A stretch of 63,056 nt of DNA, counting the filler, from Thelocarpon superellum (taxonomy: Eukaryota): NCBI GenBank assembly GCA_026025795.1. It is 7 parts of 7 records of this genome, joined end to end, with 100 filler letters (N's around TTAATTAATTAA, not from the genome) between each part and the next. Parts side by side here need not be neighbours in the genome. Positions count along the whole stretch, not along the records: positions 9,060 to 18,009 come from JAPEUG010000583.1; 6 more parts are not named here. One strand, given 5' to 3'. Shown piece by piece: positions 1-63,056 of this stretch. Every line of letters starts with the position of its first letter. Position 1 is the stretch's first letter. The translations under genes were made by a program, and so were the position numbers. Below the pieces are notes generated by a model. That model saw nothing but the letters and a program-made list of their open reading frames with translations, did no database searches and was not told where the DNA came from.

Positions 1-1043
1 ATGCAAAATGCTTTCTACCAGGGTCAATATTCCAAGGTCGTCGACTTCGATGCGGCCTCGTTGTCCGCCGAAAATGCCCTTCCTGCCCGCATTCTGAGCT
101 TGAGGGCCAAGGTGGCCGCCGGTCACGCCAAGGAGGTCATCGGAGAGGTGACGGGAGAGGAGGATGTACCCGACCTAGCCGCCGTGAAGGCTTACGCCCA
201 ACATGCTACCGGGGACATTGCCAGTGCGACTCGCGCCATGGAGCAGCTCTCGGCGTCATCATCGGACAATGCGACCGTGCAAATACTAGGGGGCACGGTG
301 CTACAGGCGGAGGGCAAGAGCGAGGAGGCATTGGCCTTGTTGGGCAAACACCAAGGCAATCTCGAAGCGTACGTTTCGCCGTGCGTGGACCATGAATGGA
401 AGCATACTCACCCGGGATCATGCAGCGTGGCGTTGGTGGTGCAGATTCATCTGGAGCAAAACCGAACGGACCTGGCGCTGAAGGAGGTGTCGGCGGCGCG
501 GAGGTGGGCGCAGGACAGCATGCTCATCAACCTGGCGGAATCGTGGGTCGGTCTACGTGTGGTGAGTGCCGCTGCCACCTTCCCTTCCGCTCGGCCCCCC
601 AGTGAATGGCAGCTCACCCCACCTGGCACGATTAGGGTGGAGAGCGATACCAGCAGGCCTTTTACGTCTTTGAGGAACTAGCCCAGGCTGTGGCGACGAC
701 CTCCAATCGGACGCTCGTCGGGCAAGCCGTGGCGGAGTTGCACCTCGGCCGCTTGCCCGAGGCCGAGGCGGCGCTCCAGCAGGCTCTTGAACGCGAGCCC
801 AAGGACGCGGACGTCATTGCCAACTTGGTCGTGCTATCGGGGTGTGCGGGCAAGGATACAGATGAGCTGCTCTCGTAAGCCCCCTGCGCCCACAACCCAG
901 CTGCCACTCCTAGGACGGGGCTGACACCCGGCAGGTCGCTTCGCTCGGCGGCGTCAAGCCACTCCCTCCTGCGCGACGTGTCGGCGAAAAGCGGACACTT
1001 TGACACAGCGGCAGCCAAGTACTCCGCCAGGGTCACTGGATAA
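1..1043 (+). CDS. SEC28: Coatomer (COPI) epsilon subunit, probably missing a few N-terminal codons at the window/contig edge; 4 exons
   Basis: Recognised segments: NAFYQGQY..., ARRWAQDSMLINLAESWVGLRV|GGERYQQAFYVFEELAQ, GQAVAELHLGRLPEAEAAL, FDTAAAKYSARV*. GT-AG introns at 369-425, 562-635 and 875-934 restore the frame. Stop TAA at 1041-1043. Confidence 0.9.
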
Positions 1044-1889
1044 AGTGAGTAGAAGGGTCGCAATGGCATGGCTTTGGCGCGAGCATTGGGCTTGGTTGGT
1101 TCACGGACGTGTAGTAGCTCGTCTGCATGTCGGACAAGTACTTCACTATTCTCTACGGCCAGTAGCGCAGTAGAACGAGCAAGAAGATACATCGAGTGCA
1201 ATAGTAGCCCAGGGTAGCGGCCATGGTGGAGGGCACGCATGATGGGACCCCTGCACATCTGAGATAGTGAGCGTGACCACCTGTCCTCTGCCTCGTCGGC
1301 CACACATGCAAGGAGGGCAAGGAGGCAGCCGCTGTGTGCCGGAGCAGCGGGAGCACCGTGGGGCTCGATGGGCACTCCAACCGGGAGCCGGAGGACAGCT
1401 ATTCAGCTTACCCAGGTAGCTCTCTAGCTGCTCAAGATCCCTCGTCGGGGCCTCGGGCGTTCGATTAGGGCCCTCTCGCTTGGGCTATGTCAGCAGCCAA
1501 TGCTTAGAGAGCGTGAGTGCGTCCGAGTTCCTTCGGCGGCCAGGCGGGCAATAATGGCACCATCCGGGACGAGCTCGACCCAGCACGCGGCGAATGGACC
1601 GCCTGTGGCGCCCCTCCATCGACCTTGCGTCCACTACGACCTCACCTCTGCATTTCCCCAACCGCTCCCCCACCAACCTTGTGTTCGAGTCTCCTCCGTC
1701 CGTTTTTCCCCGTGGCTTCCTATGTATCGCCCATCAGTAACGGCGGTCTGGATGTAGCCCCTGCCCCCCCCCCCCCCCCCCCCCGCCATCCGTGAATGAG
1801 CTTTCTTTCCCGCGCCTTCTACTGCTTCCCCGTCTTCCTCTCCCGGCCCCGCCTCAATCCCGTCGACCCTATCGATCCATTCCACCAGA

Positions 1890-4800
1890 ATGGTCCGTAT
1901 ATCCCTACCCAATCGGCTCAAGAGCCACACCGAGAGCCCCAAGGTGGTCCTGAGCCGCGAGCCGAGTCGGACTTCGTCGCCGGTACGGGGACACTCGGAG
2001 CCGAAGCCGCAACACCAGCTCACGCTGAAGGTCTACGTCAATAAGGTGCGACGTGCCCCTCGTCGCTGCCTCTGCTTCCAGTGCTTACGAAGAGTCACCC
2101 AACAGGCTCGCAATCTAGCCGCCAAAGATAAGAATGGCACCAGCGATCCCGTTCGTTCAGGCCGCCGCTCCTAGCACCATCGTCATCCTACTGACCGAGA
2201 TGGCAGTTTTTGGTCGTCATGCTGGACGACGCCCGCTCCGTCACTCATGCCGTCAACAAGACCTTGAATCCGGACTGGAGCGTGTGTCTCGATTTCCCTC
2301 TGACCGGTGACCATAGCATGGTGTTGCAATGCGTGTGTTGGGACAAGGATCGCTTTGGAAAGGTGCGTCATCTGGCGCATCTGATGGAGTCTGACGGGGC
2401 TAACGGGCCTTCACGTACAGGACTATCTTGGCGAGTTTGACGTAAGCCTGGAGGACGTGTTCACGAATGGCCGAATCAATTCCGAGGTTAGCCATCTCGA
2501 TACGATGCATCATCGGCCCCATCTGCTCACTGCCCGACAGCCAATCTGGTATCCATTGAACTCGAGCCGAAAAGGAAGCAAGATCTCCGGCGAGGTCCAA
2601 TTACAATTCAGCCTGGTCGATCCGCATACTTCTCCCACCGCCCCCGAAGAGATTCTACACAAGTTTCGGGCGCTGTCCTTTAACGACGATGGGCTCGAGG
2701 GGGGCGAAAGGGCCGAGCACACCGGAACCGCCGATGAGGAGGACGACGAATATCCGGGGTTAGCAGACGAGAAAGATGGTCCGAACGAGGAAGATGACAC
2801 CCCTGAAGACATCTCAGACGAGGCCGATGATCCGACCAAGCCCGAGCTGGCCGAGAAGAAGCGACGACGACGTTTGCGTTTGGGCTTGGTGAAGCGGAAG
2901 AAGAAAGGAAGGGCCTATGAGTTCCTGGGCGACTCGGACGTGGTGGGTATCGTCTTTCTGGAGGTGAATAAGATCACCGATCTTCCACCCGAGCGGAATG
3001 TCACGCGAACCTCTTTTGACATGGATCCCTTTGTCGTTGCATCGTTGGGCAAGAAGACCTACAGGACTCGAGTGATCCGGCACAATCTCAACCCTGTCTT
3101 CGAGGAACGTATGATCTTCCAGGTCTTACGCCACGAGCAGTCATACTCGCTGAATTTCTCCGTCATCGACCGGGATAAGCTGTCGGGAAATGACTTTGTC
3201 GGCACTGCCAGCATCCCCCTCCAGGACGTGATTGCCCGCGCACCCGAAGCCGACTCCGACACGGGACTCTACCGTCTACGCGACCCCCCAAGCGCCTCGA
3301 ATTCAACCTTGTCGACGCAACGCTCGCGCTTCCGCCTCCCCATCTCGCGATCATCATCTGCCACGAGCTTAGCCAAGCTCACATCCCGACCGACCCTCAA
3401 ATCGCAGGACTCCACGTCGTCCTTGTCCAAGGCAAATTCCGTGCCCACCAGCGCCCCATCCACCGAGGGTTCAGGTCCCGCTCCACTCCCGGCCCCAGGC
3501 CCCAGCTCCGGGGCCCCACCTATCGTGCTTCCCGCCTTGACCCCGACCTTGACCCCCGCCTCCACGATCGTGGCCGCAGACGACAGCGACGGGTGCGACG
3601 CCGAGGCTGACCCGGAGCTCCGGCCCTATACGGTACCCGTAGCCCTCAAGAACAAGGATCGGTGGGAAAGCAAGCACAGCACCGAGCTCTTCGTGCGGGC
3701 CAAGTACGTGCCCTACCCGGCGCTGCGTCAGCAGTTCTGGCGTGCCATTTTGAAACAATATGACGCCGACGAGAGCGATCGCATCGGCAAAGTCGAACTC
3801 GCGACGATGCTCGACACCCTCGGCTCAACCCTCAAGGAGTCAACAATTGACGGCTTCTTCCAGCGCTTTGCACAGGAGAACGGCGCGCAGGACCCGAGCG
3901 CGCTTGAACTCACGTACGACCAAGTCGTCATCGCGCTCGAGGACCAACTCCTGCAAGGGAGCCGCGAGCGGTCGTGGACCGAGTCGCTGAAGAAGCATCT
4001 GTTTGTGACGGATGCGTCGCAGGCAACCCCCGACGAGGTCGCGGGCGCGCAGAACTCGTCGCGTACGACGCCTGGTTCGACGACGCCCGACCTCCTCTCC
4101 TCGCACACCTCCGTGCCCACCCTCACCCCCGAGGTGCTCGGGATCGCGGGCGAGGAAGGCGAAGCGCTGGGGCAGGACGACCTCTCGGACGAGAAGGGGG
4201 AGGAGCACGTGGTGGAGATTCGCGAATGTCCCATCTGCCATCAGCCGCGCATGAACAAGAAGTCGGATGCCGACATCATCACGCACATTGCCACGTGCGC
4301 CAGCCACGACTGGCGCCAGGTCAACAACATCGTCATGGCCGGCTTCGTGACGCCCAGCCAGGCCCAGCGCAAGTGGTACTCCAAGGTCATCACCAAGATC
4401 TCCTACGGCGGCTATCGACTGGGAGCGAACTCGGCCAACATCCTGGTGCAGGATCGGCTGACCGGGCAGATCAACGAGGAGCGCATGAGCGTGTACGTGC
4501 GCCTGGGCATCCGGCTGCTGTACAAGGGGCTCAAGAGTCGCGAGATGGAGAAGAAGCGAATCCGCAAGCTGCTGCGGTCGCTCAGCATCAAGCAAGGGCG
4601 CAAGTACGATGATCCTGCCTCGGCCCGGGAGATCCAGTCCTTCATCAACTTCCATCAGCTCAACATGTCCGAGGTCTTGCTGCCTCTCGAGGAGTTCAAG
4701 TCCTTCAACGAGTTCTTCTACCGTGCCTTGAAGCCGACGGCGCGACCCTGCTCCGCCCCCGACAATCCGCGCATTATAGTCTCGCCGGCCGACTGCCGTA

Positions 4801-5593
4801 GCGTCGTCTTCAACACCCTGACTGACGCCACGGCCATCTGGGTCAAGGGGCGCGAGTTCTCCGTCGCCCGGCTACTCGGCAACACGTATCCGAATGACGT
4901 GAAGCGATACGCCAACGGCGGGCTGGGCATCTTCCGCCTCGCGCCACAGGATTACCACCGCTTCCACGTGCCGGTGGATGGGGTGCTCGATGAGCCCAAG
5001 GTCATCCACGGCGAGTACTACACCGTCAACCCCATGGCCATCCGATCGGCCTTGGATGTCTACGGCGAGAACGTGCGGGTCGTGGTGCCCATCGACTCTG
5101 TCGCGCACGGTCGCGTCATGGTCATCTGCGTCGGCGCCATGATGGTGGGGAGCACGGTGATCACCGCCCAGGCTGGTCAGCAGGTGCGACGCGCGGAAGA
5201 GCTCGGGTACTTCAAGTTTGGTGAGAGTGCCACCCGAGGCCACGGCCGCCCAGCTCGGCTGACCATGTGTAGGCGGGAGCACGATCTTGCTGCTCTTCGA
5301 ACCGGGCGCTATGAAGTTCGATGAGGATCTCGTGGATAACTCGAGTGGCGCCTTGGAGACCCTAGTACGTACCGCTCCCGGCGGGGACGCAGCCATCCTC
5401 GCTAATCGCTGACATGACTCAGATCCGGGTGGGCATGTCCATCGGCCACCACCCGGAGCAGGCCTCCTACACGCCCGACATGAAGAAGGAACACGTAACG
5501 ACCGAGGAGAAGGAGGACGCCAAGCGACGCATCGAAGGAAGTCTGGCACCGGTGCCAACCGACAACAATGAGGGATCGTCGACCTCCTCCTGA
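1890..5593 (+). CDS. PSD2: Phosphatidylserine decarboxylase proenzyme 2 (two C2 domains, EF-hand-like region, PSD catalytic domain)
   Basis: C2 motifs ([29 protein letters not shown]), [29 protein letters not shown]. The autocleavage motif FKFG|GST is formed across intron 5221-5272. Other introns: 2046-2105, 2151-2206, 2363-2420, 2487-2540, 5365-5422. Stop TGA at 5591-5593. Confidence 0.95.
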
Positions 5594-6095
5594 ACCTGAA
5601 GCCGCACTGGGGAAGAGGAATTGGGTAGATACGGCTGGCAGGGGTGGGAGGGCGACGTTGGTTGTGAATAGAACGAACGGGGTCAAGGAACGGGCAACGA
5701 ATGTATGACGGATGGGATCTATCGGGCTTTCGGCCATCGATGGGGCAGGGCGGGCCGGGAACGTGACCGTCACGATGTGCTTTACAATCGCGTTTCCTCC
5801 AGCGTCGGCGGATCGTGATGTCGTGGTGTGGTAGTAAGCTCGGACCGAAGACGGTTAGCGCGGGACCCGAGCACTGTAGATGTTGATTAGTCATCCGACG
5901 CGTCCGACCAAAACACTGCCATGCCCATGGCATCGCTCCTTCCCCAATCTGCCCTGCCTCTCCGTCGACCCTCAATCGAGGGCTGATTCGCGTGTGCACT
6001 GCTGCGCCGTCAAACGCAACACGATCGCAGACATCACCCCATTGCGCATCCTCTCCGGCGTCATCCCTGGTCCCGGTGCCGGCCCCGCTGCGTCA

Positions 6096-7900
6096 ATGAC
6101 CTCCGTCGGCCCGCGCTTTCCCCTCCAGACCCTCGCCATGTCCTCGAACCAACGGCCGCCGAAACGAAGAAGCCTGCGGTTGGAACATGCGAGCGATGGC
6201 CTGGAGAAGGGGGCGAAGGACGTCGACTTTCCCCAGGCCAAGCGCGCCAGGCGGGACGACGGGCGAGTGGCCAGCAGCCGCGAGGTCGGAGGCCTTCCAA
6301 TGGGAAAGCCAGCGCAGAAAGCGAGTGAGTGGGCGGACGGTCGCGGGCGGCCGGTGGGAGGATCTCCGCGACTGACGGAATCCGCAGCATATGACGAGGA
6401 GGACGACGACGGCTTTACCTTTACACGCACACGAGCCAAGAAGCCCAAGGTTTTGGCTGATCCACCAGCGCCGGCACCCGAGTCAAGACGAGTCGAGACC
6501 ACCACAAGCCGGCGAAAGAAGTCGTTTTCCACCCCAATAGCCACGGAAAAGCAGGCTCCGGTCCCTCCGAAAAGGTCAACGCGGAACTCGGGTGGTGAGA
6601 CGCGAGAGGACCACCCACGACGAACTGAGGCAACGACATCACGGGCGAAGCCTCCAGATGATGAGGGGGACAGTGTGGTACTGGTCGCGCAGGATTCGGA
6701 GCCCCACCGGACGCGGAAAGAGGTGGTCAAAGAAAGCACCAGAGACGCGGCCAAGGAGAGTACCAGGGATACCACCAAGATCGCATTGCCCTTCTCGGAT
6801 ACGCCCATCATCAAGCGCAACAAGGAGTTTCGCCAACATGGAAGCGCAAGTCGACGAAGTAGCCTGGGTTTACGTGGGAGGCGAGCGAGTTCCCTCATCG
6901 ACAGTGGTTCCAGCGGTGAGTTGAGATGGTCATGCAGGCCGGAGGAGGGGCGACGCTGACCCGTTTCAGCACTACCACATGGCGAGGTTCAAGTGGCCGA
7001 TTTTTACAGACACATCGCCGGAGATACCTTCCCCGAGCCCCGCCGTATGAAACAGCTGCTCACCTGGTGTGGCACACGGGCCTTGGGAGAGAAGCCCCTG
7101 TACTCCTCTGAAGATGGCAATGCTCGATTAGCAGGTGAGTTGTAATCTGGCGGCCAAACCGATCGCCTGTTGACATCTCCGCAGCACGAGTCATCCAGGA
7201 AGAGCTCTTACGGGACTTTTCGAACCGATCAGAGATGTCGGACTGGTTCAGCAGGGTGCGTCATGGTCATGGGAGACGGAGGCAATCAGGGCTCAGCCAA
7301 CTGACAAGCAAACAGGAGGACACGGCTCCCGCTGTGGTGGTAAAGAAGCCCAATCCGCGGAATGTGGCCAATGTAGCCAAGATCCAGGAACTCGAAAAGC
7401 AATTGCAAAGGTTGGTGATGACCGACATTGAGACTCTGCCTCCTCGGCTCATACTCTGTAGGCTTCAAGAGGAGAATGACGCATGGCAAGACCTTCTGAA
7501 ACCGAACACCACCCCCTCACAGCCGCCGCCGATGATGCCCGCCTCATCAACAAATAGCGAGCCTGCCTCCCTCGGTCCAATCGACACGACGCTCCTCTCA
7601 ACAGAACAACAAGCGATCCTCTCAGGTCTACAAGGCCTCCCGCGTCTCTACTCGGAGACGTCATCTCACCTCCACGCTCTCTCCTCGAGCCTCGAATTCC
7701 GCGTCGACCGCTTTGCGGACGGCGTGCACCATCTCAACCAGTACCAGCACTCGGCCGAGCGGTTGGCCGAGAGAATTCTGGGCTCCGCCGCCACGCGCCT
7801 ACATCTACGTGACCAGGGACGTAAGGAGAAGGCTGGCACGCGAGACCTGCCGACTCAGGAGGTCTTGCGGGCCTTGGCGGCGGCAGAGTCCAAAAAGTAA
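6096..7900 (+). CDS. DSN1: Kinetochore MIND/Mis12 complex subunit Dsn1/Mis13
   Basis: IALPFSDTPIIKRNKE, RRSSLGLRGRRASSL, LPHGEVQVADFYRHIA, PEPRRMKQLLTWCGTRAL, SDWFSR, KKPNPRN. Introns at 6325-6387, 6916-6969, 7135-7184, 7256-7315 and 7411-7461. Confidence 0.85.
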
Positions 7901-8959
7901 GCATGGAGGGCAGCGGTCTATCTTTGTCTCTTTGGGTCCGGGGCGTTGGGATTGAGATGAGCGGGAACGACGTGAATGTCCTGCGGAGGCCAAGCTGTCT
8001 TCTTGTTCCTGTCACCGGTCTTCATTGTCGATGGCTCCCCCTCCCAATGGATCCAGTCCGATTTGACCGTCTCGTTCCGTTGAGTCTTCTCGCATAGGGA
8101 GCAAACGATCAATTGGATATCAACTGCCACTGCCACTAGGGCAGAGCAGGGCAGAACAAGGGTGAACGGCGTACGGGCCGGAGAAAACCCCCTGGCGGCG
8201 TCCTCCTTGATTACCCAGATCGCGGTGAATTGGCTCTTCCCCGTTGTGAATGTGCCTACCCGTCCTACCGGAAACAAAACGACAGGCCCGCAGAAACTGC
8301 GGGTCGGGCTTCCACCCGGGCTTGTTGAAACACTTCCTCGCGGTGGTAGGTGGACATGGTCGCGGTTGCTCGAACTCAGAGCTGCCTCTCCCCTCTCCCC
8401 TCTCCCCTCTCCCCTCTCCCCCTCTTCTTTCCTCACTCGCCCCACCTATAGCCGCCGTTCGTTACGAGATCCTCGACCGGCATGCGTCTCATCCCCGCGC
8501 TCAGCCCCCTCTCTTCTTTTTTCGTCGGACTCCACTACCACACATCCCAGTCAGCCGCGGAAAAGCGACGGCGGCTTCGAGAGCGACACCTTGGTGGGTT
8601 GGGGGGAAGGGAAGGGCAGGTCAGTCCGCTATTCGTCACGTCGCTCCGACCGCGCTATCCCCGACCATCGCCACTTCCTCGACCACCGCAATCCCGGCCA
8701 CGCATCTGCCACGTCTGACCGCCGATGACGCACCTCCCGGGCATCGGGTTCGTGGACGCCCCGGCTAGCTGGGACTCACATGTCTTCCATCTCAATTTAT
8801 GCAAGGCACTGTCAGCAGCCGCAGCGGTAGCTGCAGCTACAGCGGCAGCGTGGCAGGGAAGTAATTCTCCGTCCAAAGTGATTCTCCTTCGCCTGGTCGG
8901 CTTGGCTAGCGGTTGATGGAGGGAGTTGAGGGGAACGGGGGGGGGGGGGGGGGGGGGGG

Positions 8960-9059
8960 NNNNNNNNNNNNNNNNNNNNNNNNNNNNNNNNNNNNNNNNN
9001 NNNTTAATTAATTAANNNNNNNNNNNNNNNNNNNNNNNNNNNNNNNNNNNNNNNNNNNN
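8960..9059. other. Artificial contig spacer (N44-TTAATTAATTAA-N44)
   Basis: 100-nt N block with a central 12-mer that gives stop codons in all six frames; identical at all six gaps. Confidence 0.98.
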
Positions 9060-9525
9060 GGCTGCGACTCGATTACGGGCGTCGGATGGGGTCACGCGTG
9101 TGCGAAGAAACATACTTGGTACTTGGTACTCCTGGTGGCAGCGACTCAGAACCATCGTCCTAGTCAGGATGAGAGCCGCGACAGGCAACCACGCTTGGTG
9201 TCAGGCGACTAGGACCGGACCAATATCCTGAGTTATGATGTAAGCCCTACGGCTCCCTCAAGTCATGTCGACCATGCGGGTCCCTCATCAGAGTGATTCA
9301 TCACAGATCCTTCTGCGATGTCCGACTCGGGCCAATGGCACGTGACTTTCTCGCCCAGCTTCGCCTTGCTTGGTTACGAAGGCCCGGAGGCCCGGAGCCA
9401 GACCCTGTCAAATGCATCCAGCACCCGCTGGACTTCCCTTACGCCGTATCCTCATCGCTTCCCTCCAAGTCCAATCGCACCGTCAGATGGTCAGACCGTC
9501 AGATGGTCAGGTGGTCAAGTCGCCA

Positions 9526-12500
9526 TCACGCACCCCCACCCGGTAACTTGAGCTTGATGGTGAGCTTCCGCTCCGCCCCCTCGGCCTGTTTGGGCGGCGG
9601 CGGCGGCGGAGATACTGCGCTCTGGGCCGGCGGCTTTTCATTTCCCTTCTCGGCCATCTTCTTCTTGAAGATCAACTTCGGTCCCGTGCTCGCGAGCGGT
9701 GTCGAAGCGGATGCCGAGCTCTTGGCCTTGGCTTCGGACACGGGATCCGGTGCCAACGGCTTGATCCGTACGCTGCCCGTCTTGGTGAAGTGAAGTAGCC
9801 CCTATCGAGTCTCAGCCCATGCTTTCCTCCACACTCCCACCGACCCCTCCTCACCTTGTCGTTCGTCACCCGCCAATACCGAGGATACTTCATCACCACC
9901 AACATCGACGTCTCGGGTTTGTAGAGGAGGCCGCAGATCTCCAGCAGATCCCGCATCTCCCACAGCCCGATGTTGGGCGAGCTGTCTTGGTCAGTAGGGT
10001 GGACCAGCCTCACATATCTCACTTACGTCGTGGCCGCCCACAATCCCCTGGCCAGTCCCTCGTCGTCTTCGACCAGCTTCTGCAGCGCCGCCACGGCCCC
10101 GGGCACCGTCTGCGTCCGCGAGAGATCCGCCTGTCGTGCTGCCGTCGCCGACGCGTCTTGCTCGATGATCAGCCCGTCTTGTCTCGCTTCCGTCGGCTCC
10201 GCGCCCTCCGTCATGCCGCGACCCAGCGCGATCGCCGCGATGCCCTGCGTCAAGACCTGGCGCAGCTGCCCTCGAATCCATGGCGACGGGTCGGCATGCA
10301 GGACGGTGAGAAAGTACTTGGCAAAGGCCGGGTTCGTCAACAGCCCCAGGCGGACGAGGATGGCAAAGGCTTCCGCCCGGAGCAGCTCATACCCCCCGTC
10401 GCGCGTGTACTGGAAGAATGGGAGGGCGTCCAGCGAAATGACCTTGGCCTGCATCAGTCGCTCCTTACATCGGAGCGCCGTGACGGAGTAGAGGTTGTGA
10501 TACGACCCGATCCACTCGTCCATGCGGCTATATCGCTCCATCTCCTCCATGGCCATGTGCAGGAAGCGCTCGTGCTCCTCCTTCTCCTCCTCCTCGTCTT
10601 CGTCCGTGCTGAATGCCAAGCCGTCGAGACCGCCTCTCGTGATGAGAGCCTCCGACAGCGCCGTCATCAGGCCCGCCACGTAGTGGCAATCCGAGTACTG
10701 CCTCGTCAGCGTCCGGCCCCGCCCCGACTCCCCCCCCTGCTTGCTTACCTCGTTTCCCGCGTTGTCGTTGAACTTGAGCTTCTCGTACACGAACCGCTTG
10801 GCGCGGATCGGCGCCTTGCCGTGGTGGTCGCGGATCTTGGCCATGGCCTGGGGGATGGCGCATTGGATGTAGTAGGCCGCCCGGTCGGAGAAGTCGTTGG
10901 GCCGCGTCAGGGGCGTGTTCGGGTAGCAGAAGCATTCCTGAAAGGCCCGCTCGAGATGATACAGCCCGAGCCAGTCGAGCTCCGCCGTCGCCGTCTTGGC
11001 CAGCGCCAAGGCGGCGGCCGTGCGGATGCCGTGAAAGTACCGCCGATCCATCAAGGTGCGCACCAGGATGGTCGAGACCAGCGGCGTCTCGCGCTGCGTC
11101 GCAATATACTGCACCGACTGCGCCGTCGCGCCATCAGCGAGCGTCGCCGTGCCTGTCGGGTGACCCACCGACTCACCTCGTATTGCGCCACCACGTCGCG
11201 GTCCTGCTGCAGCTGCGACAGGTACATGTACCCCGGCATGCCCAAGGACGTCTTGCAGATCCACTCGAAATCTGCGTCCATGCGGATCCACTCGTACGAC
11301 TCTTGGCTCATCTTCTCCTCGTCGTCCTTGGACCAGTCCGCCAGCCGCCACTCCGCCATCTCCTCGTCCGACTGCAGCACGTCGCCCAGACAATACAGCA
11401 ACGCATCCTCCGGCGCATCGAGCGTCGCCTCCAGCCCGGGGTTGGCCACGGCCCGCTCCTTCTGTCGTCGACTCCGTTTCAACCGCTTGTACTTGGTGTT
11501 GTAGGGGATCTCGAACTTGGTGTTGTTGTCCTTGATCTCGACAATGTGCTCGTAGGGCGTGCCATCGGCCTCGTGGATCCGGATCGTCATGGGTCCGGTG
11601 AAGGCCCGCTGCACCTCGGGCGCCTCGACGTCCTGGGCCTGTTCCCGCACGTCGCGCATGAACGTGTCCACCGCGAGATCTTGGCTCACCACCCGGTCGC
11701 CTTGCACCTGCCGGATGAGCATCTCCACCACCAGCTTCTTCTTGTTGAAGCGTTGCGTCACGAGAAAACGGGGACAGCCCGCCCCAAACACCCACTGGTC
11801 GAAGAAGGCGTCCAGCTTGGTGTGGCCCAGCTTCTCACACGTGCGCAGGAAGTGCGCCGTCGTCAGCGCCCCGTTCGGCAGCTCGCCCACCTTGGCGTTC
11901 AGGAAGATGCGCGAGATGATCCGGGGCAGGCCCGACGACCCACTCGCCTTGGCCAGCCGCCGGTCAAGGATGAACAAGACCACCGGCGCCTTGAGCGACA
12001 GGAAGTGCCCCTCGGCCGGATCGAGCGCCCGCAGGCCGCCCAGGGCATGGATCGACGGCCGCCCCACATCGAGCTCGCAGATGCGATCGGCCAGCGTCTT
12101 CTGCCGGAAGCGATACTCGTTGTTCCCACACAGCTTCTTCATGAACAGGTCCGTGACGAAGTGCGCGACGCCCACCACCACCCATGCGTCCGTCGGCTCG
12201 GCCGGGATGATGTTGATGCCGCTCCACTGGCTCGCCAAGGAGTACACCACCTTGCGCGTCACCTCGTCCAGCGGCTCCACGATCTCGTCGGGGAACAGCA
12301 GCCGGTTGCTACAGAGCGAGAGCGCGGCCGTCTCGACCGTGTCCTCGATCAGATCGTCGACAAAGCAGACGTTGTAGTTGGTAAAGGGATAGGAGCCGTA
12401 GGTCAGGGTGAAGTGGTCGATGGCCTGGGCGCGTCAGCCGTGCTTCACCTCCCCTCGCGGCCCACTGGGGACTCTTACCTTGGCCATGGGCATACAGGTG

Positions 12501-13540
12501 CTTTGGACCTGCGCACTCCGCCCAGGCAAACAGTACCCGTGCACCTGGATGGCGTTGGTCCCGAGCTTGTCGTCCTCATCCGTCTCTCGGAAATCCGACA
12601 GCGCCACGTGCTCAAAGGGCCCGACGGCGAAGCCCACGTGCGGTGGCGCGACGGCGGTGGCGCACAGGAATGACACCGTCTTCTTGCCGGGATCGTCGGG
12701 GTCGACCACCTCGTCCGTCAGCTCCCCCGTGCACACGACCGTCATCTCCATCGCGCCCTCGTCGTCCGTCCGTGCCACCTCCCCGCCGTCGTCGTGCCCG
12801 GCCTTGACCCCGTTCTCTCGTCCGTGGCGGCGTCGCGTCGCCTCTCCCAGGGAGCGCGGACACGTGATGCTGATCTCCCACGTACATCGTGCCCCGGGCT
12901 GGTCCACGCACGGGAAGATGCTGCAGGCGGCGCCGGGTCGGGTGGTATTGCTGGTGAAGACGTGCGGGTAGCGTCGATCTCCCTCCTCCCACCCCACAAA
13001 CTGTAAACCGTCGCGGAGGTGATCGATGCGAAACTCGATGATCATCGTGAGGGGCACGTATCGCGATCCCGGGTCCTCGGCCGATTTGATCGCCGACCCG
13101 GGCGTGACATGGCCCGTCTCGGCCGCGTCATGCTTGGCCAGGACGGAGATCTTGGGCTCCCACGCCTCTTCGATCGTTAGGGTCTTGGGGAGATGGATGA
13201 TCAGCTCCTCCTCCGGCGGCTCCTTGAGCTGAGGGAGCAGCTTCTGCCGGAGTTGGTGGTGCTGGTGGGCTGTGGCGGCGCTGTGAATGTGGAAGCGTCC
13301 GTAGGGCTCGTCGTACTTGACCACGGCGCCCTTGCTGTTGACGTTCAGCCGGGTCAGGATGCTCTGGCGACAGTTGAGCCGGATGACCTTGAGGTCCTTG
13401 GTGTGGGGGAGGATGGTGATCTCGGTCCGGCCCTTGACCGTGCGGGTGGCAAAATCGATGTCGAGCTTCACCTTCTGATGCGAGACGGAGAAGGTGGGCG
13501 CGGCGGCCGGCGGCGGCGGGAGCTCGGTGATGGCCACCAT
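9526..13540 (-). CDS. TAF2: TFIID subunit Taf2 (aminopeptidase-like fold)
   Basis: HQKVKLDIDF..GRTEITI, FPCVD..RCTWEI, VGFAVGPFE, LKAPVVLFILDRRL, GPMTIRIHEADGTPYEH, EWIRMDADFEWI, QLQQDRDVVAQYE. Introns at 12425-12478, 11118-11176, 10698-10748, 9982-10026 and 9802-9854. Confidence 0.95.
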
Positions 13541-13888
13541 CGTCGACCGTTATCGCCCAGGCCCTGCCGCTGATGTATTCTCGCGCTTCATCTCCCGTCT
13601 TTCCACTCTTGGCTTTCTCTGCTCTCTGAGCTCCCTAAGCTCTGTGCTCTCTTTGCTCTCTTTGCTCTCCTCTTTGCTCTCGCTCTCGTGGGGGCAACCA
13701 GCTGCGTTCATTCAACGCTCCGTCACGTCTGGGCCCCCAGGCACGAAATTGGTACGACTGAGTGGACCACGCTCATGCCACTCCGTCGTGCGCTAGTTTT
13801 CGAGAGTGAGGGTCATTACGCAGGGTGTCGTCGTGCTGTGTTGATTGTCTCGATGGCGCTGCGGTGACAGCTCCTCTGCTCGAGATTT

Positions 13889-13898
13889 GTCACGTGAC
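13889..13898. promoter_or_regulatory. Palindromic E-box/CDEI-like GTCACGTGAC upstream of TAF2 (possible Cbf1-type bHLH site)
   Basis: Perfect 10-bp palindrome about 350 nt upstream of the TAF2 start; function inferred from the consensus only. Confidence 0.35.
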
Positions 13899-14127
13899 CA
13901 ACCCGTCTCGCGTCACGCGTCGAGCGTCGAGCGTCGAGCGTCGAGCGCCGACCATTCACGCTGCTCGCATCGTCGTGCGTCGGCACGCTCGTCGAGGCAC
14001 CTCCTACGCATCTCACTTGCTTCCGATGTGGCACGTCCCCTACACTGGAGTTGCTTGCTTTCATCTAAATCATGTTCTACCCCTCTAGCCTCTTCGCATC
14101 CTCATCGTCACACCCAATGAAGCACTT

Positions 14128-15906
14128 TCACTTGAGCGCGTGTCCCGCTCCGTCTTTGCTCTCGCGCTTCAAGCGGCGTTTGGTCCGCGCACTGGCGATC
14201 TGGGCCTCGGGCGTTAGGATGTCGTCGGGCAACTCAAAGTACCGTTCGACCATCTCGGGCAGCGGACGCCCAAAGGCCGTCGCACTCCGCCCGCTCCGCC
14301 GATGGTTGCCCACCGCCGCCATGCGCAGATGTGGTTTCTTGTAAAAGGATGTAAATGGCTCCAGCGGTGCCGCTTCGACCTTTTCTGATGGTGGCGAGGC
14401 CGCCGCCGCGACCCACGTGGATGCGACGTAGGCACTCGTGGCGGAAAAGGCCTCTTGCCGCAGCTGCCGTGCCGCCCACGCGTCGACATCGTTGTAGTCT
14501 GGTGGATCCCCGTCGCTGAGCCCGTCCTCCCCGCCCATGAAGCCTCCGTGCTCGTCGACTTGCCCGGCGCTCTCCGCGTCCACTCCCTCCTCGCCATCCT
14601 CGACCTCGTCCAATTCCTCTGCATCATCAACGTCCTCGTCCTCCTCTTCCTCTTCTTCCTCTGCCTCGTCTGCCTCCATCTCCTCGTCCGCTTCCGCTTC
14701 CTCTTCCTCTTCCTCTACCTCGTCCTGCTCGGCCGCCTCTTCGCCGGCCAGCACGACGTGGTCTCGTTCCCACTTTCGCCGTTTCTCCTCTTCCTTCCAC
14801 GCCTTGAACTTTTTGATCAAGGCCGCCACCTCCTTGACAAAGTAGTCTCGCTTGTGCTCGTAGTCCTTCTTCTCCGACTCGGTGATGCCGCTAATGCCCA
14901 TGACCTTGAGCCAGTCCGGACCCCGTAGCCCCTCCAAGATGCGTTCGAGGTTGTCCTTCTCATGCTGCGCCTTATTCTTCTCGATGTTGCGCAGCTGCTT
15001 CTCGCGTCGTTCGGCCTTGCGGTGGCACTTGAGATAGTAGGCGTCATCCAGCGGGTCGCCCGGCGCGTGGCTGGCCCCTCGCTCGATGGAGGAAAAGTCG
15101 AGCTTCTGCGTGTTGTACAGCTTCGGGTAGCGCGTGCCCTTGGGCGCGAAGGGTGATCCCACGGGAATGGGCGAGGATTCGACGCCATTGACGTGCGCAC
15201 TCCTCCGTCGACTCGTCGGCGTCGCGTGCTTCACCGGTGTCGACGGTCGCGCGCGCGTCTGCTCGTCCACGACGACGAGGGGGGTCTCGGGGGTCAGGAA
15301 TTCTAGCTTCATCAGCCATCCTGCTCCTACGCCTGCGCCCTGCCCCGACTCACCGGGCGTGCGTGGCTCATTGCTGATCATCTCATCGTAACACGGGAAG
15401 AAGAGGGAGAGGTCGCTCTTGAAGCGCGAGGCTCCCCCTTGCGAGCGCAGCGATCGCCGCTCGCCCGGCACATGCGCCGTCTCGATGGTCAATTGCTTGA
15501 CCCGGTCCTTGGTGCTGGCGGGCGCATTCGCCGGTCGGAGGGCGTCGCGTGGGGGCCGACGGGTGGCCTTGTGGGCGCCATTGATGGCCCGGAGAGGGAG
15601 GGACTTGGTCGGCGCGGATTTGGATGTTCTGGCGCCCGACCCGCCCCGCAGGGCGACGGCGGCCTCGCGCGGACCGGGTCGGGATCGTGGCTCGAGCTGT
15701 CCCGGCGCCCGGCGCTCTACCTTGGCCCGTTTTACCGTGCGCCCGTCCGGGCTGGGGTCGGCGGCGGAGCGCTCACGTTTCGCGCGTTGGGCGAGGGTGG
15801 CTTTGGCGATGTTGGCCTTGGGCTCGGTCGCGGCCCCGTCCGTGGGCGGATGACGTCCGGCGACCCGATGACTGGATCGCAACGAAAGCTGGGTAGACGC
15901 GGCCAT
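14128..15906 (-). CDS. SAS4: SAS acetyltransferase complex subunit Sas4-domain protein
   Basis: DPLDDAYYLKCHRKAERREKQLRNIEK..LERILEGLRGPDWLKVMGISG, an acidic tract, and C-terminal PFTSFYKKPHLR..AFGRPLP. Likely in-frame intron at 15303-15353. First ATG at 15906. Confidence 0.85.
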   Translation of the reverse strand: MAASTQLSLRSSHRVAGRHPPTDGAATEPKANIAKATLAQRAKRERSAADPSPDGRTVKRAKVERRAPGQLEPRSRPGPREAAVALRGGSGARTSKSAPTKSLPLRAINGAHKATRRPPRDALRPANAPASTKDRVKQLTIETAHVPGERRSLRSQGGASRFKSDLSLFFPCYDEMISNEPRTPGESGQGAGVGAGWLMKLEFLTPETPLVVVDEQTRARPSTPVKHATPTSRRRSAHVNGVESSPIPVGSPFAPKGTRYPKLYNTQKLDFSSIERGASHAPGDPLDDAYYLKCHRKAERREKQLRNIEKNKAQHEKDNLERILEGLRGPDWLKVMGISGITESEKKDYEHKRDYFVKEVAALIKKFKAWKEEEKRRKWERDHVVLAGEEAAEQDEVEEEEEEAEADEEMEADEAEEEEEEEDEDVDDAEELDEVEDGEEGVDAESAGQVDEHGGFMGGEDGLSDGDPPDYNDVDAWAARQLRQEAFSATSAYVASTWVAAAASPPSEKVEAAPLEPFTSFYKKPHLRMAAVGNHRRSGRSATAFGRPLPEMVERYFELPDDILTPEAQIASARTKRRLKRESKDGAGHALK

Positions 15907-16734
15907 GGTGCTTGGTCGATGAGACACTCATCTTCCCCCGGCCCAGGTCGGATTGCGATCGGGATCCGCGGCGGAGGGGGTGCGTTGCCTCTGTACCGAC
16001 ACCGGCCACCTGCGCGCCGTCGTGTTTGGGCCCTGTTGCTGCCGTCTCGTCATTCTTTGTCGCTCCTTCGCCCGTTTTCTCGTGCCGACCCACGAGCACC
16101 GGCTCCGTAGGGAGCGATGGCCACCGGACACGCTCCGCTATTTCCTCCGCTCCATCGCCACCTTCTGACTGCACATCACTTTTTCGTCACGCATGTGTAC
16201 ATTGAACATGTTCAAGTGCTTCGATAATGTGATAGAGTCATTCTTCTCCCCGCACGCCTGACCTTGCACCAGATGCTATTCATGGCCATGCGCTCGATGC
16301 CGTCTTCCCTGGAAACATTTGCATGTGCTTCATCATATCCACGTGACTTGGCATGTTTGTCGCCAGAGAATGCTTGGATAGAACGATCCGCAGAATCAAG
16401 AAGGGCTTCTACGAGTGGCTGTACAGTATCCAGTGCCGATCTTTGGTCGTGCCAAAGTGCTGGGTGGCTACAGAAACATCGCTACCCAGCGACACCATAA
16501 CCGACGCCATATCTGTCCGCTCGGTTGTCTTCATTCGCGACGTACGCAGCAGCTGACGTGCGACGTTTGTCACGTCGGACACTTTGATAAATTTGAATGC
16601 GATTGGCCACTCTACGCCCTGTTCTTGACCTATCTGCACAAGACCCACATGGAGTCTACAGAGTAATCACAGAGTAATCACGCCCACCAAGAAAACAGCC
16701 ATCGCCTTTGAAACACAACAAACTACCAAATGTC

Positions 16735-16741
16735 AAAAAAA
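16735..16741 (-). terminator. RNA polymerase III terminator (T7) of the tRNA-Lys gene
   Basis: Seven A on the + strand give a T7 run on the minus strand, separated from the discriminator base by a single nucleotide. Confidence 0.85.
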
Positions 16742-16742
16742 G

Positions 16743-16866
16743 AGCCCGACCGGGGTCTCGAACCCCGAACCTTATGATTAAGAGTCATACGCTCTAACCA
16801 CTGGTGAACGTCAGCTTTCTGTTGCTCGTCTTCAATCTGAGAGATCTTACATTGAGCTAGCCAGGC
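16743..16866 (-). tRNA. tRNA-Lys(CTT), split by a 50-nt intron in the D-loop between nucleotides 16 and 17
   Basis: Joined exons (16866-16851 + 16800-16743) give GCCTGGCTAGCTCAAT|TGGTTAGAGCGTATGACTCTTAATCATAAGGTTCGGGGTTCGAGACCCCGGTCGGGCT (74 nt). It folds with a 7-bp acceptor stem (2 G-U pairs), D-stem GCTC/GAGC with G18G19, anticodon arm TATGA-CT[CTT]AA-TCATA, T-arm CGGGG-TTCGAGA-CCCCG and U73. From memory it is very similar to yeast tRNA-Lys(CUU). Confidence 0.93.
16801..16850 (-). other. Spliceosomal-type (U2) intron inside the tRNA-Lys gene
   Basis: Sequence GTAAGATCTCTCAGATTGAAGACGAGCAACAGAAAGCTGACGTTCACCAG: donor GTAAGA, branch GCTGAC ending 9 nt before the 3' end, acceptor CAG. Size and signals match the mRNA introns in this window, and exact GT-AG removal restores the D-loop. 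Confidence 0.88.
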
Positions 16867-18009
16867 GACGTTGAATGAAGTCCGTTAATATCCAAATATA
16901 ATCGTAGAAACACTATTCTCGTCAATCGGTAGAGGCCTGTTCAGTCGATGGCCCCTATCTTGTGAAACAGCCTTCGCGTGCAGCAAGCTTGGGGGTTGGT
17001 GATTTGTACGAAGACAAAGAATCAGGTGATAGCAAATGAACGAACTGTAAAGTTGAAAACAGATCACAACCCATCTGCAGTTTATCTAGGTTCGGATTAT
17101 TGAGCTGACTGTATCATCCCTTGTAGAGAAAAGTACATATCCGCGGTGGTTCTGATGTTCTAGTCACTTTACTGTGACAGAGGCTGATGCACATGGCGCC
17201 GTGAAAATCTCGTCATGTCTACCCAGCAACGCTTTCAGATGTTCTGGGACGCCTCAAGTAATAGAAGAGCTTCGGTCCTTTGCGCACAACAATCTCAATG
17301 TCTATAATTCTGTTCAAGACCGTGGTCCTAATCTTGCAGTCTTGCAAGCTTCATCATCACCACCAATGATACTACCACTGCCATCATAACTATCATCGCC
17401 TTCTCGCGGGAAGCGGAAGACTCCGGGGTCACCGTCGCTCTCGTCGCCTTTGGTGTGAGTACGTCTATTGTGGACACTGCGCGCTAACCTGGTTCCAGAT
17501 CTCCTACCACGATGTCGGACCAGCGCCAGGGCCAAGACCACGTCGACAGCTCGAGCGGCCGGGGATGGCTGGGTGACTGGCCGGTGGAGGGGGACTCGGT
17601 GGCTGGATCGATCCGCCAGATGGGTGGCCGGCGCGACAATACCGCTGTTTGGCCAGTAAGACGGCCACCCTGGCTACCCCGACTACGCCCCAAAACCGAC
17701 TTGCGGTCGGTCGGTACAACAGGGTGATGGGCCCCAACTTGGTCCGTGGTACTTGCGCCACCGGGCTACGGGGACTCAACCCTTGAAGACGAACGTCGAT
17801 AGCCTATGCCCACCGAGCTCCTTACCGCAGTCGGCCAACATGCGAGCCCCGGCTCCCTTTTTCCCGCTGAATCACGAAGGCCGTCTCGAGAGGGAGAAGG
17901 ACCGAGCGACCACAAGCATCAACCAGCCAAGCCACTCCCTCGGTGTCGGTACTGTCTTGGGACAGGCCGTGGTTGGGGTGCTTGTGTTGCCGCCTGTCGA
18001 AAATGCGGT

Positions 18010-18109
18010 NNNNNNNNNNNNNNNNNNNNNNNNNNNNNNNNNNNNNNNNNNNNTTAATTAATTAANNNNNNNNNNNNNNNNNNNNNNNNNNNNNNNNNNN
18101 NNNNNNNNN
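18010..18109. other. Artificial contig spacer
   Basis: N44-TTAATTAATTAA-N44. Confidence 0.98.
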
Positions 18110-19407
18110 ATTCCGCTGCTGGCTCTGACGAGCGAGGCATACTTCAAGTTCTGTGATCGAGACTGGGACCACAGCGGTCAAGAAGGTGGGCTGCCCTGTG
18201 GAGGGGCCCTGGCAACTGCTCCTGACGCCTTCATCTTTCAGAGCGAGCATATGAAAAGGGCCTGACTCTCCTCGACCATGGATGCATGTTCTCAGAGTTT
18301 GGGACGAGGAGGCGAAGGGACTACCGGACACAAGACATGGTCCTCCAGGGACTCATTCGGGCCTCAAGAGATGGCAAGGTGCGAGGATCCAGGGGGAAGC
18401 TCACGGGAACCAGCAACGTGCACTTTGCCATGCAATATAAGATCTCGCCGATTGGAACGGTGGCACACGAGTGGTTCATGGGCATCGCTGCCATTACCAA
18501 TTCGTACGAGGAAGCCACCGAGATCGCCCTACGCCATTGGGTCGCCACCTTCGGGGAAGGGGTCCGGACAGCTCCTCTCCTCCTCATGACCTTGTGGCTG
18601 ACGGCGTGCGATAGATCCTTGGAATCGCACTCACGGACACCTTCGGAACGCCTACATTCCTCAGGTCCTTCCGCCTCCCGATTACCCACTTAAGATCCAA
18701 GGGTGTCGGCGAGCAACTCCCTCAACACGCGCTCGCAGCATCATCGACAGCGTCAGCTCGCCACGGCCTGAACTCGACAGGACCGCCTGCGCAAACATCA
18801 CGAGACATGGTAGAAGACGTGGCATCTGCGACCAAGAAGACCTATGCGCAGGTGTTTACAGGAGTACGACAGGATTCCGGAGACCCAAATACCTTTGTGC
18901 AGATAATGCGTGACTTTTATGACCGCGAAGGAATCACGGTGAGTGGTGGCCGCTGAGGCTTGGATCGAGCTCCACTCACCATAGCTTAGGATAAGAAGAC
19001 CATCGTCTTTTCAGATTCGCTCAACATCAAGCTATGCCTCGAGTATAAGCAGAAAGCGGAAGAGGCCGGCTTTGAGCCCTCATTCGGGGTAGGCACATTC
19101 TTGACAAGTGAGTGGCAACTCCTCATGACCTTCTCCACCCTCCTGACATGGAAGGAAAGACGACTTCAAGCATCTGTCAAGCGGCGATAAATCCGTTCCT
19201 CTGAACATCGTAATTAAGCTCTCATCGGCAAGCGGCCGGCCGGCGGTGAAAATCAGCGATAACATTGGGAAAAACACGGGTGACAAGGAAACGGTGGATC
19301 TGGTGAAGCACAAGCTGGGATACGTGGAGAAGACCTGGGAAGCCGGCGACGAGAAGGCGCGATGGGGCTCGGCGTCGGGCGATGAGCTCAACAAAGACCC
19401 CCGCTAA
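18110..19407 (+). CDS. NPT1: Nicotinate phosphoribosyltransferase, 5' part missing at the contig edge
   Basis: [103 protein letters not shown]. Stop TAA at 19405-19407. Confidence 0.95.
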
Positions 19408-20344
19408 GACCATGGCGAGACAGTCTTAGAGCCTACATACGTTGGCGAGAACTGCGCCAGAGACGGCAATCGAGCATTTAGAATCATCATCCGTCCAAGG
19501 ATCTAGAAAGAAGAATAGAGGGCTCTAATCATCTACGCGACCATGATCCTCCAGTCGAGCGTGCGACGGCCACATGCGAACGTGGCGACACACGGGGTTG
19601 ACGATGTTGGACGCGCCAACCGAAGGAGGGTTGTGCCAGGCTTGTTCAAAACGTAGCGGGTTGCCGAAAATACTCTGAATCGTGACTTATGCAGAGGGTG
19701 ACGCACAGTAGGCCAGGTAGCTGTGGCTCGGCACGAGAAGGCGACACTTTGACCAGCCGCCATCCTACCACAGCTGTCCCTGCCTGGTAGGCTGAGGCGA
19801 AGCGACGGTGCAAGCGTGGGAGTCTGCGCAGGGAACGTAGCGGCCACCTACGACGATACGACGAAAGTGCCCTTGGCAGCTTGTGACTAGGGATGTGGCG
19901 AGTGTGGCGGCTTGTCCCTTCGTCAGCACCGGCAAGCACTATCAGCCGATTTACGCCGTCAGATCGGCTGCCAGCCAATACGCTTCGTCAAATCTCCGTG
20001 GCCGCTACTGCGGGATGCGCCGGGGTGCTCGTGCGAGTACGAAGAAGCGTAACTACTCGCACATTATCATCGGCCCCTAGGTTCGGTAAGGAGGTCTGCT
20101 GTTGCCAGCTCTTTTCAGTACCGACTCACCCATCTGCCATCATCCATCATCAGTCAATTCATCTCATCCAAGAATAGATTGGACCTTTTCCATTCCTATT
20201 GTACACCATTCCGACGTGCCATTGTCGATCTGTCGACCAGGGATCTAAATCCCTCGCTGTGTACGACCGACCACTCCTCCGCCTCACCAACGTGTACGTT
20301 GGGACCGGCGTCAGCATTGGACTCCATACCTAGCCGCAGTCAAG

Positions 20345-22088
20345 ATGAGCGTGAGTCGCGATAATTGATCCTTTCCCCGGGCCATGACTAGGGTTTCTAT
20401 GAAACATCTGCTGACAGCCTCCGCCTTAGTACGGGTTAGTATCCTCTCTGAAGTCTGGCGCAAGCCGGACTTAGGATTCCTTCAACCCTCACTCCACCGA
20501 AGCGGGACTGCCCACATGTCCCCCATCCTTAAGCTGGCCTTTCTCGTTGATTGCGACCAAGATTGGTCTCTCAATTGCCCACCTCCCATATGTCTCACGA
20601 CGTGACGTTTGATCTCTGAGAGACACGGCTGACGCCGGCGACCTAAACAGTGGATATGATAATCCTGGCTACGGCCGAGGAGGCCAGGGAGGCCAGGGAG
20701 GCCCAGGAGGTCGAGGCGGCAGAGGCGGCAACCCATATGGTCAAGACGCCGGCAATCCATACGACCAGCGACCCTCCCAAGGAGGTGGACAGTACGGCCA
20801 AGGCCAACAGGGTTATCAACAGGGACCTCAGCAGCAGCCTTACGGTCAGCCAGCTCCCAATCGATATGGACCGCAAGCGGGTGCAACATACGGGCAGCAA
20901 GGTGGTCGGACTCAACCCCAGAACGGGGGCTATGGTGGATATGGACCGTATGGTAAGTTGGCAGAAGTTTGGATTGATTCATAAGTCCGAAAGGTGGCTG
21001 AAGAACGATATAGGAGGTAACCAAGGTCAAAACGACGTTGAGCTTGGTCAAATAGATAGCCGTCCAAGCAACTATGGCCCGGTTGACAGCCGTACCAGCG
21101 ACTACGGGCGAAATGGATCGCAGAGCCAAGGCATGGGAGGGATGGGCGCGAGCTTAGGCTCGGACCCGAACTCTATCCTCAACGAGTGCCGAGAGGTTGA
21201 TCGCGGTGTCGATGAGATCGAGCGGTACATCGACCAATTAAAGGGGGCGCAGAAGAGGTACTTCCAGGGTACGGATCGGAGCAGACGGAGCGCCCCCAGA
21301 CAAGAGGTGGATCGCCTGCACACGGACACGAAGACCCTTTTCCAAAATCTGCTCATGCGCATGAGGAAGATCAAGGCGCTTCCTGAGTCTGGGAGTCCCA
21401 AAAACGCGGCTCAGGTCGGCAAGGTCGATCGAAGGCTCAAGACCGCCTTCAACCAGTATCAGATTGCCGACCGGGACTTTCGCAAACAGGTCAATGCAAC
21501 CTCGGAGCGGGAGATCCGAATCGTTAACCCGAACGCCACCGACGCGGAAGTTCGAGAGGCCGTGGAAAGTGACAACGACGGCAACATTTTCAGTCAGGCT
21601 GTTGGTGAATCCCTCCCTTTGCACCGCGGCGAAACTAATGTATCACATTTGGTAGCTTCTTCAAGGTGACCGTCGTGGGCAAGCCCAGACGGTCCTGAGT
21701 CAGGTCAGCGACCGGCACGAGATGATCCAAAAGATCGAACAGCAGATGATCGAACTGGCGGAAATGTTTCAAGAAATGGATGCTATGGTCGTGCAACAAG
21801 AGCCTGCTGTGATGCAGATCGAGCAACAAGGCGAGCAAGTGACGCAAGATGTCACGAAAGCGAACGAGGAGATCGCTGGTGCCGTGGTCAAAGCCAAGGC
21901 TCGCAACCGGAAGAAGTGGTGGTGCCTCCTCATTGCCGGTGAGTTGCTGCCATCTCACCGTTGGCTTCATGTCTCTAACAGAGCGCGCAGTCCTCATCAT
22001 CGTCGTCATCATTATCATCGTCGTGGTCGTGGTAGAAGTCCTGAAGGTTGGCCAGAAGTCTACCCAGGCTGCTACAGGATCTACGTGA
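20345..22088 (+). CDS. SSO1: Plasma-membrane syntaxin (Sso1/2-type Qa-SNARE) with a long G/Q/Y/P-rich N-terminus
   Basis: Habc region, EIRIVNPNATDAEVREAV, SNARE motif RHEMIQKIEQQMIELAEMFQEM..QQE, ARNRKKWWC followed by a C-terminal TM helix. Proposed exons: ATGAGC (20345-20350), microexon TACGG (20430-20434), 20651-20952, 21014-21600, then two more. Confidence 0.9.
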
Positions 22089-23262
22089 GATGCTCGTCCA
22101 CCTTATTGAGGCAACGATCTCGCGCCCATCTCCGAGATGCATTCTCACTACCCCTCGTCGCCTCTCCGGCTCTCTCCTTGGCCATGCCGCTCTCCAGCCC
22201 TTTCCTCACTTGTCTTGTCACTTGCTCGCTCCGTTGTCGCGGGGCGGAATGCGGACACGCGCACAGATCGTACACCATCTGCCGGGTCATCAAGGCAGTT
22301 GGAAAAGTGGATAACGTCGGCCAAAACATTGTAATTAGTCGTCCTGGAAGCCAAGCGCTTCGTCCTGTCTGGCTTTCCTTTATGTTCAGACCATCCTAGC
22401 CCCATTCTTTTTGCGTTCTGCCTCGGCAGGATCTGTGTCTGGCACATTGGCCTCGCGTTATAATTTCTCCTACAGTCCAGTCTCTGCGCTCGTACTTCTC
22501 CTTTAACGTCCTGACCTCCCTGCGAGTTTAGCATCCACTCGTCCCCTTGACCCGTCTCGCGGGTGTTCAGTCTAAACTCCGCCATCACCCCCTCGAAACC
22601 TATGACGGGAACCGATCCGGTCCCCAACTTACGGATGATAATCCACCTTCACACGAAATATTGGTATAGATGCAGACGCAGATTATACATCCTCTCGTTG
22701 CGTAGACCACGCTCGTAGAAGATATTTGGCTCATGATTAGAAGCTTCCCCGCGACACTGCTACGTCTCGTCACCGCTAGATCGGTTGTAGAAAGGTGGGC
22801 GCTCTCGATCGTCTTGCTGCATGCCTACGCACCGTGGAACAATAAGGCATGGCCAATGCATGGATGACAAGCATAGGCATGCGTGGTCCATGTCATACAG
22901 ATGGCGTTCTTACGCGGACCTGCTACGGCCGGGTCTTCCTCCACGCCAAGAAAGTCCGAGGTTGGTCGTGCCACCACCACGCCTTGGCGAATACCGTCGT
23001 CGAGTGGCTGGACCAACACGCGGCGTCAATAATCAGGTCGCCAAATCTGGCACAAGCCCGACAGGGGTCATCACAGCTTCGTACCGTCGAGCTGCCAGCG
23101 ACTACTTACCTAGTCTATCCTTTTTCATGAACATTCCGCGATCGCTCTGGCTCCACGCGGGCCTTCAAATCATTCCGTCCCAGAGCTTGGCGATGCTACG
23201 ACTCGGCCACTAAGAAGGGCAACACTGCCTCACGGGCGGCCCTTTGAATTGCCGCCGCCACG

Positions 23263-24049
23263 ATGTTTCGCTGGTGAGAGCTCTGGACGTGTGATCCACT
23301 GGGCTTTCACACGAGCTGACCGCTCCCGTACCCGCCTAGGTACCAAGCCAAGCTCGCCGCACGGCCCATTCTCACGCAAAGTGTCACTTCGGCGGTCAGT
23401 TGACGAGCGCCAACGTCCATGGTGGTCTCGGGTGGTCTCGAGTACGTGCGGTGGCTGACGCGTCTGCGCAGGTGCTCTTTGCCACCGGCGACGTGCTAGC
23501 CCAGCAGGCAGTCGATCGGGTGGGCGTCGAGAAGCATGACCTGGCGCGGACCGGACGGATGGCCTTCTACGGCGGGGGTACGATGAGATAATATGCAGGA
23601 GCGATAGTCAGCACTGACGCTGACGACGCGTCCTGCACAGCCATCTTCGGCCCGGCTGCCACGACGTGGTTCAAGTTCCTACAGCACAAGATCCGCTTGC
23701 CGAACAAGAATGCCGAGATTGCGGCGCGGGTTTTCGTCGACCAGGCCTTCTTCGCGCCGACCAATCTCTGCATGTTCCTGACGACTATGAGTCTCATGGA
23801 GGGCACCAACCCCCGGCATAAGCTCAAGGCCAGCTTCGAAACGGCCATCATCAAGAACTGGACCGTCTGGCCGATGGTGCAGGCCATCAATTTCAAATTC
23901 ATGCCCTTGGAACACCGGGTTCTGTTTGCGAATGTCATTTCTCTCGGTATACGATGGCCCCCTGCGCTTCTCCGCTACCTTTCTTGCTGACTTGCCTCCT
24001 AGGGTGGAACTGCTATCTGAGCTACGTCAATAGCCAAGGTGGCAAGTGA
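23263..24049 (+). CDS. SYM1: Mpv17/PMP22-family mitochondrial inner membrane protein Sym1
   Basis: [96 protein letters not shown]. Four short introns. Confidence 0.93.
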
Positions 24050-24397
24050 GGTCGATGGTCAGCGAGCGTCCTGAGCTCTGAGCTCATAGCACATCCGGGT
24101 CTTGGACGTGCATCGTCCCTGAACCGGTAAGAAGGGGAGGTTGTTTTCGAGGAAAAGGCAGATAGACTTGGATCGAGTTCATAGATGAGCGATAGAGCTG
24201 TGGAAGAAGGTTGATTTGTTCCTGAGTACGCGTGCAACATTGACTTTCGGGAGAGAGATTGATGGACAGAGAGAATGAGATGTCTGCGGACAGATTCATT
24301 TGTAATAGACAATCCCTCATCTCCTGCATTTCAGCTGCAGCACCACTTCGCTTGCGACGAGCTATTGGTGATGACACTTGATTGACAGTTGGAGGTA

Positions 24398-24791
24398 TCA
24401 CTGCGAACCTACATATCCGCATTTGCACATATCACAGCCCACTTGGGACACCACGCTCTCGCTCCACGGGAAGAGGTAATGCTGGCCGCCTAGGCCGTCG
24501 GCGTTGCAACCAATGTTGGCGACACACAGAGGGTAGTGCAAGATTTGGAGAGGATCACACCAGAACGTATCCTCACGCGGCGGTTGGTCGCTTGCTGCCG
24601 CTGCCGCTGCCTCTGCTTGGGTTGAGCTGTTGAAGGGAGCCACGGTGGGGAGCGCCAACAGTGACTGGGTAAGGGCGGCGAGCACGAGGCCTGAAGCATG
24701 GTATGTCAGGTCAGTCCCCCTCCGCCGGGTCATCACCGCGTGGGTGAGTCGAGGGAGAGTAAATACCTTGGAAGGAGAGAGCGAACTTCAT
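24398..24791 (-). CDS. Small secreted cysteine-rich protein of about 105 aa, family not recognised
   Basis: ATG at 24791 and intron 24766-24691 (GTATTT...CTGAC...CAG) join MKFALSFQ|GLVLAALTQSLLALP, a signal peptide-like start. An Ala-rich linker follows, then a 6-Cys domain (FWCDP..PLCVANIGCN..VGCDMCKCG). An alternative spliced 3' end (..GY|LVASEVVLQLKCRR*) is possible. Confidence 0.65.
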
Positions 24792-26153
24792 CTTGACGGA
24801 AACAGGGGTCCTGGAAGGGGATGGGCAGTTGGAGTCCTAGAATGGAAGGCTTGGGTAGGGGTAGGAAGTAATGTGATTGAAGACAGTGAAGAGGAGAATC
24901 ACAGCTTGCATATAGTGGATAGAACCAGGTCGTGGCTGTGGCAACTTATAGGAGTCCGTCGACCTCTCACGGTCATCCACTGGCCCGAAAGTCCTTCCAA
25001 TTGTGCCGTGCACAAAGCTTACGCCTGTGGCTATCCCGCAGGTGTGGAGTCTTCATTTGCCTTCTTCGTCGTTGCTCGGCACTTGCACCGCGTTTGAACA
25101 ACACGCATCCTGGGCCTGCCGGATGTGTGACCTGGAAGCCCCTCGTCTTTCCACCTTTTGCTCGTGAATATGTGGACAGGGAGGCAATAGTGGCCAGACC
25201 TGACAAGTGTGGACCAACCGAGGCCACAATTGCCAGAAAGAGTGTCTAGTGTGTACTCGCATGCTGTCATATCGTCCGATCTTGCTTAGCTGACTTTCAC
25301 TTACCTTCCTGGATGGTTATGCAATTCAGCTCTCGACATGCATAGGTGTGCAGGTCTAGATAGGGAATAGATTAGACACATTTGCCGTCACGGGCCCCAA
25401 CACGCCCAAACAGGTAGGCCGATGTGCAACACCCGTGATGGCGACAGGCAAAGCTAGAGAGCGTTTGGCGAACGCCCTTGCCGATGAATCGATGCTCTCG
25501 TCCTCCACGATCTTCTCGCTCCTCCACGCTCGCCCGCTCTGACCCTTGTCTCGTGATGACCGGGTCATTAAGCAGTCGGGCGTTCCTTTCCAGATGAGTT
25601 CGTTCGGTGCGTGAGGTACGATTCAGAAAAGCGGTGCGCGAATGTATTTCGTTTCAACACGCAGCTTGACGGACCCGGACCATTTCTGTGGGTTACGTAA
25701 GCGAGGTTTTGGATCGCCGTATGAAGAAAGGCGAATGCGATTGTGATGGCTGTAAGAAACCCATCAGAAACGGCAATCGACACCACCTCCCCTTGAATAC
25801 CCTGAACATACTCGCCAGTCGTTTGACTTCGCCTGGAGCGAAGTAGCCCCTCTTCTGTTGTCGAGCCGTGCTTGAAAGTGCCAACTACCGCCACCATCAT
25901 CTGCTTTCTGCTTAACCCGCTGCGTCTGCCACCACATCGTCCACCTGACGGCCGCATTCACTTGAGGTGACTCAGGCCTCTCTGGGATCTTGGCGAAGGT
26001 CGGTAGCTATAAACGACGATATTAGCCCGAGGACCTGTGCTAAATCTTCTCTAGTGACACGCCATCGCTCGATACGACGAGATCTGCTTGACTGCTACCT
26101 GTCTGCCTCACCTTCAATCCTCCTCCCACACGCAACCCCATCATTCAGCCTCG

Positions 26154-27034
26154 ATGGCCGCTACATCAACAGCTCCGCCTCCGTCGGCGACGATCAACGG
26201 CAAGCCCGCCTCACCCGTGCCCCTCGATACCATCCCCATCTCTCCGGTGGGTGAGCACGGTGCAACGTCTGACGAGAATGCGGTATGAATGAGCAATGTC
26301 GAGAAAGGGGAGGTGGAGACTAATGATGATGGGCAGATCACTGTGTTCCATGACCCGGATAACTTCAACGTCAAACACCCGCTGATGCACAAGTGGACGT
26401 TGTGGTTCACCAAACCACCGAGTGGCAAGGTACGGAGCAAGGGGCGCCATCTCCCGCGCACGACACTGACCTGCGCATAGGGCGACAACTGGAACGATCT
26501 GCTGAAGGAGGTGGTCACCTTTGATTCGGTCGAGGAGTTTTGGGGAGTTTACGTGAGTGCAGGCACAGAATACTTACCCTGCTTTACCCGCTTATGCCTA
26601 GCCCAGAACAACATCACACCTACATCGGAACTGGCGCTCAAATCCGACTACCACCTCTTCAAGCAAGGCGTGCGTCCAGAGTGGGAAGACAGTCAGAACA
26701 AACACGGCGGGAAGTGGGCGTATCAATTCAAGGAGAAGCGAGCGGTACCGATCGACGAACTCTGGCTGCACGTCATGCTGGCGGCCATCGGCGAGACCCT
26801 CGAGGATGGCGACGACGGTGAAGTCATGGGCGTGGTCGTCAACGTGCGCAAGGGCTTCTACCGAATCGGCCTATGGACGCGCACGGTGGGGAAGAGCCTG
26901 CCAGGCGGGCCCGACGGCGACGTGGCAGGCGGCAAGGGACGGAGCTCAGAGAAGGGCAAGGAGGTATTGATGGGCCTCGGCCAGCGATTCAAGGAGGTCC
27001 TCAAGCTGCGGGACACAGAGCAGGTCGAGTTTTC
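26154..27034 (+). CDS. CDC33: Cap-binding translation initiation factor eIF4E, 3' end cut at the contig edge
   Basis: KHPLMHKWTLWF, FDSVEEFWGVY, SDYHLFKQGVRPEWED..NKHGGKW, LWLHVMLAAIGE, GVVVNVRKGFYRIGLW. Introns at 26283-26336, about 26430-26480 and 26553-26606. Confidence 0.96.
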
Positions 27035-27134
27035 NNNNNNNNNNNNNNNNNNNNNNNNNNNNNNNNNNNNNNNNNNNNTTAATTAATTAANNNNNNNNNN
27101 NNNNNNNNNNNNNNNNNNNNNNNNNNNNNNNNNN
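27035..27134. other. Artificial contig spacer
   Basis: N44-TTAATTAATTAA-N44. Confidence 0.98.
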
Positions 27135-27253
27135 TTTGTCAACACCAGGCCAAAGCCCGTGCCCGCCGCCCACACGACAAGGAAGGCGACGTAGAGCTGC
27201 CATATCGACGAAGGGTTGGACAGCCAGGATTGAAGTGTGGTTTGCTTGGACAT
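27135..27253 (-). CDS. Possible N-terminus of a membrane-anchored protein running off the contig end
   Basis: ATG at 27253 opens MSKQTTLQSWLSNPSSIWQLYVAFLVVWAAGTGFGLVLT..., with a hydrophobic segment and no stop before the gap. Too short to identify. Confidence 0.35.
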
Positions 27254-29132
27254 CGGTTCAACGCTGTCCCCACGGCCGTTCTTCGGGCGATGAGAGGATC
27301 GCTGGGCGCATGTGGCAGCACGTACGCGCTTCAGATTGACCCCGTCATTCTAGAAGAAGAAGCGGACATGGAAGAATGATGCACGCAGAGAGGAAAGAAA
27401 AGAAAGACCCGTATGTCAGCCTGGACCGTGCTGTTGGTGGTATGGTGGAAAGGAGCGTCGAGATGGGCTGTGCAACTGAAGCCGAACTGCCAAATAGTAG
27501 TGGCAGCCCTTCGTTTTCCGGCGGCGGAGGAGCGCAGGACACGCAGGAATCCTTCCCGACCTCTAGGTAAAATGAACTAGTCAGGGGCCGCTAGACCCTT
27601 GGCGGCGGTCGAGGGACGTTGCGAGAGGGGCTGAACGTCACCTGACCGCGGGCAGGTGCTGTGCTCTGGGGCCCGTTGCATCGGGATCTCGGATGCGAGC
27701 TGTCCGAAGTCGTGCCTGTGAGCCGTCGAGAGCGTGTGGTAGATTGCCCTTACGTTTTCCCCCTCCGATCAGAGTCTCCAAGTGCAGCATCCAGGAACGT
27801 GAGCGATGCCTATGGCGACGGGACTCAGACCACAGATCTGGATGGGCTAGCGGTCATGCCTCGCAGGATCGGAAGTCATAGGGGGAGGACCCTGCGATCG
27901 CACGGTCGAGGCTTATAGGGAGGCGATTGGCTGACACCCGGGATGTGCCTGTACAACACGTGCCATGTCACTTTGATGGGCAGAGACTTCTGATCCAGCC
28001 TGTTTCATCAAATGATGCGGAGTACAGTACGGGAAATTCATGGAGACAAGTACTATCCTAGCTCACGGAACAGCGATCTGCAGAGAGGAGATGGACCTAG
28101 AAACTATCGAACAGAGCTTCTCATGAATGTGCTCGCAACGTAGCCAAGTGGCGGTCTGAATGTTCCTCTCACTACTTGTGCGACGAGTACTCATACTGCG
28201 CATAACACCCTACTGGAAGTTGTCCGTCAAGTCTGCAGCGGAGTACTGGTAGCCGGGCCCACAGCGACCGGCCCAAAGGAAGACCAGTGGGCGAGTCCCT
28301 AGAGAAGTCGCTCGTGCGCCGCCCCGAACGCGGTCGCGACCGGCCGCGCCCGGTCGCGACACGGACCCCACCACTGCCGTCGCGGGCGGACCGCTCGTCG
28401 CCTTCACGCTTCGCTTAGCCGAGGCGTTCCCTGGCCTATCACCCACCCGACCTCTCCTCGTGTCCGATGAACTGACCTCCCGTGCGCTAACCGCTAAGGC
28501 AGACTGGCAGCCACCAGCCAACGACGCTGGCCCAACACCCCGTGAGCTGGCCCGCGTCCAGTTACTCCTTGTGGACGGTAGCCTTGCGTGCGTGCAATAA
28601 TCTGGCGTCGCTGCAGCTTGGCTGTGGGTCTAGTTAGGGCTGGACCAAGGGCCGTGGCCGCTGCTTGACCTGTCACCGCACCGATGCTGACCAGGGACCC
28701 TGGAATCGATAGCGAGCGAGAGGTGACTGCTAGCGGAGATGAGCCTCGCCGGGACGCCGCTGGGACGGTGCTCCAGCCATCGTCCGCTTCGGGACGTCGG
28801 TGTCGCCGCCAAGCAGCTGCAGGACGGGGAGGAAGAGGAACGACGAGGGAGGAGACTCGGCCTGCATAGCCGGGCGCCCCCAAGAGTGGTAAGGAGGGGA
28901 GTAGACGCTGCGCTCGAGCACCAGCGGACCGGAGGCCAGAGCCTAGTCATGGATGGCAGCACCCTGGTGCCAGTACAAAAGCCATTCGTCGTCCTCGTAC
29001 CTCTTTTCAGGCCCCCACCAGCTTCTCCTTCTGCCCAATTCCCCCTCGGACGTGTTAGACTGCGTCTCGCGGGTGTTCCTTCACACCGTCGTGCCCTTTC
29101 TCCCGCCCGTCGCCATCATCACCACCAACACC

Positions 29133-30580
29133 ATGAGATCCTCGATCATCCTCGCCGGCTCGGTCTTGCTCGGCGTCTGCGTCGCCATTAGCTGGCCACC
29201 TGAGCCGACCAATGCCGACGCGGTGAAGCTCACGGCGCACCAGGGCTTCACGCCGCGTCCCACGAATGGTCCGAGCTTAAATAAGGTGTCACTGGAGCTG
29301 GCCAAAAACAAGCACAAGAGAGACGTTGTCGGGACCAATGTCTGCGGCTTCGTGGACGGAGACTCCAGTAGGTCCCGGGGGCAATGACAGCTCAAGGGTC
29401 GGGACTAACACTCTTCCAGGCGAGGCCATCTCCTGCAGCATCGACCGCACATGTCTGTTCTACCACTTCCCCGCCAGTCTGTCGTTGTACGGTATGGCCG
29501 GCTGCTGCCAGGGCACCAACACCATCGATTGTGGCTGGGCGGTGGATTGCGTCAATTCGGCCGATTACGACGCTTCGTGTGACCTGGACTGTCAGACCGA
29601 TACCCTGACTCGGAAATGGTTCGTGTGCCGAGCCGTTGTTCTGCCCTGTAATGCTCTTGGGCGTTGGGCACATTGAAACTGACATTGTCTTGCGCAGTAC
29701 CGATGCCGATGAGCCCTATTGCTCGTCCTACAAGTACCCCGAATCCGACGTCCTCGACTACGGTTGTGGCGCCCTGCCCTCGTCGGGCTATCAGGAGGTC
29801 TTGTTGACGTACAGTGGGGAGAATTCGCCCTCCAACTCGATCAATGTGCTGAGTGACCTGTTCTCCACGACCCCGACCGACTCGTCGCGACCCACGTTGC
29901 CGACGAGGACCAGCAGCAGCTCTCAAACGAACTCGCCCTTACCCTCGCCTCAAACTGGCTCGTCTGTGCCCGTTGGGGCAATTGCAGGTGGCGTTGTCGG
30001 CGGTCTTCTGCTGATCGGTGGCATCATTGCCGTTGCCCTGTTTCTTTGCCTTCGCTCGCGCCGGGCGGCTCGCCGGGGTCGGGCCGGCCCCGGCGGCCCC
30101 GCCGTCGGGCCCCAGGCCGGGACACAGTACGCTCCTGGACAGGCCCCCGGAGGATATTACCCAGTTCAACAGCAAGCTCCACCAATGCAACAGCAGGGCC
30201 CACCCCAGCCCCCCCCACCGGGCCCATCTCAGGGACCTATGTCTCCGATGTCGCCGATGACCCCGATGGCTGGGGCTGGGGCCGCCGGCTTTTATCCGCC
30301 GGATCAGAAGCAGATGGAACCGACCATCGTCGAACCTGAAGCAAATACCTACCAGGGCGTCGGCGGGGTGTCGCCCCAGCCATCATACCGCCCCTTCAGC
30401 TCCGAGATGGAAGGATCGTCGACGACGCCCAGCAGCCCGCTCCCGTCGTACAATCAAGCCTCTTATGTGCCGCCGCAGAGCACGGGCGCCTCCGAAGTAT
30501 CTCATCTTGACAGTCACTCGACCGGGCCGCCACTCACGTCGTACAATGGTGGTCCGATCTATGAGGCGCCCGGACAGTAG
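29133..30580 (+). CDS. Single-pass cell-surface protein (signal peptide, Cys-rich ectodomain, S/T stalk, TM helix, P/Q-rich tail; Mid2/Wsc-like layout)
   Basis: MRSSIILAGSVLLGVCVA signal; dibasic KHKR|DVV; Cys-rich CGFVDG..SC..TC..GCC..C..C..C..C..C..YC..YGC; TM VGAIAGGVVGGLLLIGGIIAVALFLCL followed by RSRR. Introns at 29368-29419 and 29619-29697. Confidence 0.8.
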
Positions 30581-30808
30581 TCACCATTGTCGGTGAAGGA
30601 TGGCAAGGTGCTCAAGATCTTCTACTCTCCTTCTTCTCCTTCATCATCCGTGAGGAGATCTCTTTTGGATTTTTTGGGGGGCGGGAGACGGGAGAGGCTC
30701 ATCTCTTCTGGGTCATCTTTCTCATTTGTAGGTTGGCTTGGAACAGGGTGTCCAGGGTAGGGCGTCACGTCAATGAACCTGTGTGACATTGGATAGGATC
30801 GGTGGTAG

Positions 30809-31661
30809 TTAATGTGACGATCGACGGACGCACAAATCTGTCCGGAAAACCCACTTCTCGCCGTCTAGAACTTCACGTCCCTCATGAAGCATGCATTGTG
30901 AGCCATGCCGGTGAAGCAGCGCCATGCCGGTCTCTAGGCCCACGACGATTGGCGCGGCCTCGTCCCCTGCTGGCGTCACCGGCTTCGTTGTCGAGGCGAC
31001 ACCCTCACCCGGATAGAAAACGGTTTCGCCGCCGACGCAGCCGCTGGCTGGACTCGTCAAATAAATCAGGATAGTCCAGGTGGTGACGGCAGCCCCGGCA
31101 CCGGGCAACGTGACCGTGTTGGGTGCATCGTCTGCTCGCGTGAGATTCACGGATGAGCGATGAGTGATGGCCGAGCGTCACAGAGTGGGGACGCCTTCAC
31201 TCACAGTGGGGACCGAAGAATTGGCCCTTGCGATAACGGTAGACGCGTATGTTGGGATTCACCCCGACTGGTTCGCCGCCCCAGAGCTTCCGTCGGTCCT
31301 CTTCGCCCCCGACGCCGAGGACCAGTTCCCTCAGCGCGGTGTTCTCCCAGAGACGGTTGGCGAGGGATTGGTCCTTGACCTGGTAGCGATCATTGATGCG
31401 AAGTGCATCGCCTCTTTTACGCTGCGAGGGGGTGGTCTGCAGCTCCACATTTGACGACGCAAACTTTACTAGAGTGCTGCACAACGTGGAGGTCCAGAAA
31501 TTGTGGATCAGGAGGATTTGATCCGGCACGAGTGTGAAAAGGGAGAGGTCTGAGGATGGGACCAAAGGTTGTAGCTTGGGCCAGCTGGGTGGTTTGTCAC
31601 CCGCCTTGGGTGGAGCAGTCCTCGAGGATGCCGACTTCTGTGCGCCGCTCTTTGGCGTCAT
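30809..31661 (-). CDS. 2-oxoglutarate/Fe(II)-dependent dioxygenase (prolyl-4-hydroxylase-like)
   Basis: VGVNPNIRVYRYRKGQFFGPH plus a spliced YD gives the HxD motif. Also WTILIYLT..GGETVFY, the distal His in CMLHEG, and KWVFRTD. One intron at about 31133-31205. Confidence 0.88.
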
Positions 31662-32598
31662 TGTGGAGGGGCGACCGTTTGGCGGTCGAACTTGTCTCAC
31701 GGCAATGTCTCACAGAATTTCTTGCACGACGGTAATCAGCTGGCGGTCACGGCAAATGGTCGATGTCGGTCCAATTGCTACGCGTCTTGAGCGGAAGCGA
31801 CTGGTCCTCGTACAATTCATGGTCGTGATCAGGACAGGGACAAGAATCATGCGCGTCTTGCACCTGCACTTGCTTGCAACTTCAGGCGCTGAGCGGGCAC
31901 CCCGCACTTGTAGGAGCAAGTGGAGGAAACGAATCGCGTTGACGAGCGGCTAAATTCGGACCGGCAATCGGTGCCCAGCAAGGGCATGCTTTGCTCCCAC
32001 GGATTGCTCTGCGTTACCAAGAGCGTCTTCAGCAGTAGTGAAACCTGTCGCCCCGTGAATGCGAGTGCCAGACCAACGGCATGGTCACTACCGACGAAGC
32101 CTGATGTGCTCTAGTTCTAGGTGGTCACTGTACAGGGCAGTCGGGAAACAACGTTCTCCTGGGAGCGGAGCAGCATAGTTACAGCAAGTGGGCACTTCGT
32201 CCCAGCTTTGATTGGATCCGGATGTGCGCTGCCCACCCCAGCAGTTAGCAGTTAACTCACTCTGTACCAGGTAGGACCTTCGTACGTGCGGTTCACTTCC
32301 GGTTAGTAGTGCGTTTCTCAAGTCTCTCACGCATTTCCCTGACCGCAACTCGCAACTTGCAATCTGCAACGGACTCGGGCGGCCGCCACCCCACCTCGAG
32401 ACTCACTCGACGGCAGATCCTTCGGCCTTCAGCGGCTTTCTCGCGCTCGGACAATTGAAGCTCAAGAGCGCCTGCGGTCTTCGCAGCGCCCTCCCTCCGC
32501 CTGAACTCGCATCGCCCTCACCGCGCTCCCAACCCGCGCCACGATCGACACCCCGCTCTGTTATTGAGAATGCGCCCGGCCCAGGCCTCAACAAGATC

Positions 32599-35500
32599 AT
32601 GACAACAGCAGACGGCCATGAGCCGGTGGTCGCCCAAGGGGACCCATTGGGCCGCGATCATGCCGACGTGCCCGCAGACCCATCTCCGCCGCTCTCAGAT
32701 CTGGTGCCCACGTCTGCCAACTCTGCTCTGGGCCACTCGAGCTCGGATACGCCTCTGCCCTCAATACCCAGTCCCAGTCCCGTTCCATCCTCTGCGCCTC
32801 AGATGACGCCATCATCGATTCCCGCCGCGGCGCGTAGCTCGGCCGACGACGCGACCACGCACGCGGCGCCCTCGTCGTCCACTGACCTCCCAGCGGAGGC
32901 GACCCGGCCAGCGCTACAACATAACATGTCAGAAGCGGTCCCGATGGACGTGCTCGTGCCCGTGCCCGTGCCCGTGGCGGTCGGACCATCGACCGAGGAA
33001 GCAGGCTCAACGTTGCCCGATCTCGAGGGGCCTCAGATCCGCGCCTTTGCCAAATTGGAGTTCGACGATGGCCCCTTCTACATGAACACCTACTCCGTCG
33101 AGCTGGGTCGTGATGTCCGTGCCGCCAAACTCGCCTTTCGCAAGGAGCCCGGAAAAGAGTCGGCGCCCGTCTCGCCCCAGCGTCGGAGCTCCAGCATCGG
33201 CGACGTGCCGCAGACGCCGCTCCGAGGGCGACGGGATGAGGGCGGGAGGATCAGCGGGAGCGTGGTGAGCGAAAGCGGTGGCATCATGGGCGTCGACACC
33301 TCGGACCATGAGGGGCTGGTGCGCAAGCGACGGAGTCGGAGGGGCAGCAAGAAGTCCAAATCGACCACGTCGTCCTCGCAGCAGCTGTCGCGCCAGAACT
33401 CGACCGCCGTGACCCACGCCAACGCCAGCGCCAATGCCAGTGCCCAGACGGACTACCAGTCGCTCGCCCTGCAGTCGCTCGCCCACACCCGACCGCTAGA
33501 CTACCCTCTGGATCCTCTGTCGCTGCTGCCCTCGCCCGATGAATGTCCCCTCATCCCCATCCATCCGCCCGCCTCGGCCATCGAGACGGGCGGGCACAAG
33601 GGCATCTCGCGCAAGCACGTCAAGATCGCGTTCAACTTCGAGAAACACCTGTTTGAACTCCACATCGGCGGCCGGAATGGCGCCTTCGTCGAGGACCGCT
33701 GGCACGCTGCGGGCGAGGTGATTCCGCTCAAGAATGGGAGTCATATCCAGATTGGTGGGGTCAGCCTGAGGTTTTCCCTGCCGGATGTGGCCGAAGGCGC
33801 GACGGGAGCGGAAGCGGTGAATGCCTATCGCGAGCGGGAGGCCAATCCCGTCTTTGATGAGGAATACTACACCATGGACATGGCCTACCACGATCACAGC
33901 CTGGACGACGAGGGCGGCATCGACGCTCGCTTGACCAGCGGCTCAGACGAGGACGAGGAGTTCGGAGCGGGATACGACCAAGATCTAGTCGGAGCACCGG
34001 TCGACGAAGAGGGCGAAGATGGCGACGAAGATGATGACGATGAAGAAGACGAGGACGACGAGGGGGAGGAAGAGGAGGAGGAAGAAGGAGAAGAAGAAGA
34101 AGAAGAAGAAGAAGAAGTCGAGGCCACTCCGCCGCCACCGCCGCCGCCGCCGCCGGTCAAACGAGGTCCGGGCCGGCCGCCCAAGAACGGCATCATGTCG
34201 AAGCGGCAGCAGCAACTGCTCGCACGCGAAGCCCGTGAGGCCAAGAAGCTGGACAAGGACGCTACCGTGCCCCCCGTAAAAGTGAAAGGCAAAGTGGGCC
34301 GTCCACGGAAACATCCGAAGCCGGAAAGCCCCACGATCAAACCCGAGAAGCGAAAATACACGAAGCGGAAAGGGATGGATGGAGCCGGGGCAAGCAAGGG
34401 CAAGGAGAACCAGAATGGGGGCAAAGGCCCGTCATCTGACTCGGCCCCGCCCAAGGAGAAGAAGGAGAAGAAAGCGGCCAAGCCGCCACGATCACCGTCG
34501 CCCGTGTTTGATGAGTCGAAACTCACGGCAGAAGAGCTGGCGAAACCGCAGGCGTCTTATGTGGTGCTGATCCATGAAGCACTATCCCACTCCAAGACGG
34601 GAGCCATGTCACTTCCGCAGATCTACCGGGCCATCGAACGGAAATATCCCTTCTACAAACTGCGAGTGACGACCACGGGCTGGCAGAGCAGTGTGCGCCA
34701 CAATCTGTCCCAGCACCACGCCTTTCAAAAGGTGGAGCGAGACGGCAAAGGTTGGATGTGGGGCCTTGTGCCGGGCGTGTCGATCGAGAAGGAAAAGAAA
34801 CGGCGCGCATCCCCGCCGCCACATCCACCTCAGCCCTACCCGGCCTCTGCGCGACCAGGGGCCATGCCGCTCGCACACCACGGCATGGTGCCAGCATCGT
34901 ACGGTGCACCAAATCGGAGCATGGGTCCGCCACCGCCGCAGGCCATGCCCGCACGTGCCGCCGGCGCCGGGGTGGGCCCGTTGGGAGCCGCGCAGGCAGG
35001 ACCGGGACTTTCGTCCTTTCCCGCAGCCCGAGCTCCCAATGGATATCAGTCTCCGTATGCCACTGCATCGACCAACCCGCAGGCCGTGCGCAGTGTCAAC
35101 CCCGCCATCCAGTCACGACTTCCTCCGCCACCCCCGTCGCACCTCACGGCTGCCGCTGCCCAACCGCGCACGTCGGACGCGTCCATCGCGCTGCCTCCGC
35201 TCGCCCGACCTACTACCACGCCGTCATCATCATCGTCCTCCTCTCAGCCCGCTCGTGCCGGTCCTGCGCTCAACGCAGAGATCATCCAAGCGGTGCAAAA
35301 CTTCAAGACGGCTCTGATCAAGTCGATTCCCCCCTCCAAGATGGCCTCATCGGAAGCGATCGTCCAAAGCGCTGTGAATCGAGCGCTCGGCCTGAGCGAC
35401 AAAACGAGCTTGCCCAATGGCCGCGAAGACCCGCAGGAGGCGACGATCATGAAAGCACTCGCGACCATCATCGGAGGCGTCACTGGCCGCGCACCCTCGA

Positions 35501-35982
35501 AGACGGCAGCACCGCCGGTCCGCACCCCACAACCGGCTCCTCCGAAGCCGGCACCACCTGCCGCGGCACCACCTGCAAATGCCCCGTCGCAGCTCCTGCA
35601 GTATCTGGCCAAAGTGAGCAAGAACCCGCCGCGAGCTACCTCGACTCCGACTCCAACTCCGGGCTCTGGGGCGCCGACGAATGGAGCGGGAGTGGCAAAT
35701 CCGTCCGAGGCGGACACGAAGGCGGGCCAGGCTCCCCCACCGCCCAACGACGGAGCAAACTCATCCCCTCCATCGCAACCTGTCGTCGTCACAGTCGCTG
35801 GTATCAAGCGCGCACGCGACGCCGAGGCAGATGGTGTGAAGACCGAGCACCGTGGGTTCGACGGGACCAAGGACCAACCGAAAGAGACGCCACCGCGCGC
35901 CGTGAAGCGAAGCAGACTTGACAACAGCAACGGGCACGAGCGGGGGAGCAATCGTGTCGTTAGCGTGGTAGATGCTCGATGA
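32599..35982 (+). CDS. FHL1: FHA + forkhead transcription factor, Fhl1-like
   Basis: AFAKLEFDDGPFYMNTYSVELGRD...GISRKHVKIAFN..GRNG (FHA with a long insert), an acidic tract, AT-hook-like KRGPGRPPK and GRPRK, and forkhead KPQASYVVLIHEAL..WQSSVRHNLS. Single long ORF. Confidence 0.85.
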   Translation: MTTADGHEPVVAQGDPLGRDHADVPADPSPPLSDLVPTSANSALGHSSSDTPLPSIPSPSPVPSSAPQMTPSSIPAAARSSADDATTHAAPSSSTDLPAEATRPALQHNMSEAVPMDVLVPVPVPVAVGPSTEEAGSTLPDLEGPQIRAFAKLEFDDGPFYMNTYSVELGRDVRAAKLAFRKEPGKESAPVSPQRRSSSIGDVPQTPLRGRRDEGGRISGSVVSESGGIMGVDTSDHEGLVRKRRSRRGSKKSKSTTSSSQQLSRQNSTAVTHANASANASAQTDYQSLALQSLAHTRPLDYPLDPLSLLPSPDECPLIPIHPPASAIETGGHKGISRKHVKIAFNFEKHLFELHIGGRNGAFVEDRWHAAGEVIPLKNGSHIQIGGVSLRFSLPDVAEGATGAEAVNAYREREANPVFDEEYYTMDMAYHDHSLDDEGGIDARLTSGSDEDEEFGAGYDQDLVGAPVDEEGEDGDEDDDDEEDEDDEGEEEEEEEGEEEEEEEEEVEATPPPPPPPPPVKRGPGRPPKNGIMSKRQQQLLAREAREAKKLDKDATVPPVKVKGKVGRPRKHPKPESPTIKPEKRKYTKRKGMDGAGASKGKENQNGGKGPSSDSAPPKEKKEKKAAKPPRSPSPVFDESKLTAEELAKPQASYVVLIHEALSHSKTGAMSLPQIYRAIERKYPFYKLRVTTTGWQSSVRHNLSQHHAFQKVERDGKGWMWGLVPGVSIEKEKKRRASPPPHPPQPYPASARPGAMPLAHHGMVPASYGAPNRSMGPPPPQAMPARAAGAGVGPLGAAQAGPGLSSFPAARAPNGYQSPYATASTNPQAVRSVNPAIQSRLPPPPPSHLTAAAAQPRTSDASIALPPLARPTTTPSSSSSSSQPARAGPALNAEIIQAVQNFKTALIKSIPPSKMASSEAIVQSAVNRALGLSDKTSLPNGREDPQEATIMKALATIIGGVTGRAPSKTAAPPVRTPQPAPPKPAPPAAAPPANAPSQLLQYLAKVSKNPPRATSTPTPTPGSGAPTNGAGVANPSEADTKAGQAPPPPNDGANSSPPSQPVVVTVAGIKRARDAEADGVKTEHRGFDGTKDQPKETPPRAVKRSRLDNSNGHERGSNRVVSVVDAR

Positions 35983-36047
35983 GTGTGCCGGGAGGGTGCA
36001 GAGTGCAGAGTACTGAAGGCAGAGTACGCAGTCACGCAGCAAGTCAA

Positions 36048-36147
36048 NNNNNNNNNNNNNNNNNNNNNNNNNNNNNNNNNNNNNNNNNNNNTTAATTAAT
36101 TAANNNNNNNNNNNNNNNNNNNNNNNNNNNNNNNNNNNNNNNNNNNN
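36048..36147. other. Artificial contig spacer
   Basis: N44-TTAATTAATTAA-N44. Confidence 0.98.
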
Positions 36148-37833
36148 ATTCAGCCAAGGGAATTCGGTCGTACCGGCCGTCATGGCGATCGACATGTATG
36201 TCTGGTCTGAATGAAGACATCTCTGCCGACCTCTGGGGCTCGCGAGCCTGCACGCACGGCATAATGCGTCTTGTAAAGCTCGGTGCACGGCAGAAGGGAC
36301 CAAGCGAGGGGGAGGACGTCACACCTACACTCATCATGCGGACTGGCTTGGCACCCTCTTACCGGTGCGTTCGGCCTCATTGCTTTAGCGTTCGGCCGGA
36401 GTACGAGCATGGTCATTGGGCATTAGTCGCGGCGTGGCGGGACTGCAGTATCTCGATAGGCGTGCCACTCGCATCGCATGGCGGCCCAAGCCTTGGCCAC
36501 AGGCCACGGGCTACCGGCGTGCGGCGAATGCGAGTGCGTGGAGCTTGACGGGAATCCCCAGTCTATGGCAGGCAGTGGCTACCGAGAGGCGATCCGATGA
36601 CGCCGATTCCCCAGTCATTATTATTGGCTCGCGTCTTTCTAGGTAGATTCTAGGTAGATCTCCAAGGATGGACCCTTGGCGGACAGCCAGGATGCGGTCA
36701 TTGTTCTTGCACGAGTACGAGCATGTCAGTCCCGGCTCTTACCAAGAAAGTAGCAGTCGAAAGTTTTTCCAAGAGGACAGCACTATGTTAGCTAGCGAAC
36801 GGCGGGGCTCGCCGCCAGCGGAAGGGGCGGCGGGTGACGGATGTCGGCGGATCAGGTACGAGCTCTAAGCGAACAGCGGCCCGGGTGGCGACCAGGGAAA
36901 CCCTGCGTGCATCCGCGCCCAAGCTTGCCGTACGTCCATTGTGGATGTTTCTCCTCATCGTGACTCGAATGATATGCCCGTCGAACCGGCGCCTGCCTCC
37001 CCACGTGCGTGCCTCCCGCGTTCCGCGCCAAGCCCTGCCGACACCCAATAGCGTGAAATGCTCTAGTAAGGTCGGATAGATCTATTGATGCATCCAGCAC
37101 GCAGCGTCCGCCGGCATCCGCCTCGGCCAGCACGCGGCTGGCCCTGTCGTCCAATCGCGAGCGTCTGCAGCGACGGCGAGGCCGCGGGATGAGCGTGACT
37201 GATCGCCACGGCCCAGCGGATCGCTCATCCTGCCACCACCACCACCACCACCGCTACTAGTCACAGTAGTAGTCGCCGGCGTTGTTGAGATGTTTACACC
37301 GACCGCATGAACGTGTGCCAAGTGTAGCTTCTCGATCGTGGGGCTCCGCCTTCACGAACCGCGTTTTCAGCTGGATGCACTGAAGCGGAACAGATCCGCA
37401 TCCATGGCGACGGCCGGATCCCCATTGAGTGAGACATGCGTTGCCGTCTCGGCAGCTCCAGCCTCCAACGGTGGCCGTGGATCATGGACCAGCCAGCATG
37501 ATCGCCCAGAACCCGTGCTCGGCCTCAACATGTGGTATGCTCATGACGGAGTCGGGCATCGATGGCCTTTCACAACGCCACCCAGACCTTCAACGGCAAG
37601 GTCGATCGGCGTCCAGCCCCCGCCCTGGAAGGCCTGGAAGGTCGGTGGGCACGTTCCGGGTTCGCGACTGGGCAGCGACGGATGGCCTGCCGTTCACCGC
37701 CGCTGCTCATCCGTCGGGAGCGCGGCTTGAAGCGCGGTGTGCGTTGGTCGACGATAGGTGGTGATGCTGACGGACTAGCTTCACAGCGCTCGTCAAGAAT
37801 CAGACCCGGATGAGCTGGCACCGTGGATCCGTC

Positions 37834-37839
37834 TATAAA
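37834..37839 (+). promoter_or_regulatory. TATA box of the secreted-protein gene
   Basis: TATAAA about 120 nt upstream of ATG 37959, followed by a CT-rich leader. Confidence 0.55.
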
Positions 37840-37958
37840 GAGCGACTCCGCTCAACGGTGCTTGAGACCATCACCCGGACTGAGTACTCTTCTCTTCATC
37901 TGTTGCCATTCAAACAGTCTCCATCTCGAGTGTGATCCGCCATCTTTTATCCTTCATC

Positions 37959-39005
37959 ATGAAGGTCGTCCACTCCTCTCTCCTCGTGCTCCTGGGCGCC
38001 GCGGCGACCTCGTTGGCCAGTCCCCACCAGGTCGAGCATGGCAATCCGGAGAAGCGCTGTGCCTGTCAGACGGGCAGCATTCTCTCGTTGATGGCGCTGC
38101 CTACCAACTCGGCGTCTGCCAGCAGCTATTGTAGCTATCTATTCGAGCCCTTGACGACCATCACTATCTACACGGGGACCTCAACCCGCACCGCCTCTAC
38201 GGAGGTTTTCACCACGTCCACGTCGACCAGCACCATCACAGAGAAGTAGGCCGGCCCCACAAGTGTTCCCGCGGAGCGTGACTGACAACGTGCCTACTCT
38301 AGCGGGGTCAGCACCGTCTACTGCCCGGCGGCTCCGACGCCCAGCGCCATCTGTGATCAGCCGGGGAACATTCTGATCGACTATGATCTCCTGACCTTCG
38401 ACGGCATCTCGGGCGAGGCCTGTCAGCAGTACTGCCTCGCCGATCCCGCGTGCAAGGGGATCCAGTACGGTACATACGAGAGCAACCCGCCGCACTGCGC
38501 GCTCATCAGCCGTCCTTTTACGCAGGGCGACATCGACCCCGGCCAGTGTATGTGTACCCTCCGGCGCTGGAAGGCAACGCGGAGCCCATGACTAACAGGC
38601 GCTTAGCGTTCAACCTCTACGATCGCGACTGCCAGGATCTCCTCCCTGTAGGTGCTGACGAGCTCAGCCTCAGGGTCGTGACTAACGTGGATGGGACAGT
38701 CTCAATGCACCCCGCTCGCCAAGCGTGATTTCGTTCCAGCGCCGTCGTACTTGACGGGCGACAGCCCCAGCCAGATCTCGTCAGCCTGCAGCTGTCTCGT
38801 CCACCAAACCAAGCAGGTGAAGAAGACGACACTCTTCGAGGAATCTGTGACGGTCCCCGTTGCCACGGTAAGATTTGGGCGCTGCTCCCGTGGACTGGTT
38901 GGCGAATGCTAACGACGAACGTAGTCGACGAGCCATATCTCGACTCTCACCCTGACGACGCTCAGCGCGCCTGTCACAGAGACGGCGGTCACGACCGTCC
39001 AGTAG
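37959..39005 (+). CDS. Secreted Thr-rich protein with a PAN/Apple-like Cys module and an SSACSC motif
   Basis: MKVVHSSLLVLLGAAATSLA signal; EKR|CAC; ASSYCS; Thr-rich run; EACQQYCLADPACKGIQYG..HCAL; YDRDC; ISSACSCL; Thr-rich tail. Introns at 38246-38302, 38548-38606, 38648-38699 and 38868-38924 keep the frame to TAG 39003-39005. Confidence 0.78.
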
Positions 39006-39782
39006 TCAGGATCGCGGATCATGCGACCGCACAGGTTGCGCCGGCATGACTATGCATGCCACCGGACCTACTGCATGGATCCTTCTTCTTTGCTAGCACA
39101 TCTATTTAGTTTCTAGCATCTGCCATCCAGGCCGTTAGACACGAAGTGAAAGAACACGGCTGCAGCCACCAAAATCCTGCCACTGGCTGTGCATGCAGCA
39201 ACCCGAAAAACAACATCCGGGCCGAGAACACGGCCATGCCACCACGGGAACCAGTCGATGTGGATCATTCAGGGTGGAGGCAGGTCCTATCAGGGACACT
39301 TGACCTGGCTCGGAGAGAGGGATCTCAGCCTTTGCTCTTAGGCCAACCCTAGCGTCGATCTGCGATATGTGATGGCGTCCAGTCGCTCATAGGCGTCCGG
39401 TGACTCAGAGCGCGCCGTGCCACGCATGGCCATATTCGCTGGCTGATGCGACCTATTCCATCAGTCGACGTGTGGTCTCCAGGACCATAGCTAGATCCTA
39501 TCTTCGTCTGAGCTGTACAAAGCCTGTGGTATTCCACATATTGCTCAACTCTACTCTCATGGATCTTTCGTGTCTTCTGAAGGTAGGCGTTGAGCTCATT
39601 GGCGAACACGAGACGATTGTTGGCAGGGTCGAGCACAGGTTGGGTGAAGCTCGCGTTGCCGACGGGGTGGATTGGTTACCAGCCGCAGCCGTTCTCTATG
39701 GCTAAGTGGGTGGTCGGTCTCTAGCTAGCCGGCCTTTGGCCGGAACAGTAAGTAGTCCGCCTCCTTAGCTAAGGAACCATCC

Positions 39783-39808
39783 TCACGTGAGTGGCAGATC
39801 CACGTGAC
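39783..39808. promoter_or_regulatory. Paired CACGTG E-boxes upstream of the CwfJ-family gene
   Basis: TCACGTGA and CCACGTGAC about 150-175 nt before ATG 39959. Confidence 0.35.
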
Positions 39809-39958
39809 CGTTCATCACCGTGGAGTTTTTGGTTCGAAATGGCCCACCGTAGGCCGCGGTCCCAGAGATTAGATTAGATGAGATGATAGGGAGCTTTTCG
39901 ACCTTGAGCAGCCTCGTGCCCGCAGCATGTTTACCTCACATCCCACTGATCCGTGAAG

Positions 39959-41701
39959 ATGAGCGCCAAGGTGTAAGAGCCTCTTCCACCTTTCTCACCC
40001 AGACGGGGTTCTCGTACGTGCTGACTCAGTGACAGCGTGGTGATTGGAGGGAGCAATGGGCAATATCCCGCCATCTTCAAGAAGCTCGCGGCCCTCCACG
40101 CCAGAAACTCGTTTACATTGGGCATCATCGCCGGCGACCTCTTTGCCGACCCCGCCACGGCCACGGACGAGGATGAGGAAAATATCACGGCACTGCTCGA
40201 GGGGAGCCTGATCGTGCCGTTCCCCACCTATTTCTCGGTTGGACGACGGCCTCTCCCGCCCCGCATCGTCGACAAACTCTTGTCCTCCAGCGACGAAGTG
40301 TGCGAAAATCTGTGTTATGTGGGGAAGCGCGGCACACTCAAGACGTCGGATGGCATCAAGATCGTCGCGCTGGGCGGGCTTCTGGACACGAACATCACGG
40401 TGGGGGCGTCGAACGACCAGTATACCCCCTTCCACACCGCCGATGACGCCAAGGCCTTGCGCGGGGCCAACTCGGCCGATGTCCTTCTGACGTCCACTTG
40501 GCCTTCGTCGATTCGGTCGGGGTCGAGCGTCGACCTCCCTGAGCATGCCAAGGACGAGCTTCCGGAACAGGGGGTGGCGGATCTCTGCGCTTCGCTCAGG
40601 CCACGATATCACTTCTCGACCTCGCCCAGCTTTTTCTACGAGCGCGAACCCTTCTTCCACGACCCCTCCGCGCAGCGCCCCGACGTTCAGCCCGTCACGC
40701 GATTTATCAGCCTCGCATCATACGGCAACTCTCACAAACAGAAATGGCTCTACGCGTTCAACCTCGATCCGTCCACGTCATCTGCCACAGCATTACCTCC
40801 AGGCACCACTCCATCCCCATTGCTTACCTCCTCCAAAAAGCGGTCCTTCGCATCTGCAGAGAATCAGTCGTACTCTCGCTACTCGCAACCAGGCGGCCAT
40901 CACCATCGGGCGGCGAAACGGTCACGCCAGCCACCGCCAGGTTCGGACGAATGCTTTTTCTGCCTATCCAACCCCAACCTCGCCACCCACCTCATCTCCT
41001 CCATCGCCAACGACTCCTACCTAACAACGGCGCGAGGCCCATTATCTAGCGCCTCGACCTTCCCCTCCCTCCCTTTCCCCTCGCACATCCTCATCATTCC
41101 GCTCGCGCATTCACCCACGCTCGCCAGCATCCCCGACGACGCCGCCCGAACCTCCACCATCGAAGAGATGACCCGGTACCGACACGCGCTCCAAGCAATG
41201 CTCCAAGCCAAGGGCGCCCGTAGCCTTGGCGCCGTGACGTGGGAAGTCAGCCGAGCCAACGGCATCCACGCGCATTGGCAATTCCTACCCGTGAGCGCGG
41301 ATCTGATCCGGCGAGGACTAGTGGAGGCTGCATTCCGGGTCGAGGCCGAGAACGAGAAATATCCCGCCATGGAGGCGCGCGAGGTCCAGGAGAGCGACGG
41401 CGACGATTTCTTCCGCGTGTGGATCTGGACGCCGTCGGAGCCTCTCTCTGCGGAGTCCAACCCGCCACAGGCATCCGACGAAACACCTGCCAAGGGGGCG
41501 GAGACAAACCAGGCCCTCCTCCTCCCCCTCGACGTCTCCATCCGCTTCGACGTCCAGTTCGGGCGGCGCGTGCTAGCGAAGCTCCTGGGCCTCGAGCGCC
41601 GCATGGACTGGAAAGAGAGCCTGCAGGCTGAAGTTGAGGAGAGCGCGGACGTGGCGGCGTTCAAGGACGCGTTCAAGCCCTTTGATTTCTCCTTGGACTA
41701 G
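39959..41701 (+). CDS. DRN1: CwfJ/CWF19L1-family lariat-debranching cofactor (Drn1/Mug161-like)
   Basis: N-terminal pseudo-metallophosphoesterase region (IIAGDLF, ENLCYVGKRG, DVLLTSTWP, LRPRYHF, FYEREPF, TRFISLA) and C-terminal CwfJ region (CFFCLSNP, YLTTARGPL, HILIIPLAH, HAHWQFLPV, QFGRRVLA, FKPFDFSL). Intron at 39973-40035. Confidence 0.9.
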
Positions 41702-41807
41702 CCGTTGCATACATACCAACGTGCATACGATGCGACCGGATAGGATGAAACAGATAGGACGGGCTAGGATAAGATAAGATAGGATACGGAGGGCACAGTC
41801 TGTCTGT

Positions 41808-43256
41808 CTATGGACTCGGCCCGACCGTATCCCTCGCGGCGCGAATCTCCCATGCAAACTCCTTCAAGGCCCTCAACTCACTCGACACGAAAAGGCCACC
41901 GATGAGCCCGTCGAGGACACCGGCGACGAGTCCGACTGCGCAGAGCAGCATCAGCAGAAACGCAACGTAGTTGTGCGGCGACCACCACACGGCCACGAGG
42001 CAGGCGACGGCCAGGACGAACTGGACGAGACAGTGCGCCACGCGTAGCTTGCGTTGACGACGCTGCCGTAGGCTGTAGATCCTGATTATATCCATGATCT
42101 CGTCGTACGTTGCTCGTGGAAGGAGAGAAAGGGGAGGGGAAGAAGGAGAAGAGACGGAGTGGGGACTGGTGGAGCGCGGTGGTTGGTCCGCGGTGGGTGA
42201 TCTGCAGAGGGAAGCTTCGACGGAGAAATGATCACTCAGTGAGCATTTGAGTCGCGGGTGACGCTCCGTCATGCCCACTCGTACGTCATGGATGGTCCAT
42301 GGTAAACGGGAGGCGGGGTCTTGTCCCACGAAGATGTAGTCGAGGCGCTTTGCGCGCGGGTCTGGTGTCGTCGGGTCGATGAGGATGTCGTAGCCGCGAC
42401 CTAGCTTTCGCTGCTGTCCTTTGTTCCAGCGCCACGTGTTGAGGATGCTGTCGCACGTCGCACCGTTCTCGGCCAGGTTGAAGGAGGCGGACGGCACGTC
42501 TCGCCCCCGTCGCTGCTCCGCATCGTCGATGGCGGCGCCGATGGCCGAGTCCGGGTGCACCACACGCCATGCGTCCTGCACCGGTGCGTGTGTGGTGATG
42601 AGCTGGTGCGCGAGGGACAACGGGAGCATGTTGAAGTCGCCCAGGCCGACGACGAGGTGGCCTCGTTCGGCTGCTCCTCGCATCATCTTGGCAATCTCCC
42701 ATGCTTGTGCCGTCCGGTGGCACAGGTAGGAGTCGTGTGGTTCTCTCTCGTACGGGGCGTGGAGCTAGACCCAGAGGTCAGTGGTGGTGGCGGAGGAGGA
42801 GGAGGAGGGGAGGAAGAATGGACGATGCCGTACATGCGTGCAAAAAACCTCGACAACGTCTTGTCGTGACGATCCCGTTCGAATCCTGGCACACGCTACT
42901 CCTTTTCCCACGAACCAGTCTCCCCTGAAAAACGCCGTGGGTCGACCATTGAGCGGGTAGCGCACCATGCTGCTCTCCTCGATGGGCCACTTGGACAGAA
43001 TGGCCAGTCCGCCGCCGAAGATGCCGCTGTAGTAGAACTTTCCGTAAGGAAGCACATCTTTGGTCTGGTGGCGGATCGATTGATAGTCTTCCTGCGTCCA
43101 GCATTCTTGCAGTCCGACGATACTTGGTGGAGGGCTCCGTGAGCCGATCTGTGCGCCTATCTCTGCTAGTCGGGCCCGGCGGTGTTTGGCCAGGTATTTG
43201 AGGCCCCAGCAATTGAGCGTCAGAATGTCCAGCTGAGTGTCTTCTTTGATCGCCAT
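41808..43256 (-). CDS. ISC1: Inositol phosphosphingolipid phospholipase C
   Basis: LTLNCWGLKY, GLQECW, GGLAILSKWPI, PLNGRPTAFFRGDWFVGKG, FCTH|LHAPY, GDFNM, KRLDYIF, SDHFSVE, and two C-terminal TM helices. One intron at about 42767-42832. Confidence 0.94.
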
Positions 43257-43497
43257 GGGAGACAATATTGGGCTGCTGGTGGTGTATCAACCTTGCCATT
43301 CCAGCAGCAGTTGGGCAACAGTGCGAGCCGGGATGATAGAGCTTGCAGCTTGGAGCCAGGACTCGGGAGCATGAAAGCTCAGGAGCTCCAATCCGGTGAG
43401 TAGCGAGAGCGGGAATGCCGGACGGACCTCATCGACCGCCGTCATCAACACGACGTGACTCAGACGCTACTTACAACCTCATCACGTCGGCTTCAGC

Positions 43498-45053
43498 ATG
43501 TCGGAGCCTCACTCTCCCGTCAGCACGCCCGCAGATGGGCCGGAAGGACGATCGCCGAAGCGTCTTCGGCTCGAGAGCGACTATGAGCACACTCCCCAAT
43601 ACAGCTCTGCGGATGACGGGGGCGGAGACTGCACGAATGACCCCGAGCTCGGCCCAGTCAATGGGACCAGCCTGGGAGAGGCCAACGGGCCCGAGTCAGA
43701 TGAGGGAGAGGACAGCCATCGAACTGAGAGCGACCATCAGGACGACATGGACCACACCGTCTATCGAGACCAACGCGGCCGCCGACGAGGTTCGTCCTCG
43801 GCAGTGAGGCATCTCAAGACCCCACCACCACCCTCTCGCCAATGGGCCAAACTGCAGTATCAACCAACGCTGATCCTACGAGGACATAAGAAGGGGGTGT
43901 CAGCGGTCAAATTCTCTCCGGACGGGAGATTGATCGCTAGCTGTTCGGCGGACGCAACGATCAAGATCTGGGACGCGATCTCGGGCAAACACATTCAGAC
44001 GCTCGAGGGTCACCTGGCAGGAATCTCCACGATCGCATGGAGTCCCGATTCCAAGACGCTCGCGTCAGGATCCGACGACAAGTCGATCCGACTATGGGAT
44101 GTCCCAACGGTAGGGACTCGTTCTTGACGAGGGAGGCAACTGCTGAGTCGTGAACAGGGAAAAGCGTATCCGGTCCCTTTACTCGGTCACCACAACTACA
44201 TCTACTCCATCGCCTTCTCGCCCAACGGCAACATGATCGTGAGCGGATCCTACGACGAAGCCGTGTTCATCTGGGACGTACGCACGGCACGGGTGATGCG
44301 CTCCTTACCCGCACACTCTGATCCTGTGGGGGGAGTGGATTTTGTGAGAGACGGTACCTTGGTCGTCAGTTGCGCCGGCGACGGGCTGATGTGAGCCACC
44401 GTCCCGATCGACGTAGCCCCCGACCATCCCTCTGACCATGGACAGACGAGTATGGGACACGGCAACAGGACAGTGCCTGCGGACACTGGTGCACGAAGAC
44501 AACGCCGGCGTAACCTCTGTACGATTTTCACCCAACGGCAGATTCGTCCTAGCATGGACCTTGGATTCCTGTGTCCGACTCTGGAACTACGTCGACGGAC
44601 GCTGCGTCAAGACGTACCAAGGCCACCGCAACGAGCGATATAGTCTTGGCGGTACCTTTGGGATTGTTCCAGCCACGAAGCGGGCGAGGAATCGAGACGA
44701 TCGACGAGACGAAGCAAGAGACGAGGCGAGAGACGGAGCGGGGAGCGACACAACGGCGACCATCATATCCGGCAGCGAAGACGGCGCGCTGATGGTCTGG
44801 GAAGTCAAGGACAAAACCGTGCTGCAGCGCATCGAGCACGCACATGACGCGGGCAGCGTGGTGCTCGGAGTGGATTTCCTCCCGCTTGCGCTCTCACCCG
44901 GATCTGCCAAGGACTCATCCGTGGACGGGACTCTCGATGGTGATCTTGATGGGAGGGCCGTCCTCGCCTCGTGCGGTACGGATTGTACTGTTCGTTTGTG
45001 GCGCGAACATGACGTCTCTGAGGAACAGGAGGAGAGGGAGGAAGAGCTGAGAA
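43498..45053 (+). CDS. SWD3: WD40 COMPASS subunit Swd3/WDR5, stop codon lost at the contig edge
   Basis: [92 protein letters not shown]. Divergent from ISC1 across about 240 nt. Confidence 0.92.
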
Positions 45054-45153
45054 NNNNNNNNNNNNNNNNNNNNNNNNNNNNNNNNNNNNNNNNNNNNTTA
45101 ATTAATTAANNNNNNNNNNNNNNNNNNNNNNNNNNNNNNNNNNNNNNNNNNNN
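45054..45153. other. Artificial contig spacer
   Basis: N44-TTAATTAATTAA-N44. Confidence 0.98.
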
Positions 45154-45235
45154 TCTCAGCATGAATCGCGTCAAGCTCGATAAGCATGAGGCGACGAAGC
45201 GGCGGTTGGAGGAGCTGAGGAGTCTGTTCAAGTAG
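45154..45235 (+). CDS. Probable C-terminal fragment of an unidentified gene entering from the contig edge
   Basis: Open frame LSMNRVKLDKHEATKRRLEELRSLFK*, followed by 3'UTR-like low-complexity sequence converging on MED21. Confidence 0.4.
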
Positions 45236-45629
45236 CGGGGGAGGGTGCGCGATGCGTGCGATGAGGGAGATGAGCGGGCATAAGTGAGCATGAGCATGAG
45301 CACGAGCACGAGCGCGAGCATGAGCACATGGAACCTTTTCCTCTTTGATGGGTGGGTGGTCAGGGGATGGAAGCCTTGAAAAGTGGCAACGGGGAAACGG
45401 GGTAGATGGGCACGGGCAGGATGGACGGCGCAAAAGGGCGAGAAAGAGCACATTGCGTTTGAATGATTTGAGTGGATGATCCCCCTCTGCTTTGCTTGCG
45501 TCATCACCGCAGCAGCAAAGCTACAGCAGCAGAGCTCGCAACAGATACAAGAGACCAGTGAAATCCTTCATCCGTGCATTCGTCCGATGACGATGAGTGA
45601 CGATGAGCGACGATGAAGCCGACGATAGT

Positions 45630-46446
45630 CTACACACGCCTAAAGGCCATCACAACAGCATCCAGCCGGTCCAGAACCTCTTCTCGCGCTCGCACCGCCT
45701 GTGTCCGCTCCTCTTCCGCGCGTTTCAACTCGGCCTGCAAGTCCTTCAACCGCGCCTCTTGATCTGCCTCGCTCCGCTCTATGCCAGGTAGGTGGGCAAT
45801 CAGCACTTCGATCTGCGCCTCTTTGAGTAGCAAGTCGCGCGCCAGCTCGTGTTGGCGTCGGCGGAAGGTCGTGGGTGTGTCTGGGCGTGGAACCTCGGGC
45901 GCGGAAGAGTGGGACTGGGATTGCTGTGGCGGGGGAGAGGTTTCGGCGCCTTGTGAGGCGGTAGTGGTGGTGGTGCCGCCGGCGTGGTTCGACGCGGACG
46001 TGGACGTCGACGCCCCAGGTGCCGCCGGTAGGTGGTGAGATGATATGTACCGTAACGAGGCGTAGAATTGTGTCGCTAGCTGTAAAGAAAAAGAACGGAT
46101 GGGGTCAGCTGGTGGAAAGAGAGGAAGAGGGGGGGATGAGAGTATAGTAGCACACGAATTGAGAGAGAGAGAAGCGATGAGAAAGTGAGGAAGAGGGGGG
46201 GAGAGAGGATAGTAGCACACGAATTGAGAGAGAGAGAAGCGATGAGAAAGTGAGGAAGAGGGGGGGAGAGAGGATAGTAGCACACGAGTTGAGAGAGAGA
46301 GAAGCGATGAGAAAGTGAGGAAGAGGGGGGGGAGAGGATAGTAGCACACGAATTGAGAGAGAGAGAAGCGATGAGAAAGTGAGGAAGATGGTGCGGGGAC
46401 GAACTTGGTCAAATGCATCTTGTAGTTGGGTTAATCGGTCGGCCAT
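45630..46446 (-). CDS. SRB7: Mediator subunit Med21/Srb7
   Basis: MADRLTQLQDAFDQ|LATQFYASLRYI..ELARDLLLKEAQIEVLIAHLPGIERSEADQ. Intron at 46404-46080 (GTTCGT...GCTGAC...CAG). Confidence 0.93.
46122..46388. repeat. Minisatellite of about 65 nt x 4, inside the MED21 intron
   Basis: Unit GAGGAAGAGGGGGGGAGAGAGGATAGTAGCACACGAATTGAGAGAGAGAGAAGCGATGAGAAAGT; the anchor GCACACGA starts at 46150, 46215, 46280 and 46344. Confidence 0.95.
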
Positions 46447-47020
46447 TTCCGTTCTGCCTTTCTCTGGCTTCGTGTCAAGCGAGGCTGGTGATGTCGTGTT
46501 CGGCAGGTAGGTTGCCTCCGACCAGGTCGACGAGTCGGGTCGGTGGGACCATGAGATGGGAGGGCGTCGTTTGACGTCGTGCTCGTTGCTGGCACTCGTG
46601 TTTGTCGGGTTTGATGGGTTTGATGGGCCCGGTTCAGGTGCGGTAGTTGGAGCTGCAGGAGCTGCAGCTGCAGCTGTAGCTTTACCCGAATATCCGTACT
46701 CGCTGGTAGCTTATGGCTAACTGATCTAGTAGTGTATGGTTAAAGGACGGTCTATGGGTAGTGGTGAGGTCGAAGGACCCCCAGTTAAGCGGCACGAGTG
46801 GCCATCTACCCGTCGCTACAAGCGCGACAGCTATAGTCGATCCATGTCCCGCCTCAGCGAACGCTCAGGTACTGCCCACGAATCAACGACAGCGTCGCGT
46901 CGCTTCTCATGACGACTTCCTGGGTCCTCCTCATGCTCGGTCCGGCCCATCTCACGACAGATTCTACATGGATATATACAGTCATCCTCCCTGATTCTCC
47001 CCCGCTCCCCCGCTCCCCAG

Positions 47021-48101
47021 TCACTTCTTCAACTTCTCCGTCATCTCCGGAACAATGTCAAACAAGTCTCCCACCAGTCCCACGTCCGCCACTTGGAAGA
47101 TGGGCGCATCGGCGTCTTTGTTGATGGCCGCAATCACCTTGCTGTCCTTCATGCCCGCCAGATGTTGAATGGCACCCGAGATGCCGGCGCAGAGGTAGAG
47201 CTGAGGCGCCACGTTCTTCCCCGTCTGTCCCACCTGCAGGCTGTTGTCCGCGAAGCCACTGTCGACCGCCGCCCGTGACGCTCCAATGGCCGCGCCGAGT
47301 GCGTCGGCCAGCGGCGGCATAAGCCGATCGAATTCCTCCTTGGACTTCAACCCCCGTCCTCCCGACACCACTCGCTCGGCGGTGCCTAGGTCGGGTCGAT
47401 CCGACTTGGCTAGGTCTTCCGACACCCATGTCGTTGAGGAGGCGACCTTGGGGTCGGCGCCCTCGCTGATCTCAGCCGCGCCTCCTTCGGCCTCGGCGGG
47501 AGCAAAGGCTGTGCCGCGGATGGTGATGATCTTGATCGGGTCGGACGATTGCGCCGTGAGGATGGCGTTGCCAGCGTAGATGGGTCGGACAAACGTGTCC
47601 TCCGACTCGATGGCGGTAATGTCGGAGATCTGTTGCGAGTCCAGCAACGCTGCCACGCGCGGCATCAGGTTCTTCCCAAATGCCGAGTGGCCGGCGATGA
47701 CGTGGGTGAATCCGCCTTTCTGGATGTTCTCCACCAGCATCGGCGCAAAGCTCTCGGGGAGACCCTATCACGCCGTCAGTGCATACGCCCGCAGGACGAG
47801 TGATGACCATCCCACACACCTTGTCGTACGCGCCATTCTCCACCACGATGACTTTTCCCACGCCCTTGACCTTGGCTGCCTCTTCCGCGATGCTCTTGGC
47901 CCCACTACCCGCCAGAAAGGCTGTGATCGATCCGCCGAGTGTGGTGGCGGCGGTCACGGCGCCGAGGGAGGCAGGATTCAGTCGCCCCTCGCGATGTTCG
48001 AGTAGCGCCAAGGACGACAACAGCCGGGCAGAAGAGATGGAGGTCGACCGTGGACAGGTCCGAATCAGACGGAAGACTGTCCGTCCTGTAGTTGCAAGCA
48101 T
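47021..48101 (-). CDS. AIM45: Electron transfer flavoprotein alpha subunit, mitochondrial
   Basis: Arg/Ser-rich presequence, GKNLMPRVAALLD, FVRPIYAGNA, VVSGGRGLKS, GASRAAVDSG, QVGQTGKNVAPQLY..GISGAIQHLAGMKDS. Intron at 47819-47765. Confidence 0.96.
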
Positions 48102-48771
48102 TGTAGCTTCCACGGTTTCTTCTCCTCTCCAACGCCGACAATTGTCAGAGGGGCGCGGTGGTGGGGGATAAGCACGACTCCGTCCTCTCCGCCACCGAAT
48201 ACCTCGGACACGACCGCTACGGCGCTGCCCGACGGTACGCGGGACTTGCCGAGGTAGCATTCATACCATCCCGGTACTCTTCGTCTCCCGTAATCGCAGA
48301 GGGGAGAAGTCCTCTTTCCCGCTCCGTATCCTGCATCACATGACCCCAGCCGTCGGGATTAGCCAAGGCCACCCTTCCGCCCTGCTCCTGAGGCACGGGA
48401 ACTGGTGCAGCTGGTCCCGACGAGAACTGACTAGCGATCAAATTCACGATGCCCGGCGAGAACGGCAACGCGACTTTCACCACCACCGCGTGAGCTGCCC
48501 GCGACAAGCTTGACCATCCATCCCTTGCCCCCCCCCGTCTCCCGCCCCCAGGGTCGCCACCACGCGCCGGGTCGCCATCGCCACCCATCTGCCTCTGCCC
48601 GCGATCCAATTCCCTCACCCGCCGTCGTGCTCCTGGGCGCGAGCTGACCGGCGGCTTGAGAGGTCGACAGGTTGAGAGACGGGCTCACGACACGCAACCC
48701 ATCCACGACCTCTCCTCCGCCCGCCAGACTCCTCTCATCAGCTCATCGACCCATCGCCCATCCCGAACGAG

Positions 48772-51253
48772 ATGGAAGACGACTCGTTGGCCCTGGCCGA
48801 TTCTCCCGCCGTCGCGCCCGCCACGTCGACCGATCCCGTCGCTCCCTCCGACACGCACCGGTCAGAAGACCCGACCGCGGCGGGAACGGGCGATGATGAT
48901 GTCGCCCTTGATGACGCGGCCGGAGGCACGCATCTCGCCCTTATGCTGGATGGGAACATGGCTAACGCGATGAGCACAGGGCCCGACCTGACCATGGCCG
49001 AGAACGCGGCCGCGGCCGACGACGCCGTGGCTAAGCCCGCCGACGAGACATCCACAACCAACGCCCCTCCCCCCTCAGATAATCCGCTCGACGCACCCGA
49101 TGCGCCACGACCGCAAGATGAGGACGACGAGGCCGGCGAAGATGAAGAGATGACGGGCACCGCGGACGAGACAAAGAAAGAGAATGGCAGCCCGGAGAAG
49201 GATGGCGGCGAGGGCACAGCGGCCGACGACGCGGCCGCCGACCGACCCACGCAGACCAAAGCATCGCTCGAGTCGTCCGCGCGTTCTCATCTGATCGCGC
49301 AGACGCACGCCATCATCCTACCCAGCTACAGCACCTGGTTCGACATGCACCTGATCCACCCGCTGGAGCGCAAGGCCTTGCCCGAGTTCTTCAACAGCCG
49401 GAATCGCAGCAAGACCCCAATCGTCTACAAGGACTACCGAGACTTCATGATCAACACGTACCGGCTCAACCCGTCGGAATACCTCACCGTGACGGCGTGT
49501 CGGCGCAACCTGGCGGGCGACGTGTGTGCCATCATGCGGGTCCATGCCTTTCTGGAGCAGTGGGGTCTGATCAACTATCAGGTGAGTCGGACGTGGACGA
49601 GGACAGACCATCCGACCCTCGTACTGACATGCCCAGATCGATCCCGATACGCGGCCATCGAGTATCGGCCCGCCGTTCACCGGCCATTTCCGGGTCACGG
49701 CCGACACCCCCCGTGGCCTGCAGCCCTTTCAACCCGCGCCCACCTCGACCGCTACCGCGGGCAAGCCGTTCGCCGGGACGGAGCGCGCGTTGAACGCGGC
49801 GCCGGCGTCCAAGGCCGAGCTGAACCTGGAGATCCGCCGCAACATCTACGACCAAGCGGGCAAGGAGGTGTCGTCGCCTGACGTGAAGCCAGGCGAGAAG
49901 CAGGCCAACGGTGAGCCGGCCACGACCAACGGCGCCACGACGACGGACCCAGCCGCGACGACGAAGACCCTGGACGGCCTTCTCAAGGAGCCGAAGAAGC
50001 CGATCAACTGTTTCACGTGCGGCGTCGACTGCACGCGAGTGCGCTATCACTCGGCCAAGTCGACGCCACCGGTGCCTCCGACAGCTGGCGCCGCGCCCGC
50101 GACCAAGTCGAAGTTCGACATCTGCCCCAGCTGCTTCCTCGAGGGACGCTTCCCGAGCTCCAGCAGCGCCGTCGATTTCGTCAAGCTCGAGGATCCCACC
50201 TACTCCACCGTAGCGGAACGCGACGCGCCCTGGACCGACGCCGAGCTGCTCCTCCTGCTCGAGGGGCTCGAGCTCTTCGACGACAACTGGGGCTCGGTGG
50301 CGGACCACGTGGGCACGCGAACGCGCGAAGAGTGCGTGCTGAAGTTCCTCCAGCTGGAGATCGAGGACAAGTACCTTGAGAGCGAGGCGGCGGTGGACGG
50401 CGCCAATGGCCTGGGCGTGCTCACCGGAGGCCGGGTGCCGTACTCGCAGGCCGACAATCCCGTGCTGTCCGTCCTCGGCTTCCTCGCCACCCTGAGCGAC
50501 CAGAATGTCGCGGCCGCCGCCGCGGGCCGCACGGCCGAAGAGATGCGACGGGGGCTACGCGACCGACTGGAGAAGGGCAGCAGTGGGGACAAGGACAAGG
50601 ACAGGGACAGCGACAAGGGCAAGGAAAAGGAGAAGGAGAAGGCGAAGGAGGGATTGAAGAACGAAGACACCATGGACGTCGACGTGGACGTCGACTCTGC
50701 ACCGCCATCCACCGCGCTCACCACGACGGCCGACGCCACCTCCTCCACACCTATTCAAGGCCCCGCCGGCACCACACCACTCTCCGCCATCCCCCTCGCC
50801 ACGTCCGCCGCGCGCGCCGCGGCACTCGCATCGCACGAAGAGCGCGAGATGACGCGCCTCGTGTCGTCGGCGGTGAACAGCACGCTGCAGAAGCTCGAGC
50901 AGAAACTGCGCCAGTTCAACGAGATGGAGTCCATCCTGCAGGCCGAGCGACGTGAGCTTGAACGCGGCCGCCAGCAGCTCTTCCTCGATCGGCTCGCCTT
51001 CAAGAAACGCGTGCGCGAGGCGCAGGACTCGTTGCGTCTTGCTGCCGTTGCGGTGCAGAATGCCAGTGCCGGCGCCAGTGCGACTGCGACGACGAATGGG
51101 ACCAATGGAGCCGCAGAAGTGAGTCCCGACGTCAAGGCCGCGCTGGACGCAGCGGGGCCCGGTATTGGCGAGACCCGGCTGGGCTTCGAGCGCGTCGAGC
51201 AGGACACTCTTGGGGGGGCGTCAGGCAAGGCCGTCAAGACTCTGGAGCTTTGA
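48772..51253 (+). CDS. RSC8: SWI/SNF-RSC core subunit of the Rsc8/Swi3/Ssr2 family (SWIRM, ZZ-like, SANT, coiled coil)
   Basis: [107 protein letters not shown]. Intron at about 49582-49636. Confidence 0.93.
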
Positions 51254-51704
51254 TCCCGCTCGCTCCGCTCCGCTCCGCTCCGCTCCTGTCTCTCCCTCCC
51301 TGGAGCCATGTTGTGTGTGTTTGTGTGTATGTGTGTGTTATGGTATAGCTGCCGTTCGGATATTTCTCTCTTCTCTCTTTTCGTGCCTGGTTGGTTGTTG
51401 GTTGGTCGAATGATTGATTGAACGAGTCTGGAATCGATGGAAGGGCTGATACATGAGAAGAGAAGGTGTTTCTACAACCATTCAAACCACCTCCCTTTTC
51501 TATTCCTCCTAGTCGTGCCGCTACCACTACCTCTACCTCCCATCCACCATTACCACTCTCATCTGTGTCGTCTGTCTTCTGTCTTCTGTACTTCATAAAT
51601 TATGGTAGAACGAATGGAGTTTAGTGATCCGCAGCTCCTTTTTCCGTTTCGACATTCGTCTATGACAAGTGTGCCGAATGACCAGCGAGGAGCAAGAACG
51701 ATAG

Positions 51705-53309
51705 TCATCCCTCCCACTCGCTGCGGAAATCCACCCTGTCACGCCACGCCTTCCTCGTCATCAGATCCGCGCCGTCTTTTCGCCTCGGACGTGCTCGTGC
51801 TCGTGCTCGTAAGGTGAATCCAGTCTCCATAGGCTCCTCCTCTCCCGCTGCTCTGACCTTTCCTTCCCCCTTCCCGAGTATCTCCCAGAGTCGGTTCTCT
51901 TCCGCTCGGCTGGCCAGGTGGTCTTGCACGTCAATGTGCTGGTCTTCGTCGTCTTCCTCTTCGTCCTCCTCCGTGTAGTGATCATCGGCGGCGCTTGCAG
52001 CGGATAGATTGGGTAGTGAGCTGGTGGGAGACGGGGATGGAGAAGGCGACGGGTCGGAGTGGGCCTCCGAATACGAATCAGATACGTGGCAGCCTGCTGG
52101 AGACGGCCCCCGTGATGCCGAACTCTCCCGCCGCGGCATCGCACCACACTTACCCAGTCGCTGCTCTACTGCTTCGTACTCCAACCATCCGTTCTCTTCG
52201 TCATACACGTCGAGATGACACCGTCGCGCTGCCGTGGCCCAGAAGTGGTGAGTGTTTTGCTTGATCCCTAGCACCTGCAAGGCCCCATGCACGTCTTTGG
52301 CCGTCACCACGGGCTTGGGTCGGAAGAGCGACGAGTCCATGGCGCGGAGGCGCGACCGGGCGAAGAACAACGTCGCTTGGACCAGACGCTTGGTGAGGCT
52401 GATGGCGAGCATGTGCAGATCGGTGAAGGCCGTACATCGGATCGAAGGGAGTTCGTCCAGCCCGGCATGGGCCCGCCAGTTCTCGTGCTCCGTCTCGTCC
52501 GAGGCGTTCATGAAGATGCGCTCGGAGAGCTGGAGGAAGCGCTCGAGCTTTAGGAGGGCGGCGGCGGGGATTCTGGCTTCTATCTCGCTCAGGCCGTCGC
52601 CTCCCTCTTTCACCCTCGCCTTGATCATACTGGCCGTCTCAGCGGTCAGGCACCAGAGATCGCCCCACCGTGCGCGCTCCAGCTCCGTCTCATGCCGCTC
52701 TTGTCGCTCGCTCAAGGCATCCGAGGCCCGCTCGAGCGCCGTGCAGCAGCTGTCTCCAATCTCCCAGGAGGCGGGGAGATCAGCTGGGGCGAGCAGATCG
52801 GTGCGAGCGCCCTCCAGTGTCGCCTCAACCACGCCCTGCTGCAGGAGCCGCAGATAGACGTGGATCTCGAGCGCGGATTTGGTACCAATGGCCGCGGCAA
52901 GACCTTCCATGTCGTCTCTTCCCCGGCGAGAGAGCGCGTCAAAGAAGACATCTTTCTCGACCGATGTCCAGCGCGTCAGGCCAATCTGACTGGCCGGCAA
53001 TGGCGGGCTTTCCTCGTCGAGATCCGCCCGCGCGATCGCATCCTCAATCTCAACGTTGAGGAGACGGCGGTACTCGTCATTGTGGGGTCGTGGTCGCTTG
53101 TGGGGCTGATACGCAACCCCTCGCTCGGATCTCTGCCGCTTGGACGTTGGCTTTTCTGGGAGGGGAGATACATCCTGCTTGACCGATCGAGCCCGACTAC
53201 TCCGAACCCTTCCCCGAATCTCCGACCGCTCCCCGGCCTCTACGATCTCCAGGGAAGATGAGTCGCCGTCGACCGGCTCGTAGTCCGCCGAATCCTCCCC
53301 TGACGCCAT
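51705..53309 (-). CDS. RRN5: Rrn5-like RNA polymerase I upstream activation factor subunit (SANT/Myb-like domain)
   Basis: SQIGLTRWTSVEKDVFFDALSRRG..IGTKSALEIHVYL, LPASWEI, FLQLSERIFMN, AFTDLHMLAISLTKRLVQATLF, VTAKDVHGAL. Confidence 0.75.
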   Translation of the reverse strand: MASGEDSADYEPVDGDSSSLEIVEAGERSEIRGRVRSSRARSVKQDVSPLPEKPTSKRQRSERGVAYQPHKRPRPHNDEYRRLLNVEIEDAIARADLDEESPPLPASQIGLTRWTSVEKDVFFDALSRRGRDDMEGLAAAIGTKSALEIHVYLRLLQQGVVEATLEGARTDLLAPADLPASWEIGDSCCTALERASDALSERQERHETELERARWGDLWCLTAETASMIKARVKEGGDGLSEIEARIPAAALLKLERFLQLSERIFMNASDETEHENWRAHAGLDELPSIRCTAFTDLHMLAISLTKRLVQATLFFARSRLRAMDSSLFRPKPVVTAKDVHGALQVLGIKQNTHHFWATAARRCHLDVYDEENGWLEYEAVEQRLGKCGAMPRRESSASRGPSPAGCHVSDSYSEAHSDPSPSPSPSPTSSLPNLSAASAADDHYTEEDEEEDDEDQHIDVQDHLASRAEENRLWEILGKGEGKVRAAGEEEPMETGFTLRARARARPRRKDGADLMTRKAWRDRVDFRSEWEG

Positions 53310-53689
53310 GCATCCCCGGACTCAGCCACGTGCGAGACAGGGATGAGCCGTCGGCTCTCACGGGGGTGGGGTGAGAGGGCGGTTCATCAGCTGAAACGGA
53401 GGATTCGATCAGATGATGGCGCCATGGCGTCATGCATGGAGAATCAATGAATGAGCAAGCGCGTTGCGAATGGCATCGCGCGACCTGACACCACCCGGCA
53501 GCGGGATGTCGCTGTGCTTTTTGGAGCCGCCTCTTTTCTGTCGACTTGTCAATGAATCTCCCGACAGTGAAGTAATCACCGGTCCATCTGGTGGCAAGTG
53601 TGCCAAAGTGTGCGGGAGACTGATGATGAGCAGGGCTCGCCATGGGATGTTGTGGTGCTCGCGGGGCTCCCCGTGCTCCTTTATGGACA

Positions 53690-54057
53690 GGTCGCTTAGT
53701 ACTAACAGTCTTCACCACAAGACTGAACACACCACGAGACTGAACACTTTTCCTCCTACCCTACCTCCACCATCAGCCACAACTCCACTACCAGTGCTTC
53801 AAATTATCAACCCTAGGAATGTATGGTAGATAAGACCCTAAGCTATCATTTGAACCCAAAATTATGTTGTTATGATGAGCATTGGTGATGTTATCTAGTT
53901 GCGCAATTTTTTGCCACCTCAAATCTATGTACCTAGGACCCCCCCTACCCACTTTGAAAACCTATAACTTTTCAACCACTTGACCCAATCACTTCATCTT
54001 TGGTGTGGTACATCCTAATATAGCAAAGATTGATGCTTATAACTTATAGGTCCTAAG
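53690..54057. repeat. AT-rich, CpG-poor contig-terminal segment; possible decayed transposon or repeat end
   Basis: Abrupt compositional shift from the GC-rich flanks, with many TA and few CG dinucleotides. It contains a short direct repeat (CCAC[A/G]AGACTGAACAC x2), and the contig ends here. Confidence 0.4.
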
Positions 54058-54157
54058 NNNNNNNNNNNNNNNNNNNNNNNNNNNNNNNNNNNNNNNNNNN
54101 NTTAATTAATTAANNNNNNNNNNNNNNNNNNNNNNNNNNNNNNNNNNNNNNNNNNNN
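54058..54157. other. Artificial contig spacer
   Basis: N44-TTAATTAATTAA-N44. Confidence 0.98.
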
Positions 54158-55023
54158 TACGACACAACTCCCGCCAGCCGCACGAACACGCCACCAGCGC
54201 CGAGGAGGCGGAGGAAAGGGCCGAAGACGAGAAGCGCTGAACGACGCCTCATCCGCACACGCGCAAAAGACAGAAAAAAGAAAAGAAGACTACAACGTCG
54301 ATCGAGGCCGAAAGGAGGTGTACCTGTGGGTTTCCCTCCCCTCTCCCCTCCCCCCTCCCTTTATCCATCAGGCGCCTCTCTCCTCTCTGCCGGACCAAAC
54401 ACACTCCACCAGAAGCACCACTGACAAGCTCCTCCTTCTCTTCCCCCTCCCCCAGGCCCAACTTCACACTCACGCTCCTCCGCACGCCCTTCCTGCCTGC
54501 GAAATACGCCACGTTCATCGTGCCACTGCACTTCAACAAGCTCGATCTCAAATCGTACCTGCACAACGCCTACGCGGTGTCTGTGCTTTCCGTGCGCTCC
54601 TACGTGCAACAGCAGCGCGTGCGCCAGGACAAGCCGTCCGCGTTGCGTCCCAAGCCACGGCGCTGGTTCCGCCCGCGCGCCATCAAGAAGATGACGGTCG
54701 AGATGACGTCGCCTTTTGTCTGGCCCGCGGAGATAGAGGACTACGAACCCTGGGGAAGAGACATGTTCGACCGGGCAAATCAGGCGAGGGAGGAAGAGCG
54801 CGAGAGGATGGTGAAGGGCGCTGAGCCGGGAAAGGCAGGGCTTCCGTCGCCTGAGAGGGGCCTGTTGGCGCAGCAGGCGGAGAGGCTCCGGCGGGGGTTG
54901 GAGCCGTGGAGGACGGGGCTGGAGACGGAAGATGAGACGGAGAGGGCGACACACGAAGGAGAGAGGGTGGAATGGGAAGACGTAGGACCGGCCGTCGAGG
55001 TGGAGAAGAACGTGCGGGTATAA
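54158..55023 (+). CDS. MRP20: Mitochondrial ribosomal protein uL23m, 5' end lost at the contig edge
   Basis: GRKEVYL|PNFTLTLLRTPFLPAKYATFIVPLHFNKLDLKSYLHNAYAVSVLSVRS..KKMTVEMTSPFVWP. Intron at about 54326-54455. Confidence 0.9.
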
Positions 55024-55514
55024 GTCTGTACAGATCATCAGTTACGCATCTGTACGCATACATGGTCTTGCGGTAAGTTTTCTTTGATTCCTTATCCCTT
55101 ATCACCATCCCGTACACCCGTCTTCCTTTCCCCTTCTCCGTCGCTATCTAGACATCCGCATGAGCAAAGGAATGCGTGCGGACTTGGCGATCCGTAAATC
55201 CCATCCATACCCATATCCAAAGTCCAGACCAGGACAAGTCAAGACCAGCTCGCTCCTGCTCCTGCTGAAGGGAAAAAGGTGGAGGGAGTGAAAACGAGGG
55301 CAGATCGCTCATCACATAGACCCAATCCGTCTTCCTCAATCAGAGAAACAGCACTAGAATATACAACTCCATCCATCCATCCGTCCATCCGTCCATCCTG
55401 CCTTCCGTAATCCCATCAGTCGAATCGAATAGGTCGTAACTGGTCGTCGCACTCTGTTGCTCCAGATAGGCATGTCTCACACGTGTGCGTGAATCCACGG
55501 CTCGTGTATCACAA

Positions 55515-58500
55515 TCACACAAATCCCCGAATGCCCTTCAAAGCCGCGCCGGGCTTCAATGGCTTCTTATCCTTTGGATTTTCCTTTTCCTTGCCTTTTC
55601 CCGCCTTTTCTTTCTTCCCGATGTTTTGTACCCCGCCTATCACAGCATTAGCATTCCGCCCCTCTCCACTCTGCACACGCGGTGACTGACCTCGCCCGTA
55701 GATGCGCACTTCCGACGTCGGCTTGATCTTCGCCTTGGTGTTGGCGCTATGCGACACGCTCTTGTCCGATCCATCCGAGTTATTCTGCTGACGAAGGGAG
55801 GCTAGCGGGGTGTCGAAGGGGCCGACGCGATCGGCGCCGTTGACAATGCCATTGCCGTTGACCAACACGCCATTTCCAATGCCATTCACAGCGCCATTGC
55901 CATTCGATGGAACGCCGTTGAACAGATCCAAGGGGCTGAGGTGATTCGGGAAGCTCGAGCTCGTTGGCTCAATGGGCGACATGGCGTTGAATCCCGCTTT
56001 GAATCCATCGTGCGACACGGATGGGTCCGACGTGGCCAGCTGAATCCGCCCGTCTTGTCCGTCCACCTCGCCAAAGAAGTCAAACTCATCCGCGCCATGG
56101 CTGTGACCGGGGTTGGAGTGGTTGTAGCTGCCATCGCGCTCGTCCGAGGCTTGCAGATCCATATATCGCATCTCCAATTCCGCATACCGACTCAACAGGT
56201 GGTTGTAGATCTTGCGCAGCTGCGCGAATCGCGCCTGGCTCGCCGCCAACGCTGAATCCAACATCGACTGCACCGCTTGCGGTGTCGGCGCGTGCGGGGG
56301 CGTGGGTGCAGCTTGCAAACGAGATTCCAGCTCCGTCACCTTCTGCTCGTATCCCCGCTTCATCCGATCGCGGTCTGCGTCACGCGTCTTCAGCTTCATG
56401 CGGAGCGACTCCAGTTGCGTCCGGGCAATCTCTTCGTTCTGTTTCCCAAAGGCAAACTCTTCTTCGCGACTCTCGTATTCCTGCAGACGCCCGTTGAGTC
56501 CCTCGACCTCGATCCGAAGTCGCTCCAGCTCGTCCAGATTTGTCTCGACCGACTGCATGCGTTGTCGCGACAGCAGCTCGCGTGCTTCGCTTTCAATGAC
56601 GAGTCGTCGCAGGTGGTCGCACTCTTGCTGCGCATCACGCAGCTCCCGTCGCAACGAGTCTTCCTCCGCGCGCCATCGCTTCTGCTCCTCGCGCAGCGCG
56701 CGCGACTTGACGTGCAGCTCGCCCTCCCACCGCTTGGCGTGGTTCTTGCTGGCCATCATCTCCTTGCGGAGCATCGCCAGCGTCTTCTTCGCCTCTTCTT
56801 GCTTGTATTTGAGCGTGCGGTTGTTGTTGATCAACTTCTGCGTCTCCGCCTCGATGGTCGCCTCGCGGATATACTTCCGTTGCAGCTGACCGATGTGAGA
56901 CAAGTGCTGATGCTTGAGGTAGCGTTCAAAGTTGAGATCATTCTTCAGTAGGAGGATCTCCCGCTGCAAGAACGCGACGTTCGTGACCGCGCCCGCAGTC
57001 TTGAGTGTCATCGCCGGCGATCGCGTCGCCGGCGTCTGCGACAGCGACTGCAGATACGCGTCCAGGCGCGGCGACGCCGTTTCGAGGATGGGCAAGGAGT
57101 GGTCGCTGTCATTGCCATGCGACTGATGGAAGCTTCCCCGGAGGGACTCCTGCGCCTGTAGCATGTCTCTGAGATTCGTCTCCGACGGCGACTGTGCAAA
57201 GTGCGCCGGCAGCGTCGGGCTATCCTCGGGGTTGTCATGTGGCGTAGAGACGGGGGAGCTGTAGCGGGAGTGTGGTCCGTTTGACCGCGCCATCAAGCGT
57301 GCCTGCCCATTCTGAGACGGTCTCCGTGGTAGGCGTGACCCACCATCGGAGCTCGTCAGACTTCCCAGGGTCGATTGAGTATTCCGCCATCCGTTGATGG
57401 CTCGTGGTTGTGACTGCGCGTCGTCGCCATTGATCAACGTGGATCCTCCATCATCGGCTGCCAACAGCGTCTGCGGCGGAATATCTTCCGTCGCCATATT
57501 CGACTCTGGAATGACTGGTAGCTTGCCACTAGGCGGCGGCCCCGGTTCGCCCAGGTTCATCGGGACGGCCGCGCAAAGACCCATGCACTCCGCCACCACG
57601 TCGGCCGGCTCGCTCTCCAAGAAGCGGCTCGTGTCGGTCAGTTCGCTGTCCACCGTCATGGTGTAGAAGTTGACGTGTAAGAGGTGGCCTTGACGAAATT
57701 GCTCGGTCCGGTGTTGCATGGTCGCTTGATCCGGCTTGATCTCGTCCCCGCCGGGTAGCCTGGCCTCGCGCAAATATTTGACCGGCTTGCGGATGAAACT
57801 CATAAAGTTGAGCGGGTACAGGCCGTAGAGGAAGGTGAAGTAATGCGAAAGGTCGGGGGCATCCGTGTCGATCGAATCCAACGCATGATATAGCGCGTCC
57901 CACGACGGATCGCTGTACATGTGGGACATGACAGGACCACCGTTTGTGGTGGGGTCACCATCGCCCTCGGCATCGGCGTCAGTGGCGTCCTCGACGGCCA
58001 CGCCGTCCGGGCGTGCTGGCCCATGCTTCTCCCAGCAGAGGATCCGGCTGTAGATGGCAAAAAGTCGGGGGAGATACGGCACCAGCGAGCTAGGTACGTG
58101 TGGGAGAAACATGACCAAGGTCGTCAGGGCCAGGGAGATGACGAGGGTCGACGTGTCCATCATGAGACATTTGAGCAGATGGTCGAGGAGGGGGGTCTTC
58201 AGCACCTCGTACAGATGCGGCGGTTGGTGCCGGACGAAGGTGCAGAGCAGACTCAAGGCTTGAATGCGGTGCTCCTTCTGAACTGTGAGCGCATCGAGGG
58301 CAATCATCAAACTCTTGGGCCGCTTGCGCCCAAAGGCAACAAAAAGACTCTCGAGATGATGGGCAATCAACGCGGCACCTTGGTCGTCCTCAAGAAGTGC
58401 CTCCTCCTCCTCCACGGCGTGGACACGCGTCTTCTCCAGATAGACTTCGAGCAGCTTGTCGGTGAAGACACTCGAGGCGCGGGCACGGTCACCGTCAACA

Positions 58501-58989
58501 TCGTCCTCGTCGTCAAAGACGAGGATGGCCAAGAGGATGTCTCGCGCGTCCTCAACCACGCCTTTATGCTGGCTCAGAGACTCCAGGGTCGGGCGCAGAA
58601 GGATGGTCCACCACTCGAGCAATCGCTCAGTGCCATGGATGGCCGGACCCAGCAGGCGAAGACAGGCGAGAAACGGCGGGTGTTTGGCATCATCACCGAT
58701 GACGATGGTGTGGTAGATATGGAGCAGCTCGTCTTGAATCCGCTGCGACTCGAGCTCAGGTGTGGGGAGGTGCTTGTCGAGGTAGGCTTGCACCGTCTCT
58801 TGCACGTCAGCGGGAAGCGGGTAGGGAGGAGTCGGCTGGGTAAGAAGATTGGTCAAGATCTTGACCACCTCCTTCAGCGACCTGGCCATGTCGGTCAGCT
58901 CCGAGCTCCGTTGCGAACGGAGGTGCGGCAAGGTGGAAGCCGGGCCGGCTCGAGCCAGAGGGGGTGTGAGGGACTCACCCGGACGACAT
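55515..58989 (-). CDS. TSC1: Hamartin / tuberous sclerosis 1 homologue
   Basis: MSSG|SLKEVVK (intron 58978-58882), FVRHQPPHLYEV..LLKCLMMD, LPRLFAIYSRILCW, YFTFLYGLYPLNF, LQREILLLKNDLNFERYLKHQHLSHIGQL, a long coiled coil, and YGRG|GVQNIG (intron 55690-55637). Confidence 0.93.
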
Positions 58990-61900
58990 CGCTTGAGTTG
59001 ATATCGGTCAAGCGGGGTTCAGCTCAGCGCGGGCAGGGGTCGACGGAGCTGACGATGGGGATCATTCACAGCACGGCGACGCACGCGCAAGGGGCAAGGA
59101 GGGCAGCAGTAGATGTAAGAAGCAACATGAGTCCCCGCAGACCGTGTTGGTGATAAGCTCATCGAGCCGGGGTGGGTGGAATATGCCTATCGCAGATCAT
59201 GGGGAATGTGTTCCGCACGGGCACATGGCACCGCGGTTGGCCCACGGCGCAACAATCGCTGGTCTCGAGGGGAAGGCGTGGGCGTTGAAAATTGGGTGGG
59301 ATGTCGCGCACCGAGGGCGAGAAAAAGCACCGGGACCAGTGGGGTCAGCGGCGGCGGTGGCGGAAGGGGAAGAGGGGAGCTCGTCCAGAGCAGGTCTGGT
59401 AAGAGCGGCAGCAGGCGGGAGCAGCAGGGGCGTTGAGGGTGAGAGAGGGCGGTGATGTTGGGAAAGCGTTTCGTGGGCGGCGACAAGTCACAGAATCGAC
59501 AGATTGGGCGGTCGAGGAAGCAACCGTACTTGGTAATTCAGTGCAGCGTGGGCGTCGCGTGAGTGCATGGAAGGGAGCTGGTGGTTAGGGTGGTGAGGTA
59601 GTGAGGTAGTGAGGGTGCTTGAGGGTGCTTGAGGGTGGTGAGGGCGATAGTGATGGGGCGGTGCCAATCACCACGTCGGGTCCACTGGCGAGGGCACGGG
59701 TGCAGGGCAATCCTTGTCCTCTCGCTGGGATTATGCTTTCCGCTCAGGAGGGCCGCACCCCACGCTCCCTTCACGGGCTGCCGGGAGCGCCTCCACTGCC
59801 GCCTCGCGATCCGACGAGGCGTCATGAGGGTCTTGGCATTCGAGGAGGAAAACGAGTACGAGCTGGTAGGCGTCGTTCGTTTGGCCGACAGCCGAGTCCA
59901 TACTCGTACCACAGACGACGGCCGAGCTCCAGCAGAGCGGGTAGGGCATGGCTGCGAGCACTCGGGCGCCGTCGTGGATCGCGTGTTGGGGGGGAAAGCC
60001 GGAGGGGTATGCGAACGGCACTCATCCTCTACCGGGTCTGACCAGCATGAGATCGCTTTGAGGACCCACCTCTCGCTCGCTCGCTCCGTGTACCACCCCC
60101 TCGACGGGAGGCGCGGTGACACAACTTGAGGCAATCGGGCTCGGGAACTCTCGTCGTGGCCACAGGTCTGCTACAAGTAGCCACTACCATCGGCTGAATC
60201 TTCCATGATCACAAATGTGCATGGCAGACAGAGTCAATCAGCACAACTGCACCCGCCAACGGGAAGTGCACGCTCGGACCACCGGTACGGACGGCGCCAA
60301 GACAATTGACCTGTCCAGTCATGAACCTCGTGCATCATCCCCTCAGCAAGCCTCCGGCCGACCAGGTGCTCGTACCGCGATGCAGTCCTCCCGCCGGTTC
60401 GTATCTCGAGAAGCATGCTATGGGACCAATGCAGGGGCGGTGCTGAAAACAATTTGCAGCGTTATACTTTGCTACACGGAGCTGCAGCAGTCATGTGTAT
60501 CTGCCGTGTGTGGCAGCCCTCTCGCGCCCACCGGCTCTTAACCGCGAGGGGGAACATTAAACGGGCCAATCGTGACGTCAAGGGCACAGAAACAGATTGC
60601 TTCACGCACCGCCCACCCGGATGTCCGGACCAGTGGTCCACCAGGAGAGAGGGCCGTCAGCATGGGTTCAGGTGGTCGTGGGTTGGGGAATTCTACGACC
60701 GTCTGGATCGATCATCACGGCACTGGGAAGCGATCACGGCAAGGGCAGTGCCGCGCTATACCTTGTATCACGCCGCGTGCCCTTGCGCTTCGCTACACCA
60801 TCATTTCTTGCGTCTGCCCACGCTGTCTTCTCGCTCCTCTCTGGCTCCTCCCTGGCTCTCTTTGACAGGGCGTGGCAGAGAGAGCGGTACCAGAGACCCG
60901 TCAGGCCACGGCGATCAGCCCGTCAGATCCATGGGCCGTTGGCCACACGACACCCTTGCGCGCGGCGCGTTCGATCTCGACGCTGATTCTTCGGCAGCTA
61001 CCTTATCGGCAGCCTAAAGGGATCGCGCCTTGGCGACCGATGCCATCCGACGGCGCACCAATCACGACGGCGACTGCGATCCGGCGACGACGTGGGATCG
61101 GCCAAGTGACGCGGGCCCACACAACGCGGCGACGAAGGTACAAGTACGAGAGGCTTGGGGACCAGCTCGGCTCCGTGCTCGTCGAACTGGGGGCGCTCCC
61201 GTTTGGTGCGAGCCCAAGGGCCGGGACAGGCCCGGGCTGATAAACGAGCCGCCAGCCCCGAAGGAGCAAGCTCCAGCCGTAGTACACCCTGGCCGCACGT
61301 CTACCATTATCGGTGCAGGGATGTGGCGATTTCCCCCATGCCCTATGCCGGATGTCCCATGCCTGTGCGTCAGCTTGGACCAGGCCGCCAGAGATAAGGA
61401 GAGTCCTGCACCAACCATAGCCAATGGGCCGTGAGGTGGGCTGACATCCCACCACGCCCCGTAAACTACGCCCATCCACCCTCCTGCAGGCTACCTCCCT
61501 CTCCGCCGCTACACGCCGCGAGCGTGGTCGAGAAGGCAGTCCCCGTCTTGGGAACCGCGTGATGACCGGCGGAAAGGTCGCCAGCGTCGGCGCCCGCTCC
61601 GGCACGCCGAAGCGATCGTGGGCCTGCCATGTCGGATCCATCAGTGGATGGCGTATGCGACGAGCCTGGTTTGACAGCGGTCCAGAGCGCCTGGCCCGGT
61701 CCGTCCCTTGCGGTATACTCAGCCATGAACGCGATGATGACCATGATGACAGTCTAGACGGCCGACGGAAACGTGCCGCGCCTGTGAAGGGTGGCGAGGC
61801 AGAGTCAGCCAAAGCAACGTCCGATCGACGATGAGCCCGACCGTGACAGGTCTTGGCACCATTCGTCGTGGCGTCCCCCTCCAAGACTGAACACAATGAT

Positions 61901-63056
61901 GGCGGATTGGTAGCACTACCATGCGGACCATACAGGCCATGCAGACCGTGCGAAGGCTTCATCTGTAGCTTGCTCCCTGTTCGTCTCGTACCATACCAGG
62001 GACTTGTCTGTATCGCGCGCACCTGGCACCGCTCCCCGGTCCAATACTCCGAGAGTGCATACTCTCCCGGACATGGGTGAGATGATCGCTTACCAGCCTT
62101 CCCTCGTCCACGCATGCCGCCGGGCATCGCTCGAGCGGTCGTGTAACCGGCACATCAAAAGTGTCCTTGCACGACCGACACATCCGGCATATGCACAAGT
62201 GCAAGTACGAAGCACGGCGCCTGCGAGGCACAGACATACATATGCGTTGTGGTAAGTGAGAGTGCAATGCACCTCTCAACGTCGACAATCCGCTCGCTTC
62301 CGTCTTGCGCCGTACGACCATGCAACGAGCCTAGTTAGGTCCAAGGCTCGCCGTCGCGGCCCTGACCCACCCGGATCTCCACCGGGGTTGGTGGATGTCC
62401 TGCTGCTGCAGGGGCCGTCAAGACCAGGTATGCCCGCCAACGTATCTTTTGCCAGTAGCACATGCATCATCCTCATCTCCCCCATCAGACGCATCCAAGT
62501 GTGAAGTATTCGTCCGAGCGGGCAGCACTTTCAACGCCTAGCTGGGATGAGGGAGGTACGGGACATATTGGCTCCGAGGCACGGCGTGTCGCCTGGTCGG
62601 GAATGGTCGAAGGAGCGCTCCGGGAGGTTTCACCGCCTCCCCTCCCATCCACCTACTCGTCTCTTGCTCGCGCGCCCCCAGCCGAGCTGGACGGAGCCGA
62701 AGTGGTCGCGAGACACCCAAGGCCTAAACGAGAGCCACGCCGGGCCCTAACGGGACGAGCCGTAGGGCACCAGCTGGCGAGGGACGAGCACGACGGTAGG
62801 GGGATAGATACCCGTCCGTCATCCCTGGTCCACCTGGTCAAGCTACCCCCCCAAGACGTCGTCTGTTCCCCCTGGCAGCCTTCCGAGATGCCCAGGCGCC
62901 GTCGACGCCCACATCAACCCAAGCGACCTCTTGGCCCACGCAATACCCAGGCGCCAAGGCGGTCCTGGTTGACATGTTTGCTCTGCCTGTCCGAGGCCTC
63001 GTACCCCGTGCCTGGTGCCTGGCCGGGCCGCGCGGCGGTCCTCTCTGACCCAGCCA

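Follow-up and report, generated by a model that had tools for sequence, protein, structure and literature searches.

The sole U6 snRNA gene of S. pombe contains an mRNA-type intron the splicing of which has been shown experimentally (Tani and Ohshima, 1989, 1991, via PMC5855946), and introns are also present in the U6 genes of other fungi (Canzler et al., 2016, via PMC5855946). Spliceosomal introns have furthermore been reported for the U1, U2 and U5 snRNA genes of Rhodotorula hasegawae (Takahashi et al., 1993, 1996, via PMC5855946) and for rRNA genes of ascomycetes (Bhattacharya et al., 2000, via PMC5855946). The non-mRNA hosts named in the part of the 2018 U6 review drawn on here are U6, U2, U5, U1 and rRNA, and tRNA is absent from that part (PMC5855946). 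Textbooks and recent reviews treat the two nuclear intron systems separately. The removal of nuclear tRNA introns is assigned to an endonuclease made up of protein alone, together with a ligase (PMC12530127; PMC10485636), and in the relevant excerpt of a 2025 paper the three nuclear intron types are held to be unrelated, with spliceosomal introns assigned to Pol II transcripts (PMC12530127). As far as the consulted part of the literature on ectopic tRNA introns goes, those of Cyanidioschyzon merolae and of nucleomorphs are ruled by bulge-helix-bulge (BHB) motifs, while insertions in the D- or T-arm of eukaryotic tRNA genes usually concern a single gene out of many synonymous ones and are interpreted as pseudogenes (Yoshihisa, PMC4090602). 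A full-text literature search, with subscription journals and supplements outside its scope, yielded no description of a spliceosomal intron in a tRNA gene, which agrees with what a preceding reading made from the sequence alone (the sequence-only reading) had stated. To our knowledge, no report of such an intron exists.

The gene considered here is encoded on the minus strand of a 63,056-nucleotide stretch of DNA from the ascomycete Thelocarpon superellum (assembly GCA_026025795.1), referred to as the window, to which all positions relate. We consider it somewhat more probable than all other explanations taken together, at a rough probability of 0.55, that this is a working, nuclear and Pol III-transcribed tRNA-Lys(CUU) gene whose intron is removed by the spliceosome. 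Its first exon (GCCTGGCTAGCTCAAT, 16866..16851, 16 nt) provides the 5' strand of the acceptor stem, T8 and A9, the 5' strand of the D-stem and the D-loop bases A14, A15 and T16. The second exon (16800..16743, 58 nt), which starts with TGGTTAGAGC, resumes the D-loop with T17, G18 and G19 and continues through the anticodon arm with the anticodon CTT (16782..16780), the T arm and the 3' strand of the acceptor stem to a discriminator T. When the exons are joined by their window coordinates, ARAGORN returns a 74-nt tRNA-Lys(ctt) in which every stem is fully paired, i.e. 7/7 pairs in the acceptor stem (two of them G-U), 4/4 in the D-stem, 5/5 in the anticodon stem and 5/5 in the T stem. Inspection of the ARAGORN drawing of the joined tRNA reveals all conserved bases (T8, A14, G18 G19, A21 and T33), the tertiary pairings A15/T48 and G26/A44, an A37 after the anticodon, a GTTCGA T loop and the T discriminator. 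The exons of 16 and 58 nt, the insert of 50 nt, the 74-nt cloverleaf and the T7 run that had been proposed in the sequence-only reading were thus recovered with exact coordinates.

The assignment of exon 1 is a specific one. Complete pairing with exon 2 (11/11, taking the 3' strands of acceptor and D-stem together) is achieved by 11 of the 124,700 16-mers in the window, and with T8 and A14 added this number decreases to 2, one of which is exon 1. The locus also possesses the signals of a Pol III gene, namely an internal B box, a T7 terminator and an upstream TATA-like box, and it is free of internal terminators. The B box (GGTTCGAGACC, 16754..16764, minus strand) conforms to the internal promoter consensus GGTTCRANNCC, and this match is the only one in the window. 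Together with a single match to the Rfam tRNA model, the single B-box match also means that further hidden tRNA genes were not found in the window. The run of seven T residues (16741..16735) begins 2 nt past the discriminator with a single C in between, and the TATA-like element TATATTT (16894..16900, minus strand) occupies positions -34 to -28 relative to the first tRNA base. Upstream TATA boxes are important for transcribing tRNA genes in certain fungi according to the part of the source used here (PMC3978253), and such a role is inferred for the box at the tRNA-Lys gene. The insert splits the A-box region, leaving positions 8-16 in exon 1 and G18 G19 50 nt further on, and it increases the distance between T8 and the B box, which is 95 nt instead of 45 nt. 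A widened spacing of this kind between A and B box is tolerated by TFIIIC. In three coding stretches AAG accounts for 68 of the 79 lysine codons, so that a tRNA-Lys(CUU) is in demand.

It had been supposed that standard tRNA finders would probably miss a gene of this kind or call it a pseudogene. This expectation stands in part only: ARAGORN and Rfam do report the locus in the unspliced DNA, but its 5' half is modelled wrongly and the score is borderline. ARAGORN proposes a distorted tRNA of 75 nt (16742-16816), the false 5' half of which is the 3' end of the insert, and the Rfam tRNA model matches with 32.1 bits (gathering score 29), the acceptor 5' strand being mostly deleted. We rejected this contiguous tRNA as the true gene on the grounds of its mispaired acceptor and D-stems and its borderline score.

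The insert (GTAAGATCTCTCAGATTGAAGACGAGCAACAGAAAGCTGACGTTCACCAG, GTAAGATCTC...AAAGCTGACGTTCACCAG; 16850..16801, 50 nt) is located between tRNA positions 16 and 17. It begins with the 5' splice site hexamer GTAAGA (16850..16845), carries the branch-point motif GCTGAC (16815..16810) with the predicted branch A at 16811, 10 nt from the intron 3' end, and ends with a 3' splice site CAG (16803..16801). By its 5' hexamer, its CTRAC branch motif, its YAG end and a length within the range of the host, it has the make-up of a U2-type GT-AG intron. The combination is rare in the window: of a total of 124,224 50-mers, 408 run from GT to AG, four of these start with GTRAGW, three of the four end with YAG, and one also contains CTRAC. 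This single 50-mer combining GTRAGW, CTRAC at 6-36 nt from the end and YAG is the insert itself, while all signals are present in 14 pairs of position and length if any length from 40 to 70 nt is admitted.

The sequence-only reading had likened the signals of the insert to those of the mRNA introns in the window, and this likeness could be substantiated. Among introns that bridge open reading frames in the window, the convincing members have a length of 45-79 nt with CTRAC 10-20 nt before YAG, although the underlying scan is crude and the list noisy in sequence of 60% G+C. One of them is an intron in a TAF2-like gene (12478..12425), which bridges 357 and 457 open codons. With GTAAGAG...GGCTGACGCGCCCAG it presents all three motifs of the tRNA insert, comprising the identical GTAAGA hexamer and GCTGACG. 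The exact splice junction is underdetermined by the cloverleaf, as inspection shows that a permissible D-loop would likewise result if the cuts were shifted by one or two bases; it is the junction at GT/AG that agrees with the splice signals. The fold of the insert does not differ from that of shuffled sequences (z = -0.44; 64 of 200 shuffles fold as well), which led us to reject a structured RNA. A self-splicing intron of group I or II was dismissed as well, given the length of 50 nt, this same z-score and an Rfam search (E up to 1, 16500-17100) in which tRNA was the only match.

Several origins of the insert were considered. By eye the ends of the insert resemble the D-arm, which raised the possibility of a tandem duplication of a part of the tRNA. 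This was rejected, since 1267 of 2000 shuffles attain the local alignment score of 11; when the first 25 nt of the insert are aligned to the start of exon 2, 973 of 2000 shuffles do as well, and for its last 25 nt aligned to exon 1 the number is 1595 of 2000. A transposon with terminal repeats was discarded as the source because direct or inverted repeats of at least 7 nt are absent from 16720-16900. A second copy of the insert was not found in the 63-kb window, where the best other blastn-short matches comprise 9-14 nt with E values of at least 1.9. An introner family elsewhere in the genome may have served as the source. Reverse splicing into an abundant tRNA is the most natural, albeit speculative, guess by analogy with U6. 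The tRNA is not located at the catalytic centre of the spliceosome as U6 is, so that the argument from proximity that is available for reverse splicing into U6 does not apply.

Parts of the stretch are contained in five DNA runs, four of which were compared at 80% likeness. A 242-nt contig from the moss-metagenome runs X2 and X3 spans 16654-16874 and differs from the window at six sites, of which the five listed are 16669, 16742, 16828, 16844 and 16868. A 164-nt contig of run X4 spans 16731-16889 with eight differences, six of them listed. Both contigs contain the insert in place, and misassembly, which had been named beforehand as an observation that would overturn the proposal, is excluded. 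None of the listed differences falls into an exon, while the three unlisted ones come without a position. In run X1, the likely source of the assembly, the region 16579-16950 is present in two versions that form closed bubbles with depths of 82.1 + 36.6, 85.4 + 42.4 and 76.8 + 25.9. These sums approximate the depth of the shared flanks, and the two versions consequently have the behaviour expected of alleles or of strains that occur together, not that of paralogues. Outside of a variable tract of 310 nt they are identical.

The differences within this tract are unevenly distributed. Compared with the window, the minor version in X1 has 18 substitutions and 2 indels in the 54 nt of the upstream flank and 7 substitutions and 1 indel in the 134 nt of the downstream flank (together 25 substitutions and 3 indels in 188 bases), two differences in the 50 nt of the insert (insert positions 7 and 8) and none in the 74 nt of the exons. 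For this one haplotype pair, Fisher's test against both flanks gives p = 0.00015 for the exons and p = 0.047 for the insert; with the downstream flank as the only reference, the difference becomes weak (p = 0.043 for the exons and p = 0.54 for the insert). The comparison takes the 310-nt variable tract, that is a locally defined flank, as the neutral yardstick. This is reasonable because variable flanks around an unchanged body are a published signature of actively transcribed tRNA genes, at least in the portion of the source relied upon here (PMC6130373). The pattern is the one expected under purifying selection on the mature tRNA sequence, as far as one haplotype pair and a local flank can indicate this. 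Among the haplotypes, the variable sites in the insert are 16828, 16843 and 16844 (insert positions 23, 8 and 7). All three miss the 14 signal positions, for which the chance expectation is 36%, and GTAAGA and GCTGAC are unchanged in the haplotypes compared, as judged from the listed differences. All sequences available for comparison are population-level haplotypes, and the intron could be young.

These data bear most directly on the alternative that survives best, although we consider it unlikely, according to which the locus is a copy that is dead or in decay: a piece resembling an intron would have entered one of several tRNA-Lys(CTT) genes and would not, or not usefully, be removed, while intronless copies supply the tRNA. 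This is what the default view of insertions in the D- and T-arms of eukaryotic tRNA genes would suggest, to judge from the consulted part of PMC4090602, and as the haplotypes are closely related, the unchanged exons could partly reflect youth. The exons nevertheless show 0 differences in 74 positions where the flanks of the same variable tract show 25 in 188 (p = 0.00015), all stem pairs and conserved bases are intact, and decay of one copy leaves unexplained why a full set of splice signals is situated exactly at the borders of the insert.

The intronless twin that a dying copy presupposes should moreover have left traces in the reads. The sequence-only reading had advised checking the genome for an intronless copy of the spliced sequence, and none was seen in run X1, be it as a joint that skips the insert, as a loose end at the tRNA or as extra depth. 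The X1 contig that spans exon 2 together with most of the insert has a depth of 92.4 (195.1 minus 102.7), compared to 106-165 for unique flanks. The depth over exon 2 is that of a single copy, and the single-copy contigs by themselves suffice to arrive at the bin mean (159.74 as against 159.7). As a control for sensitivity, matches of 47 nt and 81% likeness to foreign tRNA genes were detected with their loose ends in X2 and X3; if such weak matches are picked up, a second Lys(CTT)-like gene should have shown. The result is suggestive of the absence of an intronless Lys(CTT) copy from X1, on the basis of one filtered read comparison in which holes prove nothing.

The picture is less informative outside of these runs, and it is here that the idea of a dead copy draws some further support, since a homologous intron was not found elsewhere with selective patterns in metagenomes and in other collections that are prokaryotic or viral. 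A pattern composed of the tail of exon 1, GT, 36-66 nt, AG and exon 2 with a CTT loop had 0 matches in metagenome contigs, and the same holds for a pattern of anticodon arm, D-arm and YAG with a base other than G at the place of G10. Both patterns are too selective to tell whether the collection contains fungal Lys(CTT) genes. The 25-nt core of the anticodon arm had 0 matches in contigs of prokaryotic genomes and of viruses, which says little for fungi.

As a rule, splicing by the spliceosome is linked to Pol II. This lends some weight to an improbable scenario in which the insert is a spliceosomal intron in a Pol II transcript extending across the locus, the tRNA being cut from the spliced host by RNase P and RNase Z afterwards. 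The surroundings would permit such a transcript, as the tRNA lies in the SAS4-NAPRT interval within a gene-free stretch of 2.3 kb and about 840 nt upstream of the start of a SAS4-family gene (14131..15906) on the same strand. Yet the tRNA gene has Pol III hallmarks of its own with the TATA-like box at -34 to -28, the B box and the T7 run after the discriminator, and the U6 RNA of S. pombe, as described in the part of the review cited, is a Pol III transcript that is spliced (PMC5855946).

It is somewhat less probable still that the insert represents a non-canonical tRNA intron taken out by the enzymes of tRNA splicing, an endonuclease and a ligase. There are precedents, since ectopic introns in the D-arm are excised by proteins in the red alga C. 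merolae and in nucleomorphs (PMC4090602; PMC3978253) and eukaryotic enzymes are able to cut BHB substrates (PMC4090602), so far as the portions of these sources drawn on here extend. The insert, however, displays neither property of an intron of the TSEN or archaeal type: its position is 16/17 instead of 37/38, and no BHB is present. At the sites in question none of the 4 central pairs, none of the 3 outer pairs and 1 of the 3 inner pairs can form, and the best BHB score nearby, 8 out of 10, is matched by 311 of 500 shuffles. The contrast with BHB-dependent ectopic introns drawn in the sequence-only reading is thereby borne out. In addition, the fungal TSEN locates position 37/38 by measuring from the body of the tRNA according to the excerpted part of PMC10485636, and the set of GTAAGA, GCTGAC and CAG would be left unexplained. 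Chance resemblance or an assembly artefact, in favour of which nothing can be put forward beyond the fact that the locus had originally been chosen by eye, is barely conceivable in view of the same structure in the independent contigs of X2/X3 and X4 and of rates of 1/124,224 for the splice signals and 2/124,700 for exon 1.

All points that can be tested in the sequence support a spliceosomal intron in a tRNA gene, and from them we infer that Pol III transcribes the gene, that the spliceosome removes the intron and that the product is functional. In the proposed pathway, Pol III would start near exon 1, guided by the TATA-like box, the A-box portion that lies in exon 1 and the intact B box. 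It would read through the 50-nt intron, whose composition (A18 C11 G12 T9) includes no T run longer than 2, and would stop at the T7 run. The spliceosome would then recognise AAU|GUAAGA, the GCUGAC branch site with the A at 16811, and CAG|U, the intron would leave as a lariat, and U16 would be joined to U17, which corresponds to a predicted spliced junction GCTCAAT|TGGTTAGAG. RNase P, RNase Z, CCA addition and modification would finally convert the product into a normal tRNA reading AAG. A first exon of 16 nt on an uncapped and tightly folding Pol III transcript would make an unusual substrate for the spliceosome.

A more far-reaching version of this proposal appears possible, although we would put it below even odds: the locus might be the sole tRNA-Lys(CUU) gene of the fungus, so that the decoding of AAG would depend on the spliceosome by way of a Pol III transcript, and the intron might have arisen by reverse splicing and have been kept by selection in what would be the first tRNA of this kind. 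Even the narrower claim, if RNA data confirm it, would describe the first case of a tRNA that matures through the spliceosome. If true, it would break the separation of the two nuclear intron systems and would extend the non-mRNA hosts of spliceosomal introns to the most abundant product of Pol III. It would also imply that reverse splicing or another mode of intron gain can hit RNAs that are unlinked to the spliceosome's active site. As standard finders mis-model such genes, fungal tRNA complements may be under-counted or some of their members mislabelled as pseudogenes. GT..CTRAC..YAG inserts in tRNA genes can be searched for genome-wide with a simple split-aware test.

Compared with the described systems, the tRNA-Lys gene shares much with the U6 gene of S. 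pombe. In both cases a GT-AG intron with a branch point interrupts a short and structured non-coding RNA made by Pol III, and both genes have an internal promoter, a T-run terminator and an intron that is otherwise unconserved. They differ in that the host is a tRNA here and not a component of the spliceosome, and in that the splicing is predicted from sequence. The Rhodotorula snRNA genes and the ascomycete rRNA genes are likewise fungal non-mRNA hosts and include RNAs that lie outside the spliceosome's active site, but these hosts are transcripts of Pol II or Pol I and none of them is a tRNA. With the ectopic introns of C. merolae, nucleomorphs and archaea the insert has in common that its location in the D-arm hides the gene from standard finders. 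Those introns, however, are defined by BHB motifs or are only 3-24 nt long and are removed by a protein endonuclease, whereas the tRNA-Lys insert lacks a BHB and bears spliceosomal signals. The canonical introns at position 37/38, which are processed by TSEN and Trl1 in fungi, resemble it as nuclear tRNA introns whose removal is needed for function. They carry no sequence signals and depend on an endonuclease and a ligase, while the intron of the tRNA-Lys gene at position 16/17 is furnished with signals of the mRNA type and is predicted to leave as a lariat.

Polymorphism around the tRNA-Lys(CTT) gene (16743-16866, minus strand) is dense and sharply confined. The two haplotypes present in source run X1, the DNA run from which both versions of the locus were recovered, differ by 27 substitutions and three indels within a 310-nt tract (16609-16920) that has the tRNA gene at its centre, and by none (0 differences) in the rest of 15000-17900. 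Eighteen of the differing sites and two of the indels fall in the 54 nt upstream of the gene. The minor haplotype, that is the version of lower depth, is changed at 16893, 16894, 16896 and 16897, and these upstream differences destroy its TATA-like box (TATATTT, 16894-16900, minus strand, −34 to −28 from the first tRNA base). At 15847, 17670, 17748 and 17820 the loose ends of X1 contigs match a library adapter, CTGTCTCTTATACACATCT or the complement of it, meaning that some Logan contigs of this run terminate in adapter.

Two genes neighbour the tRNA gene: one for a SAS4-family protein (14131-15906, minus strand; Pfam E = 1e-32), the other for a nicotinate phosphoribosyltransferase (NAPRTase; 18226-18693, plus strand; E = 5e-21) in the next joined part, which need not adjoin in the genome. 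A weak syntaxin-like match follows at 20647-21549 (plus strand; 21.1 bits, under the Pfam cut-off of 26.5). Twelve N runs, each of exactly 44 N, occur as pairs about 9,040 bases apart (8960-9059, 18010-18109, 27035-27134, 36048-36147, 45054-45153 and 54058-54157), one pair being 1.1 kb upstream of the tRNA gene and ahead of the NAPRTase gene. Because of this regular spacing they look like data masking rather than assembly gaps; the intervals are the 100-letter fillers between the joined parts.

A pyrimidine-rich, intron-like stretch at 46076-46220 (minus strand) contains a unit of about 65 nt in two tandem copies, each opening with GTGTGCTACTAT, which provides two alternative donor-like sites ahead of a single acceptor region (CAGCTGAC...TTTACAG). 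The 54-nt intron of the TAF2-like protein gene (12425-12478, minus strand) is otherwise unrelated in sequence to the tRNA insert, the 50-nt GT-AG intron-like piece at 16801-16850, and has in common with it the 5' hexamer GTAAGA, the branch motif GCTGACG and the terminal CAG.
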